A stretch of 64,000 nucleotides of DNA, taken from Bacillota bacterium (GTDB lineage Bacteria > Bacillota > JAAYKD01). The position numbers were made by a program, and so were the translations under genes. The stretch spans positions 1,568,001 to 1,632,000 of the forward strand of contig OY762825.2 of NCBI GenBank assembly GCA_963666425.2. The letters run 5' to 3'. Shown here piece after piece: positions 1 to 64,000 of the stretch (its first letter is position 1; each line of letters starts with the position of its first letter). Below the pieces are notes generated by a model, which saw nothing but the letters and a program-made list of their open reading frames with translations, was not told the DNA's origin and ran no database searches.

Positions 1-366
1 TTTCGGGCGGCCGTGGCCGGCGCGATCATTTCCAACTGGCTGACGCTCTGCTTGGTCAGCGACGCCAGTACCTATGGCGAAGGGCTGCACGGCGGTCCGG
101 CTTTCGATGATATCCCGGCTCTGATGGCTCGCAGCCCCATTCAATTTGTACGCCAAGTAGAAACTCCTCTCCTGCTTCTGCACGGCATGAATGATGTGCG
201 CTGCCCGCAGGATCAGACCGAACAATTCTATTATGCCCTCAAACGTCTTGGCAAAGAAACCGTCTATGTCAAATATCCGGAGCAATTCCACGGTTTTGTC
301 AAACCATCCTATATTGCGGATCGTTGGCAAAGAACCCTGGCTTGGTTCCAGAGTCATATCAAATAA
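1..366 (+). CDS. S9 family (prolyl oligopeptidase-like) peptidase, C-terminal part; truncated by window start
   Basis: TPLLLLHGMNDVRCP (catalytic Asp) and YPEQFHGF (catalytic His) motifs; similar to the C-terminus of 43158-45206. Confidence 0.85.
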   Translation, partial: FRAAVAGAIISNWLTLCLVSDASTYGEGLHGGPAFDDIPALMARSPIQFVRQVETPLLLLHGMNDVRCPQDQTEQFYYALKRLGKETVYVKYPEQFHGFVKPSYIADRWQRTLAWFQSHIK

Positions 367-381
367 GGTGAGTGATACAAA

Positions 382-1359
382 ATGAAACAGGAATTTGAAC
401 AACATACCAGCAGCGGCAGCAATCCGTCGGACAATATGGATGAACTGCGCGATTTACAACAGAAAGGTGAACGCGCCGCTAAAATTGAAACCATGCTGCT
501 GGAATTGGAAGACGAACTGGAAGAAACCGAATTGGATGCGGATGAACGTCTGACCCAGCTGGAACGCGAAGAAGCCGATGTGAAACGCATAAAAGGATTG
601 GGTTTCAGCCGCTTTTTAGCCGGGATCAGCGGTGATTATTACGAGCGCCTGGATCAGGAGGAACGGGAAGCTGCCGAAGCTACCATTTACTACAATCAGG
701 CGGTGGATCGAATCGAAGATATCAAGCTGCAGATTCAGCAGCTGAAACAGGAACAGGCAGACTGCCAGGTCGCGGCTGAGCGCTATCATTGGTTGCTGAA
801 AGCCAAGCAAAAAGAAAGCCAAACGAAAGGCGGCAGCCCGGCAGGCAAGATTGCCGCGCTGCAGGAAGCCATTGACCTGTGCAAGCGAAATCAGCGCGAA
901 TTACAGGAAGCGATCTCTGCCGGTGAAGCGGCCAAAGCCAGTCTGCTGCTCGTCATCCAAAGTTTGAACAGCGCTTCCGGCTGGGGAATCTTCGATATGG
1001 TGGGCGGCGGTCTGCTGGCTACTTTGGTCAAGCACTCACACATTGATGAAGCAAAGCGCCAAGTTACTGCCGCAGAAAATAACCTGCGCCGCTTTCATAC
1101 CGAACTGTTGGATACGCCGATCTCCGCCCAATTGCAGATTGATACCGACGGTTTTATGAAATTTGCCGATTTCTTTATGGATGGCTTCCTCTTTGATTTT
1201 TTCATGCAGGCAAAAATCAATACAGCCAGAGAAAATGTGCAGACCGTAACGGATTCCGTGCAGGAATATCTGCTCGACTTAAACGAATTAAGGCAAACCG
1301 AGCTGCAGGAAGAAGAACGCTTGCAACTGCAGCTGGAAGACTTGATTTTAGAGAAATAA
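382..1359 (+). CDS. Hypothetical coiled-coil protein
   Basis: 325-aa ORF with an AGGTGAG RBS; E/Q/L-rich heptads with two short hydrophobic segments. Confidence 0.75.
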   Translation: MKQEFEQHTSSGSNPSDNMDELRDLQQKGERAAKIETMLLELEDELEETELDADERLTQLEREEADVKRIKGLGFSRFLAGISGDYYERLDQEEREAAEATIYYNQAVDRIEDIKLQIQQLKQEQADCQVAAERYHWLLKAKQKESQTKGGSPAGKIAALQEAIDLCKRNQRELQEAISAGEAAKASLLLVIQSLNSASGWGIFDMVGGGLLATLVKHSHIDEAKRQVTAAENNLRRFHTELLDTPISAQLQIDTDGFMKFADFFMDGFLFDFFMQAKINTARENVQTVTDSVQEYLLDLNELRQTELQEEERLQLQLEDLILEK

Positions 1360-1414
1360 TCAGCCTTGAGTAAAGCAGGCCAAATCCCATTGAAAGACCG
1401 GAAGTGATGCGTAT

Positions 1415-2074
1415 ATGAAAAGAAAAGCAACCTGGCTGGTCGCGCTGCCATTGATTTTGTTTGTTCTGTTGGCCATCAGTATCGCAGCTGGCATCACGGT
1501 AGGATTTGAAGGCTGGGCTTACAATGAGACCATCGAACATATGTCTCCCCTGCTGACCGCGCTCGTCAAAGTCATTACGCACATCGGTGATGCGAGCAGT
1601 GTGATCTCCTTCTGCCTTTTACTGTTCGCCCTGCCGAAATCGAGACGAAGCATTGCGATTCCTGTTTCCGTTACGGTCATCATCTCGACCATCCTCAATG
1701 TTTTACTAAAAAATCTATTTACCAGACAGCGTCCGGATATTTTACGCTTGATTAACGAGCTGAGTTATAGTTTTCCCAGCGGCCATGCCATGAACAACGC
1801 CGCGCTTTATACGATCCTGATCCTGATGATTTTCCGCTCTGTTAAAAATCCCGTCCGGAAATACAGCTTAATCGCTCTCTGCGTCGTGCTGAACCTCAGC
1901 ATTGGTTTGAGCCGCATCTATCTGGGCGTGCATTATGCGGGCGATGTTTTAGGCGGCTGGCTGATTGGCTTTGCCGTTGCGGTGCTGGTTGATCTCTTTT
2001 GGCAAGAACAAAGTTTATCAAAGCAAAGCAGCACAGCACGCCTGCAAAGGAAGCAACACAGAACCAGAGAGTAA
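1415..2074 (+). CDS. PAP2 family membrane phosphatase (undecaprenyl-PP phosphatase-like)
   Basis: KxxxxRxRP, SFPSGH and SRIYLGVHYxxD motifs; several TM segments. Confidence 0.9.
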   Translation: MKRKATWLVALPLILFVLLAISIAAGITVGFEGWAYNETIEHMSPLLTALVKVITHIGDASSVISFCLLLFALPKSRRSIAIPVSVTVIISTILNVLLKNLFTRQRPDILRLINELSYSFPSGHAMNNAALYTILILMIFRSVKNPVRKYSLIALCVVLNLSIGLSRIYLGVHYAGDVLGGWLIGFAVAVLVDLFWQEQSLSKQSSTARLQRKQHRTRE

Positions 2075-2167
2075 GTTTTTACATCAAATGAAACAACAGG
2101 GGCAAAATGCTGCAATAACGCAGAATTTTGCCCCTGTTCCTTTTCTTGTATGCCTGGTTGTGGATCT

Positions 2168-5100
2168 TTACACTGCTTTCATCTCCAGCAGAACCCTGCT
2201 ATCTCCCACCGCTACTTCTCTGCTGTTCGGCCAGCCCTGTGCTGTCAACAGCAGCGAATCTGTCAAAGTCTCCTGCTGCAGTTGCTTGCCGAAACGCTCG
2301 ATGGCCTGCCGGATGGCCGGCTCTGCCGACGAAACGCTGAGCTGGATGTGCATCTCAATTTGCAAACCGATCTCTTTGCGCATCACCTGGCACTGCCGCA
2401 AAACCTCCCGGTAATATCCTTCCTCTACCAAAGTGTCCGTCAGCACGGTATCGAGCGCGACCTGTAAGGCGCCGTCTTTCGCTAAAAGAATCCCTGCTTT
2501 GCTCTCCTGCTTGACGGTAAAGAGTTCCGCTGCCAGAGGCTGATCGTAATCGGTCAGGTTCACCGCCTTACCGGCCAAAACGCTGCACGCTGCCTGTTCC
2601 TGCTCTGCCGCAGAGGCTGTCTGCAGCAATTGCTGAACTTTGTGTAAATCGGTTTTCAAGATCTGTCCGGCCGTCCTGAAATTTAAACTTAAGCGATTGC
2701 TTTGCAATTGCGCGGCATCGGTCAAAAAGACAAGTTGTTTGACATTTAACTCATCCAAAATGATTGCTTCATAGAGCCGAATCGCGGCCGCCGCTTCCGG
2801 CTGGCAGACGAGATAGAGAACGGCCAAGGGCTGACGAACTTTGATCTGCGCTTCATTGCGCAGCTTCAGCGCCAAGGTAACCACCTGCCGTGCCACTTCA
2901 GCCTGCTGCAGACGGTTAGAGTCGGTTGCTGCCACAGCGGGGAAATCGCTGAGATGGACAGAAGCAGTTTCCTGCGGTTCGTAAACGCGGATCAAATCCT
3001 GCCAGAGAGACTCCGTCAGGAAGGGCAGGATCGGCGCCATGATTTGAATCATTGTTTTGATCGCACGGTAGAGCACCGTAAAGGCGGCGCTCTCTTCCTG
3101 CCAGAAACGGCGGCGATTGCTGCGCACATACCAATTGGAAAGGTCCTCTACACAGAGTTCGAAGGCTTTGACCACGTCGGAGGTCTTATAATTTTCATAG
3201 GCTGCTTTTGCGTCCGCGCTGAATTTAGCGATGCGCGCTGCCAGCCAGTGATCGCTTTCCTGCCAACCCGTCTCGCAGTGTAAATCGACCTGACTCAGAG
3301 AAGCGTAGGTCTCGAAGAAGACGCAGATTTGCCAGAAACCCATGATTTTACGTTTGGCCTCTTCGCCTAAAGTATAGCCAAAACGCACATCGCTGGCCGT
3401 ACCGGCTCCGGCAAAGAGATAACGAATCACATCCGCTCCCAGCCGGTCTGCCGCTTCATCAAAGCGGATCATGAAACCGGTTTTGGAAAAATGGGTGCCG
3501 TCTTCCGAAACCACGCTGCTGTAGCCCAGGACGCGTTCATACGGCGCCCGGCCGGTCAGCGTGACGCTCATGAACAACTGCGAATAAAACCAGAGGCGCA
3601 CTTGCTCCTGCATTTCCGTCACCCATTCGGCCGGAAACCAACGCTGCCATTCTTCGCGGTTGCTGAAATAGCCAAGGGTGGAAAAGGGAACGATGCCGGC
3701 ATCCAGCCAGACATCGCCGACTTCCGTGATACGCTGCACCGGAGCGCCGCAATGCGGGCAGGTGATGCGGATGCTGTCGATCCAGGGCCGATGCAGCTCG
3801 GGTAAGTCGTCTACCGCCGGACCGCCCAGTTCGCGCAGCTCGGCCTTGGAACCGACCACCGTCAGATGACCGCACTGTTCGCAGGGGTAGAAGGGCAAAG
3901 GTAAACCATAATAACGCTTGCGGGAGATATTCCAATCGCCCATATTCTGCAGCCAATCCTCCATCCGCTTGCCGATATGGGCGGGTTCCCATTTGACCGT
4001 CCGGGCAGCTCCCAGCAATTTTGGCCGAATGGCATCGGTGCGAATCACCCAGGAAGGTACCAGGCGGAAGAGTACTTCCTGCTTACAGCGCCAGCAGACC
4101 GGATAGGAGTGCGTATACTCCATTGTTTTATACAGTTTACCCGCCTGCTGCAGCTGAGCAAAGATCACCGGTGCGGCTTCTGCCGCGGTTAACCCTTGGA
4201 AAGGCGCATACTCCGCCGTTAAAATGCCGTTATCGTCAATCGGACAAAGCTGCGGCAGCTGCAGTTTTTGCCCCAATTCAAAGTCTTCCGCTCCGCAGCC
4301 GGGGGCGATATGCACGACGCCGCTGCCTTCTTCCGCCGCAACATCCTCCCAAGCAACAATACGATGTTCAAAATTCTGCAGCTCAAGCTCCGGAAAACAG
4401 GTTTCATAATGCAATCCCACCAGTTCAGTCCCCGGTAAAAGACGCAAGACCTGTTTTTCGCCGTCAATGTATTTCAAGGCGGTTTTCGCCAGCACCAGCG
4501 GTCTCGCCGCACCGGGCAGCTGCACCAGGGCATAGGTCAGAGACGGATTGACCGCCAGGGCCACATTGGCCGTCAAGGTCCAGGGTGTGGTGGTCCAAAC
4601 CAGGATATCGAAGTTTTGCTCCTGCACCGGCAATTTAACAAAGACCGAGGTATGGGTTACTTCGCGATGAGAGCCGGACATCTCATGCTCGGACAGCGAG
4701 GTACCGCAGCGCGGACACCAGGGTACCGGTCGGTAACTTTTATCCAGCCAGCCATTCTCAGCGCAGGTCTTTAAAAAATACCAGATGGCTGTGATGTTTT
4801 CGTCCGTATGGGTGAAATAAGAATGCTCCCAGTCCATCCATTGACCCAAGCGGATGGATTGCTGTGTAATGATACCGGAATATTTGGCAACCCGCTCTTC
4901 ACACTTGCGGGTGAAACGGTCCATGCCATAGGCTTCAATATCGCGTTTGCCGGCAAAGCCCAATTCTTTCTCCACTTCCACCTCAACCCACAGGCCCTGC
5001 GCATCAAAGCCGTTGCGGTAAAGACAGCTTTGTCCGTTCATTGCCTTGTAACGCAGTGTGATATCCTTTAAGCTGCGGCCCCAGGCATGATGCACACCCA

Positions 5101-5248
5101 TGGGATTATTGGCTGTGATCGGTCCATCGATGAAGCGGAACGGTTTACCGTTTTTGTTTTTTTCCTGTAAGGCAGCAAAGGTTTGCTCATCCTGCCATAA
5201 TTTCAGGATCTCCTGTTCCATCTGGGGAAAATCCAGTGTGTTTTTCAT
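2168..5248 (-). CDS. ileS: Isoleucine--tRNA ligase, type 2
   Basis: DGPITAN, GFDAQGLWVE, WTTTPWTL, GSGVVHIAP and DWNISRKRYYG motifs; upstream T-box with AUC specifier; ATG at 5248 follows a GAGGG RBS. Confidence 0.95.
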   Translation of the reverse strand: MKNTLDFPQMEQEILKLWQDEQTFAALQEKNKNGKPFRFIDGPITANNPMGVHHAWGRSLKDITLRYKAMNGQSCLYRNGFDAQGLWVEVEVEKELGFAGKRDIEAYGMDRFTRKCEERVAKYSGIITQQSIRLGQWMDWEHSYFTHTDENITAIWYFLKTCAENGWLDKSYRPVPWCPRCGTSLSEHEMSGSHREVTHTSVFVKLPVQEQNFDILVWTTTPWTLTANVALAVNPSLTYALVQLPGAARPLVLAKTALKYIDGEKQVLRLLPGTELVGLHYETCFPELELQNFEHRIVAWEDVAAEEGSGVVHIAPGCGAEDFELGQKLQLPQLCPIDDNGILTAEYAPFQGLTAAEAAPVIFAQLQQAGKLYKTMEYTHSYPVCWRCKQEVLFRLVPSWVIRTDAIRPKLLGAARTVKWEPAHIGKRMEDWLQNMGDWNISRKRYYGLPLPFYPCEQCGHLTVVGSKAELRELGGPAVDDLPELHRPWIDSIRITCPHCGAPVQRITEVGDVWLDAGIVPFSTLGYFSNREEWQRWFPAEWVTEMQEQVRLWFYSQLFMSVTLTGRAPYERVLGYSSVVSEDGTHFSKTGFMIRFDEAADRLGADVIRYLFAGAGTASDVRFGYTLGEEAKRKIMGFWQICVFFETYASLSQVDLHCETGWQESDHWLAARIAKFSADAKAAYENYKTSDVVKAFELCVEDLSNWYVRSNRRRFWQEESAAFTVLYRAIKTMIQIMAPILPFLTESLWQDLIRVYEPQETASVHLSDFPAVAATDSNRLQQAEVARQVVTLALKLRNEAQIKVRQPLAVLYLVCQPEAAAAIRLYEAIILDELNVKQLVFLTDAAQLQSNRLSLNFRTAGQILKTDLHKVQQLLQTASAAEQEQAACSVLAGKAVNLTDYDQPLAAELFTVKQESKAGILLAKDGALQVALDTVLTDTLVEEGYYREVLRQCQVMRKEIGLQIEMHIQLSVSSAEPAIRQAIERFGKQLQQETLTDSLLLTAQGWPNSREVAVGDSRVLLEMKAV

Positions 5249-5395
5249 TTTTCTGCACCCTCTCTTGTTCTTCAATTTAAAAATAACAGCCAAAATCCAG
5301 AATCATCCCGGCTCTGTTCAGCAAACTGCCCATTGCCTAATCGCCTCCTTCTCGGTGAGACCGCCGGCTCTGCAACGCCAAGATCCGCTGAGGAT

Positions 5396-5648
5396 ATAAA
5401 AAAAGCCTTCGTCCCCATAACAGGACGAAAGCTGATTGCGTTCGTTTGAAACCACCTATTACAACATACCAACATATGCGTTTCCTGATAACGGGGAAAA
5501 ACCGTCAGAGCCTACCGGCAGAGTGATCTGCTTTCGGTCTGAGACTCGGAAGTGATTTTCATCCGGCAGCTACTCGTATCGGGCTCGCACTCTCCCCGAC
5601 TCGCTGTTGCTTTGGCTGATGGCGGATTACTCTCTTCCTCACTGTCAT
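5396..5648 (-). ncRNA. T-box riboswitch (Ile, specifier AUC) with intrinsic terminator
   Basis: Minus strand shows AGAGAGTA, CAGCGAG...GAGTGCGAG stem I apex, GAAAATCAC specifier loop (AUC at 5554-5556), CCGTTA, T-box-like AATAGGTGGTTTCAAACG, then hairpin CTTTCGTCC...GGACGAAGG plus T-run. Confidence 0.9.
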
Positions 5649-5655
5649 TATGCCT

Positions 5656-5684
5656 ATTGTAATGGCTGTAGGCAAGCTTGTCAA
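5656..5684 (-). promoter_or_regulatory. Sigma-A promoter of the ileS T-box leader
   Basis: TTGACA-N17-TACAAT immediately upstream of the T-box. Confidence 0.85.
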
Positions 5685-5743
5685 CTGGATTTTTTGCTTT
5701 GCCAATAACAGAAAGTCCTGACAAGAAAAAGATGCGGTTCTGA

Positions 5744-6469
5744 TTAACGGATCCTGGCTTTAAAACACAGCCCACGTTGATGACTGCCCTCGAGATAGAA
5801 CGTCTCTCCCGCTTCGGCCTGACAGCCTTGCAGCTGCAGCACATCTCCCGCAAAAGCTTCGCTGACATATTGGATCTGCAGCTGGCTGAAGCGATGTTCT
5901 GTGGGCGCCAACGGCCAAAAATCGCTGAGAATGTCCGCATAGATCGTATTGTTCAAGTGACTGTTATAATCCAAATCGGAATAATAAATAGTGCGGCTGC
6001 CGAGCGGAGACAAGTCAGCCGGCATTTTCATATTTTCTACTTGTAAAGCAGCATCCGGCTGACGATCTTCAAACACGCCCAAACGATAAAAAGCAGCGGG
6101 GCGCAGCAGACGATGCGTATTGACATCGGCCAGCACACTAAGCTGCAGAAGATTACCGATTTCCTCCCCGGCGGCATATAGGTGGAACGAACGATAAAAA
6201 TGCGCGCCGAGGTTGCCCAGCGGTTCTGTGATAATTGTTAAATTTTCTCCGAAACAGGGTTGACGCCGCAGGTTCAGCAGATTCGTCGTCAGCAAAAAGG
6301 CCATGCCTTCGGCTGCCAATTGGTTGTGGTCCATGCCAAAGGCAGCCACATGCTCCTCGCAAATTTCCTGAAACATGCGCAGCAGCGCGGAAGGTTTCAT
6401 CAAGTTGCCTGGTCCCACCTGAAAAACAGCTACGGTGACTTGACGTTGATACTGCTTTGCTGAAGTCAA
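5744..6469 (-). CDS. Acyl-ACP thioesterase family protein
   Basis: YSDLDYNSHLNNTIY catalytic motif; size fits a double hotdog fold. Confidence 0.85.
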   Translation of the reverse strand: MTSAKQYQRQVTVAVFQVGPGNLMKPSALLRMFQEICEEHVAAFGMDHNQLAAEGMAFLLTTNLLNLRRQPCFGENLTIITEPLGNLGAHFYRSFHLYAAGEEIGNLLQLSVLADVNTHRLLRPAAFYRLGVFEDRQPDAALQVENMKMPADLSPLGSRTIYYSDLDYNSHLNNTIYADILSDFWPLAPTEHRFSQLQIQYVSEAFAGDVLQLQGCQAEAGETFYLEGSHQRGLCFKARIR

Positions 6470-6549
6470 AACGCCTCACTCCTCTACTTTCAATACTGCT
6501 CTTTGCATGATCTCATCAAAAAGCGGCAGTCTTGCACTGCCGCCGCATT

Positions 6550-7161
6550 TCATTCGGGTTTCCGGTTGATTCGATCCTCTGCGATTTGCAGAGGCGGTCC
6601 CTGCAGCAAGAGAAAACGATCGGCTACCTGCGCCGCCTCTTCCCGGTCGTGACTTACCCAAACGACCAGCCGTTGCTTACCTTCTGCCATAATCACCTGC
6701 CATAATTGGCGGCGCTGCAGTTCATCCAAGCCTTTTAGCGGTTCGTCGAGCAAGAGTGCATCCCCATCATAGCACAAAGCGCGTCCCAAAGCCAGTCTGC
6801 GTTTCATCCCGCCGGATAATTCAGCCGGATATCGCCTAGCTTCGCTGAGCAAACCTAATTGCTCCAGCCGTCGGTTCACCTCTGCCAATCCGCCGGGAGG
6901 CCGGCAGACGAGAATATTCTGCAGCACATTCAACTGCGGCAGCAGCCTGTCTTCCTGAAACATCATGGCCGGCCGCTGAAATCCATCCCGGATGCTGCCG
7001 CTGTCCGCTTGCTCCAGACCCACCAGCAGGCGCAGCAGCGTCGTTTTACCGCAGCCGGAGGGCCCCATCAGCACCACCACCCCGGATTTTGGCAATTCCA
7101 AAGAAAAATTTTGCAGGACCGGTCGGTCATCAAAACGGAAGTTAATATTTTCTAGTTTCAT
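6550..7161 (-). CDS. ABC transporter ATP-binding protein (NitT/TauT family)
   Basis: GPSGCGKTT, FQEDRLLP, LSGGMKRR and LLLDEP motifs; ATGA overlap with the permease. Confidence 0.9.
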   Translation of the reverse strand: MKLENINFRFDDRPVLQNFSLELPKSGVVVLMGPSGCGKTTLLRLLVGLEQADSGSIRDGFQRPAMMFQEDRLLPQLNVLQNILVCRPPGGLAEVNRRLEQLGLLSEARRYPAELSGGMKRRLALGRALCYDGDALLLDEPLKGLDELQRRQLWQVIMAEGKQRLVVWVSHDREEAAQVADRFLLLQGPPLQIAEDRINRKPE

Positions 7162-7940
7162 TCCGCCGGCTTCCTCCATTTCTTTTGCAGCCAAACGCTG
7201 AGCAGAAATTCAAAGGCGATACTGATCGTGATCACAACAATCGTCCAAGCAAACAAATCCGCTGTCTCCAGATAAATTTTCGCCAAATATAACTTCGTAC
7301 CAATCCCCAGCCGCGGCAGGCTCAGCACCTCGGTAGCCACACCCGATTTCCAGGCAAAACCAAAGCCAACCAGACAGGCGGTGGTAAAAAACGGCTTGAT
7401 CGCCGGCAGATAGACCGTTCGCCATAAACGAAGCGTGGAAAAGCGATAAACCCAGGCCATCTCCAGTAAATTTTCATCCGCTTCTCTAATTCCGGTTTCC
7501 ACATTACTCCAAACCATCGGTAAAACCATCAAAAAACAGATGAACAGCGGCAGCGCATCGGAAGCAATCCAAATCAGGGCTAAAATCACAAAAGAAGCAA
7601 CCGGCGAGGCTTTGATGATATTCATCGGCAAAGCCACCACCTGACGCAATGCCGGAACAAAAGCAGTAAAAACAGCCAAAAGGCTGCCCAGCAGTACCGC
7701 CAAAGCATAACCCAGAAAGATACGCCGCAAAGAAGCCCAGACGGTATGCCAGAAGGATGCTTCCCCCAGAAGCTCTGCCAAACGCTGCAAAACCTGACCG
7801 GGAGAAGGCAGCAATAAGCTAAGATGCACTCTCGCGGCTGCAATCTGCCAGACAATAAACCAAAACAGCAAGGCGAGACAAAAGAAAAGGGCGGCAGAAC
7901 TCGGCCGCAGCGGTTTTCTCTTGCCGTTGTAAAGCTTCAT
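7158..7940 (-). CDS. ABC transporter permease (NitT/TauT family)
   Basis: LLPSP, multiple TM helices, GFAWKSGVATE. Confidence 0.9.
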   Translation of the reverse strand: MKLYNGKRKPLRPSSAALFFCLALLFWFIVWQIAAARVHLSLLLPSPGQVLQRLAELLGEASFWHTVWASLRRIFLGYALAVLLGSLLAVFTAFVPALRQVVALPMNIIKASPVASFVILALIWIASDALPLFICFLMVLPMVWSNVETGIREADENLLEMAWVYRFSTLRLWRTVYLPAIKPFFTTACLVGFGFAWKSGVATEVLSLPRLGIGTKLYLAKIYLETADLFAWTIVVITISIAFEFLLSVWLQKKWRKPAE

Positions 7941-7980
7941 CTACTCACCCTCCTCCTGTTTATTTAAAAACGGCGGGATT

Positions 7981-8961
7981 TTATTTGATATAAAGTTCAT
8001 TGCCCGGCAGCTTGCCGCCTACCGATTTGGCATCCGCGGCAAATAAAACCTGCAGACAATTGCCAGCCTTCGTTACCATTTCATCTCCGTCAATATAAAC
8101 AATGTTGCAGAAGGGAATCGCCGCTTTCGCTACCGCTTCTGGGATCACGTTGTATTGTGCGCTCAGAGCAGCCGCGGCATCGACATTTTCATTGGTATAG
8201 TCAACCGATGCGGCATATTCTGCCAGGAAAGCATCCACTGCTTTTTGGTTGGCTTGATAGAATTCTGTGCGCACCGCCAGACACCCCATGACCAAACTGC
8301 CGCCTTCCGGAGCAACGGCTTCCCATTCTTTTGTCATATCCAGTGCAATCCGAACCGCCTCACTCTTCTGCTGCACCGTAGTCACAAAAGGCTGCGGCAG
8401 CAGCGCCAGGTCAATTTGACCCTCCGCCAGTAAAGCAGCGACTTCGGCATGTTCGCTCTTATAAACAATCTGCACATCTTGACCTGGGATCAGGCCATTG
8501 GAAGTCAGAATATAATTCAAAGCATATTCCGGTGTGGAGGCTTGCCCGGTGGCATAAATGGTTTTCCCGCGCAGATCTTCTACCGAATGCACAGTATTGC
8601 CATTTTCAAGAATGAATAAGACACCCAAGGTATTGATCGCCGCCATTTTTACTTTACCTTCCGTTTTGTTGTAAAGCACAGCAGCCAAATTGGCGGGGAT
8701 CGCTGCGATATCCAATTCACCGGCAATCATTTTTGCGCTGATTTCTTCCGGCGCCCCGGCTAACGTAAAATCATACTGGTTGGCAGTTGTCTTTGCTTCT
8801 GCTTTCTGCATTAATTGCAGCATACCAAGGGCAGTCGGTCCTTTGAGAGCGCCGATACGGATGGCAATTTTCTCCGCCGGTTTTTGAGTGCAGCCGGCAA
8901 ACAGTGCTGCCACGAGGGCAATCAGCAGAGTGACGATCAGGATTTTCTTTGTTCTGTTCAA
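7981..8961 (-). CDS. ABC transporter substrate-binding lipoprotein (NitT/TauT family)
   Basis: Lipobox FAGC, ALKGPT; operonic with the permease and ATPase. Confidence 0.88.
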   Translation of the reverse strand: MNRTKKILIVTLLIALVAALFAGCTQKPAEKIAIRIGALKGPTALGMLQLMQKAEAKTTANQYDFTLAGAPEEISAKMIAGELDIAAIPANLAAVLYNKTEGKVKMAAINTLGVLFILENGNTVHSVEDLRGKTIYATGQASTPEYALNYILTSNGLIPGQDVQIVYKSEHAEVAALLAEGQIDLALLPQPFVTTVQQKSEAVRIALDMTKEWEAVAPEGGSLVMGCLAVRTEFYQANQKAVDAFLAEYAASVDYTNENVDAAAALSAQYNVIPEAVAKAAIPFCNIVYIDGDEMVTKAGNCLQVLFAADAKSVGGKLPGNELYIK

Positions 8962-8967
8962 TTGGAT

Positions 8968-9672
8968 CTACCTCCGTCCATTTATCTCTTTGATCTGGGA
9001 AATACCGCTCGGCAATCCGCTTTGCAGGCTCAAACTGCCATTCGCGTTTTCTATCAGCGTTCCGTCTGCTTTCAGCGCATCCAGCGCCCGGTAGAAAGTA
9101 GCTCGGCTCATATTCAGGCGTTTGCTCAGCTGCAGCCGGCTGCAGGGCAGAAAAAATTCATAGGTTTCACTGGCCGACGCTTGACTGGTCAGAAAAACCA
9201 ACAGGGCAGCCCGCGGCGTTGTGGCTGCAAAACCACTGATCTTTTGATTTAAAAAGATAATCCGACCGGACAGGAAGCTCAGGAAGTTACGGCAGATAGA
9301 AAACTCTTCCTGAAAAATCGCTTCCAGCTGCGCAGCCGATAAGAACATCACCAGCGATTTTTTCTCTGCTGTGACCTGAGAGACATAAGTTTCGTTCTCA
9401 TTGAACAACGAAGCAACACCAAACATCTGACCAGGCTGGATCGTATTCAATAAAACATCTGCTGTCGTACTGACCCGCAGGCACCCCGCTAAAACAATGC
9501 CAGCCGCCCGGCGAAAGTCATGCAGATCATAGACGCAAGTCCCTGCCACATACGATTCCAGGCTGTAACGCCCCTCCAGCAAATCAAGCAACCGTCCGGC
9601 TTCCACATTGTAAAACAACGGCGTCTGCTGCAGTTGCTTCACAAAATGGAACAAGCTGTTTTCTTGTTCCAC
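8968..9672 (-). CDS. Crp/Fnr family transcriptional regulator
   Basis: cNMP-like domain (PGQMFG) and C-terminal HTH (SRLQLSKRLNMSRATFYR). Confidence 0.88.
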   Translation of the reverse strand: MEQENSLFHFVKQLQQTPLFYNVEAGRLLDLLEGRYSLESYVAGTCVYDLHDFRRAAGIVLAGCLRVSTTADVLLNTIQPGQMFGVASLFNENETYVSQVTAEKKSLVMFLSAAQLEAIFQEEFSICRNFLSFLSGRIIFLNQKISGFAATTPRAALLVFLTSQASASETYEFFLPCSRLQLSKRLNMSRATFYRALDALKADGTLIENANGSLSLQSGLPSGISQIKEINGRR

Positions 9673-9714
9673 AGCCTCACCTCACAATGTCTCATATGAT
9701 ACATTTTCTTTTTT

Positions 9715-9743
9715 ATTGTAATCCATAAATAACATTTAGTCAA
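9715..9743 (-). promoter_or_regulatory. Sigma-A promoter of the Crp/Fnr-ABC operon
   Basis: TTGACT-N17-TACAAT. Confidence 0.7.
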
Positions 9744-9778
9744 GAGAAACCGTGCGAGAGAAACTGTCTGATTCTGCA

Positions 9779-10483
9779 TCACGGTTCCATTTGTTGATTG
9801 ATGTCCTGCCAAAGGCCATTGAGAAAAGCAGTGATATCGCGGCATAACAAAGGCAAATCCTCGCTGTCGCAGATCTTATGCCAACTGCGCCGATAATAGT
9901 GCAATTGCTTTGTGTCAGTTACCAGATGACGGTCCCACCAGGCCGCGCTTTTGCGATCCACTGTTTCATCATAAATCGATTGTCCGATGAATACGGGTAA
10001 ATGCACCTCTGCGGCAAGCGGCAGTGTTGCCTGGCGCAGCCGCCAAAATGCCCAATTGGCTTTCAGATTCTGCTTCGTCATCGAGCTTGTGATCCGGTGC
10101 CAATGATATTTCCTGCCGTGTTTCCAATCGTCGCCGAGCCAGTGCAGCACGCTGGCCGCGTTACCGATATACACCGGTGTATTGATCATGACCAATGCCG
10201 CCGGCGTACGCAGTGCGGCCAACTGCAAACCGAGCAGGCCGCCCATCGAGAAGCCGACCAAAGCAACAGTCTGCTCCGGCGTTGCCAAAAGATCGTATTC
10301 TTGCAGCGCTGCCGCAATAAAGTCCGCCGCTTTGGCTCCCTTGATCTTACCCTTGTTCTTATGGCCCGGCAAGACGAAGCTGCGGCAAAGAAAACCTGCC
10401 TGCTCAAGACACATATGCAGCAACTCAATTTCTTCTATCCCACCGCCAAAGCCGTGAATCATTAGAATAACCGGCTTCTTCAT
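9779..10483 (-). CDS. Alpha/beta hydrolase (carboxylesterase-like)
   Basis: IHGFGG, LPGH and GFSMGG nucleophile elbow; DETV; His near the C-terminus. Confidence 0.88.
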   Translation of the reverse strand: MKKPVILMIHGFGGGIEEIELLHMCLEQAGFLCRSFVLPGHKNKGKIKGAKAADFIAAALQEYDLLATPEQTVALVGFSMGGLLGLQLAALRTPAALVMINTPVYIGNAASVLHWLGDDWKHGRKYHWHRITSSMTKQNLKANWAFWRLRQATLPLAAEVHLPVFIGQSIYDETVDRKSAAWWDRHLVTDTKQLHYYRRSWHKICDSEDLPLLCRDITAFLNGLWQDINQQMEP

Positions 10484-10674
10484 ACTTACTCACACCCTTT
10501 CTAGGCTTGGCTCAATTGCTTTTAACCTACTGCAGCGAGCCAATTTGCTGAATTCTACTGAACTTTGTTTTTAAAAATCCTTCATTATTTTCCTCTTGTA
10601 ACTCGTTGACCGATATGGTAAGCTGAAATGATTGAAATTGAGAGTGATTGGCAAAGAAACACGAGGTGCAAACG

Positions 10675-11355
10675 ATGAAATATAACATTATTGGCGACCA
10701 ATTACCGGTAGTCATCTGCGAGCTGCAGGAAGGTGAAACCATGCTGACCGAAAGAGGTTCTATGTGTTGGATGTCACCCAATTTGAAAATGGAAACCACC
10801 ACGAGCGGCGGTCTTGGTAAAGCTTTAGGACGCATGCTAAGCGGGGAAGCCTTATTTCAGAATCGCTATACAGCCGTCGGAAAACCCGGCAAAATCGGTT
10901 TTGCCTCCAGTTTTCCGGGATCGATTCGCGCCTTTGAGATCAGTCCGGGTCACGAATTGATTGTTCAAAAATCCGCCTTTTTGGCGAGTGAGAGTTCTGT
11001 GGAACTCTCTATCCATTTCCAGAAAAAGCTCGGTGCTGCTTTCTTTGGCGGGGAAGGCTTTATTATGCAGAAACTCTCCGGTCAAGGTACTGTTTTTCTG
11101 GAAATTGACGGTTCTGCGGTGGAATACAACCTGGATGACGGTGAATCTATGATTATCGATACCGGGTATCTGGCTGTCATGGACCCAACCTGCAGTATGG
11201 ATATTCAAACGGTCCCGGGAATCAAGAATATGCTGTTTGGCGGGGAAGGCGTTTTCAACACGGTCGTAACCGGGCCGGGTAAGATCACTCTGCAAACCAT
11301 GCCGCTCAGCGGGGTGGCCGGTGCTTTCCGTCCGTTTATCTCACCGGGTAAATAA
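10675..11355 (+). CDS. TIGR00266 / AIM24 family protein
   Basis: SGEALF, FFGGEGF and LFGGEG...GPGKITLQT repeats. Confidence 0.88.
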   Translation: MKYNIIGDQLPVVICELQEGETMLTERGSMCWMSPNLKMETTTSGGLGKALGRMLSGEALFQNRYTAVGKPGKIGFASSFPGSIRAFEISPGHELIVQKSAFLASESSVELSIHFQKKLGAAFFGGEGFIMQKLSGQGTVFLEIDGSAVEYNLDDGESMIIDTGYLAVMDPTCSMDIQTVPGIKNMLFGGEGVFNTVVTGPGKITLQTMPLSGVAGAFRPFISPGK

Positions 11356-11366
11356 GTTGTTGGAAC

Positions 11367-11408
11367 AAAAAGACGAGATCGTGCTTTTACGGTCTCGTCT
11401 TTTTTTTA
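11367..11408. terminator. Bidirectional intrinsic terminator
   Basis: AAAAAGACGAGATCGT...ACGGTCTCGTCTTTTTTT between convergent genes. Confidence 0.8.
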
Positions 11409-11428
11409 ATCTGCGCCTCGCGCACACT

Positions 11429-12097
11429 TTATTTTTGAGAACCGCAAAGTTGATTAATCTGCGCCGCGGCGGCTTTATCGGTGAAGGCCAACAACTCATC
11501 GCCGCCCTTTAAAATGGTATTTCCGCGGGGAATGATCACGTCTTTACCCCGATTCAAGGCAATCAGAACCGCGTTTTCCGGCAGATCCAACTCCTTGACC
11601 TGCCGATTCGCCGCTGCCGAGCTGTCGCTGATTGTTACCTGCACAATAGCATAATCGCCGCGATTCAGTTTCATCAGGGTCATAATGTGTTTCAGATCGA
11701 TCTCTTCCACCACGAGATGCGCCATCAGATCAGCTTGGTTTAAGCCCACATCCACACCCATTTCAGCGGTAAATAACCAGGCGTTTTGCGGATTGTTGAC
11801 TCTGGCGATCACGCGGCCTACGTTAAATTCAAACTTGGCGATGGTGGAAGCAACCAGGTTTGTTTCGTCGGCGCCGGTCACCGCCACAACCACATCGGCT
11901 GAAGCAATCCCGCAGGCCTCCAAAACGCTCGGTTCGATCCCATTGCCGGAATTGATACACTCCAATGGGATCATCTTTTTCAATTTTGCCAAAGGCGCTT
12001 CATGATTTTCAATGACCATGACAGCACAGCCATTTTCCAATAATAATTTTGCAATATAGGAACCGACTAAGCCGCCTCCGATAATGATGACTTTCAT
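11429..12097 (-). CDS. TrkA/KtrA family RCK protein
   Basis: GGGLVG Rossmann motif, AVTGADETN, ARVNNP; RCK_C IIPRGNTILKGGD. Confidence 0.9.
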   Translation of the reverse strand: MKVIIIGGGLVGSYIAKLLLENGCAVMVIENHEAPLAKLKKMIPLECINSGNGIEPSVLEACGIASADVVVAVTGADETNLVASTIAKFEFNVGRVIARVNNPQNAWLFTAEMGVDVGLNQADLMAHLVVEEIDLKHIMTLMKLNRGDYAIVQVTISDSSAAANRQVKELDLPENAVLIALNRGKDVIIPRGNTILKGGDELLAFTDKAAAAQINQLCGSQK

Positions 12098-12111
12098 TTT
12101 GTTACCTTCCA

Positions 12112-12765
12112 TTATAGCATCACCCCCAGCATGGTTTTTAATTTCTTGGCAGCCGAAGCCGCCACAGTCATGTAAAGCATATCATCCTGCTGCAGCGTGG
12201 TTCCTAGGGTGGGCAGAAAGGATTGATTATTCCGGCTGATGGCAATCACCTGAAACTCACCAATCGAGGTCAGCTCATTGACCGTTTTACCGATCAGGAG
12301 ATGCGGCACTTCGATCCGGATCAGATCTGCATTGTTGTCACCAAAGGTTAAAATAATATCCAGTTGGCTGTAGGTTAAAATATCCATCACCCGGGCAACC
12401 CCCCAGCTGGTGGTGGAGATGGTCTGAATGCCGAGGCTGCGATAGATTTCGGCGCTGCGGGGATCATATAAGCGCGCAATGGCACAGGGCACTTTATAGA
12501 TATTCTTGGATATTCTGGCGATTAAGGCATTGGAATCATCGTTTCTGGTACAGGCCACCACCGCATCCGCCTTGCGAATTTGCGCTTGTTCTAAGATCGT
12601 CTGATCAAAACCGATGCCGACGATGGTTTCTCCTTGAAAGTTCAGGCCAAGCTGTTCCAGTGCGGCTGCATTGGTATCAATTACAGTTACTTTATGACCT
12701 TTGTGCACCAGATTCAAGGCGAGCTGTGAACCAAGCTTGCCGCAGCCTACGATAATCACTTTCAT
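12112..12765 (-). CDS. TrkA/KtrA family RCK protein
   Basis: GCGKLG, ACTRNDDSN, ARLYDP; RCK_C domain. Confidence 0.9.
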   Translation of the reverse strand: MKVIIVGCGKLGSQLALNLVHKGHKVTVIDTNAAALEQLGLNFQGETIVGIGFDQTILEQAQIRKADAVVACTRNDDSNALIARISKNIYKVPCAIARLYDPRSAEIYRSLGIQTISTTSWGVARVMDILTYSQLDIILTFGDNNADLIRIEVPHLLIGKTVNELTSIGEFQVIAISRNNQSFLPTLGTTLQQDDMLYMTVAASAAKKLKTMLGVML

Positions 12766-12766
12766 T

Positions 12767-15592
12767 TTAGTTGCCTCCTGTTTTTTTTGCTTTGTCCATC
12801 CGACGGACAATCGCTTTTCTCAGTTCCTCAACCAAGAGAATTGGAATGGGAATCACCACTAAAAACAGCCACTCCTGCCAACCGATAGCCGCGGTATGAA
12901 AGGTCACCTGTAAAAAGGGAACATAGATGATGGCGCTCAGCAAGAGGATCTCAAAGACGATGCCAAAGAGCACTTTTCGATTGCTGAAGAGTCCGATTTT
13001 GAAAACGGACTCTCTTTCGGTCCGGCAGTTCAGCACCGCACCGATTTGGCTGAAGACAATCGCCGCCAACGTCATGGTCGTCGCCTTGGCATAAACGGCA
13101 CCATCGGCTGCCAGGGGAACCGCAGGCCAACCATTCAGGTAGTTAACAAAGAAATATGCCGCCATGGAAATGGCCGATCCCATCATGCCATACCAAAGAA
13201 ATGCTTTGATCACATTTCTCCGATTCAACAGACTGTCCGAACGGGAACGCGGCGGCTGATCCATGACGCCTTTTTCGGCTAATTCCGTTCCTAAGCCGAG
13301 CGCCGGCATCATATCCGTGCCCAGATCGATGGTTAAGATCTGCATGACCGTTAAAGGCAGCGGGATCAAGCCTTTGGAAAATAGAAAGGCGGCGGAAGGA
13401 ACCGCTTCCGGCATATTGCTGTTGAGAATGTAGATCAGGAATTTTCTGATGTTGCTGTAAACCGTACGGCCCTCTTCGATGGCTTTGACAATGGAAGCAA
13501 AATTATCATCCGTCAGGATCATATCTGCCGCTTCCTTGGCGACATCGGTACCTGAAATTCCCATTGCCACTCCGATATCGGCTTTTTTCAAGGCGGGGGC
13601 ATCATTCACACCGTCGCCGGTAACAGCAACGATCTCTCCCGCTGCCTGTAAATTGCAGACGACTCTGTATTTTTGTTCCGGCGCAACGCGGGCAAAGATC
13701 ACTTCACCTTTCAACGCGTCTTTTAATTCCTCATCACTTAGCTTCGCTAACTCCTGACCGGAAATGACTCTGGGGTGCTCGCCTTGAACAATGCCAATCC
13801 GCTTGGCGATGCTCTCGGCAGTCAAACCGTAATCACCGGTAATCATGATAATTCGAATGCTGGCTTTGCGGCACTGCGCTACGGCCGCCGCAACTTCCGG
13901 GCGCGGCGGATCGGCCATCACGACCAAGCCGATAAAAGTTAAATTCTGTTCTACCAATTCCGGCGTATAGGCGCTCAAAGCAGTCGGCAGCTGACTCTCG
14001 CCGGTGATGGTACGGCAGGCAATGGCCAGAACCCGCAAGCCGTTGCGGGCGTAGCGGTCGTTGGCCTGCATGGCTTCAGCGCGCTGTTCTTCTGTAATCG
14101 CTTCCACTCGGCCGGAGCGCTGAATTTCTGTGCACAAATCCAAGATTTCCTTGGGAGCACCTTTGACATAAGCGATTCGACCACCGTTTTTCTGGCTGCT
14201 GTTTTGATGGATCGTTGTCATTCTTTTACGCCTGGAATCGAAGGGCAGCTCTCTGATTCTTGGCATTTGGCTGGCCGTTTCTTCTAGGTTAAGCCCGGCT
14301 TTGGCGGCAACCACCGACAGACAAGCTTCGGTTGGGTCACCCAAAACGGTATAGCGATCGGACTCCGCATCGGGCGGAACCAAACGGGCATTGCTGCAAA
14401 GACCGGCTGCAGTCAGCAGCAGTTTCAGGTCCGCATCGCCAAGAGCGCTAACCGGCTTGCCGTCTTGCATGACTTGACCGATTGGCGCGTAGCCCTGACC
14501 GGTCACCGTCAATTCCTGACCCGGCAGCCATAAGTTATTAACCGTCATTTCGTTTTGGGTCAGTGTGCCGGTTTTATCGGAACAAATCACTGTAGTACAA
14601 CCTAGAGTCTCCACCGCGGACAAGCGTTTGACCAAGGCATGTTCTTTGGCCATCCGCTGCACTGCCATCGCCAGGGATAAGGTGACGGTTGGCAATAAGC
14701 CTTCCGGAATAAAGGCAACGATCATGCCCAAGGCAAAAATAAAAGCCTGCGCCACCGGTTGTTTCACGAAGAAAACGGCAGCAATAAAGAAGACCGCACC
14801 GGCAGCCAGAGCCATAAAGGAAACCTGCTTGGTCAGTTGGTCCAGTTCTTTTTGCAGCGGACTCTGCTCTTCTTTCATTTCCTGGGTCAAACCGGCAATC
14901 TTGCCGAACTCTGTTTGCATTCCGGTTGTGATCACCACTGCTTTGGCCGTGCCGCTGGCAACACTGGTTCCGGCGAAAATCAGATTCGGAATCTCAAAGC
15001 GGGACAAACCTTCTCTAAGCACCGGATCGTGCGTTTTGCGAATCGGATTGGATTCCCCGGTCAGGGTTGACTGATCAATTTGAAAATCACTGGTATCCAA
15101 CAAGCGGGCGTCAGCGGAAATTTTGTCGCCTTCCTGCAGTAAGATCATATCACCCGGAGTCAGGTCTTCCGTCAAGATTTGCTGTTCTTTCTTTTCCCGG
15201 ATCACTCTGGCATAGGACGGCAGCATTTTCTTCAGGGCTTCTGTTGCTTTCCCGGCGCGGAATTCCTGCCAAAAGCTAAAAACGCCGTTGATCAGATTGA
15301 CCAACCAGATCGCAACAGCCAATTCGGGCATGTCGGCAAAGAAGGCGATGATGCCTCCGATCCATAAGAGCACTGCCATCAGGCTGATGAAATTGCCGGC
15401 AAAAACCAAAATGATTGATTTGCCTTTCTTCTCGCTGAGAATATTCTTGCCGTAGATCTCGAGATTCCGCTCGACTTCCACAGTCGTTAAACCATCCGGC
15501 CGGGTCTGCATTGTTTGACAGGCCTCCGACGCAGTCAGTTGCTGGATCGTCTCGATTTTCTTTTCTATAACCATTTGCTTTTGTTCACTCAT
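12767..15592 (-). CDS. Cation-transporting P-type ATPase (P2, with Na+/K+-ATPase-like TM motifs)
   Basis: TGES, PEGL, CSDKTGTLT, KGAP, TGDGVND, SNMPE and IDLGTD motifs. Confidence 0.93.
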   Translation of the reverse strand: MSEQKQMVIEKKIETIQQLTASEACQTMQTRPDGLTTVEVERNLEIYGKNILSEKKGKSIILVFAGNFISLMAVLLWIGGIIAFFADMPELAVAIWLVNLINGVFSFWQEFRAGKATEALKKMLPSYARVIREKKEQQILTEDLTPGDMILLQEGDKISADARLLDTSDFQIDQSTLTGESNPIRKTHDPVLREGLSRFEIPNLIFAGTSVASGTAKAVVITTGMQTEFGKIAGLTQEMKEEQSPLQKELDQLTKQVSFMALAAGAVFFIAAVFFVKQPVAQAFIFALGMIVAFIPEGLLPTVTLSLAMAVQRMAKEHALVKRLSAVETLGCTTVICSDKTGTLTQNEMTVNNLWLPGQELTVTGQGYAPIGQVMQDGKPVSALGDADLKLLLTAAGLCSNARLVPPDAESDRYTVLGDPTEACLSVVAAKAGLNLEETASQMPRIRELPFDSRRKRMTTIHQNSSQKNGGRIAYVKGAPKEILDLCTEIQRSGRVEAITEEQRAEAMQANDRYARNGLRVLAIACRTITGESQLPTALSAYTPELVEQNLTFIGLVVMADPPRPEVAAAVAQCRKASIRIIMITGDYGLTAESIAKRIGIVQGEHPRVISGQELAKLSDEELKDALKGEVIFARVAPEQKYRVVCNLQAAGEIVAVTGDGVNDAPALKKADIGVAMGISGTDVAKEAADMILTDDNFASIVKAIEEGRTVYSNIRKFLIYILNSNMPEAVPSAAFLFSKGLIPLPLTVMQILTIDLGTDMMPALGLGTELAEKGVMDQPPRSRSDSLLNRRNVIKAFLWYGMMGSAISMAAYFFVNYLNGWPAVPLAADGAVYAKATTMTLAAIVFSQIGAVLNCRTERESVFKIGLFSNRKVLFGIVFEILLLSAIIYVPFLQVTFHTAAIGWQEWLFLVVIPIPILLVEELRKAIVRRMDKAKKTGGN

Positions 15593-15756
15593 TGTAAAAA
15601 CCTCATTTATTTTTCCAGAAATTTACTATTGATTATAGCTCTTTCCGAATCAATTTACAAGTACTAGATCAGAAGATGAAACGAGGCGCGCGGTAGAATT
15701 GGTATTGAATTGCCAATGCAACAATCATTTTAGTATTTAAGCAAAATACTCGTCAA

Positions 15757-15797
15757 AGAAGGCGGAACCGCTGCTCAAAACGGTTCCGCCTTTTTTG
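15757..15797. terminator. Intrinsic terminator hairpin
   Basis: AAGGCGGAACCG...CGGTTCCGCCTTTTTT downstream of citG. Confidence 0.75.
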
Positions 15798-15859
15798 TAT
15801 GCAAACCAGATGTCTACTCTGTTTGCCGTGGCGCAACCGATTGATGAGTTTTTCGCAAA

Positions 15860-16714
15860 TCATCGTATTGTTGTTAGCGCTGACGTTTTACAGGTAAGTC
15901 GATCTAGGAATAAGGTCAAAGCCAATAAATCGGCAGAGCCACCCGGGCTGATATGCAGAGCGATCAATTCCTGATCGAACTGCCTTACCGCGGCCAGACT
16001 GAATTCCTGGCAGATCTCTGCCGCTCTCTGCTGCACCAAAGCCACTCCGATCTGACCTTTGCGGGAAAGCACATTGGTATCCGTCACCTGCTGCATGAAG
16101 TGCAGCAGCGTATGCACGCCTGCTTCGTTGGCATCACAGCCTTCTGCGATCAGCCTTTGATAAAACGGCAGACCGTACTGCCGCACCGATGCAAAACCGC
16201 TTTCTGCTTCTCCCCGCGCACCCAGCGCTCCCGGCGGCGGCTCTGCGCTTTTTTGCTGGCTGCTTCGCGCCGACGCGTAGGCAACACCCAATTCGCGCTG
16301 ACAGATCCCCGCCGTCATGGCAGCAATAGTCTGACAGAGCTGCTCGGCCGTGGGCATCGCGTTGCTGCAGTAACCCACAGCAGCGCAAAGCAAACCCAAA
16401 GAGAAGAGTGCCCCCTTGTGGGTATTGACACCGCCGGTCGCTGCAAACATGGCTGCCTCACCGGCACGTCCAATTTGACGCAGGTCGGGCAGCAGTTGAG
16501 CCGGAGATCTTTGCCGGTGCTGCTCTGCAAACGCCGCCAGAGCGGCAAAGCAGGGTTCTACAGCGGCAGCGCTGAGGGTGAAGGTTGTCAGATTCATATC
16601 GCAATGCGCGCCGCTGTTGCTGCGGTCGACTAGACCTGGTTTGGGTGTCAGATTGACCTCCTCCAGCAAAGCTAATTTGGCCAGGGATGCAATTTCATTT
16701 GCTGTCAGACGCAT
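15860..16714 (-). CDS. citG: Triphosphoribosyl-dephospho-CoA synthase
   Basis: TPKPGLVD, GAHCDM, GVNTHKG, DTN and SPGGSADLL motifs. Confidence 0.93.
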   Translation of the reverse strand: MRLTANEIASLAKLALLEEVNLTPKPGLVDRSNSGAHCDMNLTTFTLSAAAVEPCFAALAAFAEQHRQRSPAQLLPDLRQIGRAGEAAMFAATGGVNTHKGALFSLGLLCAAVGYCSNAMPTAEQLCQTIAAMTAGICQRELGVAYASARSSQQKSAEPPPGALGARGEAESGFASVRQYGLPFYQRLIAEGCDANEAGVHTLLHFMQQVTDTNVLSRKGQIGVALVQQRAAEICQEFSLAAVRQFDQELIALHISPGGSADLLALTLFLDRLTCKTSALTTIR

Positions 16715-17721
16715 GCCATCAGCTCCTGTCGATGCTGGTTCAGGTAGCGCATGGTGCTCGAGGGCACCATCAGCGCGATGTCGTCCCAGTCACTTTGGGT
16801 CAGTAAAGCACGCACGCGGCTGGCGCTGATGATACTGCCGTCTTGGGTCCGCTGGCGCGGGATGATTTCAACCGCAATCCCGGCCGCAGGCAGGATTTGC
16901 TGCATGCGCTCGTTATATTGCGCGGTCAGCGCATCCAGCGGTTCTTCACCGGCAAAGCGGCGGGAAATTGCCAGGGCCGGAGCCAAATAACGCGTAAAAA
17001 GCGTGAGATCCAAATCGATCTGCACCGCAGCGGCAACCCCGGCGCTTTTTAGAAAATAAGCGGGAAACAAGCCGGCTGCAATACTGTAGGGTCCGCCGGC
17101 ATGCATTTTCACCTTCGCTAAATGCGCTGTGCCTGCCTCCAACATCTGCCAACGAGCGGCAAAGGAAAAGAGAGGCTGTTCTGTCTGCAGCAATAAAACG
17201 TGAACCGTATCGCTGACCGCTGCCGCCGCTTCGATTAAGGCGAGATGGCCCAGCGTAAAGGGATTGCAGTTCATCACAATGCCTGAGCTGCAGCCAGGCT
17301 GTTTTGCTTTGGCAAGCGCCTGGCAAAAGCGAGCAATGCCGCGTTTTTCACTTTCTAAAAACAAGACATCGTCTGTGGCTGCCACAGCGGTAAAGGCCAG
17401 GTTTTGAAAAACGGCCAAATTTCGCGGTTTAGTAAAAACAAAAATGTTGTCGATGCCGCTGCTTTGCATTTGCTGACGCAGATGGGTCACCAGCTGATTA
17501 ATCAAGCCCAACCCTTCCGCTTCCGGTAAGACTGCGATACACTTCATGGTGTTGCCGCTGTAACCGCCGCCGGCTATGAGCTGCTCGCCGCAAAACAGGC
17601 CGGCGTAATAATCCAGCGCTTCACGGCGCAGCCCTGCTTGCCCGAGTAATTCATCGACCTGCTTTTGCACGGCAGGCAGCGACAGCGGCAGGCTGCGCAA
17701 TTCCGGCAGGCAATTCATCAT
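16705..17721 (-). CDS. citC: [Citrate (pro-3S)-lyase] ligase
   Basis: FVFTKP, VMNCNPFTLGH, FPAYF, GEEP and ISASRVR motifs. Confidence 0.93.
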   Translation of the reverse strand: MMNCLPELRSLPLSLPAVQKQVDELLGQAGLRREALDYYAGLFCGEQLIAGGGYSGNTMKCIAVLPEAEGLGLINQLVTHLRQQMQSSGIDNIFVFTKPRNLAVFQNLAFTAVAATDDVLFLESEKRGIARFCQALAKAKQPGCSSGIVMNCNPFTLGHLALIEAAAAVSDTVHVLLLQTEQPLFSFAARWQMLEAGTAHLAKVKMHAGGPYSIAAGLFPAYFLKSAGVAAAVQIDLDLTLFTRYLAPALAISRRFAGEEPLDALTAQYNERMQQILPAAGIAVEIIPRQRTQDGSIISASRVRALLTQSDWDDIALMVPSSTMRYLNQHRQELMACV

Positions 17722-18239
17722 GTAATATCACCCATTTCAAAATGACTGACCATTTGTTCAATTTTAGCCAAAAGCTCCGCCAGAGGATGGCTGCGATTTC
17801 TGGCGCAGGCTGCCCCGTCTTCGGAGCAGAGCAAACACGGACGCGGCGGATACGCCAGTTCACGGCGGCCGATCTGTTTGCCATCCGCAGCAAAGACATC
17901 CAGATCGAACAAGCGGCCCAGCGCATGTTCGTTTTCAATCCGGCAGAGCGCCTGCTTGACCAGGAAAGCATCCGTTGGTAAAACAAAATAAGCCTCGCAG
18001 CCGGTCGCCCGGTAAATTTGCCGGCGATAACTGATCTGATCGGCAAAAACCGCTTCCACCGCAGCCAGCGCGGCGGCAAAGATAACTTCGCTGTGATGAT
18101 TCCGCTTAACCGGCCCCGGCAGATTGACGTTCAGGCAAATAAGAGTGGAGTGATAGGTCCGCAGCAGTTGCTGCTGCAGCAAAGCCCGTGCATCTCTTAC
18201 GCAAAGCATTTCACTCAAAGTCACCGCATGTTCAAGCAT
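17718..18239 (-). CDS. citX: Apo-citrate lyase phosphoribosyl-dephospho-CoA transferase
   Basis: PGPVK, LGRLFDLDV and RPCLLC...CARNRSH motifs. Confidence 0.92.
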   Translation of the reverse strand: MLEHAVTLSEMLCVRDARALLQQQLLRTYHSTLICLNVNLPGPVKRNHHSEVIFAAALAAVEAVFADQISYRRQIYRATGCEAYFVLPTDAFLVKQALCRIENEHALGRLFDLDVFAADGKQIGRRELAYPPRPCLLCSEDGAACARNRSHPLAELLAKIEQMVSHFEMGDIT

Positions 18240-19698
18240 GCTCGTTCATTTGATGCACACGATCTATTACCGTACCGTCCGGTGCTGTTACGAGCGCCAC
18301 CACCCGCTCTGTAAAAGGCAAGGCATCCGGCTTGCCGGCAATTTGCTCCGCCAGATCTTTCAGCTGTTCGATGGTTGTTAACCGAATCCCGGCCGCTTGC
18401 AGCGTCTTCTGCAAGTCCGCTCGCAGCGGATTCACCGCCACACCGCGGTCAGTGACCAAAACATCGCAGTTTTTTCCCTCTGTACAAATGGTATTGACCT
18501 GCTGCACAACACAAGGAATGCGGCCACGCAGCAGAGGTGTGACCAGAACGGTCAGAGCCGCCCCGGCGGCGGTATCCGAATGTCCGCCGATGGCACCGCG
18601 AATGATCCCGTCCGAGCCGGTCAGTACGTTGACATTGAAGGCAGTATCCACCTCCAAAGCGGATAGAATCACCACATCCAACTGATGAATCAGCGAACCG
18701 GCATCAAAAGGATTAGCGTATTGATTGCCGTCTATTTCAAAATGATTGGCGTTGCTGCCCAATGACTGCGCCGCTTCCAGGTCGAAATCCTGGACGTCGA
18801 ACAATTGGCCAATCAAACCCTCTTCCTGTAGATGAACCATCTGCGCCGTAATGCCGCCCAAGGCAAAGCGCGCCTTGACCCCTTGCTCCAGCATCGCTTC
18901 TTTTAGAAAACGGGTAACGGCCAGGGCTGCCCCACCGCTGCCTGTCTGCAAAGAAAAGCCATCCTGAAAATAACCGGAAGCAATGATTACCTGCGCCGCG
19001 CGCTCGGCAATCAGCAAATCGCGGGGGTTTTGGCTGAAACGGGTCGCCCCGCTGGATATTTTGGCGGAATCACCGATGGAATCGAGCAAGACTACGCAGT
19101 CTACTTCGCTCGACGGGATACTCGGCGCAGCGAGGGGAGCAGCAACCAAGTAATTGGTCAGGATCACCGTTTTTTTCGCATAGTGTGCATCCACTTTGGC
19201 ATAACCCAGGCTGCCGCAGATATCGACGCCTTCGCTCTGGTTACGCAGCACGCCGGCAGCATTGCCATAAACATCCGCCACGCTGGCACCTAAAAAGGCA
19301 ATATCAATTGGCAGGCGGCCATCGGCAATGGCTGCCGCCCGTCCGCCATGACTGCGGAAAACAACCGGTTCACTTAAAAGACCATGCGAAATCGCCTCGG
19401 CCAGTTTGCCGCGGCAACCCGAGCTTTCCATATGCGTCACTACGCCATTTTTGATATGTTCAAGCAAAGGCGCATGCACATCGGTCAGCGAGCTAGGCGC
19501 CAATTTCAGGTCATGGAAGCCCATTTTGGCAATCACCGCCATAACTTGATTTAAAACCTGATCACCTTCCCGAAAATGATGGTGAAATGAGATCGTCATA
19601 CCGTCCTGCAGTCCCATCTGTTGGATGGCCTGCTCGAGCGAGGCAGCCAATTTATCCGGCCGTTTTTCAACGACGGTATGCTCAGAAACTTTGTTCAT
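18232..19698 (-). CDS. citF: Citrate lyase alpha subunit
   Basis: DGMTISFHHHFREGD, RSHGGR, QTGSGG and GAIGGHSD motifs. Confidence 0.95.
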   Translation of the reverse strand: MNKVSEHTVVEKRPDKLAASLEQAIQQMGLQDGMTISFHHHFREGDQVLNQVMAVIAKMGFHDLKLAPSSLTDVHAPLLEHIKNGVVTHMESSGCRGKLAEAISHGLLSEPVVFRSHGGRAAAIADGRLPIDIAFLGASVADVYGNAAGVLRNQSEGVDICGSLGYAKVDAHYAKKTVILTNYLVAAPLAAPSIPSSEVDCVVLLDSIGDSAKISSGATRFSQNPRDLLIAERAAQVIIASGYFQDGFSLQTGSGGAALAVTRFLKEAMLEQGVKARFALGGITAQMVHLQEEGLIGQLFDVQDFDLEAAQSLGSNANHFEIDGNQYANPFDAGSLIHQLDVVILSALEVDTAFNVNVLTGSDGIIRGAIGGHSDTAAGAALTVLVTPLLRGRIPCVVQQVNTICTEGKNCDVLVTDRGVAVNPLRADLQKTLQAAGIRLTTIEQLKDLAEQIAGKPDALPFTERVVALVTAPDGTVIDRVHQMNEHA

Positions 19699-20601
19699 TT
19701 ACAGCGCCTCCGATGCTTTGATCACGCCGGCAGCAGCAGCCAGCTGCAGCACATGCTGCGCCCGCAGCACAACCGGCCGATCAATCATTTTACCATTCAG
19801 GCTGATCACACCGCTGCCCCGCGCCTCCGCTTCCTGCAATGCCGCGATGATCCGCTGCGCCTGCTCCACTTCCGGCTTCGTCGGTGTAAAAATACGATGA
19901 ATCGGCTGAATTTGTCTGGGATGAATCACCGATTTGCCGTCAAAACCAAGATTCTTGATCAATCTGGTTTCATAAATCAACTGCTCCTCATTATTGAGAT
20001 CAGAATAGACCGTATCCAAAGCAGCAATACCGGCTGCCCGGGCGGCCAGGACAATCGTCTGACGTGCCAATTGCAGTTCGGCTCCGCTCGCCGTACGTTG
20101 GCAGCGCAAATCCGCACAGAAATCCTCCGCACCCAAAGCAATGCCAATCAAGCGCGGCGAAGCGACTGCGATGGCATAAGCTTCGATCACCCCGCGCGCG
20201 CTTTCAATGGCAGCCATCATCAGCGTAGAACCAATGGGGCGATGGTGCTTTGCTTCCATTTCCGCAATCACCTGCTCGCAATCCCGCACATCCTGCGCTG
20301 TTTCTGTTTTGGGCATGCGCAGCACATCAACACCGGCGCAGACCATGGCCTCAATATCCTGACGGCCAAAGGGCGTACTGAGCGGATTGATCCGCACCAC
20401 CAGCTCAACGCCTCCGTAATCGATGGTTCGTAACGCCTCGTAAACCAATTGGCGGGCAGCATCTTTTTCGGATAAGGAAACGGAATCTTCCAGATCAAAC
20501 ATCAGCGCATCGGCTCCGTAAATCTGCGCATCCCGAATCATACCGGGTTGATTGCCGGGGATAAACATCATGGTGCGGCGCAGTCTAGACTTCTCCGTCA
20601 T
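19699..20601 (-). CDS. citE: Citrate lyase beta subunit
   Basis: RRTMMFIPGN, FDLEDSV, LGAEDF and GFDGKSVIHPRQ motifs. Confidence 0.95.
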   Translation of the reverse strand: MTEKSRLRRTMMFIPGNQPGMIRDAQIYGADALMFDLEDSVSLSEKDAARQLVYEALRTIDYGGVELVVRINPLSTPFGRQDIEAMVCAGVDVLRMPKTETAQDVRDCEQVIAEMEAKHHRPIGSTLMMAAIESARGVIEAYAIAVASPRLIGIALGAEDFCADLRCQRTASGAELQLARQTIVLAARAAGIAALDTVYSDLNNEEQLIYETRLIKNLGFDGKSVIHPRQIQPIHRIFTPTKPEVEQAQRIIAALQEAEARGSGVISLNGKMIDRPVVLRAQHVLQLAAAAGVIKASEAL

Positions 20602-20899
20602 CTTGCTGCCTCCCTTGCCATGAAAATTCTGTGCACTCACTAGCCCGCAGGACCGCCGTGGTCAGACGGGCCCGGATCGCACAGTCCAGCGCGCCTTTAT
20701 CGGTGGCCGTCACCAGAGCAGAAAATATCTGTAGCGCCGCCAGTGTTTCTGTGATCGTCAGCCGAATTTGGCGGCCATAAAGCCGTTCCACACTGCTGGT
20801 CAAATCGATTTCAATACCATTGCCTTGATTCGGCTCGATCTCGATCAGAATATCCCCCGATTCCAAGGTCCCGGCTGTCGCTTTTTTACTTAATTGCAT
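20585..20899 (-). CDS. citD: Citrate lyase acyl carrier protein (gamma subunit)
   Basis: AGTLESGD (prosthetic-group Ser) and DKGALDC motifs. Confidence 0.95.
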   Translation of the reverse strand: MQLSKKATAGTLESGDILIEIEPNQGNGIEIDLTSSVERLYGRQIRLTITETLAALQIFSALVTATDKGALDCAIRARLTTAVLRASECTEFSWQGRQQDDGEV

Positions 20900-20959
20900 T
20901 TTCTCAACTCCAAATCAATCGATTGTTTGAGGACTTTAAAAAGCGATTCGCTTGCTGAT

Positions 20960-21787
20960 TTATGCTAAGAGACCGAAATAAACCAAAACGGCAATACCCA
21001 GAACAATTCGATACCAACCGAAAACGGCAAAATCATTTTTCTGAATATAGCGCATCAGAAAACGAATGGCCAAGAGGGAAACCACAAAAGCCACAATCGT
21101 ACCGACCGCCAGAATCGCCCACTCGGTTTGCGTCAGGACAAAGCCAAATTTCAAAATGCGCAGGGCACTGGCACCCAGCATGACCGGAATGGCCATAAAG
21201 AAAGAAAACTCCGCCGCAATGGTGCGGGAAGCGCCCAGCAGCATACCGCCTAAAATTGTCGCTCCGGAGCGGGAGGTGCCGGGAACCAAGGCCAGGACCT
21301 GAAAGATACCCATCAAGGCGGCAGTGCCGTAGCCGAAGTGATCCATCTTGCGAATCTTTGCCTGCCGCGATTTGTTGCGCCGCTCCAAAACAATAAACAG
21401 CACACCGTAGACAATCAGCATGATCGCCACCGTCAGATAGCCGCTGAGCTTTGCTTCTACCCAATCATTAAACAAAAGTCCAATGATCCCCGCCGGAACG
21501 GAAGCCACAAAAACCTTCAGCCATAACTCGATTGTCTCTTTGCGTTCGCGCTTGGATTTACTGAGAGCAAAAGGATTCAAACGATTAAAATAAAGTACAA
21601 TGACAGCCAAAATAGAGCCCAACTGCACAACTACCAGGAACATATTCATAAAGGTCGCCGACACATTCAAATGCATCAACTCGTCCAATAAAATCATATG
21701 TCCGGTGCTACTGACCGGCAGCCATTCCGTAACGCCCTGCACAAGCCCCAAGAGCGCTGCTTTCGCAATTTCCAACCAATTCATCAT
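20960..21787 (-). CDS. uppP: Undecaprenyl-diphosphatase (BacA family)
   Basis: [21 protein letters not shown] and AAEFSF motifs. Confidence 0.95.
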
Positions 21788-21972
21788 AAACCGCCTCCCT
21801 TAATACGATTATTTTAGCACGTTACCAGGCTTTTTACCATGACTATTTCGTAATATTACGAAATTGATATCATTTTCCACTGTGTAGGAATTATTACGCC
21901 CTTTGAAGAAATGATCAAGCAATTGGCGGGAAGAGGAAGCGTCCGCAACCTGTCAAAGAAGGAAGCACCCGC

Positions 21973-22170
21973 TCAAGTACATTGGGCAGAACCAACAAAA
22001 TAGATAGGTAGACCGATCAAGCACACTGGGCAAAACCAACAAAATGTAGAAGCAAACCGATCAAACACATTGGCCGAACCAACAAAAATATAAAGCAAAC
22101 CGATCAAGCGCATTGGGCAGAACCAACAATAATATAAAGCAAGCCGATGAAGCACATTGGGCAGATGTAG
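21973..22170 (+). repeat. Degenerate 43-44 bp tandem repeat, about 4.5 copies, ending in the GTAG of a REP
   Basis: Units TCAAGCACATTGGGCAGAACCAACAAAAT...AAACCGA start at 21973, 22017, 22061, 22104 and 22148. Confidence 0.9.
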
Positions 22171-22203
22171 CCAGCTATCAAACGTCAAGTGGCAAAACGA
22201 AAA

Positions 22204-23376
22204 TTATATTCTGGGAACATAAGGCTTTTTATCCCTTAAAACAGCAAAAACAATGTTGCATAATTTATGTGTAACAGCTCCAATTGCCGTCATATAATCT
22301 TTTCCTTCGTCGCGTTTCTTCTGGTAAAAAGCAGACATGACCGGATCTTTTTGCGCGGCAACCGTTGCGGCATTCCAGAGCGCTCTGCGCAGATAAGGTG
22401 AGCCTCGCTTCGACATCGTGTTGTGCGTTGAAGTGAAATTACCGGATTGCTTAATCGAAGGGTCAATACCGGCAAATGCCGCCAGTTTCTTTGGATTTTC
22501 GAAATTATCAATATTGCCGATTTCCGAGTAGATCACCGCAGCCGAGGTGACTCCAACACCAATAATGGTATCCAGATAGCATTCACATTGGGAATAGATC
22601 TGCTCAATCTTATTCTCAATTGCGTCAATCTGTTCTTCAATGAATTGAATCAGATCCACGGTTTGGTGTAATTCAAAGCATAGAGCAGCGTTCGCTCTAT
22701 TCACACCAACAGTGTGTCTGCAGGCGCTGCGGATCTCCAGCGCTTTTTCCTCACCGAAACTGCCGCGGGAATGCTTCGCTAAAAAATCAGCCAACCGCTT
22801 TGTGCCGAGCTTCAGAATGGCATCCGGTGACGGATACTTGCTGAGCAACTCCAGCGAAGTTTTACCGAAAATATTGGAAAACAGCTTGTGATATTCCGGA
22901 AAAAGGTGATCCAGCACGCCAATTACATGGTTTTTGTGCTTTGCAATCTCATCAACCAGAGAACAGCGGAAACGGCATAACTCGCGTAAATTCTGGACAT
23001 CCTCCGTTTGTACCGCTACGTCGGAATAACGTCCCATGCGGATCACATCCGCGATATAACCGCAATCCACCGTATCCGTCTTGGTTTTACGGACAGACAT
23101 GCGCCGTATGGCGTCGGTGAGCAGGGGATTGACCACATGCAATTCAATTCCTAAATCGAGTAAAACACAATAAAAATTCAGCCAGTAATGACCGGTGGCT
23201 TCCATGCCGACGCAAATTGCATCTTGCTTTTGGTAAAGAGCGACCTTCTGCAAAAACAATTGAAAGCCCTCTTCGGAATTTTCAAATGCAAACGAGGGAG
23301 CCAGCGCTTGACCACTGGCGTCCACCGCGATCACCTGGTGACGGAATTTACCGATGTCTACGCCAAAAGTAATCAT
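22204..23376 (-). CDS. IS110 family DEDD transposase/recombinase
   Basis: GVDIGK, GMEATG and KTKTDTVD (DEDD RuvC-like); AFAGIDPSIKQSG (catalytic Ser region); SKRGSPYLRRAL. Confidence 0.95.
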   Translation of the reverse strand: MITFGVDIGKFRHQVIAVDASGQALAPSFAFENSEEGFQLFLQKVALYQKQDAICVGMEATGHYWLNFYCVLLDLGIELHVVNPLLTDAIRRMSVRKTKTDTVDCGYIADVIRMGRYSDVAVQTEDVQNLRELCRFRCSLVDEIAKHKNHVIGVLDHLFPEYHKLFSNIFGKTSLELLSKYPSPDAILKLGTKRLADFLAKHSRGSFGEEKALEIRSACRHTVGVNRANAALCFELHQTVDLIQFIEEQIDAIENKIEQIYSQCECYLDTIIGVGVTSAAVIYSEIGNIDNFENPKKLAAFAGIDPSIKQSGNFTSTHNTMSKRGSPYLRRALWNAATVAAQKDPVMSAFYQKKRDEGKDYMTAIGAVTHKLCNIVFAVLRDKKPYVPRI

Positions 23377-23426
23377 TTACAGCAACTCCTCAAACTGGAA
23401 TGCGGCAAAGGATGATCTCTCTGACG

Positions 23427-23562
23427 CTGACAGCTGCAACCTCGCGTGAAATACAAGGATTTTACCCTATCCAGCCAATACGCAGATTTCTGTCAGATCA
23501 GAGGCAACACTCTACATCACAGGAACGATTCCCAGGGAACAGTACGTTGACCTCTGCCTGAC
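23427..23562 (-). ncRNA. Putative bridge RNA core (target- and donor-binding loops), IS copy 1
   Basis: Stem-enclosed ACUGUUCCCU-hairpin-GAUGUAG matching the insertion target; second stem-loop with partial donor matches; ends approximate. Confidence 0.75.
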
Positions 23563-23668
23563 AAAATTATACCACAAAGGGCAAACCCCTTGGATACCTA
23601 AAGAGTGGCTTTGGCTCGCTTCCTGTACCCCGTAAATGAGTTACCTTGGCACTACTAGTATATACGAG

Positions 23669-23868
23669 GGAACAGTCTTGACTGTTCCGAACGCATCGCA
23701 TCAGTCAGCTTGATATGCTTATGGGTGCGCGGAATGGTCAAGACCATTCCCTACCTTGCACAATGTTTATAACAAATCTGCAATGGTATGCATATTAACG
23801 CCAAGTCACATTGGGCAGAACCAACAAAATAGATTGGCAACCCGATCAAACACATTGGGCAAATGTAG
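23669..23868. repeat. REP mosaic between the IS copies: split REP, linker, inverted REP (23729-23754), module shared with the 39-kb array, 44-bp unit, GTAG
   Basis: GGAACAGTCTTGACTGTTCCG; GCGGAATGGTCAAGACCATTCCCTAC; homology to 39049-39140 and 21973-22170. Confidence 0.85.
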
Positions 23869-23901
23869 CCAGCTATCAAACGTCAAGTGGCAAAACGAAA
23901 A

Positions 23902-25074
23902 TTATATTCTGGGAACATAAGGCTTTTTATCCCTTAAAACAGCAAAAACAATGTTGCATAATTTATGTGTAACAGCTCCAATTGCCGTCATATAATCTTT
24001 TCCTTCGTCGCGTTTCTTCTGGTAAAAAGCAGACATGACCGGATCTTTTTGCGCGGCAACCGTTGCGGCATTCCAGAGCGCTCTGCGCAGATAAGGTGAG
24101 CCTCGCTTCGACATCGTGTTGTGCGTTGAAGTGAAATTACCGGATTGCTTAATCGAAGGGTCAATACCGGCAAATGCCGCCAGTTTCTTTGGATTTTCGA
24201 AATTATCAATATTGCCGATTTCCGAGTAGATCACCGCAGCCGAGGTGACTCCAACACCAATAATGGTATCCAGATAGCATTCACATTGGGAATAGATCTG
24301 CTCAATCTTATTCTCAATTGCGTCAATCTGTTCTTCAATGAATTGAATCAGATCCACGGTTTGGTGTAATTCAAAGCATAGAGCAGCGTTCGCTCTATTC
24401 ACACCAACAGTGTGTCTGCAGGCGCTGCGGATCTCCAGCGCTTTTTCCTCACCGAAACTGCCGCGGGAATGCTTCGCTAAAAAATCAGCCAACCGCTTTG
24501 TGCCGAGCTTCAGAATGGCATCCGGTGACGGATACTTGCTGAGCAACTCCAGCGAAGTTTTACCGAAAATATTGGAAAACAGCTTGTGATATTCCGGAAA
24601 AAGGTGATCCAGCACGCCAATTACATGGTTTTTGTGCTTTGCAATCTCATCAACCAGAGAACAGCGGAAACGGCATAACTCGCGTAAATTCTGGACATCC
24701 TCCGTTTGTACCGCTACGTCGGAATAACGTCCCATGCGGATCACATCCGCGATATAACCGCAATCCACCGTATCCGTCTTGGTTTTACGGACAGACATGC
24801 GCCGTATGGCGTCGGTGAGCAGGGGATTGACCACATGCAATTCAATTCCTAAATCGAGTAAAACACAATAAAAATTCAGCCAGTAATGACCGGTGGCTTC
24901 CATGCCGACGCAAATTGCATCTTGCTTTTGGTAAAGAGCGACCTTCTGCAAAAACAATTGAAAGCCCTCTTCGGAATTTTCAAATGCAAACGAGGGAGCC
25001 AGCGCTTGACCACTGGCGTCCACCGCGATCGCCTGGTGACGGAATTTACCGATGTCTACGCCAAAAGTAATCAT
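23902..25074 (-). CDS. IS110 family DEDD transposase/recombinase
   Basis: Same as 22204-23376 except one residue. Confidence 0.95.
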   Translation of the reverse strand: MITFGVDIGKFRHQAIAVDASGQALAPSFAFENSEEGFQLFLQKVALYQKQDAICVGMEATGHYWLNFYCVLLDLGIELHVVNPLLTDAIRRMSVRKTKTDTVDCGYIADVIRMGRYSDVAVQTEDVQNLRELCRFRCSLVDEIAKHKNHVIGVLDHLFPEYHKLFSNIFGKTSLELLSKYPSPDAILKLGTKRLADFLAKHSRGSFGEEKALEIRSACRHTVGVNRANAALCFELHQTVDLIQFIEEQIDAIENKIEQIYSQCECYLDTIIGVGVTSAAVIYSEIGNIDNFENPKKLAAFAGIDPSIKQSGNFTSTHNTMSKRGSPYLRRALWNAATVAAQKDPVMSAFYQKKRDEGKDYMTAIGAVTHKLCNIVFAVLRDKKPYVPRI

Positions 25075-25124
25075 TTACAGCAACTCCTCAAACTGGAATG
25101 CGGCAAAGGATGATCTCTCTGACG

Positions 25125-25260
25125 CTGACAGCTGCAACCTCGCGTGAAATACAAGGATTTTACCCTATCCAGCCAATACGCAGATTTCTGTCAGATCAGA
25201 GGCAACACTCTACATCACAGGAACGATTCCCAGGGAACAGTACGTTGACCTCTGCCTGAC
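25125..25260 (-). ncRNA. Putative bridge RNA core, IS copy 2
   Basis: Same sequence as the copy 1 left-end region; guides at 25232-25241 and 25210-25216. Confidence 0.75.
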
Positions 25261-25366
25261 AAAATTATACCACAAAGGGCAAACCCCTTGGATACCTAAA
25301 GAGTGGCTTTGGCTCGCTTCCTGTACCCCGTAAATGAGTTACCTTGGCACTACTAGTATATACGAG

Positions 25367-25451
25367 GGAACAGTCTTGACTGTTCCGCAACGTATCGCAC
25401 AAGTAAACCTAATATGTCTATGAACACGCGGAATGGTCAAGACCATTCCGC
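25367..25451. repeat. Inverted REP doublet (REPIN-like); the first REP is split by IS copy 2
   Basis: GGAACAGTCTTGACTGTTCCGC, linker, GCGGAATGGTCAAGACCATTCCGC. Confidence 0.85.
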
Positions 25452-25456
25452 GCATC

Positions 25457-25538
25457 TATACTAGTCGTGCCAAGGTAACTCATTGACAGGGTACAAGAAA
25501 CGAGTCAGAGCAACTCTTTTTAGGTATCCAAGCGGGTT
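25457..25538 (+). mobile_element. Orphan, diverged, inverted copy of the first ~80 bp of the IS110 left end
   Basis: TATACTAGTCGTGCCAAGGTAACTCATT...TAGGTATCCAAG aligns to the reverse complement of 25282-25360 (roughly 85% by eye). Confidence 0.8.
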
Positions 25539-25548
25539 GAAGGAGCTC

Positions 25549-26322
25549 TCAATTTTGCATGCTCGATGATTCTGCTATGTAAATTTGCTCATAAACATCA
25601 AGCATAGTTTCTTTACTGCGCGTGATGTGAATGGCTGCTAAATCTATGTCTAGAGTACGCATTTTTTGAATACAGATTTGAATATCGTTATAGACTTCAA
25701 CCGGAGCAGGGATCTTATTTGCCGCATTGATAAGTGGAAACAGGCGAAATACATCCTGCCGATGCTTACGCAAATCGCGGTCGTTTACATGTGCTCCGCG
25801 AGCTTTACGATCTGTAAGATCCAGCCAAGCTTTCATTTTTAATGGAATGATATGAACTGCATCCAGCACGGAGACATCACCGGCAACTGCTCTGCCAGCC
25901 AGAAGGAACTTATAGTAGCTGTCATTCAATAAAATAGCCGAAAGGCTGGTTATCTCATCGTCAATATGCAGAGGCATGAGATGGCCGATTGCCTGAAGTT
26001 GAACCCCACTTTGAGGGCGTGAGAACAATTCTATCATTTTAGGGTAAGCAGGGTTAGTAGGATTAACAAACCTATAAAACTTTGGCTGTCCAATGCTGCT
26101 CAAGTGTGTTGTATAGTCACCATCTTCAATGAACTGCCAAATAGCTTTGCCAAAATCTGTTGTTAAGGCTTCAATGATAAGCACCATATCAATATCTTGG
26201 GTAAGCCGAAAGTCGAGGCCCGCGTCACTCATCAGCAAATCGCAGGCCATGCCTCCGATTACCGTGTATTGTTCTTTATATGCACTGAAGTGTTCCCTAA
26301 AAACCTCAATTCCATGCGCCAT
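25549..26322 (-). CDS. Putative nucleotidyltransferase (AbiEii-like toxin)
   Basis: VIGGMAC...RLTQDIDMV NTase motif; LKMKAW...KHRQDV C-terminal motif. Confidence 0.7.
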   Translation of the reverse strand: MAHGIEVFREHFSAYKEQYTVIGGMACDLLMSDAGLDFRLTQDIDMVLIIEALTTDFGKAIWQFIEDGDYTTHLSSIGQPKFYRFVNPTNPAYPKMIELFSRPQSGVQLQAIGHLMPLHIDDEITSLSAILLNDSYYKFLLAGRAVAGDVSVLDAVHIIPLKMKAWLDLTDRKARGAHVNDRDLRKHRQDVFRLFPLINAANKIPAPVEVYNDIQICIQKMRTLDIDLAAIHITRSKETMLDVYEQIYIAESSSMQN

Positions 26323-26339
26323 AAAAACAACTCCTCTCT

Positions 26340-27323
26340 TTAACCCTCAGTTGGCAGCCCATACTTTTCGCGTATTGTATCAAGACCACCTTGAATACGC
26401 TCATCAGTTACTGCTCTCAGGCTAAGCAGTAAGGAAATATCATCGACTATTTCGCCTTCGGATAAAGCTTTTGGATCGTAGTTCCATACTTCTATAATGT
26501 GACCACCAAAGTCATTGAATTTTTTTTTTGTAATGATAGAATCTGGTAAAATGGCTTTTACATCTTTTCTCGAAATGACAAGGCCGCCATCAGATGTATT
26601 AGCATTCACCATTGTCAGTTTTGATAATGCTTGAAGGCCGCCGTATTTGTATGCAGCATGATTCTGCAATGATTTTACATAGATCTCTTTATCAACGGGC
26701 GAGCTCATTCGCAGCATTGCTTTTTGCAGTATTTCATCCAGACTAAGGGCAGGAGAAAGCCATTTGTTTGTGCCTACTGTTCTTTGAGCGAAAATTCCGG
26801 AATCGGTTAAGTCATCAATGGCTCTGGTGCAGCTCGACTTTGCAATATTTAATGCTCTTACTATTTGCGTAAGGTTAATCTGCACTTGCGGGTTATTCTT
26901 ATATTGATAGTACAAATATAAAAATACAACCTGAGTCATTGGAGCCATTTTGTCAGCAACAGCAATCTCTCGTTTAAAACGATCGCTGAAGCTACAGCCC
27001 CAAAACGGAAGATATACTTGGTGCGGTATTGAAATGAATGGTGTGTTGCTCTCAAGAAGATTCTGCCGCTGCGCTGCAGAAAGGTTATCCAGATTTAGAA
27101 CACAATTTATATTACACAGTGAACCTATGATTTTGAGTTGCTTTTTTAGAGAAGAAAGCCTAAGAGAAGTGTCATAAGGTTTGACAACCAGGCATTCGTT
27201 ATTATTCCAAGTTAGTTTTTGTGCAGTATATCCATCGTTAATATAAAAGGGAACATTGGGCGGGAAGGAATAGGGTACGCTTTTTATTGTTGTACCGAAT
27301 ATGGTTTGAAGATAATCCAACAT
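26340..27323 (-). CDS. HTH-containing protein (AbiEi-like antitoxin/regulator partner)
   Basis: wHTH-like INLTQIVRALNIAKSSCTRAIDDL; QVYLPF; C-terminal VDDISLLLSL...DERI; co-transcribed with the NTase. Confidence 0.6.
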   Translation of the reverse strand: MLDYLQTIFGTTIKSVPYSFPPNVPFYINDGYTAQKLTWNNNECLVVKPYDTSLRLSSLKKQLKIIGSLCNINCVLNLDNLSAAQRQNLLESNTPFISIPHQVYLPFWGCSFSDRFKREIAVADKMAPMTQVVFLYLYYQYKNNPQVQINLTQIVRALNIAKSSCTRAIDDLTDSGIFAQRTVGTNKWLSPALSLDEILQKAMLRMSSPVDKEIYVKSLQNHAAYKYGGLQALSKLTMVNANTSDGGLVISRKDVKAILPDSIITKKKFNDFGGHIIEVWNYDPKALSEGEIVDDISLLLSLRAVTDERIQGGLDTIREKYGLPTEG

Positions 27324-27353
27324 CAATATTGAGCCTCCTTACACTTTTTAAGT

Positions 27354-27418
27354 AATTGTTCCAACCGACTTTGATTGTACCATAGCAAATGGAACAAGTC
27401 AATTACGTTGGAACAATT
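27354..27418 (-). promoter_or_regulatory. Sigma-A promoter flanked by a perfect 12-bp inverted repeat (putative operator)
   Basis: TTGACT-N17-TACAAT (27402-27374); AATTGTTCCAAC at 27354-27365 and GTTGGAACAATT at 27407-27418; extra half-site TGGAACAA at 27390-27397. Confidence 0.75.
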
Positions 27419-27742
27419 TGTGAAAAAATAAACCCGCTCGGTTAGTATTACCGCCTTGACTGATTGTTTAACCAGCAGAGCCAAACGCACTTCGGCGGTG
27501 ACAGCATAACATGCAACGCTTCGGGCGAGATACTATCTCGCTCGGCGGAATGGTCAGTGTATGGATCATAGTGAATTGCAAAATAGCATGAGTTGACCCT
27601 TCAGAAGGAACACGAATCCCGGCTGTAGTCGACTTTCTCTGCATAAACTTCTGTGAAAATAATGTTTGTGCATTTTAGAGCATAAATTCCACAAATTAAA
27701 AAGTTTGTGCTGCAATGGGAAAAATAATAGGAGGCGAGCAAA

Positions 27743-28222
27743 TTGATAGCAATCCAGGAGTATGTGTATGCGTTGCAGCAGGCCTATTTCTTTTATGAAA
27801 CAAAGCGCTTTGATGTAAAAGGCAAGGAGTATCTCAAGACGCTTGGAAAATACTACATTGTCGAAATTGGCATGAGAAACTATTTGCTCGGATTCAGGAA
27901 TATTGACAGAGGTCACGTTCTGGAGAACATCGTCTGCTTTGAACTTCTAAAAAGAGGGTATGACGCTGCAATCGGGAAAGTGGAGAACCTTGAAGTTGAT
28001 TTCATAGCAACCAAGCCTGAAGAGGTTTTGCATATCCAGGTAACAGAATCCATGCTTTCCGAAGAAACACGCGCTCGAGAATTGAGACCTTTGATGAAGA
28101 TTCAGGACAATTACGAGAAGATCGTTTTATCCTTGGATGATGACCTCTCAAATTCATATGATGGGATTAAGTCACTCATCCTTGTGAATTGGCTGATGGA
28201 AGACTGGATAGGGTGGAAATAA
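27743..28222 (+). pseudogene. C-terminal fragment of an AAA ATPase / DUF4143-type protein
   Basis: KYYIVEIGMRN, GHVLENIV, EVDFIA and HIQV motifs; N-terminal ATPase domain absent. Confidence 0.7.
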
Positions 28223-28248
28223 CCATTTGCGCATATTTATCTAAGCCA

Positions 28249-28274
28249 TAGGGAATGACCATTGGTCATTCCGC
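28249..28274 (+). repeat. REP variant
   Basis: TAGGGAATGACCATTGGTCATTCCGC: same outer arms as the main REP, different inner stem. Confidence 0.65.
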
Positions 28275-28372
28275 AAACGAATACGATGTGCGGAACGATG
28301 GATCATCATTTCCGGCAAAGCTTTTTGCTAATGCAGTGATATTGTTTTTGATGAAACACTATTTTTGTCATC

Positions 28373-28400
28373 GTAGGGGCGAGGCATTGACTCGCCCTGC
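28373..28400 (+). repeat. Second-type GTAG REP
   Basis: GTAG followed by the palindrome GGGCGAG-GCATTGA-CTCGCCC; related hairpin GGGCGAG...CTCGCTCG near 27523-27544. Confidence 0.6.
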
Positions 28401-28416
28401 GTCACTCCGCAAATTG

Positions 28417-28463
28417 AAAAGGTCATTCAAAACAGCTGATTAAGCGTTTTGAATGACCTTTTT
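28417..28463. terminator. Bidirectional intrinsic terminator
   Basis: AAAAGGTCATTCAAAAC...GTTTTGAATGACCTTTT. Confidence 0.8.
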
Positions 28464-28480
28464 ATAATTGATAAAATACT

Positions 28481-29179
28481 CTATTGTTTTCTAAACTGCT
28501 CCGCCAAAAATTCCATATCTCTGGCGTAAGTCAGCTTGATGTTCTCTTCACTGCCCGGTATGATGCCAATCTTCGTCGCCGGCAAGTATTTTCTGATCAC
28601 GCCGCAGTCATCACTGGCAAACTGACTGTTGTCTTTCGCAGCCAGTTCATAGGCTTTGGCAATCACCCGCTGACGGAACGCTTGCGGGGTCTGGCAGCGG
28701 TACATCAGACGCCGCTCCGGAATGGCGTCAATTTCGTTACTGTCCGCTTTACTGACTAAAATGGTATCGACACTGGGGATGGCGGCTGTTACCGCTTCAT
28801 AATTTGCTGCTGCATCAATCGCCGCGGTAATCGTCTCTGCCGTGACCAAGGGTCTCGCTCCATCATGAAAGAGCAGCCAACTTTCCGGTTGGTCGGCATA
28901 TGCCTGCACTGCAATTAAGCTTGATTCGCTGCGCGTCGCACCGCCTGCTAATATTTTCTTTACTTTCGGGACTCCGGCAAATAGCGTCCGTACCCATTGC
29001 AGCTGTGCCTGCGGCACCACCAAAGCAACTTCTGTGATACCGGGATGCTGCAGAAACGCCTCTGCCGTGTGTTCCAAGACAGTGCGTCCTTCGATCGGCC
29101 AAAACTGTTTTGGCATTAAGCCGCCCATCCGTGTACCATAGCCCGCTGCTAAAATTACTGCAATCGCCATTTGCATCAC
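28481..29179 (-). CDS. ispD: IspD/TarI family cytidylyltransferase
   Basis: ILAAGYGTRM, PKQF, GGATRSES, HDGARP, QTPQAF and NIKLT motifs; could equally be TarI-type. Confidence 0.8.
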   Translation of the reverse strand: MMQMAIAVILAAGYGTRMGGLMPKQFWPIEGRTVLEHTAEAFLQHPGITEVALVVPQAQLQWVRTLFAGVPKVKKILAGGATRSESSLIAVQAYADQPESWLLFHDGARPLVTAETITAAIDAAANYEAVTAAIPSVDTILVSKADSNEIDAIPERRLMYRCQTPQAFRQRVIAKAYELAAKDNSQFASDDCGVIRKYLPATKIGIIPGSEENIKLTYARDMEFLAEQFRKQ

Positions 29180-29379
29180 CCCATTCTTTCTCTCATCGCT
29201 TCACCTATTATAGCGAACTTGCCTGGCAAATGCAAATAGTTTTCTTGTTGTTTGACGTCATTGCCAGATGAAATTATCAAAAAACGCCCCCGGAACACTC
29301 ACAAAGAGTATTTCGGGGACGCTGTTTTGTTATCATCTCACTCTAGGAGTGAAATAACTTCAATCGCTGAACCTTGTTA

Positions 29380-32300
29380 TTACTGAGGGATAACTAAGGT
29401 AACGGTTTGAGTTACTGCATTCCAGTCAAGGGTAACGCCAATGGCTTCCATAATTTCTCTCATCGGAACTAAGGTGCGATTGGTGGCAGATGCAACAAAC
29501 GGAGCTTCCAATAAGGTAACATTCACACCATTCACAACTGCAGTTTTGGAGCCAATAACCATTTGAATGGTATTGCCTTTTACAACAGCGGTGATGGTCT
29601 GTGTCGCTTGATTCCAGCCAACAGTACCGTTGAGCAAGCTTTCGAAGACGAAGCGGACAGGAAGGAAGGTGCGGCCGTTGACAACAACGGGAGCCTGGTC
29701 CATACCGGTCATCGCAGCGCCGTCTTTGGTTGCATCTAAGGAACCAATGGTCAGAACGACAGTAGCGGGTTTCAGATATTCAATATTCAAAGTGGACAGG
29801 GTAGCATTGCCTTCGGTATCGTAAGCAAGAACTTCAAATGTGTTCACGCCAACAGATAAGCTGGAGACGGTGAATTTTACATTGCCGTCCGGACGAAGCA
29901 AAGCTTTGGTATCGCCAATCCAAACTTCAGCAACCTTGCTGCCATCAGTTACTTTGAAAGTAATGGTGGAAGGAAGGGTGGTTACGGTATAAACGTCATC
30001 TACGGCAACAATCGGACCAGCGTTGTCTCTTACAACAGGAATTGTTACAGCAAATTCAGCAATCGCAGGAACGGTGATGGTTGTATCCCAAACTGCATCG
30101 AGATCGGTAACTTGCAGAGTCAATTTACCAACAGCAGTCGGAGAAACGGAGAGAACAGCTTTGCCATTGGCATCTGTTTCTACAGTAGCATTGCCAGCAA
30201 AAGCAGCGCCGTCGGTCGGGATGATTTCATAGCCCTTCATCGCAACGCCATTGGCATCGGTCAGGGTGAGGCTAAGATCTACAGCATTGCTGACTTCGAG
30301 TTGTTTGACGCCGCCCAGATCAAGTTTCGGGTTGGCAACAGTCAAAGTAGCAACAGTGATCGCACCGGAACCAAAGTTCGCTTTGATGGTCAAAGCAGCA
30401 GAGGTAACATCATCATAAAGAGCATATTCCGGGTAGATGGTCACAACGCCAGCGGTAACCGCAGGAATCGCAGTGCCAGCACCGGCAGTGGTGGTGTTCG
30501 GGTTACCAACTAAGGTTTCGTCGGTTTTGATGGTAGCGGTTAAGGTGCCATTGTAGCTGGAATCGAAGGTGAGAACAACTTTTTCACGCACACCGGCGGT
30601 AATTGTGTTGCTTTCAACGCCGTTCACAGTAATTTTGACAGCAGGAGCAACTACGTTAACAGGAACAACAACCATTTTCTCACCACCGGTGGTGCCAACA
30701 AGGATGTTGAAGGTGCCGGTAGCAGTCGGAGCAAAGGTCAATTTTACGGAGTTGCCGTCATAGGTGAAGGCAGGAACTTGGCTGCCGCCAACAATGGCGT
30801 CTTTGTCTTCCAAGAAGACATAGGTCGGTTTAATGGAAGTGCCGTTGGTATCAACCATTTTCAGGGTAACAGATTGGTTGGATTTACCGGCAATCAAATC
30901 AGCAACAGCGGCTACGGAGTAGCTGGCGGTGCCGTAAATGGTTTGGGTATTAAAGGCTTTCAATACGCCGCCATTGGTGGTAACTGTGCAGTATAATTTA
31001 GCAGGAGCAACCAATTTAATCTTAGCAGCGTAAACGCCGTTTTGAATAATGGTGGTAGCGCCAATTACGCTGGTGGTATTGGTAGCAGTGCCATAAGCTT
31101 CATCATCGGTATCCCAGACTTTGAAAGCATTGATGGCTGTTGCAGAATTGAGGTAATCGGTGGCATACCAAGTTACAGTCGCGTTATTGATGGGAAGTCC
31201 ATCGATATCGGTGACAACAACTTGCAGGTTGACTTCGTCGCCAACATTGCCGATGCCGGCAGCAGGAGTATAAGCAGCCATATAACCAGAAACGGTAATG
31301 GTCTTGCTGAAGGTTTCAGTGGTGTCATCATCATAAGTCGCGGTGCCGGCGATCGTGATCACGCCTTCGCCATTGACGGTGATGGTCTTCTGAGCGGCAG
31401 TATAGGTAGCGCCGGCATCATTGCTGGCAGGAGAGGTGACAAAACCGTCAAACGGGCTGGCAATGGTGATGGTCTGGGAAGCAGTGCTGACAACAGGACC
31501 GGTTACTGTATAAGTAACTTTTTTGATCAGCTTGCTGCTCGGAGAAGTCCAGCTTAAATTGACATTCTGTGCGGTCATGGAGACGGGCACATTTTTGGTC
31601 AAGGTAGCTACATTGGCAGTGGTATAAAGGGTATCGGTATTGTCAACAACGGTGAATGTAGTGGTCGCAGAACGATACGGCTTGTAGTCAGCAGCGTCAG
31701 CGATTTTATACATATCAGTAGCGGTGTTGGTGCCAAGAACGACAGCATCAACCGTATTCTTAATGAACATGGTTACGTCAACGGTATAGGTGCCGGCATC
31801 AAAGTTCGCATTGGGAATGGCTACGGTAACAGCATATTCGCCATCCGCAGGAACCCAGGTAGCAATCGCCGGAAGCACAGTGCCGTCCGGAGTGGTGATG
31901 TTAACCAAATGATATTCGGTGGCAGCGCCTGTTAAAGCGGTAGTACCGGTTTTGTTATCAAAGGTTAAAACAACATTCTGGGAAGAAGAACGCAGGGTGG
32001 CAGGATTGCTGTCGATTTCGACCTTCAGATCGGAAACAACGTCAAAGCTGACAGACTTGTAACTTACGGTACCAACATAGAAATAATAGAGAGCAGCTGC
32101 GTTCACAGATACGCTGAGCGTGAAAGCGCCGTTGGTATCGGTGGTGGTGGAAGCCAATACAGTGCCGACAGCATCTCTGAAGGAAACGTTCATGTTCTTG
32201 ACAGCTACGCCGCCATTAGTAAGAACGGTGCCGGTAAAGGTGTTGGTTTGGCCAAGAACAGCTTTCGGAGAACTGGTGCTGCCATTGATGGTCAGGATGT

Positions 32301-32655
32301 GACGAACATTAATGGTAACAGGCAATGTGGTATTACCAGCGGTAACGTTGGTAACGGTCATGGTGTAAACTTCCTGTGCTGCTGTAGAAGCAACGGTCAG
32401 GTTGGCGGTATTGACATTCAAAACGTCATCGGCGCCTACTTCAACACCGGTTACAGTGGTGTAGACATCAAGGGCAGCGTTTTTGATAACATAATTCAAA
32501 ACATCGTCTTCAGCGGCAAATGTATCAAGATCAAACTCATAGGTAGCGGTTCCAGCAGTGATGTTGAAACTAGCAACCGGAGCAGCCAATACGGTGCCGG
32601 TGAACAAGGACATAACCATCGCAATGGTCAATAATACGGATAAAAACTTCTTCAC
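29380..32655 (-). CDS. Large secreted S-layer-like protein with C-terminal copper-amine-oxidase-N (stalk) domain
   Basis: Signal peptide; T/V/A-rich beta-rich body; APVVVNGRTFLPVRFV and RTLVPMREI motifs; strong GAGG RBS. Confidence 0.75.
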   Translation of the reverse strand: MKKFLSVLLTIAMVMSLFTGTVLAAPVASFNITAGTATYEFDLDTFAAEDDVLNYVIKNAALDVYTTVTGVEVGADDVLNVNTANLTVASTAAQEVYTMTVTNVTAGNTTLPVTINVRHILTINGSTSSPKAVLGQTNTFTGTVLTNGGVAVKNMNVSFRDAVGTVLASTTTDTNGAFTLSVSVNAAALYYFYVGTVSYKSVSFDVVSDLKVEIDSNPATLRSSSQNVVLTFDNKTGTTALTGAATEYHLVNITTPDGTVLPAIATWVPADGEYAVTVAIPNANFDAGTYTVDVTMFIKNTVDAVVLGTNTATDMYKIADAADYKPYRSATTTFTVVDNTDTLYTTANVATLTKNVPVSMTAQNVNLSWTSPSSKLIKKVTYTVTGPVVSTASQTITIASPFDGFVTSPASNDAGATYTAAQKTITVNGEGVITIAGTATYDDDTTETFSKTITVSGYMAAYTPAAGIGNVGDEVNLQVVVTDIDGLPINNATVTWYATDYLNSATAINAFKVWDTDDEAYGTATNTTSVIGATTIIQNGVYAAKIKLVAPAKLYCTVTTNGGVLKAFNTQTIYGTASYSVAAVADLIAGKSNQSVTLKMVDTNGTSIKPTYVFLEDKDAIVGGSQVPAFTYDGNSVKLTFAPTATGTFNILVGTTGGEKMVVVPVNVVAPAVKITVNGVESNTITAGVREKVVLTFDSSYNGTLTATIKTDETLVGNPNTTTAGAGTAIPAVTAGVVTIYPEYALYDDVTSAALTIKANFGSGAITVATLTVANPKLDLGGVKQLEVSNAVDLSLTLTDANGVAMKGYEIIPTDGAAFAGNATVETDANGKAVLSVSPTAVGKLTLQVTDLDAVWDTTITVPAIAEFAVTIPVVRDNAGPIVAVDDVYTVTTLPSTITFKVTDGSKVAEVWIGDTKALLRPDGNVKFTVSSLSVGVNTFEVLAYDTEGNATLSTLNIEYLKPATVVLTIGSLDATKDGAAMTGMDQAPVVVNGRTFLPVRFVFESLLNGTVGWNQATQTITAVVKGNTIQMVIGSKTAVVNGVNVTLLEAPFVASATNRTLVPMREIMEAIGVTLDWNAVTQTVTLVIPQ

Positions 32656-32827
32656 GAGTTTTTTCCTCCTTTAAATTCTTTTGTGTGTTTGATCCTCAAG
32701 ATACGAGGATCTTTATCAGAAGAGAAGAAACGTTTCGAACTCGACCTTTGAATACACTTGCTTGGTTTGACCAAAGTTGTTTGTATTCGTTCGTAAATCG
32801 TAACCTCCGTATCCGATGTCTAGAATC

Positions 32828-32856
32828 AGTATAACAGTGCTTGTCAAGTTTCGCAA
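32828..32856 (-). promoter_or_regulatory. Sigma-A promoter of the S-layer-like gene
   Basis: TTGCGA-N17-TATACT with extended TG. Confidence 0.65.
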
Positions 32857-33065
32857 GAGTTTACAGGAAGTTGTAACAAAAGCGTAAAGCAAAGAGCCGA
32901 AATCGACCGCCAGAAATCTGTTTGTAACATTCTAACGGCTATAGTAATAATTGGGAAGGAGAACCAACGACAGAGCCAGCTGCAAACACTGAGAAACGAT
33001 AAAACCAAGTAGGAGAAGCGATCAATTGATCTAACAGCCAAAGGATCCATACGATTCGCATCGCT

Positions 33066-33091
33066 GCGGAATGGTCAAGCCCATTCCCTAC
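33066..33091 (-). repeat. Solitary GTAG REP
   Basis: GCGGAATGGTCAAGCCCATTCCCTAC. Confidence 0.8.
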
Positions 33092-33355
33092 AGAACGGAT
33101 TCTTTCCGTCCGCATGAATGTAGAGGAATTTTGCAGGACACGACCATGCTCACAGGCTGATCCATGCAGCTTTCCTGCGATATTTATTGTACTTACTGCA
33201 ATTTTCTGGTGTTTACATGACAATGCCAGGCGGTTGTGGTATACTTAAAGCGTTTTCATTTTGCTGCAGCAATGTCAAACTGCTCAGCGCAGTGAGATCG
33301 ATGACTCTGCCGAACAGAGCTGTCCTAGTAAAAATAACGATACGGAAGTGATACA

Positions 33356-35281
33356 ATGAATCTTACGCTGCTTCGCGAATTCACTGCCACCGCTTTGCAT
33401 AACGGACTCAACACAGAAATGCAGCCGGAAGAAATCGCCTGGGATAGTGCGCCGAATCCCGCTTTCGGCGATCTGTCCACGCCTGTCTGCTTAAAGCTGG
33501 CCAAGACCCTGCATCGCAAACCCCTGGATATCGCCCACGATCTGGCTGCAGCGCTAAAGTCCCTGCTGCCGGCCGAAATCGGAGAGGTTTCCGTTACCCC
33601 ACCCGGTTACCTGAATCTGCGCTATGATTATAGCTATTTGGCACAAAAATTGCTCGATGCTGCAGCCAAGGCAGAGACAGCTGAACCCACCGCACCTTCT
33701 AAGGGTAAAATTGTGATTGAACATACCAATATCAATCCCAATAAAGCGGCTCATATCGGTCATTTGCGCAATTCCTGCCTGGGTGATACCCTGGCACGTC
33801 TCTTACGTGCCGACGGTTACCAGGTCGAGGTGCAGAATTATATTGATGATACCGGTACCGCCGTAGCGGATATCGTTGTCGGCACGGAAGTACTGAATCG
33901 TCAATGGGATGAAGCGAAAGAAAGCTTCGATTATTTTTGCTGGGATCTTTATACCGCCATCAATGAGCTTTATCTGACCCGTCCGGAGTTGAAAGAACGC
34001 CAGCGGGAAATTTTGCATGCCATCGAAACCGGCAATAACGCCATTGCCGCTCAGGCGAAAGAGATCGCCGCCCGCATCGTCAACTGTCATCTGCGGACGA
34101 TGGCCCGCTTCGGTATTTTTTACGATCTGCTTACCTGGGAGAGCGATATCCTGCATCTGGGCTTCTGGCAGCATGCTTTTGCTCATCTGCAAGGCAATGG
34201 CGGTTTGGTGCATGAAACAAGCGGTGCCAATGTCGGCTGCTGGGTGGTCAAGTTGGATGACGTCGAAGGTTTCAGCAATATGGAAAACCCCGACAAAGTG
34301 CTGGTCCGTTCCAATGGTACGGCAACTTATGTAGCAAAGGATATCGCCAATCAGATGTGGAAATTCGGCATCTTGGGTTTGGATTTCCTCTATCGGCCGT
34401 ATCTTGTACAGCAAAACGACCAGGAATTGGTCACCAGCGACACTTACCACGGCAACAGCAGCAGTCTTTACGGTCATGCTGACCGTGTAATCAATGTAAT
34501 TGATATCCGGCAGAAATATCTGCAGGATGTCTTACGCATTTCGCTGCACAAATTGGGTTTCGTCAAGGAAGCAGAAAACTCGATTCATTTTGGTTATGAA
34601 GTCGTCGCTTTATCCGCTGCGGCAGCCAAGGAATTGGGCGTCAATGTGGAGGAAGGCGAGGAAAAAGATGTTTACGCTATGGCAGGCCGCAAGGGCATCG
34701 GGGTAAAAGCCGATGATCTGGTTGACCGCGTGATCGCCAAGGCGACGGAAGAAGTGGCCAAGCGCCATCCCGAACAAAGCGAGCAGGAAAATCGCCTGCT
34801 GGGACAGCAGATCGCCGTCGCAGCCATCCGTTATTATATGATCCGTTACAATATGAACTCCATTATTGTCTTCGATTTTGCCGAAGCGCTGAATATGCAG
34901 GGTAATACCGGCCCCTATCTGCAGTATGCGCATGCCAGAGCCAATAATATCCTGGAACGCGCCCACAGCCAGGGAGCGGAACCTTCCTATATAATACCCG
35001 CCGGTTTCACCTTGAGCGAGCCGGAGAAACTGCTGATTAAATGGATGAATGAACTGCCGGACGCCGTCACCAGAGCGGCGGAAGGTCTGGCTCCCTCAGC
35101 GATGACGGAGTATGTTTATCAATTGGCCTCCAGCTTTATGAGTTTCTATGAAACAACTTCGGTAATGAATGCCGAGAGCGCAGAGATTCGTGGCTTCCGC
35201 TTGGGTTTGGTGGATGCCTATCGCCGTATCTTAAAGCAAAGTCTCGCCTTGCTGGGTATTCCGGCGCCGACGCGGATGTAG
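33356..35281 (+). CDS. argS: Arginine--tRNA ligase
   Basis: FGDLS, PGYLN, EHTNINPNKAAHIGHLRN, RSNGTATY and GNTGPYLQYAHAR motifs; C-terminal RM. Confidence 0.95.
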   Translation: MNLTLLREFTATALHNGLNTEMQPEEIAWDSAPNPAFGDLSTPVCLKLAKTLHRKPLDIAHDLAAALKSLLPAEIGEVSVTPPGYLNLRYDYSYLAQKLLDAAAKAETAEPTAPSKGKIVIEHTNINPNKAAHIGHLRNSCLGDTLARLLRADGYQVEVQNYIDDTGTAVADIVVGTEVLNRQWDEAKESFDYFCWDLYTAINELYLTRPELKERQREILHAIETGNNAIAAQAKEIAARIVNCHLRTMARFGIFYDLLTWESDILHLGFWQHAFAHLQGNGGLVHETSGANVGCWVVKLDDVEGFSNMENPDKVLVRSNGTATYVAKDIANQMWKFGILGLDFLYRPYLVQQNDQELVTSDTYHGNSSSLYGHADRVINVIDIRQKYLQDVLRISLHKLGFVKEAENSIHFGYEVVALSAAAAKELGVNVEEGEEKDVYAMAGRKGIGVKADDLVDRVIAKATEEVAKRHPEQSEQENRLLGQQIAVAAIRYYMIRYNMNSIIVFDFAEALNMQGNTGPYLQYAHARANNILERAHSQGAEPSYIIPAGFTLSEPEKLLIKWMNELPDAVTRAAEGLAPSAMTEYVYQLASSFMSFYETTSVMNAESAEIRGFRLGLVDAYRRILKQSLALLGIPAPTRM

Positions 35282-35333
35282 TGTTGTGATCCTACCGGGA
35301 ATAACCGGTAAAAATAGAAAGGGGTTTTTTATC

Positions 35334-36287
35334 ATGTCTCAGAAAAAAATTCTTGTTACTGGTTCTTTGGGTCAAATCGGAACCGAATTAGTTCTGGCGC
35401 TGCGCGGACGTTACGGTACTGACAATGTTGTCTGCAGTGACTTGCACGACAGCGTCACGCCTGCTTTGGCGGACGGACCTTACGAAAAAATCGACGTGCT
35501 CGATACGGCCCGCATGGCGGAAGTCGTAAAAAAATACGGCGTCAACCAAATCGTCCACCTCGCCGCTCTCTTGTCTGCCGTTGCCGAGAAAAAACCGACC
35601 TTAGCGTTCCAGATTAACTTAGGCGGCTTATTCAACGTTCTGGAACTGGCCAAAGAAACCGGCTGCGCCGTGTTCACACCCAGCTCCATTGCTGCTTTTG
35701 GTCCCGGCACCCCACCCGATAAAACCCCGCAGGATACCATTCAACGTCCAACCACCATGTACGGCGTCACCAAGGTTGCCGGTGAATTGCTTTGCGATTA
35801 CTATGCTAAAAAATACGGCGTGGATACCCGCGGCGTGCGGTTCCCCGGCCTGATCTCCTATGCGGCTCTGCCGGGCGGCGGCACAACGGACTATGCTGTG
35901 GATATTTATTACGAAGCGCTGCGCAAACAAGCTTATGTCAGCTATATCGGCGCCGGCACATACATGGATATGATGTATATGCCCGATGCCTTGAACGGCA
36001 TCATGACCCTGATTGAGGCAGATCCTGCGAAATTAACCCATCGTAATGCCTACAACATTACGGCAATGTCTTTCGAACCGGAGCAGATCGCTGCCGAGAT
36101 CCGCAAACATATGCCTGAATTCAAGATGTCTTATGATGTCGATCCCATTCGCCAAGCCATCGCCAATTCCTGGCCAAACAGTATTGACGACAGCGTGGCC
36201 AGAGCGGATTGGGGTTGGGCTCCGAAATATGATTTGGCCAGCATGACCACCGATATGCTGATCCAACTCAAGAAAAAAGGCGTCTAG
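35334..36287 (+). CDS. L-threonine 3-dehydrogenase (SDR/epimerase type)
   Basis: TGSLGQIG, HLAALLSA, PSSIAAFG, YGVTK and PGGGTTDYAV motifs. Confidence 0.88.
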   Translation: MSQKKILVTGSLGQIGTELVLALRGRYGTDNVVCSDLHDSVTPALADGPYEKIDVLDTARMAEVVKKYGVNQIVHLAALLSAVAEKKPTLAFQINLGGLFNVLELAKETGCAVFTPSSIAAFGPGTPPDKTPQDTIQRPTTMYGVTKVAGELLCDYYAKKYGVDTRGVRFPGLISYAALPGGGTTDYAVDIYYEALRKQAYVSYIGAGTYMDMMYMPDALNGIMTLIEADPAKLTHRNAYNITAMSFEPEQIAAEIRKHMPEFKMSYDVDPIRQAIANSWPNSIDDSVARADWGWAPKYDLASMTTDMLIQLKKKGV

Positions 36288-36321
36288 TCCAGCGAAACAA
36301 AACACTTGCTCTTAAAGACAA

Positions 36322-36378
36322 GACAGGCTTTGCTAAAACATTGATCCAGATCAATTGTTTTAGCAAAGCCTGTTATTT
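36322..36378 (+). terminator. Intrinsic terminator
   Basis: ACAGGCTTTGCTAAAACA...TGTTTTAGCAAAGCCTGTTATTTT. Confidence 0.75.
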
Positions 36379-36505
36379 TATTCAAAATTTCCTGAAAATA
36401 ATTCACAAATTTTGGTATTTTCCTATTGCGTTCCGCTCTCGAATACTGTATATTGGTGCAGTTACAAATTCAAAACGAATCTGATTAATTCGAGAGGTGT
36501 TAGAC

Positions 36506-36889
36506 ATGCCAGATAAAAACCCCAATAAAAACATAAGTGAAACCGATATTGCTTTTCAGCTGCTGCAAAACGGCGTCACAATGACCAGCCGCGAGCTGAT
36601 GGCTCAGGTCATTGCGATCAAAGGCATTTCCACAGCAGATACAGCCCGCGCGATGTCGCGTATTTATACCGCCCTTAATCTGGATTCCCGCTTTTCTTTC
36701 AAAGGAGATGGCCTCTGGGGCTTACGTGATTGGAAGGGTGAAGCGCCCAAAAAACATGATCCGGACCTGCTGCCTTCCGAGAAGCATTATCAGCCCAAAG
36801 CCGAGGATTACATCTGGGATGACGAGGCGGATGACGACGAAGACGAAGAAGAAGAGGAAGGCGAAATCATCGAGCCTCCGGAATTCTAA
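36506..36889 (+). CDS. rpoE: DNA-directed RNA polymerase subunit delta
   Basis: IYTALNLDSRF...WGLRDW motif and acidic tail; located directly upstream of pyrG. Confidence 0.9.
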   Translation: MPDKNPNKNISETDIAFQLLQNGVTMTSRELMAQVIAIKGISTADTARAMSRIYTALNLDSRFSFKGDGLWGLRDWKGEAPKKHDPDLLPSEKHYQPKAEDYIWDDEADDDEDEEEEEGEIIEPPEF

Positions 36890-36920
36890 AATTTCCTGCT
36901 AAAAATTTCTTACAAAACAC

Positions 36921-37015
36921 TTGACAACCGAATGATTTTTGCTATGATACAAAGGGCACTTTAAAAAGGTGCTGAAGAGACTGACCTTCCAAAGGTTAGT
37001 CTCTTTCTGTTTTGT
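36921..37015 (+). promoter_or_regulatory. pyrG promoter and attenuator leader
   Basis: TTGACA-N16-TATGAT; GGGC at 36954; hairpin AAGAGACTGACCT...AGGTTAGTCTCTT plus T-rich tail. Confidence 0.7.
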
Positions 37016-37037
37016 TCCCTCCGATTGCAATTTTTAG

Positions 37038-38663
<1,626 letters not shown>

Positions 38664-38666
38664 AAA

Positions 38667-38710
38667 AAGCGCCGGAATTGTCTTAAAAAAAGCAGACAGT
38701 TCCGGCGTTT
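38667..38710 (+). terminator. Terminator hairpin after pyrG
   Basis: GCGCCGGAATTGTCT...AGACAGTTCCGGCGTTT. Confidence 0.65.
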
Positions 38711-38762
38711 CACAATGTGACCGCATAAGGCAAAGGTAGGAACGGGGTCAGGGGAGTGGGGA

Positions 38763-39360
38763 ACGAGGTCACGCGGAATGGTCAAGACCATTCCCTACCT
38801 TTACACAATGTCCATGACCAATTTGCTATGGCATTTATCAAACGCTAAAACACGTTGGACGGAACGATTAAGCTCATTGGGCAATGGTATCTATCAAACA
38901 CCAAAATACATTGGTAAAACGATGAATCACATTGGGCAGATGTAGGGAACGGTCTTGACCGTTCCGCAGCATCACGCATCAATCCGCTTGATAGGTAAAC
39001 GGATACAAGGTCAGGGAACGAGCTACGGAGAGTGGAGAACGAGATTACGCGGAATGGTCAAGACCATTCCCTACCCTTACACAATGTCCATGACAAATCT
39101 GCAATGGTATTTATCAAACACCAAAATACATTGGACAAGATTACGCGGAATGGTCAAGACCATTCCTACCCTTACACAATGTTCATAACAAATCTGCAAT
39201 GGCATTTATCAAACGCCAAAATACATTGGACGAGGTTACGCGGAATGGTCAAGACCATTCCCTACCTTTACACAATGTCCATAACAAATCTGCAATGGCA
39301 GATATCAAACGCCAAAATACATTGGACGAGGTTACGGGTGCGGAGCCACGCGGAATGAGT
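38763..39360. repeat. REP mosaic (BIME-like) array including three tandem 95-96 bp units
   Basis: REPs at 38773-38798, 38942-38967 (inverted), 39049-39074, 39145-39169 and 39240-39265; near-identical linkers ACACAATGTCCATAACAAATCTGCAATGG...ATACATTGGAC. Confidence 0.9.
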
Positions 39361-39382
39361 TATGCTCACATACCCGTGTATT

Positions 39383-41119
39383 TTACTTTACCAACAAAAC
39401 ATCCACTCGGTAGAGCAAAGACATCAGTTCTGCTCTGGTCAAGGCGCGATCCGGCTGCATGGTGCCGTCTGGATAGCCCTGCAGCAGACCGGCTTTCACA
39501 ACGCGAGCCAGGTCATTGTAAGCCCAATGGCTGCTGGATAGATCAGAGAATCTGGCCAAGACACTGGTGTCGACGTTACCGCTGCCGTCATCCAGGAAAC
39601 AGCGGTCGATGATTGCGGCAAATTGAGCCCGGGTGATGGAGTCATAAGTACCAAAGATGTAGGGTGCCTCGGTGGTCATGCCATACATCATATTATAGTA
39701 GACCAAGGTTTGCACATCGGTATAAGCCCAGTAATTGGTGGGCAGATCAATAAATTCTGTTACTGCCGTCTTATCCACCAGCGTTAAGCCGAGCATGCGT
39801 TTGATCGTGGCGGAAGCTTCCGCTCTCGTTATTTCTGCTTCAGGATAAAAACGGCTGCTCTTGGTCCAGGAAAGCCAACCAAGGTTTGCTCCATAGAGGA
39901 TGTCGTCTTTCGCCCAATAGCCGTTATATAAATCGGTGAAGGTGCGTCCGACGGGAGTCGGCGGCACGATTACCGGGCCTTTGCCGCCCAGAGCAGGCCA
40001 AAATGTCGGGTCTTCCTGACCCACTGCCCAGGCCGCATAACCAGCCAGATGATATTTTTGCATTAGTTTCATTTTGTTGGCATAGGATTCCAAACTCTCA
40101 TGGTAAATTGAATAATAACCGGGATCCAATTTCATACTCCAAACGAGTGAAACTTGTTTGCCAGCCGCTACTTTAAAGGAAGTCACATCACTTTTGGTAA
40201 TCGGATCGATGCGATGGACGACATTGCTGATCCCATCCGCCAAAATCCGCTTGATTTGCAGATGACCTAAGGCAACCCCATCACTGCCGCTTAAGCGCTC
40301 CTGTGTTTCCGTCGGCGCTGTGCCGGCGGTCAGCGGTCCGTCATACCAGATCCTACCGTAGAACGGAATCCCCATCAAGAGTTTGTTTGCCGGCACGCCT
40401 CGCTCCAGCAAGTCTTCGATACAGATCGTCACAGCGTCTTCTCCGGATACCGCAGCCCCCAGAGAATTCGCTTGGCGGCTATAGAGCATTAAGTCGTAGG
40501 ACATCAGCACAATATTGTCACAGATTTTGGCCAGTGCCGCCATATCATAACTGCCATGCCAACCGCCAGCCCAATGATAAGGGTTCGCGACGACGGAAAT
40601 GCTGAGGTGTTTGTTCGGTAATTTCGCACGCAGCAGACGCATAAAATCGGTCTGCAAATCCTTTTCATCCGGACCGACATTTTCAATATCATAATTCATG
40701 CCGTCCAAATTGTATTCCTGGATCGCCGCAGCAATCTCATTGGTCAGCTGTTCGCGATTGGCCAAGGCGATACATCCCAGTTGATAATTAAAACTATTGG
40801 ATAAATAAGGTACCACTTTGATGCCGCGATCGTGAAATTGCTTCACTATATCTTTATCGGCTGCCTCGTAAATTACCAGGTTGCCGTTCCAGTCCAAGCC
40901 AAACCAATCCGGCGAAACGTAGTTTAAAGCGCCATTCGCAGCATCCACTTCTGCTATCGGATCGGTAATATTATAGAGGAATCCCAAACGCACTGTTTCA
41001 TTGGTAAAGCTGATCGTATCGTATGCTTGGACAATCGGGAAAAAATTGACTGTTATAAGAACAACCAGAGTAGACCAGATTAGAGACTGCAGCAAATTTC
41101 TAGAAAATCGAATCAACAT
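39383..41119 (-). CDS. GH18 glycoside hydrolase with C-terminal SLH domains
   Basis: NLDGMNYDIE catalytic motif, LMSYD, MGIPFYG, WAVGQED; SLH motifs ITRAE, ITRAQF and GYPDGT...LTRAE. Confidence 0.88.
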   Translation of the reverse strand: MLIRFSRNLLQSLIWSTLVVLITVNFFPIVQAYDTISFTNETVRLGFLYNITDPIAEVDAANGALNYVSPDWFGLDWNGNLVIYEAADKDIVKQFHDRGIKVVPYLSNSFNYQLGCIALANREQLTNEIAAAIQEYNLDGMNYDIENVGPDEKDLQTDFMRLLRAKLPNKHLSISVVANPYHWAGGWHGSYDMAALAKICDNIVLMSYDLMLYSRQANSLGAAVSGEDAVTICIEDLLERGVPANKLLMGIPFYGRIWYDGPLTAGTAPTETQERLSGSDGVALGHLQIKRILADGISNVVHRIDPITKSDVTSFKVAAGKQVSLVWSMKLDPGYYSIYHESLESYANKMKLMQKYHLAGYAAWAVGQEDPTFWPALGGKGPVIVPPTPVGRTFTDLYNGYWAKDDILYGANLGWLSWTKSSRFYPEAEITRAEASATIKRMLGLTLVDKTAVTEFIDLPTNYWAYTDVQTLVYYNMMYGMTTEAPYIFGTYDSITRAQFAAIIDRCFLDDGSGNVDTSVLARFSDLSSSHWAYNDLARVVKAGLLQGYPDGTMQPDRALTRAELMSLLYRVDVLLVK

Positions 41120-41293
41120 ATCCCCTTCTTTCAAAAACTGAGCGGCATAAGCCCTATTGTGACAGAAAAACCAGAAATGTCAAATTACATTATAGATACA
41201 GGGTTACTTCTCTTAGACTCTCTGTTTCGACGAATTGTTCCCGACTAGAAAAGCGGTCACAAATCTGTGACCGCTCTGTTAGATCCTGCGCTA

Positions 41294-42976
41294 TTATCGG
41301 CCGGAAATATAAACGTACTTCAACCCAGGATTGGAAAAACATTGACTGGCATACCCATAAACGTAGTCTTTGAAAAATTGATTGACATGGGAAATCAGCA
41401 GCGGAGAGACAACACATTCCTTTTTCAGCAAAATGGTTTCTGCTTGTTTATATTGCTCCAATCGGGTCTCTTCTTTCATTTCCAGCGCGGCATTGTGCAA
41501 TAATTGATCGAACTCCGCGCTAGACCATCCGGTTTTTATGGCGTTTACCTCGGAAGTAAACAGGCTCAGCACATCGTAAGGATCATTATAAAAGGCGCTC
41601 CAAGCCATCAAGCCAACTTGATAATTGCCTTTTTCAATTTTACTTTGGAAGGTCCCCCATTCGCTGTAACTGATTTTCAGAGAGATTCCCAACGTCTCTT
41701 GGTAAGTCTGCTGCAAATAACTGCCCAGCGCATGATACCAATCAGAGGTTCCTGGTAAGGAGAATGTCACTTTTAAGGCAGCCGGATCCTCAGTCAAACC
41801 CAGTTCCTGCATGCCGATGATCAACAGATCTTCGGCGGTTATTTTATCCTCGGTCAGTTCGTTTTGTATTTTCTGAATCATGTTGCCTGCTGCCTGGCGA
41901 TAATTTGTTGTGCCGACTGAGATACCCGGTACGACCCAGCCGGTGGCGGCTTCACGCAATCCATCGAAACACATTTCATTGAATTCGTCTCGATCGATCG
42001 CCAGCGTAAAGGCTTTACGAATCTTGAGATTGGAAAACACGGGATCTGCCGTATTGAAAAAAGCATAGGTTAAAGCTGCGGCAGGATAGGAATTGCTTTT
42101 GCTGTCTGCCTGGGCCGTGAACCGATCAACTTGCTCGCGCTGATCTACTAAAATTGCATCCAGTTCTCCGTTTGCATAAGCCTGTTCCACTGCACTGACT
42201 TCCGGCAGAATCGCATAATTCACTTTGGTCAGAGACACCTTTGCCGCATCCCAATAATTCTCGTTCTTCACCAGCACCAAAGAACTGCCATGCGTCCAAC
42301 TTTCGATTCGAAAAGGACCATTGCAGAGCGTAAACTGCGCTTCTGTTCCATATTTTTCTGCATATTCCGTGATTTTATCCTGTCGCTGCGGATAATAGAC
42401 GGCCGCATCCAGGATGCTTAAAAAGGAAGGCATCGGCGCGCTCAGGGTAACCACAAGCGTTTTTGCATCGACAGCTTTCACACCAAGTTCACTGGCAGGC
42501 AATTTTCCTTCGCTGATGGCAGTATAGTTCTGAATCGGACTGAGAAAGGTCCGATTGGGTGACGCTGTCGCCGGATCGACGCTTCTTTGCAAAGAATAAA
42601 CATAATCTCCTGCCGTGACAGCAACTCCGTCTTGCCATTTGTTGTCTTTCAGATGGAAGGTCCAGACGCTGCCATCCTGATTCGATTCCAGGGCAGCCGC
42701 ATCGCCCGATGCGATGATGTATTTGCCATTCTGATCTTCCAGCCGCACCAACGCTTCCATGGTATTGCTCAAGATGGTTTCAGCGGCTGGATCGGACCAT
42801 TTACTGATATCCAGCGTCAGTGGATCGCTAGACAGGTAGGTATTGAAATATTGCTCGGCATCCTTCGCAGCCAGAGGATCCTCTTTTACCGCAGCAGCTG
42901 GGAACAGCAGGCTGCTGCAGGCTGTCAGAGCAAGACAAAGCAGCAGGGTCAAAAAGAACGCCAGCTTTTTTTTCAT
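41294..42976 (-). CDS. Oligopeptide ABC transporter substrate-binding lipoprotein (OppA-like)
   Basis: Lipobox LTAC; WTFHLKD.KWQDG..VTAGDYVYS; NGPF; KNENYWDA. Confidence 0.9.
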   Translation of the reverse strand: MKKKLAFFLTLLLCLALTACSSLLFPAAAVKEDPLAAKDAEQYFNTYLSSDPLTLDISKWSDPAAETILSNTMEALVRLEDQNGKYIIASGDAAALESNQDGSVWTFHLKDNKWQDGVAVTAGDYVYSLQRSVDPATASPNRTFLSPIQNYTAISEGKLPASELGVKAVDAKTLVVTLSAPMPSFLSILDAAVYYPQRQDKITEYAEKYGTEAQFTLCNGPFRIESWTHGSSLVLVKNENYWDAAKVSLTKVNYAILPEVSAVEQAYANGELDAILVDQREQVDRFTAQADSKSNSYPAAALTYAFFNTADPVFSNLKIRKAFTLAIDRDEFNEMCFDGLREAATGWVVPGISVGTTNYRQAAGNMIQKIQNELTEDKITAEDLLIIGMQELGLTEDPAALKVTFSLPGTSDWYHALGSYLQQTYQETLGISLKISYSEWGTFQSKIEKGNYQVGLMAWSAFYNDPYDVLSLFTSEVNAIKTGWSSAEFDQLLHNAALEMKEETRLEQYKQAETILLKKECVVSPLLISHVNQFFKDYVYGYASQCFSNPGLKYVYISGR

Positions 42977-43157
42977 CTCAACCGTCCTTTCCTGTCAATC
43001 GCCGTCACAAAAACACTTTAGTCAGAGCAATTCGCCTGCCAGAAAAAGCCAAACCAATTTGCTTTGCTTTCCATTCTATCAAAAGCAAATGAACAATCAA
43101 AGAACAGAGCTGCTTCCTTGCAGAAGCAGCTCCCTACCATGCAACCCTGCATTTTTA

Positions 43158-45206
43158 TTATTTCTGAATGGGTTGATTGTCGATATGTCCGTTAAACCAG
43201 TTGACCATATGATTGAGGCGGTCAATGCGCAGCATCGGTTTGCCGTTGCGGGAAAGGTCATGGTTGGCGCCGTCAAAACGGCATAAACGGACTTCCCGGC
43301 CCAGTTTCTTCAATTGCGCAAAGAACTGCTCGGCTTGTTCGATTGGGCAGCGGTAATCTTGTTCGCTGTGCAGCATCAAAAGGGGAGTCTGCACATTTTC
43401 CACATATTTCAGCGGGCTGAAATCCCATAATTCATTGACGCCGCCAAAGGGAGATACGCCCAGTTCACTCTCGGTAAAGGTATAACCGATATCGGAACAG
43501 CCGAAGAAACTCATCCAATTGGTGATTGAGCGTTGGGTTACCGCCGCTTTAAAGCGATTGGTATGTCCGACGATCCAGTTGGTCATGTAGCCGCCGTAAG
43601 AGCCGCCGGTCACAACCACTCTGTCTGCATCCAGCCAGTTCCATTTGGCTAAGGCTACATCCACACCGGTCAACAGGTCTTCATAGTCTTTGCGGCCATA
43701 ATTGTTGATGCAGGCATAAACAAATTCCTGGCTGTAGCCATGAGAGCCGCGCGGGTTGACATAGAGCACGGCATAGCCTTGCGCAGCTAAAACCTGGAAT
43801 TCATGGAAAAATCCGTAGCCATACATGGTATGCGGTCCGCCATGGATTTCCAGGACCAGCGGATATTGGTAGCCTTCTTTCCAACCAAGTGGTTTAATCA
43901 GCCAGCCCTGAATATCCCAGCCATCTGCCGCTTTGTACCAGAATTCTTCCGGTTCCACAATGGCAATTTCATCGGTGATATGCTGGTTCGTATGAGTTAG
44001 TTGTTTTTCTTCGCCGGTTTCCAGATTGAGGATGGAAACTTCGGTGATGTTCGGGGTGTCGCCCCAGCCGAGTGCTGCGAATTTCAGATCGGCACTGAGA
44101 CTGTAGGCGAAAACCTGACGGTTGCCTTTCGTAACCAAATTGACTTTTTTCGCTTTGGCATCATAGAAATACAGGCTGGTCGCGCCGTGGCAATGTGCTT
44201 GGAAATAAACGCCTTTGCCTTCGGGGGCAAAGACAAAGCCGGTTCCGCTGTTGCCCATGCGCATATCGCTGGCACCGGTATCGCCGAGCGGCAGATCGAA
44301 GTCTTCCGGTAATATTTTCTCCATCGGTTTGCTGCCGTCGGCAGGAGCGATATAAAGTTTGGTATGCGTCGCACCCTGGAATTTTCTGTCGCTGCCGGCG
44401 AAAGCCACTTCACAGCCGCAGGGAGTCCAGACGGGGTTGCCATAAGAACCGTCGCTATGAGTCAGCGCAGTCGGTTCGCCGCCTTCAGCGGCAACAACGA
44501 AGATATCATTTTTCCAATTTTCCAAGTCCGCATGTTCAGAATGGTTGGAAGCAAAGGCGATTTTACTGCCATCGGGTGACCAGGCAATGCCGTTGTTGTT
44601 ATAATTTCCCTTGGTGATCCGCAGCGGTTTGCTGTCTTCTTTGAGGTCGATCACCCAAATATGAGCAAATTTATCAGTGTCCAGGAAACCCATGCCGTTC
44701 ATTTTATAATGAATGCTGTCTAAAACGCGGGCTTTGTCCTTGAACTGATCTGCCTTGGCTTCCTTTTCTTTTTTTGTCAGCGCGGTCAGCATGATTTCAT
44801 CGCTATCGCTTTTGTCCATGCGAGCGATAAAAGCAATTTTGCTGCCATCGGGTGACCAAACAGGATTGGAAGCGCCGTAACGCATATGGGTCAGCTGACG
44901 GGCTTCGCCGCCACCGTTCTTCAATACCCAAATTTGGGCATCGCCGTTACGGTTAGCAACAAAAGCCACACTGCCGCCGCAGGGAGACCAGCGCGGGAAG
45001 GAATCGCTTTTGCCGTTGGTGAACGGTTCCGGCTTGCAGCAGCCGCAGCTGGAGACTTGCCACAAATTGGACTGATAGGTTTTGGTTTCGGCATCAATAA
45101 TCGTTTCAACGTAAATGATCTTTTTGCCATCCGGCGAAATCTGCGGATCTCCGGCCCATTTGATGTTTAAGAGATCCTCTGTTTTCATGGGGCGTTTGTC
45201 AGCCAT
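43158..45206 (-). CDS. S9 family peptidase (acylaminoacyl-peptidase-like)
   Basis: WSPDG propeller repeats; IHGGPH; GGSYGG; DYRCP; NHDLSR. Confidence 0.93.
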   Translation of the reverse strand: MADKRPMKTEDLLNIKWAGDPQISPDGKKIIYVETIIDAETKTYQSNLWQVSSCGCCKPEPFTNGKSDSFPRWSPCGGSVAFVANRNGDAQIWVLKNGGGEARQLTHMRYGASNPVWSPDGSKIAFIARMDKSDSDEIMLTALTKKEKEAKADQFKDKARVLDSIHYKMNGMGFLDTDKFAHIWVIDLKEDSKPLRITKGNYNNNGIAWSPDGSKIAFASNHSEHADLENWKNDIFVVAAEGGEPTALTHSDGSYGNPVWTPCGCEVAFAGSDRKFQGATHTKLYIAPADGSKPMEKILPEDFDLPLGDTGASDMRMGNSGTGFVFAPEGKGVYFQAHCHGATSLYFYDAKAKKVNLVTKGNRQVFAYSLSADLKFAALGWGDTPNITEVSILNLETGEEKQLTHTNQHITDEIAIVEPEEFWYKAADGWDIQGWLIKPLGWKEGYQYPLVLEIHGGPHTMYGYGFFHEFQVLAAQGYAVLYVNPRGSHGYSQEFVYACINNYGRKDYEDLLTGVDVALAKWNWLDADRVVVTGGSYGGYMTNWIVGHTNRFKAAVTQRSITNWMSFFGCSDIGYTFTESELGVSPFGGVNELWDFSPLKYVENVQTPLLMLHSEQDYRCPIEQAEQFFAQLKKLGREVRLCRFDGANHDLSRNGKPMLRIDRLNHMVNWFNGHIDNQPIQK

Positions 45207-45374
45207 GCTTTAAAACCTCCTGTAAATCGTTCTAGTTAAATAAAAAACCAAAGTAATATTTCGTTTTTGCCAGCCAATCTCCTTCTGCCGCAGAAAAATG
45301 TTTTCGTAGGCGAAAAATAAACCGCTCACAAAAAAGAGCAGCCCGCTGCCGGAAGGCAAGGCTGCTCTGTTGAT

Positions 45375-46769
45375 TTAAAGAGAAAGCAGTTTGATCAGGG
45401 CGTGCACGATGATCTCGGTTGCTTTTAGCATTTTTTCGATTTCCAGACATTCATCCGTATTGTGAATGCGATTTTCATCGCCAACAAACTCCGCACCGAA
45501 GGCGACACAATGGTCAAACCCTTTGGCATACGTGCCGCCGCCCATGGTGCCGGGTTGATTGACCGTATCACCGGTCACCTCGACATAAACTTCGGACAAC
45601 ACCCGCACCAGATCGCTGTTGGGATCAACAAACAAGGGTTTACCGATGCGAACGCCGCTTAGGGTGAAAGCATTGGCATTGAAACGTGCGGCAATGGTAT
45701 CCGCATGCGGAGTGAAATCCAGAATCGTCACCGGATAGCGAATATCAATGCTGGCTGTCACAGTATCGTCTTGGCTGGAGATCAAACCGACGTTGAAGGT
45801 CAGACGACCATATTGATCGCTGAGATCGACACCGGCTTTTTCGCCGTTAAAACCCAATCCGATACAGGCATTATAGCCGATGACAAAAGGAATTTCCTCT
45901 GTCACTTCTGCCAAGAACGCCATCATATGTGAAATGGAATTGACACCGAGCTGCGGCGTGGAAGCATGCGCCGCCGTGCCGACTAAGCGCAGAACCATGC
46001 CGGCAGGACTCTGGCTGACTTGACCGCCGAGACCGTTTTGCGCAAGATAAGCCATGAATTTCTCTTCAATCGCTTTGGCTTGTCCACCGCAGTCAAGCAG
46101 CGCGTCCACCGCAGGGCAGACCACGTTGCCGGCAGTCCCGCCTTGAATGGAGATCAATTTTACTTCGCCTTTTCCCAGTTTGCTGGCGCTGAAATTGGCA
46201 TGATAACCGCCTTTTTCACCAAAAGTGACCGGGAACGCCGCATCCGGCGTGAAACCGTAATCAAAACCGCCTTCAACCTCACGGTAATGTTTCACACACT
46301 GCATGCCGGATTCTTCATTGGCACCCATAATCACCCGCACGTTTTTATGGACGGGAATCCCCAATTCGCGCACGATCTTCATGGCATACAGGCTCATCAC
46401 GCAAGGCCCTTTATTGTCGCTGACCCCGCGTCCGTAAATAAAACCGTTTCCCCGATCGCCGCCCAAAGGATTTTTGGTCCAGCCTTCGCCGAGCGGTACG
46501 ATATCGACATGAGCCAGAATACCGATTTTCTGCTCGCCTTCTCCCATTTGGGCATAAGTGCAGTAATTATCCAGATTGACCGCAGTAAAACCAAGGGCTT
46601 CGGCAATTTCCTTTGACTTGACCAGCGCAGCAGCCGGACCTGCACCGAACGGTTTCCCTTCAACAGCCGCCGTTTTGACGCTGTCAATGGCTACCAGCGA
46701 AAAGATATCACGAATCATATCCTCTTGGTAAGCACGCACTTTTTCTTGGATCGCTTTGTTCAGTTCCAT
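45375..46769 (-). CDS. M20 family dipeptidase (PepV/Sapep-like)
   Basis: AHVDIVP, GRGVSDNKGP, NEESG, AHASTP, GGGTYA and IHNTDE motifs. Confidence 0.9.
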   Translation of the reverse strand: MELNKAIQEKVRAYQEDMIRDIFSLVAIDSVKTAAVEGKPFGAGPAAALVKSKEIAEALGFTAVNLDNYCTYAQMGEGEQKIGILAHVDIVPLGEGWTKNPLGGDRGNGFIYGRGVSDNKGPCVMSLYAMKIVRELGIPVHKNVRVIMGANEESGMQCVKHYREVEGGFDYGFTPDAAFPVTFGEKGGYHANFSASKLGKGEVKLISIQGGTAGNVVCPAVDALLDCGGQAKAIEEKFMAYLAQNGLGGQVSQSPAGMVLRLVGTAAHASTPQLGVNSISHMMAFLAEVTEEIPFVIGYNACIGLGFNGEKAGVDLSDQYGRLTFNVGLISSQDDTVTASIDIRYPVTILDFTPHADTIAARFNANAFTLSGVRIGKPLFVDPNSDLVRVLSEVYVEVTGDTVNQPGTMGGGTYAKGFDHCVAFGAEFVGDENRIHNTDECLEIEKMLKATEIIVHALIKLLSL

Positions 46770-46879
46770 CTAAAAACACCTCCATCCATTTCATCACAGA
46801 ATCAATGCTCTTATTATAACGCAGGAAAACAGGATTGTCCATGCAGCAGCGGTGGAAGCTCCGCTGTTTTTGCTGCATT

Positions 46880-47362
46880 TTATTTATGATAAGGCAGATT
46901 GTGCTGAATCGCAAAAGCGCGATAAAGCTGTTCTGTCAGGATCAAGCGGCAGAGTTGATGCGGAAAAGTCAATTCAGACAAACACCACTCGAGGTCGGCC
47001 GCCTGCAAAACATTTTTCCCTAAACCCAGAGAACCGCCGATCATAAAATTGATGGTAGAAAACCCTTTGACGCCCAGCTGCTGCAGAAGACCGGCTAATT
47101 GCGGTGAACTATAAGGCTTTCCCTGTAAACTGAGCGCAATGCTGTACTCCCCGGCGGAGATCCAGCGCAGAATACGCTCTCCTTCTTTTTCCCGCAGTCG
47201 GTCTTCCTCTTTGGCTGAAAGTGTTTCCGGCGCTTTCTCTTCCTCCAGCTCGATGATCTGCAGCTTGGCCATAGGGGTTAACCGCTTTTGATATTCTGCC
47301 AAACCTTGCCGCAGCCAGGCATCCTTGATTTTTCCGACCGCAATGATACGTAAGGTCTGCAT
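46880..47362 (-). CDS. rlmH: 23S rRNA (pseudouridine1915-N3)-methyltransferase
   Basis: IAVGKIK, IGGSLG and LTFPHQL..LILTEQLYRA...PYHK motifs; start moved to the ATG at 47362. Confidence 0.93.
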   Translation of the reverse strand: MQTLRIIAVGKIKDAWLRQGLAEYQKRLTPMAKLQIIELEEEKAPETLSAKEEDRLREKEGERILRWISAGEYSIALSLQGKPYSSPQLAGLLQQLGVKGFSTINFMIGGSLGLGKNVLQAADLEWCLSELTFPHQLCRLILTEQLYRAFAIQHNLPYHK

Positions 47363-47456
47363 CTGGTATGCCCTCCTTCCTTTGCCGAACGGCTGAAAAA
47401 AAGGTTGTCCCCGCTCGTCGGGCAACAACCTTCTGCTTTGATTGAGAGAATGCTTG

Positions 47457-48218
47457 TTAAGGCGCGGCTGCCACGATCCGCAGCTGCTGCAGATTGGCAT
47501 CGCTCCTGATCAGCATTTCCCGTACTGTTCTGACCGCCAGCTCCGGCCGATTATTGGTTCTGCTCAGATGCGCCAGGACCAAATCCTGCGTGCGCGAAGT
47601 TAAATTCTCCGCTAAAATCTCAGCGGTCTGCAGATTGGAGAGATGGCCTTGTTTGCCGGCGACCCGCTGTTTTAAATACCAGGGATACGGTCCGCTTTTT
47701 AACATTTCCAGGTCGTGATTCGCTTCTAAAACCACGTGGTCTGCCATTTTGATGGCTTGCGGCAGCCAGGCAGACGGCACACCCAAATCGGTGACAAATA
47801 ACAGACAATCACCGTTTTTGCCATAAACCAGATAACCAACCGATTCCACCCCGTCATGAGAAGTCGGCAGACTTTGCAGGGTCAGATCTCCGATGCTGAT
47901 CAGATCCTGGGTTGCCAGCTGGCGAAAAGGGTGCTGCTCCGCCAGGGGAATCTGCCGACACACCGCTTGCCAGGTAGCCGTATTGCTCACGAGCGGCAGC
48001 GTTTTGGGAAAGGTCACGGTCGACAAGGCGTGAATATGATCACTGTGTTCATGCGTCAAAAAGCAAGCGCTCAAATCTGCTAAGCCTATGCCAAAGGGCT
48101 GCATCCGTTTTGCCATGATTCGCGGTCCAATACCGGCATCGATCAGGATCGCGGTCGTATTTTCTACGATCAGACAGGCATTGCCCGTACTGCCGGATGC
48201 CAGGGGATAAAAGATCAT
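47457..48218 (-). CDS. yycJ: MBL-fold metallohydrolase YycJ/WalJ
   Basis: LASGSTGN, THEHSDH, EANHD and HLSRTNN motifs; wal operon context. Confidence 0.88.
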   Translation of the reverse strand: MIFYPLASGSTGNACLIVENTTAILIDAGIGPRIMAKRMQPFGIGLADLSACFLTHEHSDHIHALSTVTFPKTLPLVSNTATWQAVCRQIPLAEQHPFRQLATQDLISIGDLTLQSLPTSHDGVESVGYLVYGKNGDCLLFVTDLGVPSAWLPQAIKMADHVVLEANHDLEMLKSGPYPWYLKQRVAGKQGHLSNLQTAEILAENLTSRTQDLVLAHLSRTNNRPELAVRTVREMLIRSDANLQQLRIVAAAP

Positions 48219-48265
48219 GGCTGCACCTCCCTAAATGATCCTGACTGTGATTGACTTCGTTTCGT

Positions 48266-49582
48266 TTATTGCTGCGGAACACTCACTTGTGGTTCGGCAG
48301 GAATTTCCAGGCGTTGAATCTTCGCTCCGATGGTTTGCAGCCGTTCGGCGATGCGGTCATAGCCGCGGTCGATGTGTTCAACACCCGCGATCACCGTCGT
48401 CCCTTCTGCTGCCAAACCGGCGATAATCAAACAGGCGCCGGCACGCAGGTTCGCCGCCGTGACAGAGCTGCCACGATAACGCCGGACTCCCTGCACAATC
48501 GCAGTCTGACCGTCTACCTTGATATTGGCTCCCATTTGGTTCAATTCTTCCGCATGACCAAAACGGGCTTCATAAATGGTTTCATTAAAGACACTGCTGC
48601 CTTCTGCCATGCCAAAAAACGCCATCGCCGGTGCCTGCAAATCCGTAGGAAAACCAGGATGCGGCAGTGTCTTAATATTGACCGCCTTGGGACGCCCGGT
48701 CGCTTTGACCCGAATACTGTCCAACGTCGGCGTCACTTCCATACCGGATTCCCGCAATTTAGCGGTAACGGCCTCCAGATGCTCCGGTATGACATTGGTC
48801 AGCGTCACATCACCGCCGCTGGCCGCCGCAGCCAACATAAACGTACCCGCTTCAATGCGGTCCGGAATACAGCTGTAAGTACAGCTGCCGAAATGCTGCA
48901 CACCGGTCACCCGGATTGTTTCAGTGCCGGCACCTTTGACTTTGCCGCCCATGGCATTGATAAAGTTGGCAATATCAATCACTTCCGGTTCCAACGCGGC
49001 ATTCTCCATGATCGTGGTGCCGTCCGCCATGGAAGCCGCCAGCATCACATTGATGGTAGCGCCTACGGTAGACATATCAAAGAAAATATGGCCGCCCATC
49101 AAATGCTGCGAACTCAATTTGACTTGCCCATCTTCCAACAGACAGGTGGCGTTCAGCGCCTGAAATCCCTTCAGATGCTGATCAATCGGCCGGGAGCCAA
49201 TTTGACAGCCCCCCGGTAAAGCAACGCTGACTTTGCCTTTTTTAGCCAAGAGAGAACCTAAAAAGTAATAAGAAGCCCTTAATTTCACCGCCAAATGCTC
49301 AGGAGTCTGCCCGGAAAGGTGTTCCCCGGCAGCAATTCGCCATTCATATTGTCCCAAACGCGTCACCTTCATACCGATGGCTTTTAAAATCTCCAACATC
49401 ACATTCACATCACTGATTTCCGGTAAATTATCCAGAACCACTTCTTCATCGGTGAGTGCTGATGCAGCCAACAAGGCAACGGCAGAATTTTTGGCGCCGT
49501 TGATGCGTAGACAACCTTTTAGCGGATTTCCGCCCTCTACAACGATTCTTTCCATAGAAAAGATCACTTCCGTTTCTTTCAT
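48266..49582 (-). CDS. murA: UDP-N-acetylglucosamine 1-carboxyvinyltransferase
   Basis: GAKNS, LRASY, PGGCQIGSRP, PDRIEAGT, PGFPTDLQ and HIDRGY motifs; true start may be 49555. Confidence 0.95.
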   Translation of the reverse strand: MKETEVIFSMERIVVEGGNPLKGCLRINGAKNSAVALLAASALTDEEVVLDNLPEISDVNVMLEILKAIGMKVTRLGQYEWRIAAGEHLSGQTPEHLAVKLRASYYFLGSLLAKKGKVSVALPGGCQIGSRPIDQHLKGFQALNATCLLEDGQVKLSSQHLMGGHIFFDMSTVGATINVMLAASMADGTTIMENAALEPEVIDIANFINAMGGKVKGAGTETIRVTGVQHFGSCTYSCIPDRIEAGTFMLAAAASGGDVTLTNVIPEHLEAVTAKLRESGMEVTPTLDSIRVKATGRPKAVNIKTLPHPGFPTDLQAPAMAFFGMAEGSSVFNETIYEARFGHAEELNQMGANIKVDGQTAIVQGVRRYRGSSVTAANLRAGACLIIAGLAAEGTTVIAGVEHIDRGYDRIAERLQTIGAKIQRLEIPAEPQVSVPQQ

Positions 49583-49636
49583 TTTAGATAGACTGCCTGA
49601 ATTGCGGCGATTCAGCCGAAAACCGCGCGCTCTGCT

Positions 49637-50551
49637 TTAACGATAAAACAAGCGCTTCGCAGTAAAAGCGTCAAAATAGATTTCCCGATTATCCTGCAAT
49701 AAAACGCGCCAGACCGGCTGCGCCTGCCCGCTTTCTGCGGAAGAGAAATAGCTAAAATAACCAAATTCAATTTCTTTGATCACCAGCCAGTTTTCTCCTG
49801 CCGCCAAAGCCTGATCTCTTAAATGCTGGATGTACTCATCATCCGGCAGCCGCAGGAGAATATCGGCCGCGGTAGCCGTCCATTGCGAGGGAGAAGTTTC
49901 TCCGGTGATACGGTAAGGATTTAAGGTAAAACTTGCTACCTGGTTGCCGACGACTGTCATTTCCAACGTGACATCATAAAGCGCATTTCCCTCATAGCTG
50001 CGGCACCAAATAATCGTCTGACTGGTGTTCAGCTCCGTCGAGGCTATTTGTGTCTGCAAGTAGTAACCGGAGATATTATACCGCAGACGGTCATTCAAAA
50101 AATTCTTGGCTACCGAGCGGGCGAATTCATAAGAGATCAAAGGTGTATTTTCTTCGATTACCGCTGTGCTGTTGGTATAGGTCAACAGCCCGCTGGCACT
50201 CAGCACCGCCTGTTCCTGTCCTGCCGCAACCGTGTAATAGACCAAACCGTTTGGCATCGTACAGGCAGTCGTCTGGCTGTCCAGTCCGGAGAATAAATTC
50301 ACTACGTTTTGCTTCATCTCCGTGCCGGTGATCAAATGAAGGCTGCCGGTCTTGTGTACTTCATGGGGAATCGATTGCAAAAGCGTGATTTTCTCTTGCA
50401 GCAATTGATCGCGAATCGCAGCCAAGGCCGCATCGTCTCCCATCACTGTTTCCATCACACGGTAAGGACGCAAAAAGTTGAAGTAGCCCAAAACGGTATT
50501 CAGCAGAATGAAAATAACAATCAGCACTGATTTCGCACGTGACCAATTCAA
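49637..50551 (-). CDS. yycI: YycI-like WalK regulatory protein
   Basis: N-terminal NWSRAKSVLIVIFILLN; C-terminal GY...PVW; operon position. Confidence 0.8.
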   Translation of the reverse strand: MNWSRAKSVLIVIFILLNTVLGYFNFLRPYRVMETVMGDDAALAAIRDQLLQEKITLLQSIPHEVHKTGSLHLITGTEMKQNVVNLFSGLDSQTTACTMPNGLVYYTVAAGQEQAVLSASGLLTYTNSTAVIEENTPLISYEFARSVAKNFLNDRLRYNISGYYLQTQIASTELNTSQTIIWCRSYEGNALYDVTLEMTVVGNQVASFTLNPYRITGETSPSQWTATAADILLRLPDDEYIQHLRDQALAAGENWLVIKEIEFGYFSYFSSAESGQAQPVWRVLLQDNREIYFDAFTAKRLFYR

Positions 50552-50591
50552 ACTTTTTCCCTCCTCGCCTGCAAAACTGCAGATATTTTGC

Positions 50592-51986
50592 TTAGCGCTG
50601 CTCCACTGCGGCCTGCATACCGGCGTATTCACCGTTAATCATATTGTAAAATACTTTACAGCCGTCATAAAACTCAATGATCCAGACTGACTGCACATTG
50701 TCCTGCTGTTCATTGACAAGATAACCTTCATAAATATCCCGCAAAGGCATGTCTTCGCGCGCGAGATTGCCAAATAGCTCAGACCATTGCCACCACAAAC
50801 GCCATAAAGCATTGCTGCTGCTGATTGCCAAATATTGGCGCTGTGAAGCACCTAAAAGCGGTTCGGAAAGCTGCATCGAACTCACTTCGCTTCCCTTGCT
50901 TTCCACGGTCAAACTGCCGCTGACGACCCCTTCCTTGACGGTGCAATAAATCGGTTTCCCATTGCTGATCAACGTATAATAGGAGGTACAGCGTTCACCG
51001 GTTGCTTCCATCCCATCATAGATATATTCGGAGGTATCCGGCCAAAGCTGCAGTACATTCAGCATCGAAACAACCGCTCTCATCGGGCTCTGCTCTTTCG
51101 CTGCAGCGTTCACACTCTGCTGCAGCTGTAATTCCACATAACCGGTGGTATACTCAGGCAGTTTCATGGTACGCTGACCATCGTAATAGGTCACCGTATC
51201 ACTGCTGTCGGTATAGGTACGAACCATAGCCGTGTCCTCAAAAAAGCGGCTGGCTAAGACATCCAGTTCCGGCAGCACCATCGGCGTCACTTCGCGGGTG
51301 GCCGCATATAAATTCGTGCGATAACTGTAAATTGGATTGACGGTACTGAAGCCGAAGCTTTCCAGATAGATGGGCTGAATGGCATAATAGACACTCTCCT
51401 GCGTGACTTCCAACAAAGTGTAGATCACAGAAGCACTGCAGACAAACGGCATCGCATAGTAAATCTGATGTTCCACATCTTCCAGAATAATCGTGTTGTC
51501 CGTCATAGCAGAGACATAGATTCGGTTGACCACCGGCATTTGTTCCCGATCATTCGCCTGCCAACGGATCCCCAGGCTGTCACAAAACTGATCCAACGGT
51601 GTTGGAGCAGATAACATCATGATTAAACTTGGCCGGGTTGTATTCCATTCCTCCGCATTGACCGTGCGTAATTGTGCGAAATCCAATTTTGCCGCCGAAC
51701 GAAAACTGCCGTTCAGTACTGTGCTCCAGATGGTTTGAAAATAAGCGGAGCTGCTGCGCAGCAATGCCGCTTCTCCGTTGGGCAATTGTGCGATCATCCG
51801 CGGCGGGACGGCAAATAAACTCAAATCCAATTCTTCTGTTTGCTGCCCTTCTTTTGGTTCCGACGCCGCTGTTAAAGTACGGTAAATGTCTTGGCTGTTA
51901 CTCATCAGGGTGACAAATTGCCAAAAAGCCAGACAGACCAACAGGATCAGCAGAGGTGTTTCTACCTTTTTTATCAATCTCTTCAT
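50592..51986 (-). CDS. yycH: YycH-like WalK regulatory protein
   Basis: N-terminal TM; YYDGQR; position between walK and yycI. Confidence 0.7.
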   Translation of the reverse strand: MKRLIKKVETPLLILLVCLAFWQFVTLMSNSQDIYRTLTAASEPKEGQQTEELDLSLFAVPPRMIAQLPNGEAALLRSSSAYFQTIWSTVLNGSFRSAAKLDFAQLRTVNAEEWNTTRPSLIMMLSAPTPLDQFCDSLGIRWQANDREQMPVVNRIYVSAMTDNTIILEDVEHQIYYAMPFVCSASVIYTLLEVTQESVYYAIQPIYLESFGFSTVNPIYSYRTNLYAATREVTPMVLPELDVLASRFFEDTAMVRTYTDSSDTVTYYDGQRTMKLPEYTTGYVELQLQQSVNAAAKEQSPMRAVVSMLNVLQLWPDTSEYIYDGMEATGERCTSYYTLISNGKPIYCTVKEGVVSGSLTVESKGSEVSSMQLSEPLLGASQRQYLAISSSNALWRLWWQWSELFGNLAREDMPLRDIYEGYLVNEQQDNVQSVWIIEFYDGCKVFYNMINGEYAGMQAAVEQR

Positions 51987-51989
51987 GGC

Positions 51990-53936
51990 TTATAGCTCCG
52001 CTCCGAAATTCTCCGGTTTCGGCAGCCAGATGCGCACGGTCGTACCTACTCCATATTCACTTTCCAAAGCGATGCGGCCGCCATGTCCATCCACGATTTG
52101 CCGGGCAATCGAAAGGCCCAGACCATTGCCGCCTTTTTCTCTGGAGCGCGCTTTATCGACCCGGTAAAAACGTTCAAAAATCCGCTCCATCGATTCCTTG
52201 GGAATACCAATACCGGTATCCTGAACCGTGATCTCACTCCCGTCATCCACCTCGGTCAAAGTCAGATAAATGCTGCCCCGAGCCGGTGTGTAAAGATTGG
52301 CATTGGCTAAAATGTTAATCAAAACTTGTTGAATTTTATCCTGCACGGCATTGACCTTTGGGGAACCGATCGGTAAAACCATGGAAAAATTCTGTTCTTT
52401 TACCGCAAATTGAGGCTCCATCACTTCTGAAACGGCATGAATGATCTCTTTCAAATCCTGCACGAAGTAGGGCTCCCGCTTGGAAATGCTGTCAAGACGG
52501 GTCAAATAGAGTAAATCATTGACCAGACGCGTCATACGATCGGTTTCGTTGATTACAACACCCAAAAAGCGCTGCGCCAGTTCCGGTTCATGTAAAGCTC
52601 CGTCTTTTAAAGTCTCGACATAGGTTCGCACCGTCGTTAATGGGGTCCGCAGCTCATGAGAAACATTGGCCACAAAATCCCGGCGCATTTCTTCCAGTTT
52701 ATTTTCTTCTGTCATGTCGAGCAGCACGATCACGACACCGGAACGTTCATTCGCTTTGGTGGAAAAAGGAGCGGCATGAGAACGCAGGATGACATCATTG
52801 GCATTAGGCGTTTCCACTTTAATCTCCTTGGTTACCGTCTCCCCATTGGCCAAAGCTTGCCGCCAGGCAAAATGATACAATTCGGCTGGCAATAAGGCAT
52901 CCAAAAGCTGACCGGCAAGATCCGTCGGCAAATGGAACATTTTACAGGCTGCCGGATTGATGTGAATGATCTTGCCGGTATGATCGATGGCGATCACACC
53001 TTCGGTCATAAAATTCAGCATGGCTTCCATTTTACTTTTTTCATCAGCGATTTCGGTCAGGGTATCCCGTAAACGCAGGGAAAGACCGTTGAAGGTACGC
53101 CCCAAATCACCGACTTCATCTTCCGATTGAATCGCAATCTGGCTGTTAAAATCACCGGCTGCCATTTCTTTGGCTCTGGAATTCAACACCCGGATCGGAC
53201 CTGTGATCGTACCGGCCATCACCGAAGCCATCATCCCGATAATCAGCATAGAACCGAAGGTCGCCACCACTACCATAGAACGCACATGCTGCAAATTACT
53301 GGTGATACTGCCAATCCCGCTTTCAACATAAATCATGCCCAAGACAGCATTGGTTTCCGTATCGGTAACCGGGAAAGTGAGAATTTTGATATACTGCTGG
53401 CTTTGATCCGGCTTCACATATTTTACATGCGTCTCCATGATCGTACCTTGCAGCAAAGTTTGGTTTAAGAGGGAATAATCCACCGACTCCAGGCAATTGA
53501 CACCGACCGTCTTGGCGACCGGTTTTAAGGCAGTATCCAAGACAGCCAGCTGAAAACTCTCTGCTTGGCCCTCCGTCTCTGTCGGAGCAGAAGCACGCAC
53601 CAAACTGCTGAGATTTGCTTGCAATTCTACCAGAACAACAGCCAGATTGTCCCGTTTGTTTTCCAGTTGCTGTAAGGTGGGGATATCATGATCCGCCTGT
53701 TGCTGCAGATCCTGGATCTGCGTGACCAAGGATTTAAAGCTCTGATCCTGCAACAGAAATTCCCGGGCCGAGAATTGCAGGGGATACGTTGCCTGCTCCA
53801 TGGTCCGGGTATGGGTTTCATTATAAAAACTCTCCAGGCTGATCCATAGGTATAAACCGATAAACATCATCGCCGCCATCATCAATAAAAGCATGATGAC
53901 CACCATACGGCCTCGGATGGATTTTAACCAACTCAT
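51990..53936 (-). CDS. walK: Sensor histidine kinase WalK-like
   Basis: Two TM, HAMP, PAS (EGVIAID), FVANVSHELRTPLT, RVDKARSR..GGNGLGL. Confidence 0.88.
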   Translation of the reverse strand: MSWLKSIRGRMVVIMLLLMMAAMMFIGLYLWISLESFYNETHTRTMEQATYPLQFSAREFLLQDQSFKSLVTQIQDLQQQADHDIPTLQQLENKRDNLAVVLVELQANLSSLVRASAPTETEGQAESFQLAVLDTALKPVAKTVGVNCLESVDYSLLNQTLLQGTIMETHVKYVKPDQSQQYIKILTFPVTDTETNAVLGMIYVESGIGSITSNLQHVRSMVVVATFGSMLIIGMMASVMAGTITGPIRVLNSRAKEMAAGDFNSQIAIQSEDEVGDLGRTFNGLSLRLRDTLTEIADEKSKMEAMLNFMTEGVIAIDHTGKIIHINPAACKMFHLPTDLAGQLLDALLPAELYHFAWRQALANGETVTKEIKVETPNANDVILRSHAAPFSTKANERSGVVIVLLDMTEENKLEEMRRDFVANVSHELRTPLTTVRTYVETLKDGALHEPELAQRFLGVVINETDRMTRLVNDLLYLTRLDSISKREPYFVQDLKEIIHAVSEVMEPQFAVKEQNFSMVLPIGSPKVNAVQDKIQQVLINILANANLYTPARGSIYLTLTEVDDGSEITVQDTGIGIPKESMERIFERFYRVDKARSREKGGNGLGLSIARQIVDGHGGRIALESEYGVGTTVRIWLPKPENFGAEL

Positions 53937-53960
53937 CGATTATTTCCTCTTTTGCTGTTT

Positions 53961-54680
53961 CTAGCTTGCGTTCGGGTTGAACAGATAACCAACACCGCGG
54001 CGGGTTTCTATATACTGCGGGGAAGAAGGATCTACCTCCACTTTTTCTCTCAAACGACGAATGGTTACATCCACGGTACGTCCGTCACCGAAAAATTCAA
54101 AACCCCACACTCTTTGCAGCAATTCATCCCGGGAGAACACCCGACCTGGATTTTGGGCAAGAAATTTCAGCAATTCGAATTCACGCAGGGTCAGATCCAA
54201 TTTTTTCTCATCCCGGCGGGCTTCAACCAAATCCAAATCGATCACTAAACCGTTGAATTCCAGCAAACTCACAGCACTTGTACCGTTGATTGAACTAACT
54301 TCATTCTTACCGAAACGTTTGCTGCGGCGCAGGAAGGCTTTAATCCGTGCCATCAGTTCACGAATGCTGAACGGTTTGGTCATATAATCATCCGCTCCGG
54401 CATCCAGACCATTGACTAAATCCACTTCATTGTCTTTGGCAGTCAACATAATAATCGGAATCGTCAGTTCTTTTCGAAGCTGGCGGCAAACACTGACACC
54501 ATCCAGTTTGGGGAGCATGATATCCAGCAAAATCAAATCCGGCTGATAAAGATACGCTTTTGTCACGGCTTCTTCACCGTCAAAAGCCACTTCAACCTGA
54601 TAACCATCTTTTTCTAAATTATACTTGATAATTTCAGCAATGGGCTTTTCGTCTTCTACGACCAGAATCTTCTCTGACAT
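53961..54680 (-). CDS. walR: Response regulator WalR-like
   Basis: EDEKPIAEII, LLDIMLP, LTLREFELL, RTVDVTIRRLREK and TRRGVGY motifs. Confidence 0.9.
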   Translation of the reverse strand: MSEKILVVEDEKPIAEIIKYNLEKDGYQVEVAFDGEEAVTKAYLYQPDLILLDIMLPKLDGVSVCRQLRKELTIPIIMLTAKDNEVDLVNGLDAGADDYMTKPFSIRELMARIKAFLRRSKRFGKNEVSSINGTSAVSLLEFNGLVIDLDLVEARRDEKKLDLTLREFELLKFLAQNPGRVFSRDELLQRVWGFEFFGDGRTVDVTIRRLREKVEVDPSSPQYIETRRGVGYLFNPNAS

Positions 54681-54796
54681 CCCTTCATCGCCTCCACCTT
54701 AACTGTAAATATATTCATTCGTCAAAGCTGAATCAGTTCCCTTCTCTTACAGCCCACTCGATTTTAGCTTGAGGCAGCACTGCCGATCACAGCTCA

Positions 54797-54843
54797 AAAA
54801 AACAGCCGGCAGTGTTTGAACTGCCGGCTGTTTGTCTTTTTTA
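54797..54843 (-). terminator. Intrinsic terminator
   Basis: AAACAGCCGGCAGT...ACTGCCGGCTGTTT. Confidence 0.75.
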
Positions 54844-56337
54844 TGGCAAATACGGCCAGGGATTGACACGTACACCGTTGACAAGGATTTCAAAGTGTAA
54901 GTGAGTACCGAAACTGTAGCCGGTGTTGCCTTCAATACCAATGGCATCGCCCTGACGTACCGATTCGCCGTAAGAAACCAGGAAGGAACTTAAGTGTCCA
55001 TAGCGGGTCATGTAGCCATTATTGTGATTGATGGTGATATAATTGCCCAAACCGAAATAATCATAGCCGATATCAGAAACGACGCCGGAGTCGGCTGCCA
55101 CAATGGTGGCGTAACTGCCGGTGGAAATATCCATGCCGCGGTGATAACCATATTCATACCAGCCATAACCGGCCGTAACGGTACCCCATAAAGGCCAAGT
55201 AAACGTTCCGGTACCCACGCCATACGGAATTTGGGTTCCTTTTAGGACAACCTGGGTGACAGGCTGACTGACGATCGTTTCACCCAAAGACGCTCTCGTT
55301 ACTTCAATCCCGTTCTGACGTGTAATCGCATATTCTGCAACTTTTAAGCCATAGGAACCTGAGGTCAGCACCTGGCTTTCCGTGACATACATCTCATCGG
55401 AATAACGGGTTTCCGTAGCATAGGGAAGACTGATTTCCTCACGCACGGTTTCATTGGTCACAACGCCAACCATTGGCTCCGCTTGGGTGATCACCAATTG
55501 GTCACCCGGTTTCAGATAAGCGGCATTGGGATTATTCGCTAAAAGCTCGTCCACCGAAACAGATTGTGCCATCGCAATATCCCAGATGGTATCGCCGCTG
55601 TTGACGGTAACAACTTCATTGCGAACCGAACCGGAAACCAGTAAATTTGTCGCTTCATTGATGGATTTTACATCCGCAAGACTGACTGTTTCACGGTGAA
55701 CGGTAAGGGTATCGGAAAACTGCGCCTGCAGTGTTTCCACTTCACTTGAATCCGAGGTATAATAAAGGCGGACATTATCCAAAACCTGATTGACATCCGC
55801 AGCACTGGCAAGTGCAATTTTTGCTCTGTCTTCTACATAGATGACGGAAGCCTGCGCTTTGATCGTCATTTTCTGACTTAAGGCTGTTTTCAGTTCCTTG
55901 TTTGTGCTGAAACTTTCTCTTTGCATCACCGGATAGTAGCTAACAGCCGGATCCGCGACTAAAGAGTAACTCGAGCTGATTCCGCTTTCCGCAAGAACTT
56001 CATTGACTAATTTTTGCCCAATCTCCGGCGATTGAACCGTGCCTATCACTTCTTGATCGATCATGACCTGATAAGCTACCCGCGGTATCGCCGCACCAAT
56101 CAAGATGACCAAAGTCAGCAGCACAGCCATCATCGTTTTTCCGATTCTGTTCCGGCGAACTGCCAAGGTATGATTTACCTTTTGCCAAGCCAGCTTACTC
56201 TCATTCCAAACCGGAAGCACGATCCTGCTTCTTTCCATTCTCAAATCCGAAATTAAGAGTTCGGGTGAGAGAAGCTGAAACAGCTTACGTCTGGATTGAC
56301 GCAGCCCTTCTTTTAAAAATGTGAGATTAATCCTCAA
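54841..56337 (-). CDS. M23 peptidase with LysM and G5 domains
   Basis: GDTIWDIA (LysM); G5 region; HRGMD, YGHL and HLHFE motifs; start uncertain. Confidence 0.88.
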   Translation of the reverse strand: MRINLTFLKEGLRQSRRKLFQLLSPELLISDLRMERSRIVLPVWNESKLAWQKVNHTLAVRRNRIGKTMMAVLLTLVILIGAAIPRVAYQVMIDQEVIGTVQSPEIGQKLVNEVLAESGISSSYSLVADPAVSYYPVMQRESFSTNKELKTALSQKMTIKAQASVIYVEDRAKIALASAADVNQVLDNVRLYYTSDSSEVETLQAQFSDTLTVHRETVSLADVKSINEATNLLVSGSVRNEVVTVNSGDTIWDIAMAQSVSVDELLANNPNAAYLKPGDQLVITQAEPMVGVVTNETVREEISLPYATETRYSDEMYVTESQVLTSGSYGLKVAEYAITRQNGIEVTRASLGETIVSQPVTQVVLKGTQIPYGVGTGTFTWPLWGTVTAGYGWYEYGYHRGMDISTGSYATIVAADSGVVSDIGYDYFGLGNYITINHNNGYMTRYGHLSSFLVSYGESVRQGDAIGIEGNTGYSFGTHLHFEILVNGVRVNPWPYLP

Positions 56338-56410
56338 TAGGAGCTGCCTCCTTTTCTGCTCAATATCGCGTGAGTTCAGTCAAGATAACTAGCCAAAATT
56401 ACTGTTACAT

Positions 56411-56427
56411 TGTAACCTGATTGTAAT
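56411..56427 (+). promoter_or_regulatory. WalR-box-like direct repeat
   Basis: TGTAAC-CTGAT-TGTAAT matches TGTWAH-N5-TGTWAH. Confidence 0.65.
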
Positions 56428-56879
56428 AAAAAATCAAGTCTTTCGCCTGTCAAATCAATCCGACCTAATGCCATTTATTTCCACGCGATTCAATCTCTGC
56501 TTTTCTGCTCAAATAAAGCGAAGCTGAATAGAAGAATGATTATTTCTATGATTTCGAAAAATAAAAGCAGCTAATTAAATGATTTAAGCTGTTATTTTAT
56601 TTGCTAGTAATCTGCCTACATATTTCTATATCGTGACAGAAACTGTAACATTTTGTGACATCTGTAACTTTACTCCTCAAGCGCAGAATCGCTCTGGAAA
56701 AATAGCTCCGGATTTTAGAGATTTATTTCACAGAGTTGGGCATTATCGTTGTATTTCGTGTAATTAAGCCAGAGACGCATAATAAAATCCATGAAAATTC
56801 GGCTATATATTGTCTTTCAATTTTTCACTCTCTACTATACCTAGATTTACTTTAATTTGTAAAAACAAAATCGGCCGCG

Positions 56880-56920
56880 AAAAAAAAGAAAAGGCATGAT
56901 GCTTGCTGCAGCATCATGCC
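56880..56920 (-). terminator. Terminator of the tRNA pair
   Basis: GGCATGATGC...GCATCATGCC followed by a T-run on the minus strand. Confidence 0.75.
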
Positions 56921-56935
56921 AAAAACCTAACAACT

Positions 56936-57010
56936 TGGAGCGGAAGACGGGATTCGAACCCGCAACATTCAGCTTGGGAAGCTGACGCTCTACCGTTGAA
57001 CTACTTCCGC
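56936..57010 (-). tRNA. tRNA-Gly (CCC)
   Basis: GCGGAAG acceptor; TCAGC-TTCCCAA-GCTGA anticodon arm; GGTTCGAATCC; CCA end. Confidence 0.95.
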
Positions 57011-57020
57011 TGATCAAAGA

Positions 57021-57095
57021 TGGAGCCAGTGATAGGATTCGAACCTACAACCTACTGATTACAAATCAGTTGCGCTGCCGTTGCGCCACACTGGC
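57021..57095 (-). tRNA. tRNA-Thr (TGT)
   Basis: GCCAGTG acceptor; ACTGA-TTTGTAA-TCAGT anticodon arm; GGTTCGAATCC; CCA end. Confidence 0.95.
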
Positions 57096-57115
57096 TTTTC
57101 TAAGTAACATGGTAT

Positions 57116-57144
57116 AATATAACGAAAAAGAAACGTTCTGTCAA
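57116..57144 (-). promoter_or_regulatory. Sigma-A promoter of the tRNA pair
   Basis: TTGACA-N17-TATATT. Confidence 0.7.
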
Positions 57145-57278
57145 GCCTGTTTTCGCGATACTACAGAAAAAGAAGTTCTGTGACCCGGATTACAATCAAG
57201 AAATTCACCCGGCGGCATCCGTTTGGCACAGCTGGTTTCATTTCGTTGGGAGCAGCAGACGGACAGGAGCATCTTTTT

Positions 57279-58130
57279 TTATAGGATATCAAACGGGAAG
57301 AGATAGGTAGGACATTTTCGATAGAGTTCAAAACCGCATTTTTCCGCAATCCGCTGTGAAGCTACATTATAGATGGTAGTATTCCAAACCGGAGCTAAAT
57401 GTATCTTGATACAGTGTTCGAGATAGGCTCTGGTTACCATAGTGGCAAGTCCTTTGTTGCGGTCGCTGTCATTATAAGTGCGTAAGACGCAGTCATGGTA
57501 AACACCGCTGACATAGCCGCTGAAGCAGACGGAAATAACATGATGTCCCGAGGTTACGCAATAGCCAAAGCCCTTAGTCAGGAACGCTTCCAACGATAGC
57601 CAATCATTACCCAGGATATCCTCCCTTAAAATATGACTCACGTCATTCTGCAGCATAGAGGTATCGATTTTTTTCAGTTCGTAATTGCCCGGCAGCGGCA
57701 CTTCTGTTTTCGTTGTACGCAAATAGTTCTGCCGGTTAAAAACATAGGTCAGAGTTTCAGTCTTTTCGAACTCACTGTCTTCTCTCACTTTGCCCAAGAT
57801 CTGATCAAAGGTATCCTGCCAGGTCTCTTCATAAAAGGGCAGGTAGAAGTGAGTGCCGCCGGAAAGGGAAAGTGAGGCGGGAGCCAATTGATTTTTCAGA
57901 AAATCATACAGATACGAATTGAATTCCGGGTTATTGCTTTGGCCTAAAACAGCAAAGGAGCTGCCGACTGCCCAAAGCAAAGCTGACTTGGGGTTCTCAA
58001 TGTCATCCACATAAATTCTGCCCGGATTGGTTTCGTCTACTACTGCGAGCAAACGGACATTCACATCCGGTCTGCCTTTAATCAGCGGCATGATATAACG
58101 GTAGTGCTGCCGGGGCAATTCTGTAATCAT
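57279..58130 (-). CDS. GNAT family acetyltransferase
   Basis: PGRIYVD; RNKGLA acetyl-CoA motif; NVASQRIAEKCGF. Confidence 0.85.
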   Translation of the reverse strand: MITELPRQHYRYIMPLIKGRPDVNVRLLAVVDETNPGRIYVDDIENPKSALLWAVGSSFAVLGQSNNPEFNSYLYDFLKNQLAPASLSLSGGTHFYLPFYEETWQDTFDQILGKVREDSEFEKTETLTYVFNRQNYLRTTKTEVPLPGNYELKKIDTSMLQNDVSHILREDILGNDWLSLEAFLTKGFGYCVTSGHHVISVCFSGYVSGVYHDCVLRTYNDSDRNKGLATMVTRAYLEHCIKIHLAPVWNTTIYNVASQRIAEKCGFELYRKCPTYLFPFDIL

Positions 58131-58262
58131 CTGATTCCCCCCTTTTATTGCAAAATCCCTCTGATTCATTATAACATGCTGTCAGGAATTTACAACTGGA
58201 AGGTGCCTGAATTATCACTTTCAGGAATGAAATTCCTATTTCACAGTTTCGTTTTGGACGAG

Positions 58263-59456
58263 TTATTTCTTAACTTCCGCAGCGATCGGATTGAGATACT
58301 TCTGCTCTACAGCAGGCACATAATAGGCGCCGTATGTTTTCAGCCCGTTTTCCCGCTGCAGATCGATTAGTTCAACCCAGAACCGGTAATATGGAAAAAA
58401 AGTTTCGTTTGTATTGGCTGTTCGGTAGACTAATTCTGTTTTCACAATATATTCTTCACCGGGCATTTTTTCAGGAACAGAAGTGAAATAGTTCCCGTTC
58501 AGCAATAATTCGGCAGCTTCCTCCGCTGTAATGATCGGATAATCACCGATTTTTTCAGCAAGGGTAAGTTGATTGGATTTGCGGATCAGCCTTAAATTTC
58601 CATTATCATCCGGAGCGAACTGTACTTTATTGAAATTGAAATTTAAAATCTGCTCTGTCAGGCTGCCCGCCGAATCGTAGGCGTAGTAGCTCCGATTGCG
58701 GCTGCCATCAAACGTATAATCTGCAAAGAGAGCCTTTTGTGGCTGGTCGAAAGAGACGAACGCAGCGTACCTTTCCAGTAAATAATCAGTTATGCTTTTC
58801 GCTTCCTCATCTGAGATATCTTCGTTCTTAAAGTAATATTCCGCAGGTAACGCAAGACCTTCGATAAAATTGATCGTAACCATGGCGCTTTTCGTAACCG
58901 CTATCTTCGCAGTCGCGGTCTCGGCAATGACAGACCATATCACATCATGATCATCAAGGCTTGCCTCCGATTTATAGCCAGGTTTCTCATTGACATCGTA
59001 TTTAATGTCTGTTATTTTCATTCCCAGTGCGTTCGCAGCCTGCTCGGTCAACTCCAGCATGTGTTCTTTTCCGATTCCGGCCGAGGCGATACCAGACGAA
59101 TAGTAAGGAATATTTTGATAAACCGGCATGGTATTCAATTTGCTGTTTACCGTCCACGGATTGCCATTCGCAAGCTCGGAAATATCATAAGCCAAACAGG
59201 CCTCGAAGCCCATTCCCCCACTTTCCGCTGAGATCGTCAGCTTGGGCAGATTCCTCGCCTCCATAGAGATTTTCAGCTCGGATAGCATGGTTGGAAGGAA
59301 CCTGACTCCAGCAGAGAACATCAGCAGCAGACAAGCGGCAAGCAAACTCCATTTCAGCCAAATGCGTTTTTGGCTGACCTTTTCTTTCAGCGCCGCTTCT
59401 TCAATATATTCGTCCTTGACTTGGCCGATCACATGGAGAATCTTTTCATTTTTCAT
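58263..59456 (-). CDS. Putative anti-sigma factor (one TM, large extracellular domain)
   Basis: IGQVKDEYIEEA N-terminus and AACL TM; overlaps the sigma factor stop codon. Confidence 0.7.
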   Translation of the reverse strand: MKNEKILHVIGQVKDEYIEEAALKEKVSQKRIWLKWSLLAACLLLMFSAGVRFLPTMLSELKISMEARNLPKLTISAESGGMGFEACLAYDISELANGNPWTVNSKLNTMPVYQNIPYYSSGIASAGIGKEHMLELTEQAANALGMKITDIKYDVNEKPGYKSEASLDDHDVIWSVIAETATAKIAVTKSAMVTINFIEGLALPAEYYFKNEDISDEEAKSITDYLLERYAAFVSFDQPQKALFADYTFDGSRNRSYYAYDSAGSLTEQILNFNFNKVQFAPDDNGNLRLIRKSNQLTLAEKIGDYPIITAEEAAELLLNGNYFTSVPEKMPGEEYIVKTELVYRTANTNETFFPYYRFWVELIDLQRENGLKTYGAYYVPAVEQKYLNPIAAEVKK

Positions 59457-60013
59457 AGAGTGATGCCTTCTTTCTCAAGAAATAGCTTTAGTTCGTTGCG
59501 CAGCCTGAATAAGATGGATTTCACCTTATTTTCGTTCATTTTGTATTCCTTGGCAATTTCCTTGATTGAACAGAGATACCAATAGCGGCGCATGAAGACA
59601 ATGCGATTCATTCGGGGCAAGGCAGCAAGAAAAGAGTTGATGGTGTCAAGCAAAAGTATTTCATCGACTGATTGTTCCACACTCTCAGACGATGGCACGC
59701 AATCATCCAGTTCAGACAATACGAGATCAACCTGCCCGGAGCCTCGTTTATTGGCGGTATACCCCATATATTTGTTGATTGAAAGATTGCGCGTTATTTT
59801 ACCCAAATAGGTAGACAAGCGATTGGGACGCTGCGTCGGCATAGAGTTCCACGCTCGCAGATAGGTATCATTGACACACTCTTCAGCATCCTGCTGGTTA
59901 TGCAGGATGTTAAAAGAAATATAACGACAATACTTTGCGTATTTGATGGATGTTTCAGTGATCGCATTATCAGAACGTTCCCAGTAGAGATCTACTATCT
60001 TGCTATCTTCCAT
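59453..60013 (-). CDS. ECF RNA polymerase sigma factor
   Basis: DAEECVNDTYLRAW, YLGKITRN and VKSILFRLR motifs. Confidence 0.9.
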   Translation of the reverse strand: MEDSKIVDLYWERSDNAITETSIKYAKYCRYISFNILHNQQDAEECVNDTYLRAWNSMPTQRPNRLSTYLGKITRNLSINKYMGYTANKRGSGQVDLVLSELDDCVPSSESVEQSVDEILLLDTINSFLAALPRMNRIVFMRRYWYLCSIKEIAKEYKMNENKVKSILFRLRNELKLFLEKEGITL

Positions 60014-60270
60014 CACACTTTTCCCTTTCCTCATAGAATAAAAGGCCTTTCACCCTAATACACCGGAAAAATCTTATTACGTTGCATTAGAAAAGTAAAA
60101 TCAGCGTTCTACGCGAAACCGCTGACACTGCGCCGCTGTGATTGCCTGAACGGATGCCAACAAAATAGGCAACAAAATGGCATAGCCAAAACGACTATGC
60201 CCGCTACTGCCAGTTTGTTTCTGTATGCGCAGCTGCCTTTTTGGCGGTTGCTTTTTTTATGATCAGATCA

Positions 60271-61146
60271 TCAGTTCAAGATGTCGAGATCCTTACCCGA
60301 CAGAACCAACCCGCTATATTTCTGTTTGATCTGCCAAAGCATCTCGTCCTCCCGTTGCTGAATCGCTGCCGTGGCACCGGATTCATTGTTGCCCGCCATA
60401 AACAATTGGTGATATAAGACCAATTGTCCGGGATTCACCCGAGCGGCAATCTCGGCCAACTGGACGCTCGAGGTATGCATCGTGGTATGATAATGCAGCC
60501 ATTTGGGTGATCTGCTTTTCACTCCGGTCGCGGAATAGACTTCATGCACGAGGATATCACAACCCTTGGCCTGCTGCACCAGCTTCTCACAAGGTACCGT
60601 ATCGCCGGAAATCACGACAATCTTATTAGGGGTAGTGAATTTATAACCGTAGGCTTCAAAAGGCGGATGCAGCACACAGAAAGCCTCCACCCTGACTTTC
60701 TCGTCGGTATAAACGACCCCTTCCTCAATCTCCGTGGCTTTGACCCGAATCCCATCGGCATTGGCTTGTTCGGCGCCAAAACGGCGGGCCTCCAGATCGA
60801 CACGATAAGCCGCCAACAGATGCTCCGTCATTTCCCTGATCCCTTTTGGACCAAAGACTTGCAAAGGTTCTTCTCTGCCCAACACCCAAGGAGTCAAAAT
60901 CAGATCACTGTAACCTGCCGTGTGATCGGAATGCAGATGGGTCAGAAAAGCAATTTTGAGTTGCTTCGCTTCCAGGGCAGAGATACCCAGCCTGTGTGCT
61001 TTTTCCGCCTGCCGGACCAGGCCGGGACCAAAATCCACCAAATAGGAGCGGTCATCCACCACGACGGCCACGCAAGGCCCGGAGCGTTCCGGCAAAGCAT
61101 TGGGAGTACCGGTCCCTAAAAGAATCACCTGTGTCTTGCTTTCCAT
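60271..61146 (-). CDS. MBL-fold metallohydrolase (RNase Z / AtsA-like)
   Basis: LLGTGTP, THLHSDH, SGDT, LVHE, HTS and LYH motifs. Confidence 0.85.
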   Translation of the reverse strand: MESKTQVILLGTGTPNALPERSGPCVAVVVDDRSYLVDFGPGLVRQAEKAHRLGISALEAKQLKIAFLTHLHSDHTAGYSDLILTPWVLGREEPLQVFGPKGIREMTEHLLAAYRVDLEARRFGAEQANADGIRVKATEIEEGVVYTDEKVRVEAFCVLHPPFEAYGYKFTTPNKIVVISGDTVPCEKLVQQAKGCDILVHEVYSATGVKSRSPKWLHYHTTMHTSSVQLAEIAARVNPGQLVLYHQLFMAGNNESGATAAIQQREDEMLWQIKQKYSGLVLSGKDLDILN

Positions 61147-61180
61147 GCTTTCTTCTCCTCAAAAATTGCCGGTTCAGCCG

Positions 61181-61702
61181 TTATTCTGCCGGTAAATCTC
61201 TGCAATAAGTCACTTTGGCATCGCCGTCTTCGTAAAAATCCGGGAATCTGCCGATTTCCAGATAGCCACAGCGCTCATAAAATCGCCTCGTGACGAAATA
61301 TGCCTCCTGCGAGGAAGTTTCAACGTATATTTTCTGACCGCCGCGGGTTTTGATTGCTTCCTCTGTCTTACGCAGCAGTTCGCGACCCAAACCTTTGCCC
61401 TGACAATTTTTCTTCACCACAATCCAGTAAAGATCATAGCGTCCGCGCGTGCAGGGGATTTCCCCAAAGCAGGTGAAACCGACGATTTCCCCCTCCTGCT
61501 CGGCAAGAAAGAAATGATACCCACTGGTCTCAGACCCCTTACTGAGATTTTCATCTGCCAGCTCTCCGGCAATTTCCACCTCATAATCATGAAAAGCCGC
61601 CACGGAGGCGGTCAATTCCCGAATGATTCGCTGCTCACCGGGTTGTAAATAAGTCCGAAAGCGCATGGCTGCAAACTCCGAAGCAACTGCTCTGTTTTTC
61701 AC
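61181..61702 (-). CDS. GNAT family N-acetyltransferase
   Basis: YDLYWIVV, QGKGLG, VETSS..Y..TRRFY, DFYEDGD; GTG start after a GGAGG RBS. Confidence 0.88.
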   Translation of the reverse strand: MKNRAVASEFAAMRFRTYLQPGEQRIIRELTASVAAFHDYEVEIAGELADENLSKGSETSGYHFFLAEQEGEIVGFTCFGEIPCTRGRYDLYWIVVKKNCQGKGLGRELLRKTEEAIKTRGGQKIYVETSSQEAYFVTRRFYERCGYLEIGRFPDFYEDGDAKVTYCRDLPAE

Positions 61703-61718
61703 ATTTTTCGCCTCCCCA

Positions 61719-62702
61719 CTAAACCGCTTCCACAATCGCCTTGACGATTTCCTGAAAATCCAAACCCTTGTGTTTGGCGATATGATAAAATCCATAATAA
61801 CTGGGGTTGCCGTTGATCTCCAGAACCCAGGGCTTTTGATTTGAATCAATTCTAAAATCAATTCTGGCGTGTCCCCGCAGCCCAAAAATTCGCCAACACA
61901 GTAAAGCGATTGTTTCGAGTTCCCGCAGCAGATTTTCCTCCCCAGGCAAATCGTAAACGGCTGTTACATGATCATAACCGTAGCTTTTCTCTTCCCATTT
62001 GGCGGCATAATCGAAAATCCTCGCCATACCCAGGGCCTCATAGCCTTCAAATTTCCATTCGTACGGCTGCAGTGCGATGGGATGATCCTGATCTCCGTAG
62101 AGGCAAACGTTAAATTCCCGGCCATCGATATAGCGTTCCGCAAAAAATAAGCGGCCGAATCGTTGCTCCCTGTCACAGATCAGCTGTTCGAGCTGCCAGG
62201 AGTCCATCGGATTGACCACGGAATCTTCCGCCAGACCAATGGAGGCATCCTCGGAGACCGCCTTGATAATATATTGCTCCCCCTGGCAGAATCCGGCAGA
62301 CGATGCATGACTGACCCATTCCGGCGTGCTGATGCCAGACTCGCGCAAAATCTCTTTCGTCTTGATCTTATCCGTCGTGAGATAAAGTGCTTCGTAAGAG
62401 CAACCCGTGTAGGACAATTGCAGGTCGTTCAGCAAAGCGGGCAGCCGGTAGGCCAAATCCGCCTGACCGGGAGCAGAATCCACCATGTTCAGGATGAGCA
62501 AAGCCTGACCGTCTTTGTCGGAGACGATTTTCTTTAAATCCAGCAGCTTTTCGGTTGTAAACTCGGCCGTCGAAACCTGATAATCGGACTGCGCCAATAC
62601 CTCCGCAATCCAGAATGCCTGCGTGCGATTGTCCAACACATCCTCCGGGGTATCCGCTTCCACTTGGTTGTATAAGACGACCAGATTCTTTTTTTCATTC
62701 AT
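61719..62702 (-). CDS. ATP-grasp ligase, D-Ala-D-Ala ligase-like
   Basis: YTGC, DKIKTK, EDASIG, ERYIDGREF, YAAKW, ARIDFR and LEINGNP motifs. Confidence 0.85.
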   Translation of the reverse strand: MNEKKNLVVLYNQVEADTPEDVLDNRTQAFWIAEVLAQSDYQVSTAEFTTEKLLDLKKIVSDKDGQALLILNMVDSAPGQADLAYRLPALLNDLQLSYTGCSYEALYLTTDKIKTKEILRESGISTPEWVSHASSAGFCQGEQYIIKAVSEDASIGLAEDSVVNPMDSWQLEQLICDREQRFGRLFFAERYIDGREFNVCLYGDQDHPIALQPYEWKFEGYEALGMARIFDYAAKWEEKSYGYDHVTAVYDLPGEENLLRELETIALLCWRIFGLRGHARIDFRIDSNQKPWVLEINGNPSYYGFYHIAKHKGLDFQEIVKAIVEAV

Positions 62703-63097
62703 TTTGTATCCTGTTCCAAGACATCAAACCAAAGCGGTTCCATGTCATCCACAATTCCGTTATAATTAATGGTGATTTCTTCGCCGGCTGCTATCTTCTG
62801 GACCGTGACAAATTCAATGATTTGTTCCTTTTGTTGGCGAAAAAAACGTGCATTGGGATGGTAAGAGTGGTTGAATAAAGAGCCGACACCCAAGGCCAAA
62901 GCACCATCCTCTAAATTTTCTCCCCAAAAATAACAATAGGGGTAAAAAACCGTATCCTCCAGGTGAGTCCAGGTCTCTTTCGCAAACGTGATCACCGGCG
63001 AACGTTCAATTATTTCACCTTGCTGGAAATCCCTTGCGGCAAACACCCCGCGCCCCTTGCCCTTGACATTTTTAATCACAACAGACACATACAACAC
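62699..63097 (-). CDS. SET domain protein (putative lysine methyltransferase)
   Basis: GKGRGVFA, LFNHSYHPN and GEEITINY motifs. Confidence 0.88.
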   Translation of the reverse strand: MLYVSVVIKNVKGKGRGVFAARDFQQGEIIERSPVITFAKETWTHLEDTVFYPYCYFWGENLEDGALALGVGSLFNHSYHPNARFFRQQKEQIIEFVTVQKIAAGEEITINYNGIVDDMEPLWFDVLEQDTK

Positions 63098-63102
63098 ATC
63101 CT

Positions 63103-64000
63103 CTAAATCAGCTCAGAAATCAGACTCTGAATTAAATTGGTATAAGAATAACCCATCGTTTGCGCTGAAAGATAAAAACCTGCGCCATTGTCTGATAAGC
63201 AGGGATTAGCATTGATCTCCAGCAGCCAGGGGTTTCCTGCCGAATCCACCCGGTAATCGTATCTGGTATAACCTTTGATCACAAAATGATACCAACACTG
63301 CAAGGAAATCGCTTTGATCTTCTCCATCAGAGCGCGATCGGTACTGTCAAAATGGACGGTTGCTCGTGAGTTTTGATATTCAAAACTATTAACCTGCCAT
63401 TTTGAATTGTAGTCCAGGATTCTTTCCTTTTGACAGGCTTCATAACCGAGAAAATGAATTTCACTGGGTGACAGAACCACCACATCTCCTTTTTCAGACA
63501 TCATCGGAAGATTTATTTCCCTGCCTTCAATATAGCGTTCCGCAAAATAGGGCATGCCCGTCGCGCTTTCCAGCTGCTGTAATTCACATCTCAATTCCGC
63601 AATGTTTTCTGCTGTGACCAGTGAATTCTGGCTGACCCCCACCGAAGCATCTTCATAGATCGGTTTCAATATGTATTTCTGCTTGGCTGTGAAACCGCGC
63701 TGCTCGGTTAAACTGACCCAGGCCGGAGTTGGAATTCCCAATTTCTCCAAACACTTTTTGCAGAGAATCTTATTCGTCGTAAGCTGCAGCGTATGAGCTG
63801 TGCAGCCTGTATATTTGATCTGCATTTCTTCATAAAGATCAGAGGCCAAGTAACTCAGTTTTGCTTCTCCGGCCAAGGCCTCCACTAAATTGAAAATAAA
63901 CAAAGGCGCCAAAGGCTGCAGATTGTTCAAAATACGCCGTAAATCTTCCCGATCGCCCTGCACCGGCTGCAGCGCAACCGTATAGCCAAGTTTTCCGAGT
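63103..64000 (-). CDS. ATP-grasp ligase, D-Ala-D-Ala ligase-like; 5' end probably beyond the window
   Basis: FNLVE, YTGC, KPIYEDASVG, ERYIEGRE, RYDYR and LEINANP motifs. Confidence 0.85.
   Translation of the reverse strand, partial: LGKLGYTVALQPVQGDREDLRRILNNLQPLAPLFIFNLVEALAGEAKLSYLASDLYEEMQIKYTGCTAHTLQLTTNKILCKKCLEKLGIPTPAWVSLTEQRGFTAKQKYILKPIYEDASVGVSQNSLVTAENIAELRCELQQLESATGMPYFAERYIEGREINLPMMSEKGDVVVLSPSEIHFLGYEACQKERILDYNSKWQVNSFEYQNSRATVHFDSTDRALMEKIKAISLQCWYHFVIKGYTRYDYRVDSAGNPWLLEINANPCLSDNGAGFYLSAQTMGYSYTNLIQSLISELI

Follow-up and report, generated by a model that had tools for sequence, protein, structure and literature searches.

Ten copies of an IS110-group insertion sequence occupy one position of a GTAG-REP family in a Bacillota genome, probably under the guidance of a bridge RNA

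The window analyzed here, 64,000 nucleotides of contig OY762825.2 from a Bacillota bacterium (assembly GCA_963666425.2, positions 1,568,001 to 1,632,000), contains two direct copies of an IS110-family element of 1498 bp, counted with one core dinucleotide (Table 1). The copies differ in a single base, which makes residue 14 of the transposase V in copy 1 and A in copy 2. The protein matches the Pfam families DEDD_Tnp_IS110 (PF01548; 138.9 bits, cut-off 29) and Transposase_20 (PF02371; 90.7 bits, cut-off 21.3) as well as the NCBIfam model NF033542, 'IS110 family RNA-guided transposase' (263.2 bits, cut-off 140). In particular, D7, E59, D101, D104 and S311 (S311-G312) align with the catalytic residues of IS621, the roles of which are described in PMC11208158; the corresponding motifs are GVD, MEATG, KTDTVD and QSG. 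The arrangement of the gene, with a long left end (LE, 292 nt) upstream and a right end (RE) of 33 nt, assigns the element to the IS110 group and not to the IS1111 group. No terminal inverted repeats of at least 14 nt were found between the ends of copy 1. None of the 120 listed related proteins carries an IS name, the labels being only 'transposase' or 'IS110 family transposase', and a search of a plasmid collection returned no match to the element. The initial annotation assumed a Firmicutes host, in agreement with the cluster mates of PyrG and ArgS, which are named 'Bacillota bacterium' and 'Negativicutes bacterium'; within Bacillota, the host probably belongs to Negativicutes.

Table 1. 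Features of the element and of its REP targets (window positions unless another locus is given)
Feature	Position	Strand	Remarks
Left flank ATGTAG of copy 1	22165..22170	+	Right target CTACAT in element orientation
Core AG/CT in left flank of copy 1	22169-22170		
IS copy 1	22171..23668	-	1498 bp
Right end (RE), 33 nt	22171..22203	-	Terminus ...GATAGCTGG
TTGACG in RE	22183-22188	-	Candidate -35 of a putative junction promoter
Transposase/recombinase, 390 aa	22204..23376	-	Pfam, NCBIfam, IS621 alignment
Left end (LE), 292-nt non-coding leader	23377..23668	-	Contains the bridge RNA
Right donor guide GCGAG	23441..23445	-	CGAG complements CTCG
Left donor guide UGGCUGG	23471..23477	-	Matches RE terminus TAGCTGG
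Right target guide GAUGUAG	23512..23518	-	7-nt complement of CTACATC in right target
Small hairpin GGAA-UCG-UUCC	23522..23532	-	Within target-binding loop
Left target guide ACUGUUCCCU	23534..23543	-	10 nt identical to REP left target plus core
Extended -10-like box TGTGGTATAAT	23566..23576	-	Just upstream of first bridge-RNA stem; function putative, from sequence
REP hairpin severed from its GTAG by copy 1	23669..23688	+	
Partner REP, inverted, GGAAT type, then CTAC	23731..23754	-	Doublet with hairpin at 23669
IS copy 2	23869..25366	-	
Transposase of copy 2	23902-25074		
REP hairpin right of copy 2	25367..25386	+	
Uninterrupted GTAG-REP, empty target	38942..38965	+	Inverted partner 39051-39074
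RAYT-like ORF, 179 aa	G000:C1, L083:1450-1989	minus	REP doublets on either side

Copy 1 begins with CCAGCTATCAAACG and ends with ACTAGTATATACGAG, followed by GGAACAGTCTTGACTGTTCC at 23669-23688, and AG is present at both of its junctions (22169-22170 and 23667-23668). The shared layout of the two window copies that had been noticed initially (ATGTAG on the left, a hairpin on the right, AG at the junctions) can be read directly from the DNA and is far beyond chance. Genome-wide, there are 10 full-length copies that are 98.9-100% identical over 1498 of 1498 bases, with 0-16 pairwise differences and an intact transposase ORF in every case. Alignment of their flanks places all 10 at a GTAG-REP and none elsewhere, with ...GTAG on one side and GGAAC[G/A]GTCTTGAC[C/T]GTTCC on the other, and variable sequence farther out. 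The CT core proposed in element orientation is likewise borne out at both junctions of all 10 copies, as a 2-nt core without target duplication.

The genome contains 195 hairpins of the consensus GGAAC(G/A)GTCTTGAC(C/T)GTTCC, with a 9-bp stem and a 2-nt loop; GTAG stands directly in front of 175 of them, and CGAG in front of 10, the ones occupied by the IS. In a crude ORF-based test, the centres of 13 of the 195 hairpins are located inside ORFs of at least 200 aa, compared with 77.7% of the genome. The RAYT-like ORF flanked by REPs matches the Pfam family Y1_Tnp (29.9 bits, cut-off 23), and its best NCBIfam match is 'REP-associated tyrosine transposase' (68.8 bits, below the cut-off of 80). 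The GTAG tag and the mostly extragenic location bear out the earlier identification of the target as a GTAG-tagged REP family. Indeed, the family conforms to a rule for REP prediction that requires GTAG or GTGG, a gap of 0-2 nt and then a hairpin with a loop of 2-5 nt and a stem of 7-20 nt in which every base is paired, and it shares with known REP/RAYT (REPIN) systems the high copy number, the clusters of alternating orientation and the flanked Y1-transposase gene. In contrast to this family, those described are 'mostly in Proteobacteria', and the RAYT-like protein scores below the family cut-off. A literature search for RAYT or REPIN together with Firmicutes gave no relevant joint mention among the 15 papers listed, which is not proof of absence in print, and the term 'Firmicutes' is absent from PMC3733652 and PMC6006769. 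The exact REP pattern occurs 163 times in this genome and 61 times in a congener (G001), and is absent from the 29 other relatives searched.

The target motif GTAGGGAAC[AG]G has 121 unoccupied occurrences, 117 of them in perfect hairpins, and because this 13-nt motif is nearly confined to REPs, insertions would fall between genes. The extragenic location suggests that the REPs may provide the IS with a 'safe harbour', as originally proposed. Excision of the IS had been predicted to rebuild a REP like the intact one downstream, and GTAGGGAACGGTCTTGACCGTTCC is present at 38942-38965. The surroundings of that REP (CACATTGGGCAGATGTAG before, CGCAGCATCACGCATCA... after) also resemble the flanks of the IS copies.

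The hairpin adjoins every copy and could in principle be part of the element, as a REP-like IS end, in which case the free REPs would be solo remnants and not the target. This is the least credible of the explanations considered: identity between copies ends exactly at the core, the hairpin varies among copies (G/A, C/T) whereas the IS ends do not, 175 hairpins have GTAG in place of IS sequence, and REPs flank the RAYT-like gene, RAYTs being the usual mobilisers of REPs. Moreover, the site in the congener that is orthologous to an occupied one is empty and consists of an intact REP that aligns across the predicted junction. This empty allele puts the boundaries of the element exactly where they had been drawn. 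The single IS copy of the congener, 97% identical, is also located at GTAG|GGAAC, in a different REP, so that no copy lies outside a REP in either genome (10/10 here, 1/1 in the congener).

Segmental duplication, or homologous recombination between REP clusters, might also have been the main way in which the copies spread, in place of repeated site-specific insertion, given that eight of the 10 form four direct-orientation pairs 1.7-2.3 kb apart and that the pair 1537836/1540107 consists of identical IS copies with 1 mismatch in 60 positions of the right flanks. We consider this highly improbable, if slightly less so than an element that includes the hairpin. The right flanks are strongly diverged in three of the four pairs (41-46 mismatches in 60 ungapped positions), and two pairs hold different lineages because their IS variants differ by 14-15 bases; in the window pair, the flanks differ at 17 and 46 of 60 ungapped positions, far above the IS differences. 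In addition, the copies are distributed over six separate regions, one of them on another contig, and the congener combines a copy at a different REP with an empty orthologous site.

In the assembled contigs of public runs (Logan), a circle junction is absent, as is an empty site of the same strain. One contig in X1 and one in X3 connect 21967 with 23837, separated by 58 other letters, and 23753 with 25426 (side 24). This would correspond to a locus with a single unit, a weak indication because of the likeness of 90 and the short sides. Contigs of the RNA library X13 (24880-25146 and 25178-25397) were rejected as a sign of expression, being a small share that may not stem from RNA.

The leader folds into a bridge RNA that has two internal loops, one for the target and one for the donor. 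RNAalifold alone gave only 8 pairs, and the structure was therefore completed by eye from the alignment and then tested. The drawn fold comprises 28 pairs, with 89.1% of the alignment cells paired compared to 40-52% with slid partners, compensatory changes at 24 of the 28 pairs and a covariation score that was reached by none of 500 shuffles; both the structure and the donor guides show covariation across 49-145 relatives. The fold of the single leader sequence (z = -2.4) is uninformative alone, its minimum free energy structure being unlike the covariation-supported one. An Rfam scan of 21000-27000 yielded no match to a bridge-RNA family, and its one weak hit, to a model of a plant microRNA (26344-26422; 26.8 bits, cut-off 97), was taken as a chance match.

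All four guides, namely the left and right target guides (LTG, RTG) and the left and right donor guides (LDG, RDG), are present in all 10 copies. The left donor guide has one G at the position of an A in RE, a possible rG-dT wobble, and the CTCG complemented by the right donor guide consists of the core and the two initial bases of LE. As for handshake guides, inspection by eye showed no pairing with the donor for the two bases that follow the right target guide. The left target guide is polymorphic among the copies, with U in nine and C in one. Eight of the 10 copies lie in ACCGTTCC targets and nine of the 10 carry the guide ACUGUUCC, so that the commonest guide-target pairing requires a U-G wobble; the match of the right guide is limited to 4 nt (CTAC) at three of the 10 sites. 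The perfectly matching REP variant accounts for two of the 10 insertions and for 12 of ~131 sites, an enrichment that is not significant.

The same guide logic can be traced across relatives of the element. In a simple scan, 61 of 131 relatives have a left target guide that agrees with their flank, compared to 16.7 expected from shuffles, a chance level that is not small, and no match was found in the other 70. On the donor side, the hexamer of the left donor guide is the same as the one at the RE terminus in 122 of 145 loci, varying in concert with it (AGTTGG 16/16, AGCCGG 13/14), and 47 of 53 right donor guides match the start of LE. Among relatives with mapped junctions, the closest are inserted in different repeats of the hairpin-CTAC type and carry left guides retuned to them. 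For example, L084, L085 and L128 (64%, 61% and 47% amino acid identity, respectively) each occupy another perfect hairpin with CT-AC behind it, and their left guides fit the respective stems; L011 and L012 (47%) lie at CT-AC after an imperfect hairpin; together with the present genome, this makes five different target stems. In L001 (64%), the closest of the named relatives, the left guide departs from the flank of that element at 3 positions. A further set of proteins, P0001-P0057, is 53-92% identical.

Alternatively, the protein might recognise the REP hairpin, the likeness of the leader RNA to the target being incidental or only auxiliary. Every target here is a hairpin, the contribution of which is inseparable from that of base pairing; older work presumed protein-directed recognition of REPs, and according to a 2026 preprint, ISPpu10 depends not only on base pairing but also on a hairpin located 5' of its target. 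Still, such recognition appears improbable, although less remote than the two alternatives discussed above. A 10-nt identity and a 7-nt complement lie on opposite strands of the same internal loop, the left guides of relatives shift with their targets, and 58 of the 61 mapped junctions of relatives are without a perfect hairpin while the RNA scaffold is the same. Furthermore, GGAAT-type REPs, which form the same hairpin, are occupied in none of 51 cases (p ~0.03 by hand calculation).

With a probability of about 0.88, the element is an active or recently active IS110-group IS of Bacillota (probably Negativicutes) with RNA-guided insertion at one position of GTAG-REPs. By analogy with IS621, it would excise as a circle with RE joined to LE at the CT core, and the RE-LE junction may create a promoter that consists of TTGACG in RE, a 16-nt spacer and TATATA in LE. 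The leader RNA would then base-pair with both strands of the target, its left target guide binding the bottom strand at ...C(C/T)GTTCC-CT and its right target guide the top strand at CT-AC(AT). Its donor loop would bind the RE-LE junction, strands would be exchanged beside CT by a tetramer of the recombinase, and insertion would part GTAG from the hairpin. Relatives have a (G/T)ATAAT box at the position equivalent to the internal -10-like box. A promoter scan missed this box and gave no promoter on the minus strand of the leader, and the promoter statements accordingly rest on reading of the sequence only.

The comparison with IS621 of Escherichia coli made in the initial annotation is apt, given that the IS621 target, ATCAGGCCTAC, the end of a REP with a CT core, likewise ends in CT-AC. 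The two elements share the domain pair, the aligned D-E-D-D and Ser residues, the CT core, a non-coding RNA in the left end with target and donor loops, a left target guide equal to the left target plus core, and a right target guide complementary to CT-AC. In contrast, the proteins are only distantly related (phmmer E 6.2e-21, 78 bits to PDB 8wt6, in two aligned stretches; 328 residues in the PDB chain against 390 aa here), phylum and REP sequence differ, the leader is longer here, with ~100 nt before the first guide stem, and the left donor guide seems to leave the core uncovered. On these comparisons, the element is an analogue of IS621, not a copy. Other REP-targeting IS110 elements include ISPpu9 and ISPpu10 of Pseudomonas putida, ISPa11 and ISRm19. 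In ISPpu10, the hairpin of the target precedes the core on the 5' side, a G-U wobble is tolerated in pairing with the left target, REP targets are paired (convergent), and IS-cargo-IS arrangements are formed. Unlike the present element, these and IS621 are all proteobacterial.

No new mechanism is revealed. The finding widens the range of REP-targeting bridge-RNA IS110 elements beyond Proteobacteria, to a lineage of uncultured Bacillota with its own GTAG-REP/RAYT-like system, and for annotation, the element accounts for the tandem IS pairs and broken palindromes of the genome. Ten copies and ~120 free targets in one genome provide a natural data set on how guides track a repeat family, which also offers an empty orthologous allele in a congener, guide polymorphism and relatives retuned to other palindromes. 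A more speculative reading, to which we give clearly less than even odds, is that this Bacillota IS110 sub-lineage is a parasite of RAYT/REP systems, with the right guide fixed on the complement of GTAG and the left guide retuned to the stem of each host. If so, the U-G wobble and the guide polymorphism would cover two REP variants, the IS may disable a REP for the RAYT because insertion splits GTAG from the hairpin, and the IS and the REP population would evolve against each other.

The two copies of the IS110-family element in the window are direct repeats whose proteins differ by one residue. Both are bordered by ...ATGTAG on the left and GGAACAGTCTTGACTGTTCC on the right, with AG at both junctions, that is, CT when read in gene orientation; the junctions described in the initial annotation are exact to the single base. 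In the window's own Bacillota genome (G000; 3.2 Mb in 18 contigs searched), we identified 10 full-length copies, 98.9-100% identical across all 1498 bases, with 0-16 differences and intact reading frames throughout. Every copy is bordered by ...GTAG and, at its opposite end, by GGAAC[G/A]GTCTTGAC[C/T]GTTCC; the farther flanks are dissimilar. Four direct pairs, 1.7-2.3 kb apart, account for eight of these copies. The right flanks are strongly diverged in three of the pairs (41-46 mismatches in 60 ungapped positions), and in two pairs the IS variants are 14-15 differences apart. The pairs with distinct variants are independent insertions into adjacent repeat units; a duplication could account for the pair at C1 1537836/1540107. 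The plasmid collection contained no copy, and the assembled contigs of public runs showed no transcript, circle or transposition event.

An empty allele is present in the congeneric genome G001. The gene to the left of the IS (275-aa ORF, 20960-21787), which we take to be uppP, has an ortholog in this genome (85% DNA identity), downstream of which lies an intact doublet, ...CACATTGGGCAATTGTAG/GGAACAGTCTTGACTGTTCCGCAACGCATCGCATAAGTCAGCTTGATATGCTTAT..., and the alignment of this doublet with the IS-deleted window sequence runs straight through the junction. The single IS copy of G001 (97% identical) is inserted in a different repetitive extragenic palindrome (REP), likewise in the arrangement GTAG-IS-GGAAC. 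The initial annotation proposed site-specific insertion into a GTAG-tagged REP and named copies in non-REP sequence, or an empty allele with other boundaries, as contrary observations; given the empty allele and the REP-borne copy of G001, both outcomes favor the proposed reading.

The element protein contains both IS110 domains and scores 263 bits against the NCBIfam model 'IS110 family RNA-guided transposase' (cut-off 140). Its only matches among solved structures are the transposases of ISCro4 (E 2.5e-21) and IS621 (E 6.2e-21). The GVD, MEATG, KTDTVD and QSG motifs align with those of IS621 (D11, E60, D102, D105, S241-G242), which points to D7, E59, D101, D104 and S311 as candidate catalytic residues. 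A non-coding left end of 292 nt located 5' of the gene, combined with a short right end (33 nt), gives the element the organization of the IS110 group, and no terminal inverted repeats were found. No name for it was found in the sources searched, which did not include ISfinder and paper supplements.

Coordinates of the element copies, their predicted guides, an uninterrupted REP and the RAYT-like gene (window positions unless a genome or locus is named)
Feature	Position	Strand	Description
Element copy 1	22171-23668		1498 bp, within region 22161-25388; direct repeat of copy 2
Element copy 2	23869-25366		1498 bp, within region 22161-25388; direct repeat of copy 1
Copy 1 protein gene	22204-23376	minus	390 aa
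Copy 2 protein gene	23902-25074	minus	390 aa
Right target guide	23512-23518		GAUGUAG, complementary to CTACATC
Left target guide	23534-23543		ACUGUUCCCU, same as left target plus core at both window sites
Small hairpin	11 bases, 3' of left target guide		GGAA-UCG-UUCC, in target-binding loop
Uninterrupted REP	38942-38965		GTAGGGAACGGTCTTGACCGTTCC, no IS inside
RAYT-like ORF	G000:C1:532982-533518 (locus L083:1450-1989)	minus	179 aa

The hairpin targeted by the element was counted by a 20-nt search (up to 3 mismatches, one orientation), which yielded 195 copies in the genome, 175 directly preceded by GTAG, 10 by CGAG and 10 by other sequences; the CGAG-preceded hairpins are the IS-occupied ones. 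The hairpins are grouped in about 20 clusters, frequently alternating in orientation, with a spacing of 75-160 bp, and the centers of 13 of the 195 lie inside ORFs of at least 200 aa, which make up 77.7% of the genome. This family fits the published REP rule of a perfect stem (7-20 nt) with a 2-5-nt loop, preceded by GTAG at a distance of 0-2 nt (PMC6006769). The exact pattern occurs 163 times in G000 and 61 times in G001; a search of 29 further relatives, of which 4 share the family of this genome, 4 its order and 21 its phylum, did not find it. At 21941-22158 and 23814-23868, units of about 44 bp (...CATTGGGCAGAACCAACAAAATAGAT...) are repeated in tandem ahead of the REP doublets, and similar units lie in front of the uninterrupted REP at 38942 and of the G001 site orthologous to the insertion; the REPs are components of larger composite repeat units. 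A regular array at G000:C1:578114-579897 consists of about 20 REPs, with GGAACAG and GGAAT types alternating at 90-94 bp, in some cases 146 bp. It holds most of the perfectly guide-matching (ACTGTTCC) targets of the genome, none of them occupied.

The 292-nt leader is a predicted bridge RNA. In element orientation, the target reads ...GAC(C/T)GTTCC-CT-ACAT..., and the target of IS621 is ATCAGGCCTAC (PMC11208160, PMC11208158). The donor-binding loop contains UGGCUGG followed by AU, with the right end of the element terminating in TAGCTGG, and also GCGAG, with the left end starting CT-CG; the A-U linker after the left donor guide is common to the element and IS621. The third position of the left target guide is U in nine copies and C in one, and that of the sites is C in eight and T in two, so that the usual pairing needs a U-G wobble. 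The exception is the copy at G000:C1:706183-707680, with ACCGUUCCCU instead of the common guide, which perfectly matches the majority REP variant; this is a guide polymorphism inside one genome. Across the 10 sites, the right guide matches over 7 nt at one, 6 nt at six and 4 nt (CTAC) at three. GGAAT-type REPs are occupied in 0 of 51 cases compared with 10 of 131 for the GGAAC type (hypergeometric p ~0.03, hand calculation). The motif GTAGGGAAC[AG]G is found unoccupied 121 times in the genome, 117 of these within perfect hairpins, and thus the guide alone would confine the element to REPs. Candidate promoter parts are a TGTGGTATAAT box (23566-23576) and, at the predicted junction, TTGACG in the right end with TATATA 16 nt away; a promoter scan reported neither the box nor the pair.

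Relatives of the element were sampled from species genomes (80 loci) and metagenomes (80 loci), with proteins 41-64% identical to that of the element. In an alignment of 49 leaders (the window and 48 relatives), the scaffold is conserved and the guide segments are variable. A structure drawn by hand from the leaders (28 pairs, 5 helices) is 89.1% paired vs 40-52% with slid partners, with compensatory changes in 24 of the 28 pairs and a covariation score reached by none of 500 shuffles. In 61 of 131 distinct loci, vs 16.7 expected from shuffles, the CT-terminated 9-mer located at the left-guide position occurs again (up to one mismatch, at least 60 nt upstream) at the left junction. Similarly, the left donor guide hexamer is found downstream of the gene, followed by CT, in 122 of 145 loci, and guide and end hexamers covary (AGCTGG, 86/103; AGTTGG, 16/16; AGCCGG, 13/14). 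All five loci with a GGCTGG donor guide, that of the element included, have AGCTGG at the element end. For the right donor guide, complementarity to the initial four bases of the left end was seen at 47 of 53 loci.

The targets of these relatives are diverse. In 27 of the 61 mapped relatives, left guides end in ACCTCCT or TCCTCCT and the target lacks a hairpin; the mapped flanks end likewise (18 and 9 of 61, respectively). Guides of this type, present in most relatives, complement the Shine-Dalgarno-like AGGAGG(T), and the sequences suggest a large clade that would insert at ribosome-binding-site-like sites. A perfect hairpin followed by CT-AC is found at three loci: L084 (64%) and L128 (47%), with matching left guides CCGUCCCCU and AUCGCCCCU, and L085 (61%), with a left guide, GUCGCCCCU, that has one mismatch. 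In L011 and L012 (47%), CT-AC follows an imperfect hairpin, and L034 has CT-AC with no hairpin. The closest named relative, L001 (64%), has donor ends and scaffold in common with the element, and its left guide shows three mismatches to its single flank.

The genome contains three matches to Y1 transposases, one of which is a 179-aa ORF with REP doublets on both sides, resembling REP-associated tyrosine transposases (RAYT). This ORF exceeds the Pfam Y1_Tnp cut-off, and its best NCBIfam match, 'REP-associated tyrosine transposase' (E 4e-19, 68.8 bits), is below the cut-off of 80. Its HVH (PNHVHAIV) and SFYDHVIR motifs presumably correspond to the HUH motif and the Tyr motif, respectively. GAACGAG/GAACGGG heptamers form a series just upstream (L083:2000-2140), and an ORF with an AbiEii domain adjoins the gene. 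In L085, a segment about 100 bp past the IS right end (1817-1987) encodes a stretch with 52% identity to the RAYT-like protein (residues 115-176; tblastn E 4e-16); this IS lies within a palindrome of the form GTAG...CTAC, next to a RAYT-like gene or a fragment of one.

To the right of copy 2, the inverted partner REP (25430-25449) lacks its CTAC and adjoins a fragment of about 85-105 nt (25451-25539), 87-88% similar to the initial ~100 nt of the left end of the IS and in the opposite orientation. This fragment, the only one of its kind in the genome (82 nt, 86.6% in the copy search), resembles the remnant of an insertion, older or diverged, into this GGAAT-type REP. Immediately right of the IS/REP block is a 257-aa ORF (25549-26322, minus strand) for which neither Pfam nor NCBIfam gave a match at the applied thresholds.

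The CTP synthase and arginine-tRNA ligase of the window have at least 90% identical proteins named 'Bacillota bacterium' and 'Negativicutes bacterium', and hence the initial assignment of the host to Firmicutes is correct; the class is probably Negativicutes. The established REP-targeting IS110 elements are IS621, ISPa11, ISPpu9, ISPpu10 and ISRm19, all five of them proteobacterial (PMC1525189, PMC11208160). For ISPpu10, a 2026 preprint indicates that the target hairpin is also required, that a G-U wobble is tolerated at the left target and that paired REPs are preferred, features that resemble those of the sites described here. The element is an analogue of the known REP-targeting IS110 elements, not a close relative, and adds a further member to this already established kind.

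Follow-up and report, generated by a model that had tools for sequence, protein, structure and literature searches.

A very probable bridge RNA in an intact IS110-group insertion sequence that targets REP-like hairpins of a Bacillota bacterium

In IS621 of E. coli (PMC11208160, PMC11208158; PDB 8wt6), as presented in the sections of those reports drawn on here, a bridge RNA is encoded in the long left end of the element, upstream of a recombinase of the DEDD and serine type, and folds into two stem-loops whose internal loops carry the guides. The left target guide (LTG) repeats the top-strand sequence of left target and core, so that its pairing partner is the bottom strand, and the right target guide (RTG) complements the top strand across core and right target (PMC11208160); the left and right donor guides (LDG and RDG) divide the strands in the same way, the two left guides reading the bottom strand and the two right guides the top. 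The core is CT, the targets are of the REP type, and the joined ends rebuild a promoter, such a circle-junction promoter being a known feature of the IS110 family in the accounts that treat it. The element described here resembles IS621 in each of these respects and in its catalytic residues, which align with those of IS621. It differs in its protein, which is distant (phmmer E 6.2e-21; 390 aa here versus 326 aa), and, measured against the same sections of the IS621 reports, in a leader of about 100 nt with an internal extended -10-like box before the RNA, in an LDG lacking a match to the first core base, and in an unfit handshake base on the side of the target-binding stem-loop (TBL).

ISPpu10 of Pseudomonas putida (bioRxiv 10.64898/2026.03.19.712850) is the closest functional analogue. 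In the available part of its description, the 3′ arm of a REP hairpin directly upstream of CT serves as left target, a G-U wobble in the left target and an imperfect right-donor pair are tolerated, and the targets are clustered and the copies multiple, all as in the present element; ISPpu10 comes from another phylum and recognizes another REP sequence, and its targets are reported as convergent pairs, whereas the copies here form direct pairs. CazIS110-1 of Caloranaerobacter azorensis (bioRxiv 10.1101/2025.10.25.684509) likewise resides in an anaerobic Firmicute in 10 copies and, in the portion of the report that bears on this, encodes an RNA of about 170 nt built from a TBL unit and a donor-binding stem-loop (DBL) unit; its RNA species and activity were measured. 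The IS1111 group, that of the seekRNA elements, has its recombinase family and its RNA-guided target choice in common with these elements, and carries its RNA in a long right end, with subterminal inverted repeats of 7-17 bp. A search for inverted repeats of at least 6 nt between the first and last 60 nt of the present element returned none; with its RNA in a left end of 290 nt, a right end of 35 nt and no subterminal inverted repeats, the element does not belong to the IS1111 group.

The window (the whole stretch of DNA analysed, 64 kb) holds two copies of the element, of which copy A lies 1698 bp upstream of copy B and contributes a second open reading frame (ORF) and leader. The two copies, their boundaries and their target sites are laid out as follows.

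22169-23666, minus strand: IS110-group element copy B, 1498 bp, with a left end of 290 nt and a right end of 35 nt
22204-23376, minus strand: recombinase gene of copy B, 390 aa, PF01548 + PF02371
23566-23574, minus strand: extended -10-like box TGgTATAAT, just upstream of the RNA and 22 nt before the LTG
23658-23666, minus strand: right donor (RD) CGTATATAC at the left terminus
23667-23676, minus strand: left target plus CT core of copy B (ACTGTTCC-CT)
23669-23688, minus strand: REP hairpin GGAACAGTCAAGACTGTTCC, with the left target of copy B as its 3′ arm
22169-22188, minus strand: right terminus, with a TTGACG -35-like box (22188-83), the left donor (LD) TAGCTGG (22177-71) and the CT core (22170-69)
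22164-22168, minus strand: right target ACATC of copy B
23867-25364, minus strand: IS110-group element copy A, 1 nt different from copy B
Parts of copy A: recombinase 23902-25074; predicted bridge RNA 25114-25263; LTG 25232-25241; RTG 25210-25216
Targets of copy A: left target plus core 25365-25374; right target ACATT 23866-23862

Judged by its sequence, the 390-aa protein is an IS110 family recombinase. It matches PF01548 (1.6e-40) and PF02371 (8.2e-26), and its D7/E59/D101/D104/S311-G312 align to D11/E60/D102/D105/S241-G242 of IS621, these catalytic residues being invariant across 20 homologues. Homologues run to thousands, the best 92% and the next 78% identical; among the best 120 matches a single one carries an organism name (49% identical), and the only solved relatives are the IS621 and ISCro4 proteins (E about 1e-21). 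The TBL lies 116 nt upstream of this ORF on the same strand, within a segment that very probably encodes the bridge RNA of an insertion sequence of the IS110 group, itself intact and targeting a REP-like hairpin. Its parts, as assigned here, are these.

23416-23565, minus strand: predicted bridge RNA, about 150 nt, delimited by the covariance model
23492-23562, minus strand: TBL
23562-23546, minus strand: 5′ stem strand of the TBL, GUCAGGCAGAGGUCAAC
23543-23534, minus strand: LTG, ACUGUUCCCU
23533-23521, minus strand: TBL hairpin, GGGAAUCGUUCCU
23518-23512, minus strand: RTG, GAUGUAG
23508-23492, minus strand: 3′ stem strand of the TBL, GUUGCCUCUGAUCUGAC
23427-23496, minus strand: DBL
23496-90 with 23433-27, minus strand: DBL base helix, CUGACAG with CUGUCAG
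23485-82 with 23437-34, minus strand: DBL stem, CUGC with GCAG
23477-71, minus strand: LDG, UGGCUGG, matching the right end TAGCTGG (22177-71)
23468-55, minus strand: DBL hairpin
23445-41, minus strand: RDG, GCGAG, complementary to CT-CGT of the left end

A first-pass annotation of this DNA had written out the TBL on the minus strand and read it as the left and right target guides of an IS110 bridge RNA. The sequence was exact as written, the interval 23490-23562 was good to 2 nt, and the strand logic is precisely that published for IS621. The left guide, said to equal the left target plus CT core, is identical over 10/10 nt to the top strand of that segment at both window sites and would pair with the bottom strand; GAUGUAG, given as the reverse complement of CT-ACATC, is exactly so at copy B (7/7 with the top strand of core plus right target) and has one G.T wobble at copy A, where the right target is ACATT. 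The guides measure 8+2 nt (LTG) and 5+2 nt (RTG), a further difference from IS621. Chance accounts poorly for these matches: the 64-kb window contains ACTGTTCCCT at four places, both RNA loops and both left junctions (23667-23676 and 25365-25374), against a shuffle expectation of 0.06, and holds two instances of the pattern ACTGTTCCCT-N10-20-GATGTAG where 0.00 are expected. The target specificity had been called decoded, which stands within the window and is looser genome-wide. At the other eight genomic sites the LTG matches 9/10 nt with one U.G wobble, a guide U standing opposite a bottom-strand G because the left target there is ACCGTTCC (8/10 sites, against ACTGTTCC at 2/10). The RTG elsewhere encounters a G.T wobble at six sites and one mismatch at three, in keeping with right flanks of ACATT at 6/10, ACATC at 1/10 and ACCTT (one mismatch) at 3/10.

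That annotation had also called the RNA-guided recombinase complete. The DBL, absent from its description, was identified in the present analysis, and the existence of this donor-binding loop makes the bridge RNA complete, with small departures. The LDG shows one G.T wobble against TAGCTGG and leaves the first core base unmatched, and the RDG shows one G.T wobble against CT-CGT. Directly after the RDG comes G 23440, a possible partner for the final C of the left target; this is the position described for IS621, in the part of the report that concerns it, as the DBL handshake guide (PMC11208158). A TBL-side handshake of the IS621 type is not evident, since the A after the RTG cannot pair with the last G of the left donor.

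The guide assignments were also compared across relatives. Species-representative genomes were scanned, 569 of 587 candidate stretches proved to be relatives, and the best 80 of the 569, with recombinases 43-64% identical, were retained; the counts in this and the next three paragraphs refer to these best 80 of 569. From the 205 nt preceding each start codon came 78 sequences (73 distinct) that form one RNA alignment, in which the stems are conserved and the guide positions vary. Junctions were anchored on the conserved termini and the guides then compared with the flanks. The LTG agreed with its own flank at 5.44/7 positions versus 3.84 for non-cognate flanks, and the RTG at 3.56/6 versus 1.88 (61/71 loci in each case), differences reached in 0/10000 permutations for either guide; these permutation counts are not probabilities, because the loci are related to one another. 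The RTG signal extends over positions +1 to +5 with none at +6, in agreement with the 5-nt right target in the window.

The donor guides follow the element ends just as closely. The right end occurs among the best 80 of 569 relatives as CTGG (47 loci), TTGG (10), CCGG (8) and TTAG (1), and in a non-circular test the right-end variant is the LDG variant in 66/66 loci with a hit, 5/71 having none. For the RDG, the junction was picked on the LTG alone to avoid circularity, and in 61/65 loci CT plus 3 nt pairs with the guide at each of its five positions. Altogether the DBL tracks four LD variants and seven RDG/RD combinations. The first-pass annotation had proposed a search with a covariance (Infernal-type) model as a check; a model built from 70 orthologues with the window left out returned exactly two matches in the 64 kb, the two copies at 23416-23565 and 25114-25263, both full length at 100.3 bits (rough E 8.9e-26). 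No Rfam 15 family matched at E<=1 over 21800-25700.

Several features of these relatives deserve separate mention. Orthologues L013-L091 mostly have non-REP targets, and there the LTG reads (N5)CCTCCT; guides reading TCACCTCCTT number 14/72 among those listed, the window counted. A flank CAT lies 6-24 nt before the junction in 39/61 loci, versus 19 (of at most 61) in a control segment further upstream, and because this CAT lies near the junction, the non-REP orthologues appear to be inserted immediately before a Shine-Dalgarno sequence and start codon carried by the other strand. A ribosome-binding-site-linked target has been reported for IS900-type elements, which the orthologues with CCTCCT guides recall. 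The TAGCTGG-CT terminus of the window element recurs in two orthologues (L012 and L070). In 59/61 scored orthologues (best 80 of 569) the terminus is instead TAG(C/T)(C/T)GG-T-CT, with one extra LTG base after the core, so that the window element differs from most of its relatives by a 1-nt register in both loops at once.

The alignment also supports the fold. RNAalifold on the orthologues returned 15 pairs, all with compensatory changes; a four-helix model leaves 81.6% of cells paired versus 68.0% in shuffled alignments (0/500) and 38-52% with the partners slid, and the DBL base helix shows changes on both sides in 7/7 pairs. Covariation thus supports two stem-loops, each with an internal loop and a distal hairpin, the form that characterizes IS110 bridge RNAs. 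A single-sequence fold of the 304-nt leader (z = -2.14), in which the guides partly pair with each other, was set aside in favour of this comparative structure. The long stem said in the first-pass annotation to close the guides is conserved across the family in its inner part only. The inner helices AGAGG/CCUCU and CAAC/GUUG are conserved, whereas the outer 7 bp or so, GUCAGGC/G-AUCUGAC, are not (duplex energy <= -5 kcal/mol in just 33/71 sequences) and compete with the donor base helix: in 71/71 the strand that follows the donor loop pairs with the 3′ nucleotides of the outer stem (mean -11.2 versus -5.2 permuted), and in the window both the outer TBL stem (-10.6) and the DBL base helix (-13.2) can form. 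Three mutually complementary strands, GUCAGGC, CUGACAG and CUGUCAG (23556-23562, 23490-23496 and 23427-23433), here define two exclusive helices, in which CUGACAG pairs with either GUCAGGC or CUGUCAG; for both, cognate orthologue strands pair better than permuted ones.

The signals that might drive transcription bear on this competition. A -10-like box similar to that at 23566-23574 lies 22-29 nt before the LTG in 62/70 orthologues, 48 of them with the TG (best 80 of 569 relatives), and the start predicted from it in the window falls within the GUCAGGC strand. A circle-junction promoter would take TATATA (23664-23659) as its -10; the joined ends would read TTGACG-16-TATATA in the window element and TTGAC plus TA(T/G)A(A/T)T in 48/55 orthologues of the best 80 of 569, with a 17-nt spacer in 46, and the resulting transcript would include the GUCAGGC strand. 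Since the internal box would start transcription inside the 5′ strand and the circle-junction promoter would take that strand in, the RNA could conceivably adopt two conformers according to whether the element is integrated or circular, with a switch between a target-loop-only RNA and a full bridge RNA. We consider such a promoter-dependent switch rather doubtful; if true, it might account in structural terms for the TBL-only species of CazIS110-1. A consensus promoter and terminator scan flagged neither the internal nor the circle-junction promoter and found no terminator after the first stem-loop. In one metatranscriptome, assembled contigs cover 23182-23448 and 23480-23686; they could stem from DNA or from read-through, and RNA ends are not readable from them. 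No circle junction was seen in the assembled Logan contigs of runs X13, X1, X3 and X6, which is not evidence of absence. Two candidate joints were rejected. One in X6, from 23689 to 22167, was considered as joined ends and has 47 other letters between its sides, which identifies it as a tandem or REP-spacer path; the other, in an X1 contig from 22332 to 23180, has 853 unrelated letters in between.

Beyond the window, whole-genome BLAST and end-anchored extraction brought the total to 10 element copies, each of 1498 bp, which show 0-16 differing positions of 1498 relative to copy B and keep the 390-aa frame open throughout. Their boundaries are uniform. On the left, 10/10 copies abut a REP-type hairpin, GGAAC(G/A)GTCAAGAC(C/T)GTTCC, followed by CT; on the right, 10/10 end in TAGCTGG-CT followed by AC(A/C)T(T/C). 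The CT core is thus present at both junctions of every copy, and once in the empty site described below, as expected of the IS110 core dinucleotide. One copy, at C1:706185, carries the guide variant ACCGUUCCCU and is inserted in a ACCGTTCC (ACCG) site. The genome holds about 182 such hairpins (364 strand-hits), of which 10 are occupied; 137 empty ones are followed by CTAC(A/C)T, and at 64 of these both guides are fully matched, wobbles counted. Sites with the REP variant ACCATTCC are occupied in 0/40 cases versus 10/107 for the others, a difference that a hand calculation puts at about 0.04 and that is suggestive only.

The repeats around the copies have an organization of their own. Eight of the ten copies form four direct pairs (C1 92799-96316, 706185-709490, 1537838-1541606 and 1590169-1593364), with starts 2020, 1808, 2271 and 1698 bp apart, and paired copies occupy neighbouring hairpins within one repeat array. 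A metagenome contig from run X6 likewise carries copies head to tail, separated there by some 70 nt of spacer. After the right target, at 21941-22158 and 23814-23900, lies an array of ~44-bp units (TGCCCAATGTG..ATCGG..TTGTTGGTTC); because the right target ACAT(C/T) begins the first unit, the hairpin and these units constitute a composite repeat, and the number of units differs between the window genome and G001, a genome of the same genus. Just upstream of copy A, at 25438-25539 on the plus strand and next to a GGAATGGTCTTGACCATTCC hairpin, an inverted fragment of about 100 bp is 82-86% identical to the first ~100 nt of the left end of the element, and resembles what would remain of an older or related element inserted the other way round. 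The ORFs flanking on the right, of 275 aa (20960-21787) and 313 aa (19699-20640), are ordinary; to the eye they appear undecaprenyl-diphosphatase-like and citrate-lyase beta-like, respectively.

The locus of G001 orthologous to copy B is an empty site with a single CT (...GGAACAGTCAAGACTGTTCC-CT-ACAATTGCCCAATGTG...), reading ACTGTTCC-CT-ACAAT with no element. G001 has one element copy, 97% identical and at a different hairpin, and its flanking DNA is about 83% identical to that of the window genome. Because G001 lacks the element at the orthologous site, insertion after the split of the two genomes, or else precise loss, must have occurred. The first-pass annotation had called the system probably active, and the ten intact, near-identical copies and the presence/absence difference between congeners lend this indirect support; the element is probably active.

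If the RNA works as its relatives do, the first stem-loop would present the two target guides in an internal loop and the second would present the donor guides; the 390-aa DEDD/Ser recombinase would bind this RNA, as in IS621, ISPpu10 and CazIS110-1; the RNA-protein complex would bring a REP target together with the element's joined ends or with its junctions; and strand exchange at CT would leave the element with a CT on each side. From these analogies we infer transcription, RNA-protein binding, catalysis and retargetability, and hence that the guides may be reprogrammable. The recombinase domains, the donor loop, the covariation, the covariance model and the empty site all agree, and they therefore support the guide reading. 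A structured leader that merely regulates the recombinase, by attenuation or translational control, with flank matches that are carried REP sequence, could explain why the region forms the 5′ leader of the recombinase gene and why mutually exclusive helices are present. It is very improbable, since orthologues at different non-REP sites change the same loop positions with their own flanks and on the correct strands, the second loop follows the element ends through its four LD variants and seven RDG/RD combinations, and the chance expectation of the match is 0.00.

How a genuine bridge RNA is put to use here is a further matter. By analogy with CazIS110-1, where a TBL-only RNA of about 77 nt makes up 90.4% of recombinase-bound transcripts according to the part of that report concerned (bioRxiv 10.1101/2025.10.25.684509), the element might spread mainly by copy-out or direct transfer, with a TBL-only RNA as the major species and the double-stranded circle as a minor route. 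We regard this as less likely than not. The target stem-loop is a self-contained unit of 71 nt with its own extended -10-like box, one of the RNA-library contigs stops at 23480, just beyond it (contigs cannot show RNA ends), and direct pairs 1.7-2.3 kb apart, accounting for 8/10 copies, are expected if old copies stay in place; the lack of a terminator-like site after the first stem-loop tells against it, and the conserved circle-junction promoter argues that the joined-ends form matters. An element with intact RNA and protein that is immobile in this host, its old copies kept alike by gene conversion or its movement blocked by the host, would fit the assembled runs, in which neither a circle junction nor a new insertion was seen, and the 64 fully matching targets that still stand empty. 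It is nevertheless quite unlikely, given copies that differ at <=16/1498 positions with all frames open and an orthologous site in G001 that is empty, with flanks only ~83% identical. The preferred reading remains a bridge RNA serving an intact element that is probably mobile.

Since 85.7% of catalogued IS110 elements have a predicted bridge RNA, the window element belongs to a kind already described: it is a further, well-preserved example of the IS621/ISPpu10/CazIS110-1 type, and as a candidate tool one among thousands. To the specialist, its interest lies in the 1-nt register difference, the missing TBL-side handshake and the competing helices. It offers a fully readable bridge-RNA system, probably a live one, in which each of the four guides is assigned and whose host belongs to an anaerobic Firmicute lineage, and, among the best 80 of 569 relatives, some 70 with paired guides and targets that form a natural reprogramming series for the subfamily. 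The picture that took shape in 2024-2026, in which IS110 elements pick REP hairpins through RNA guides and tolerate wobbles in doing so, is thereby confirmed rather than extended.
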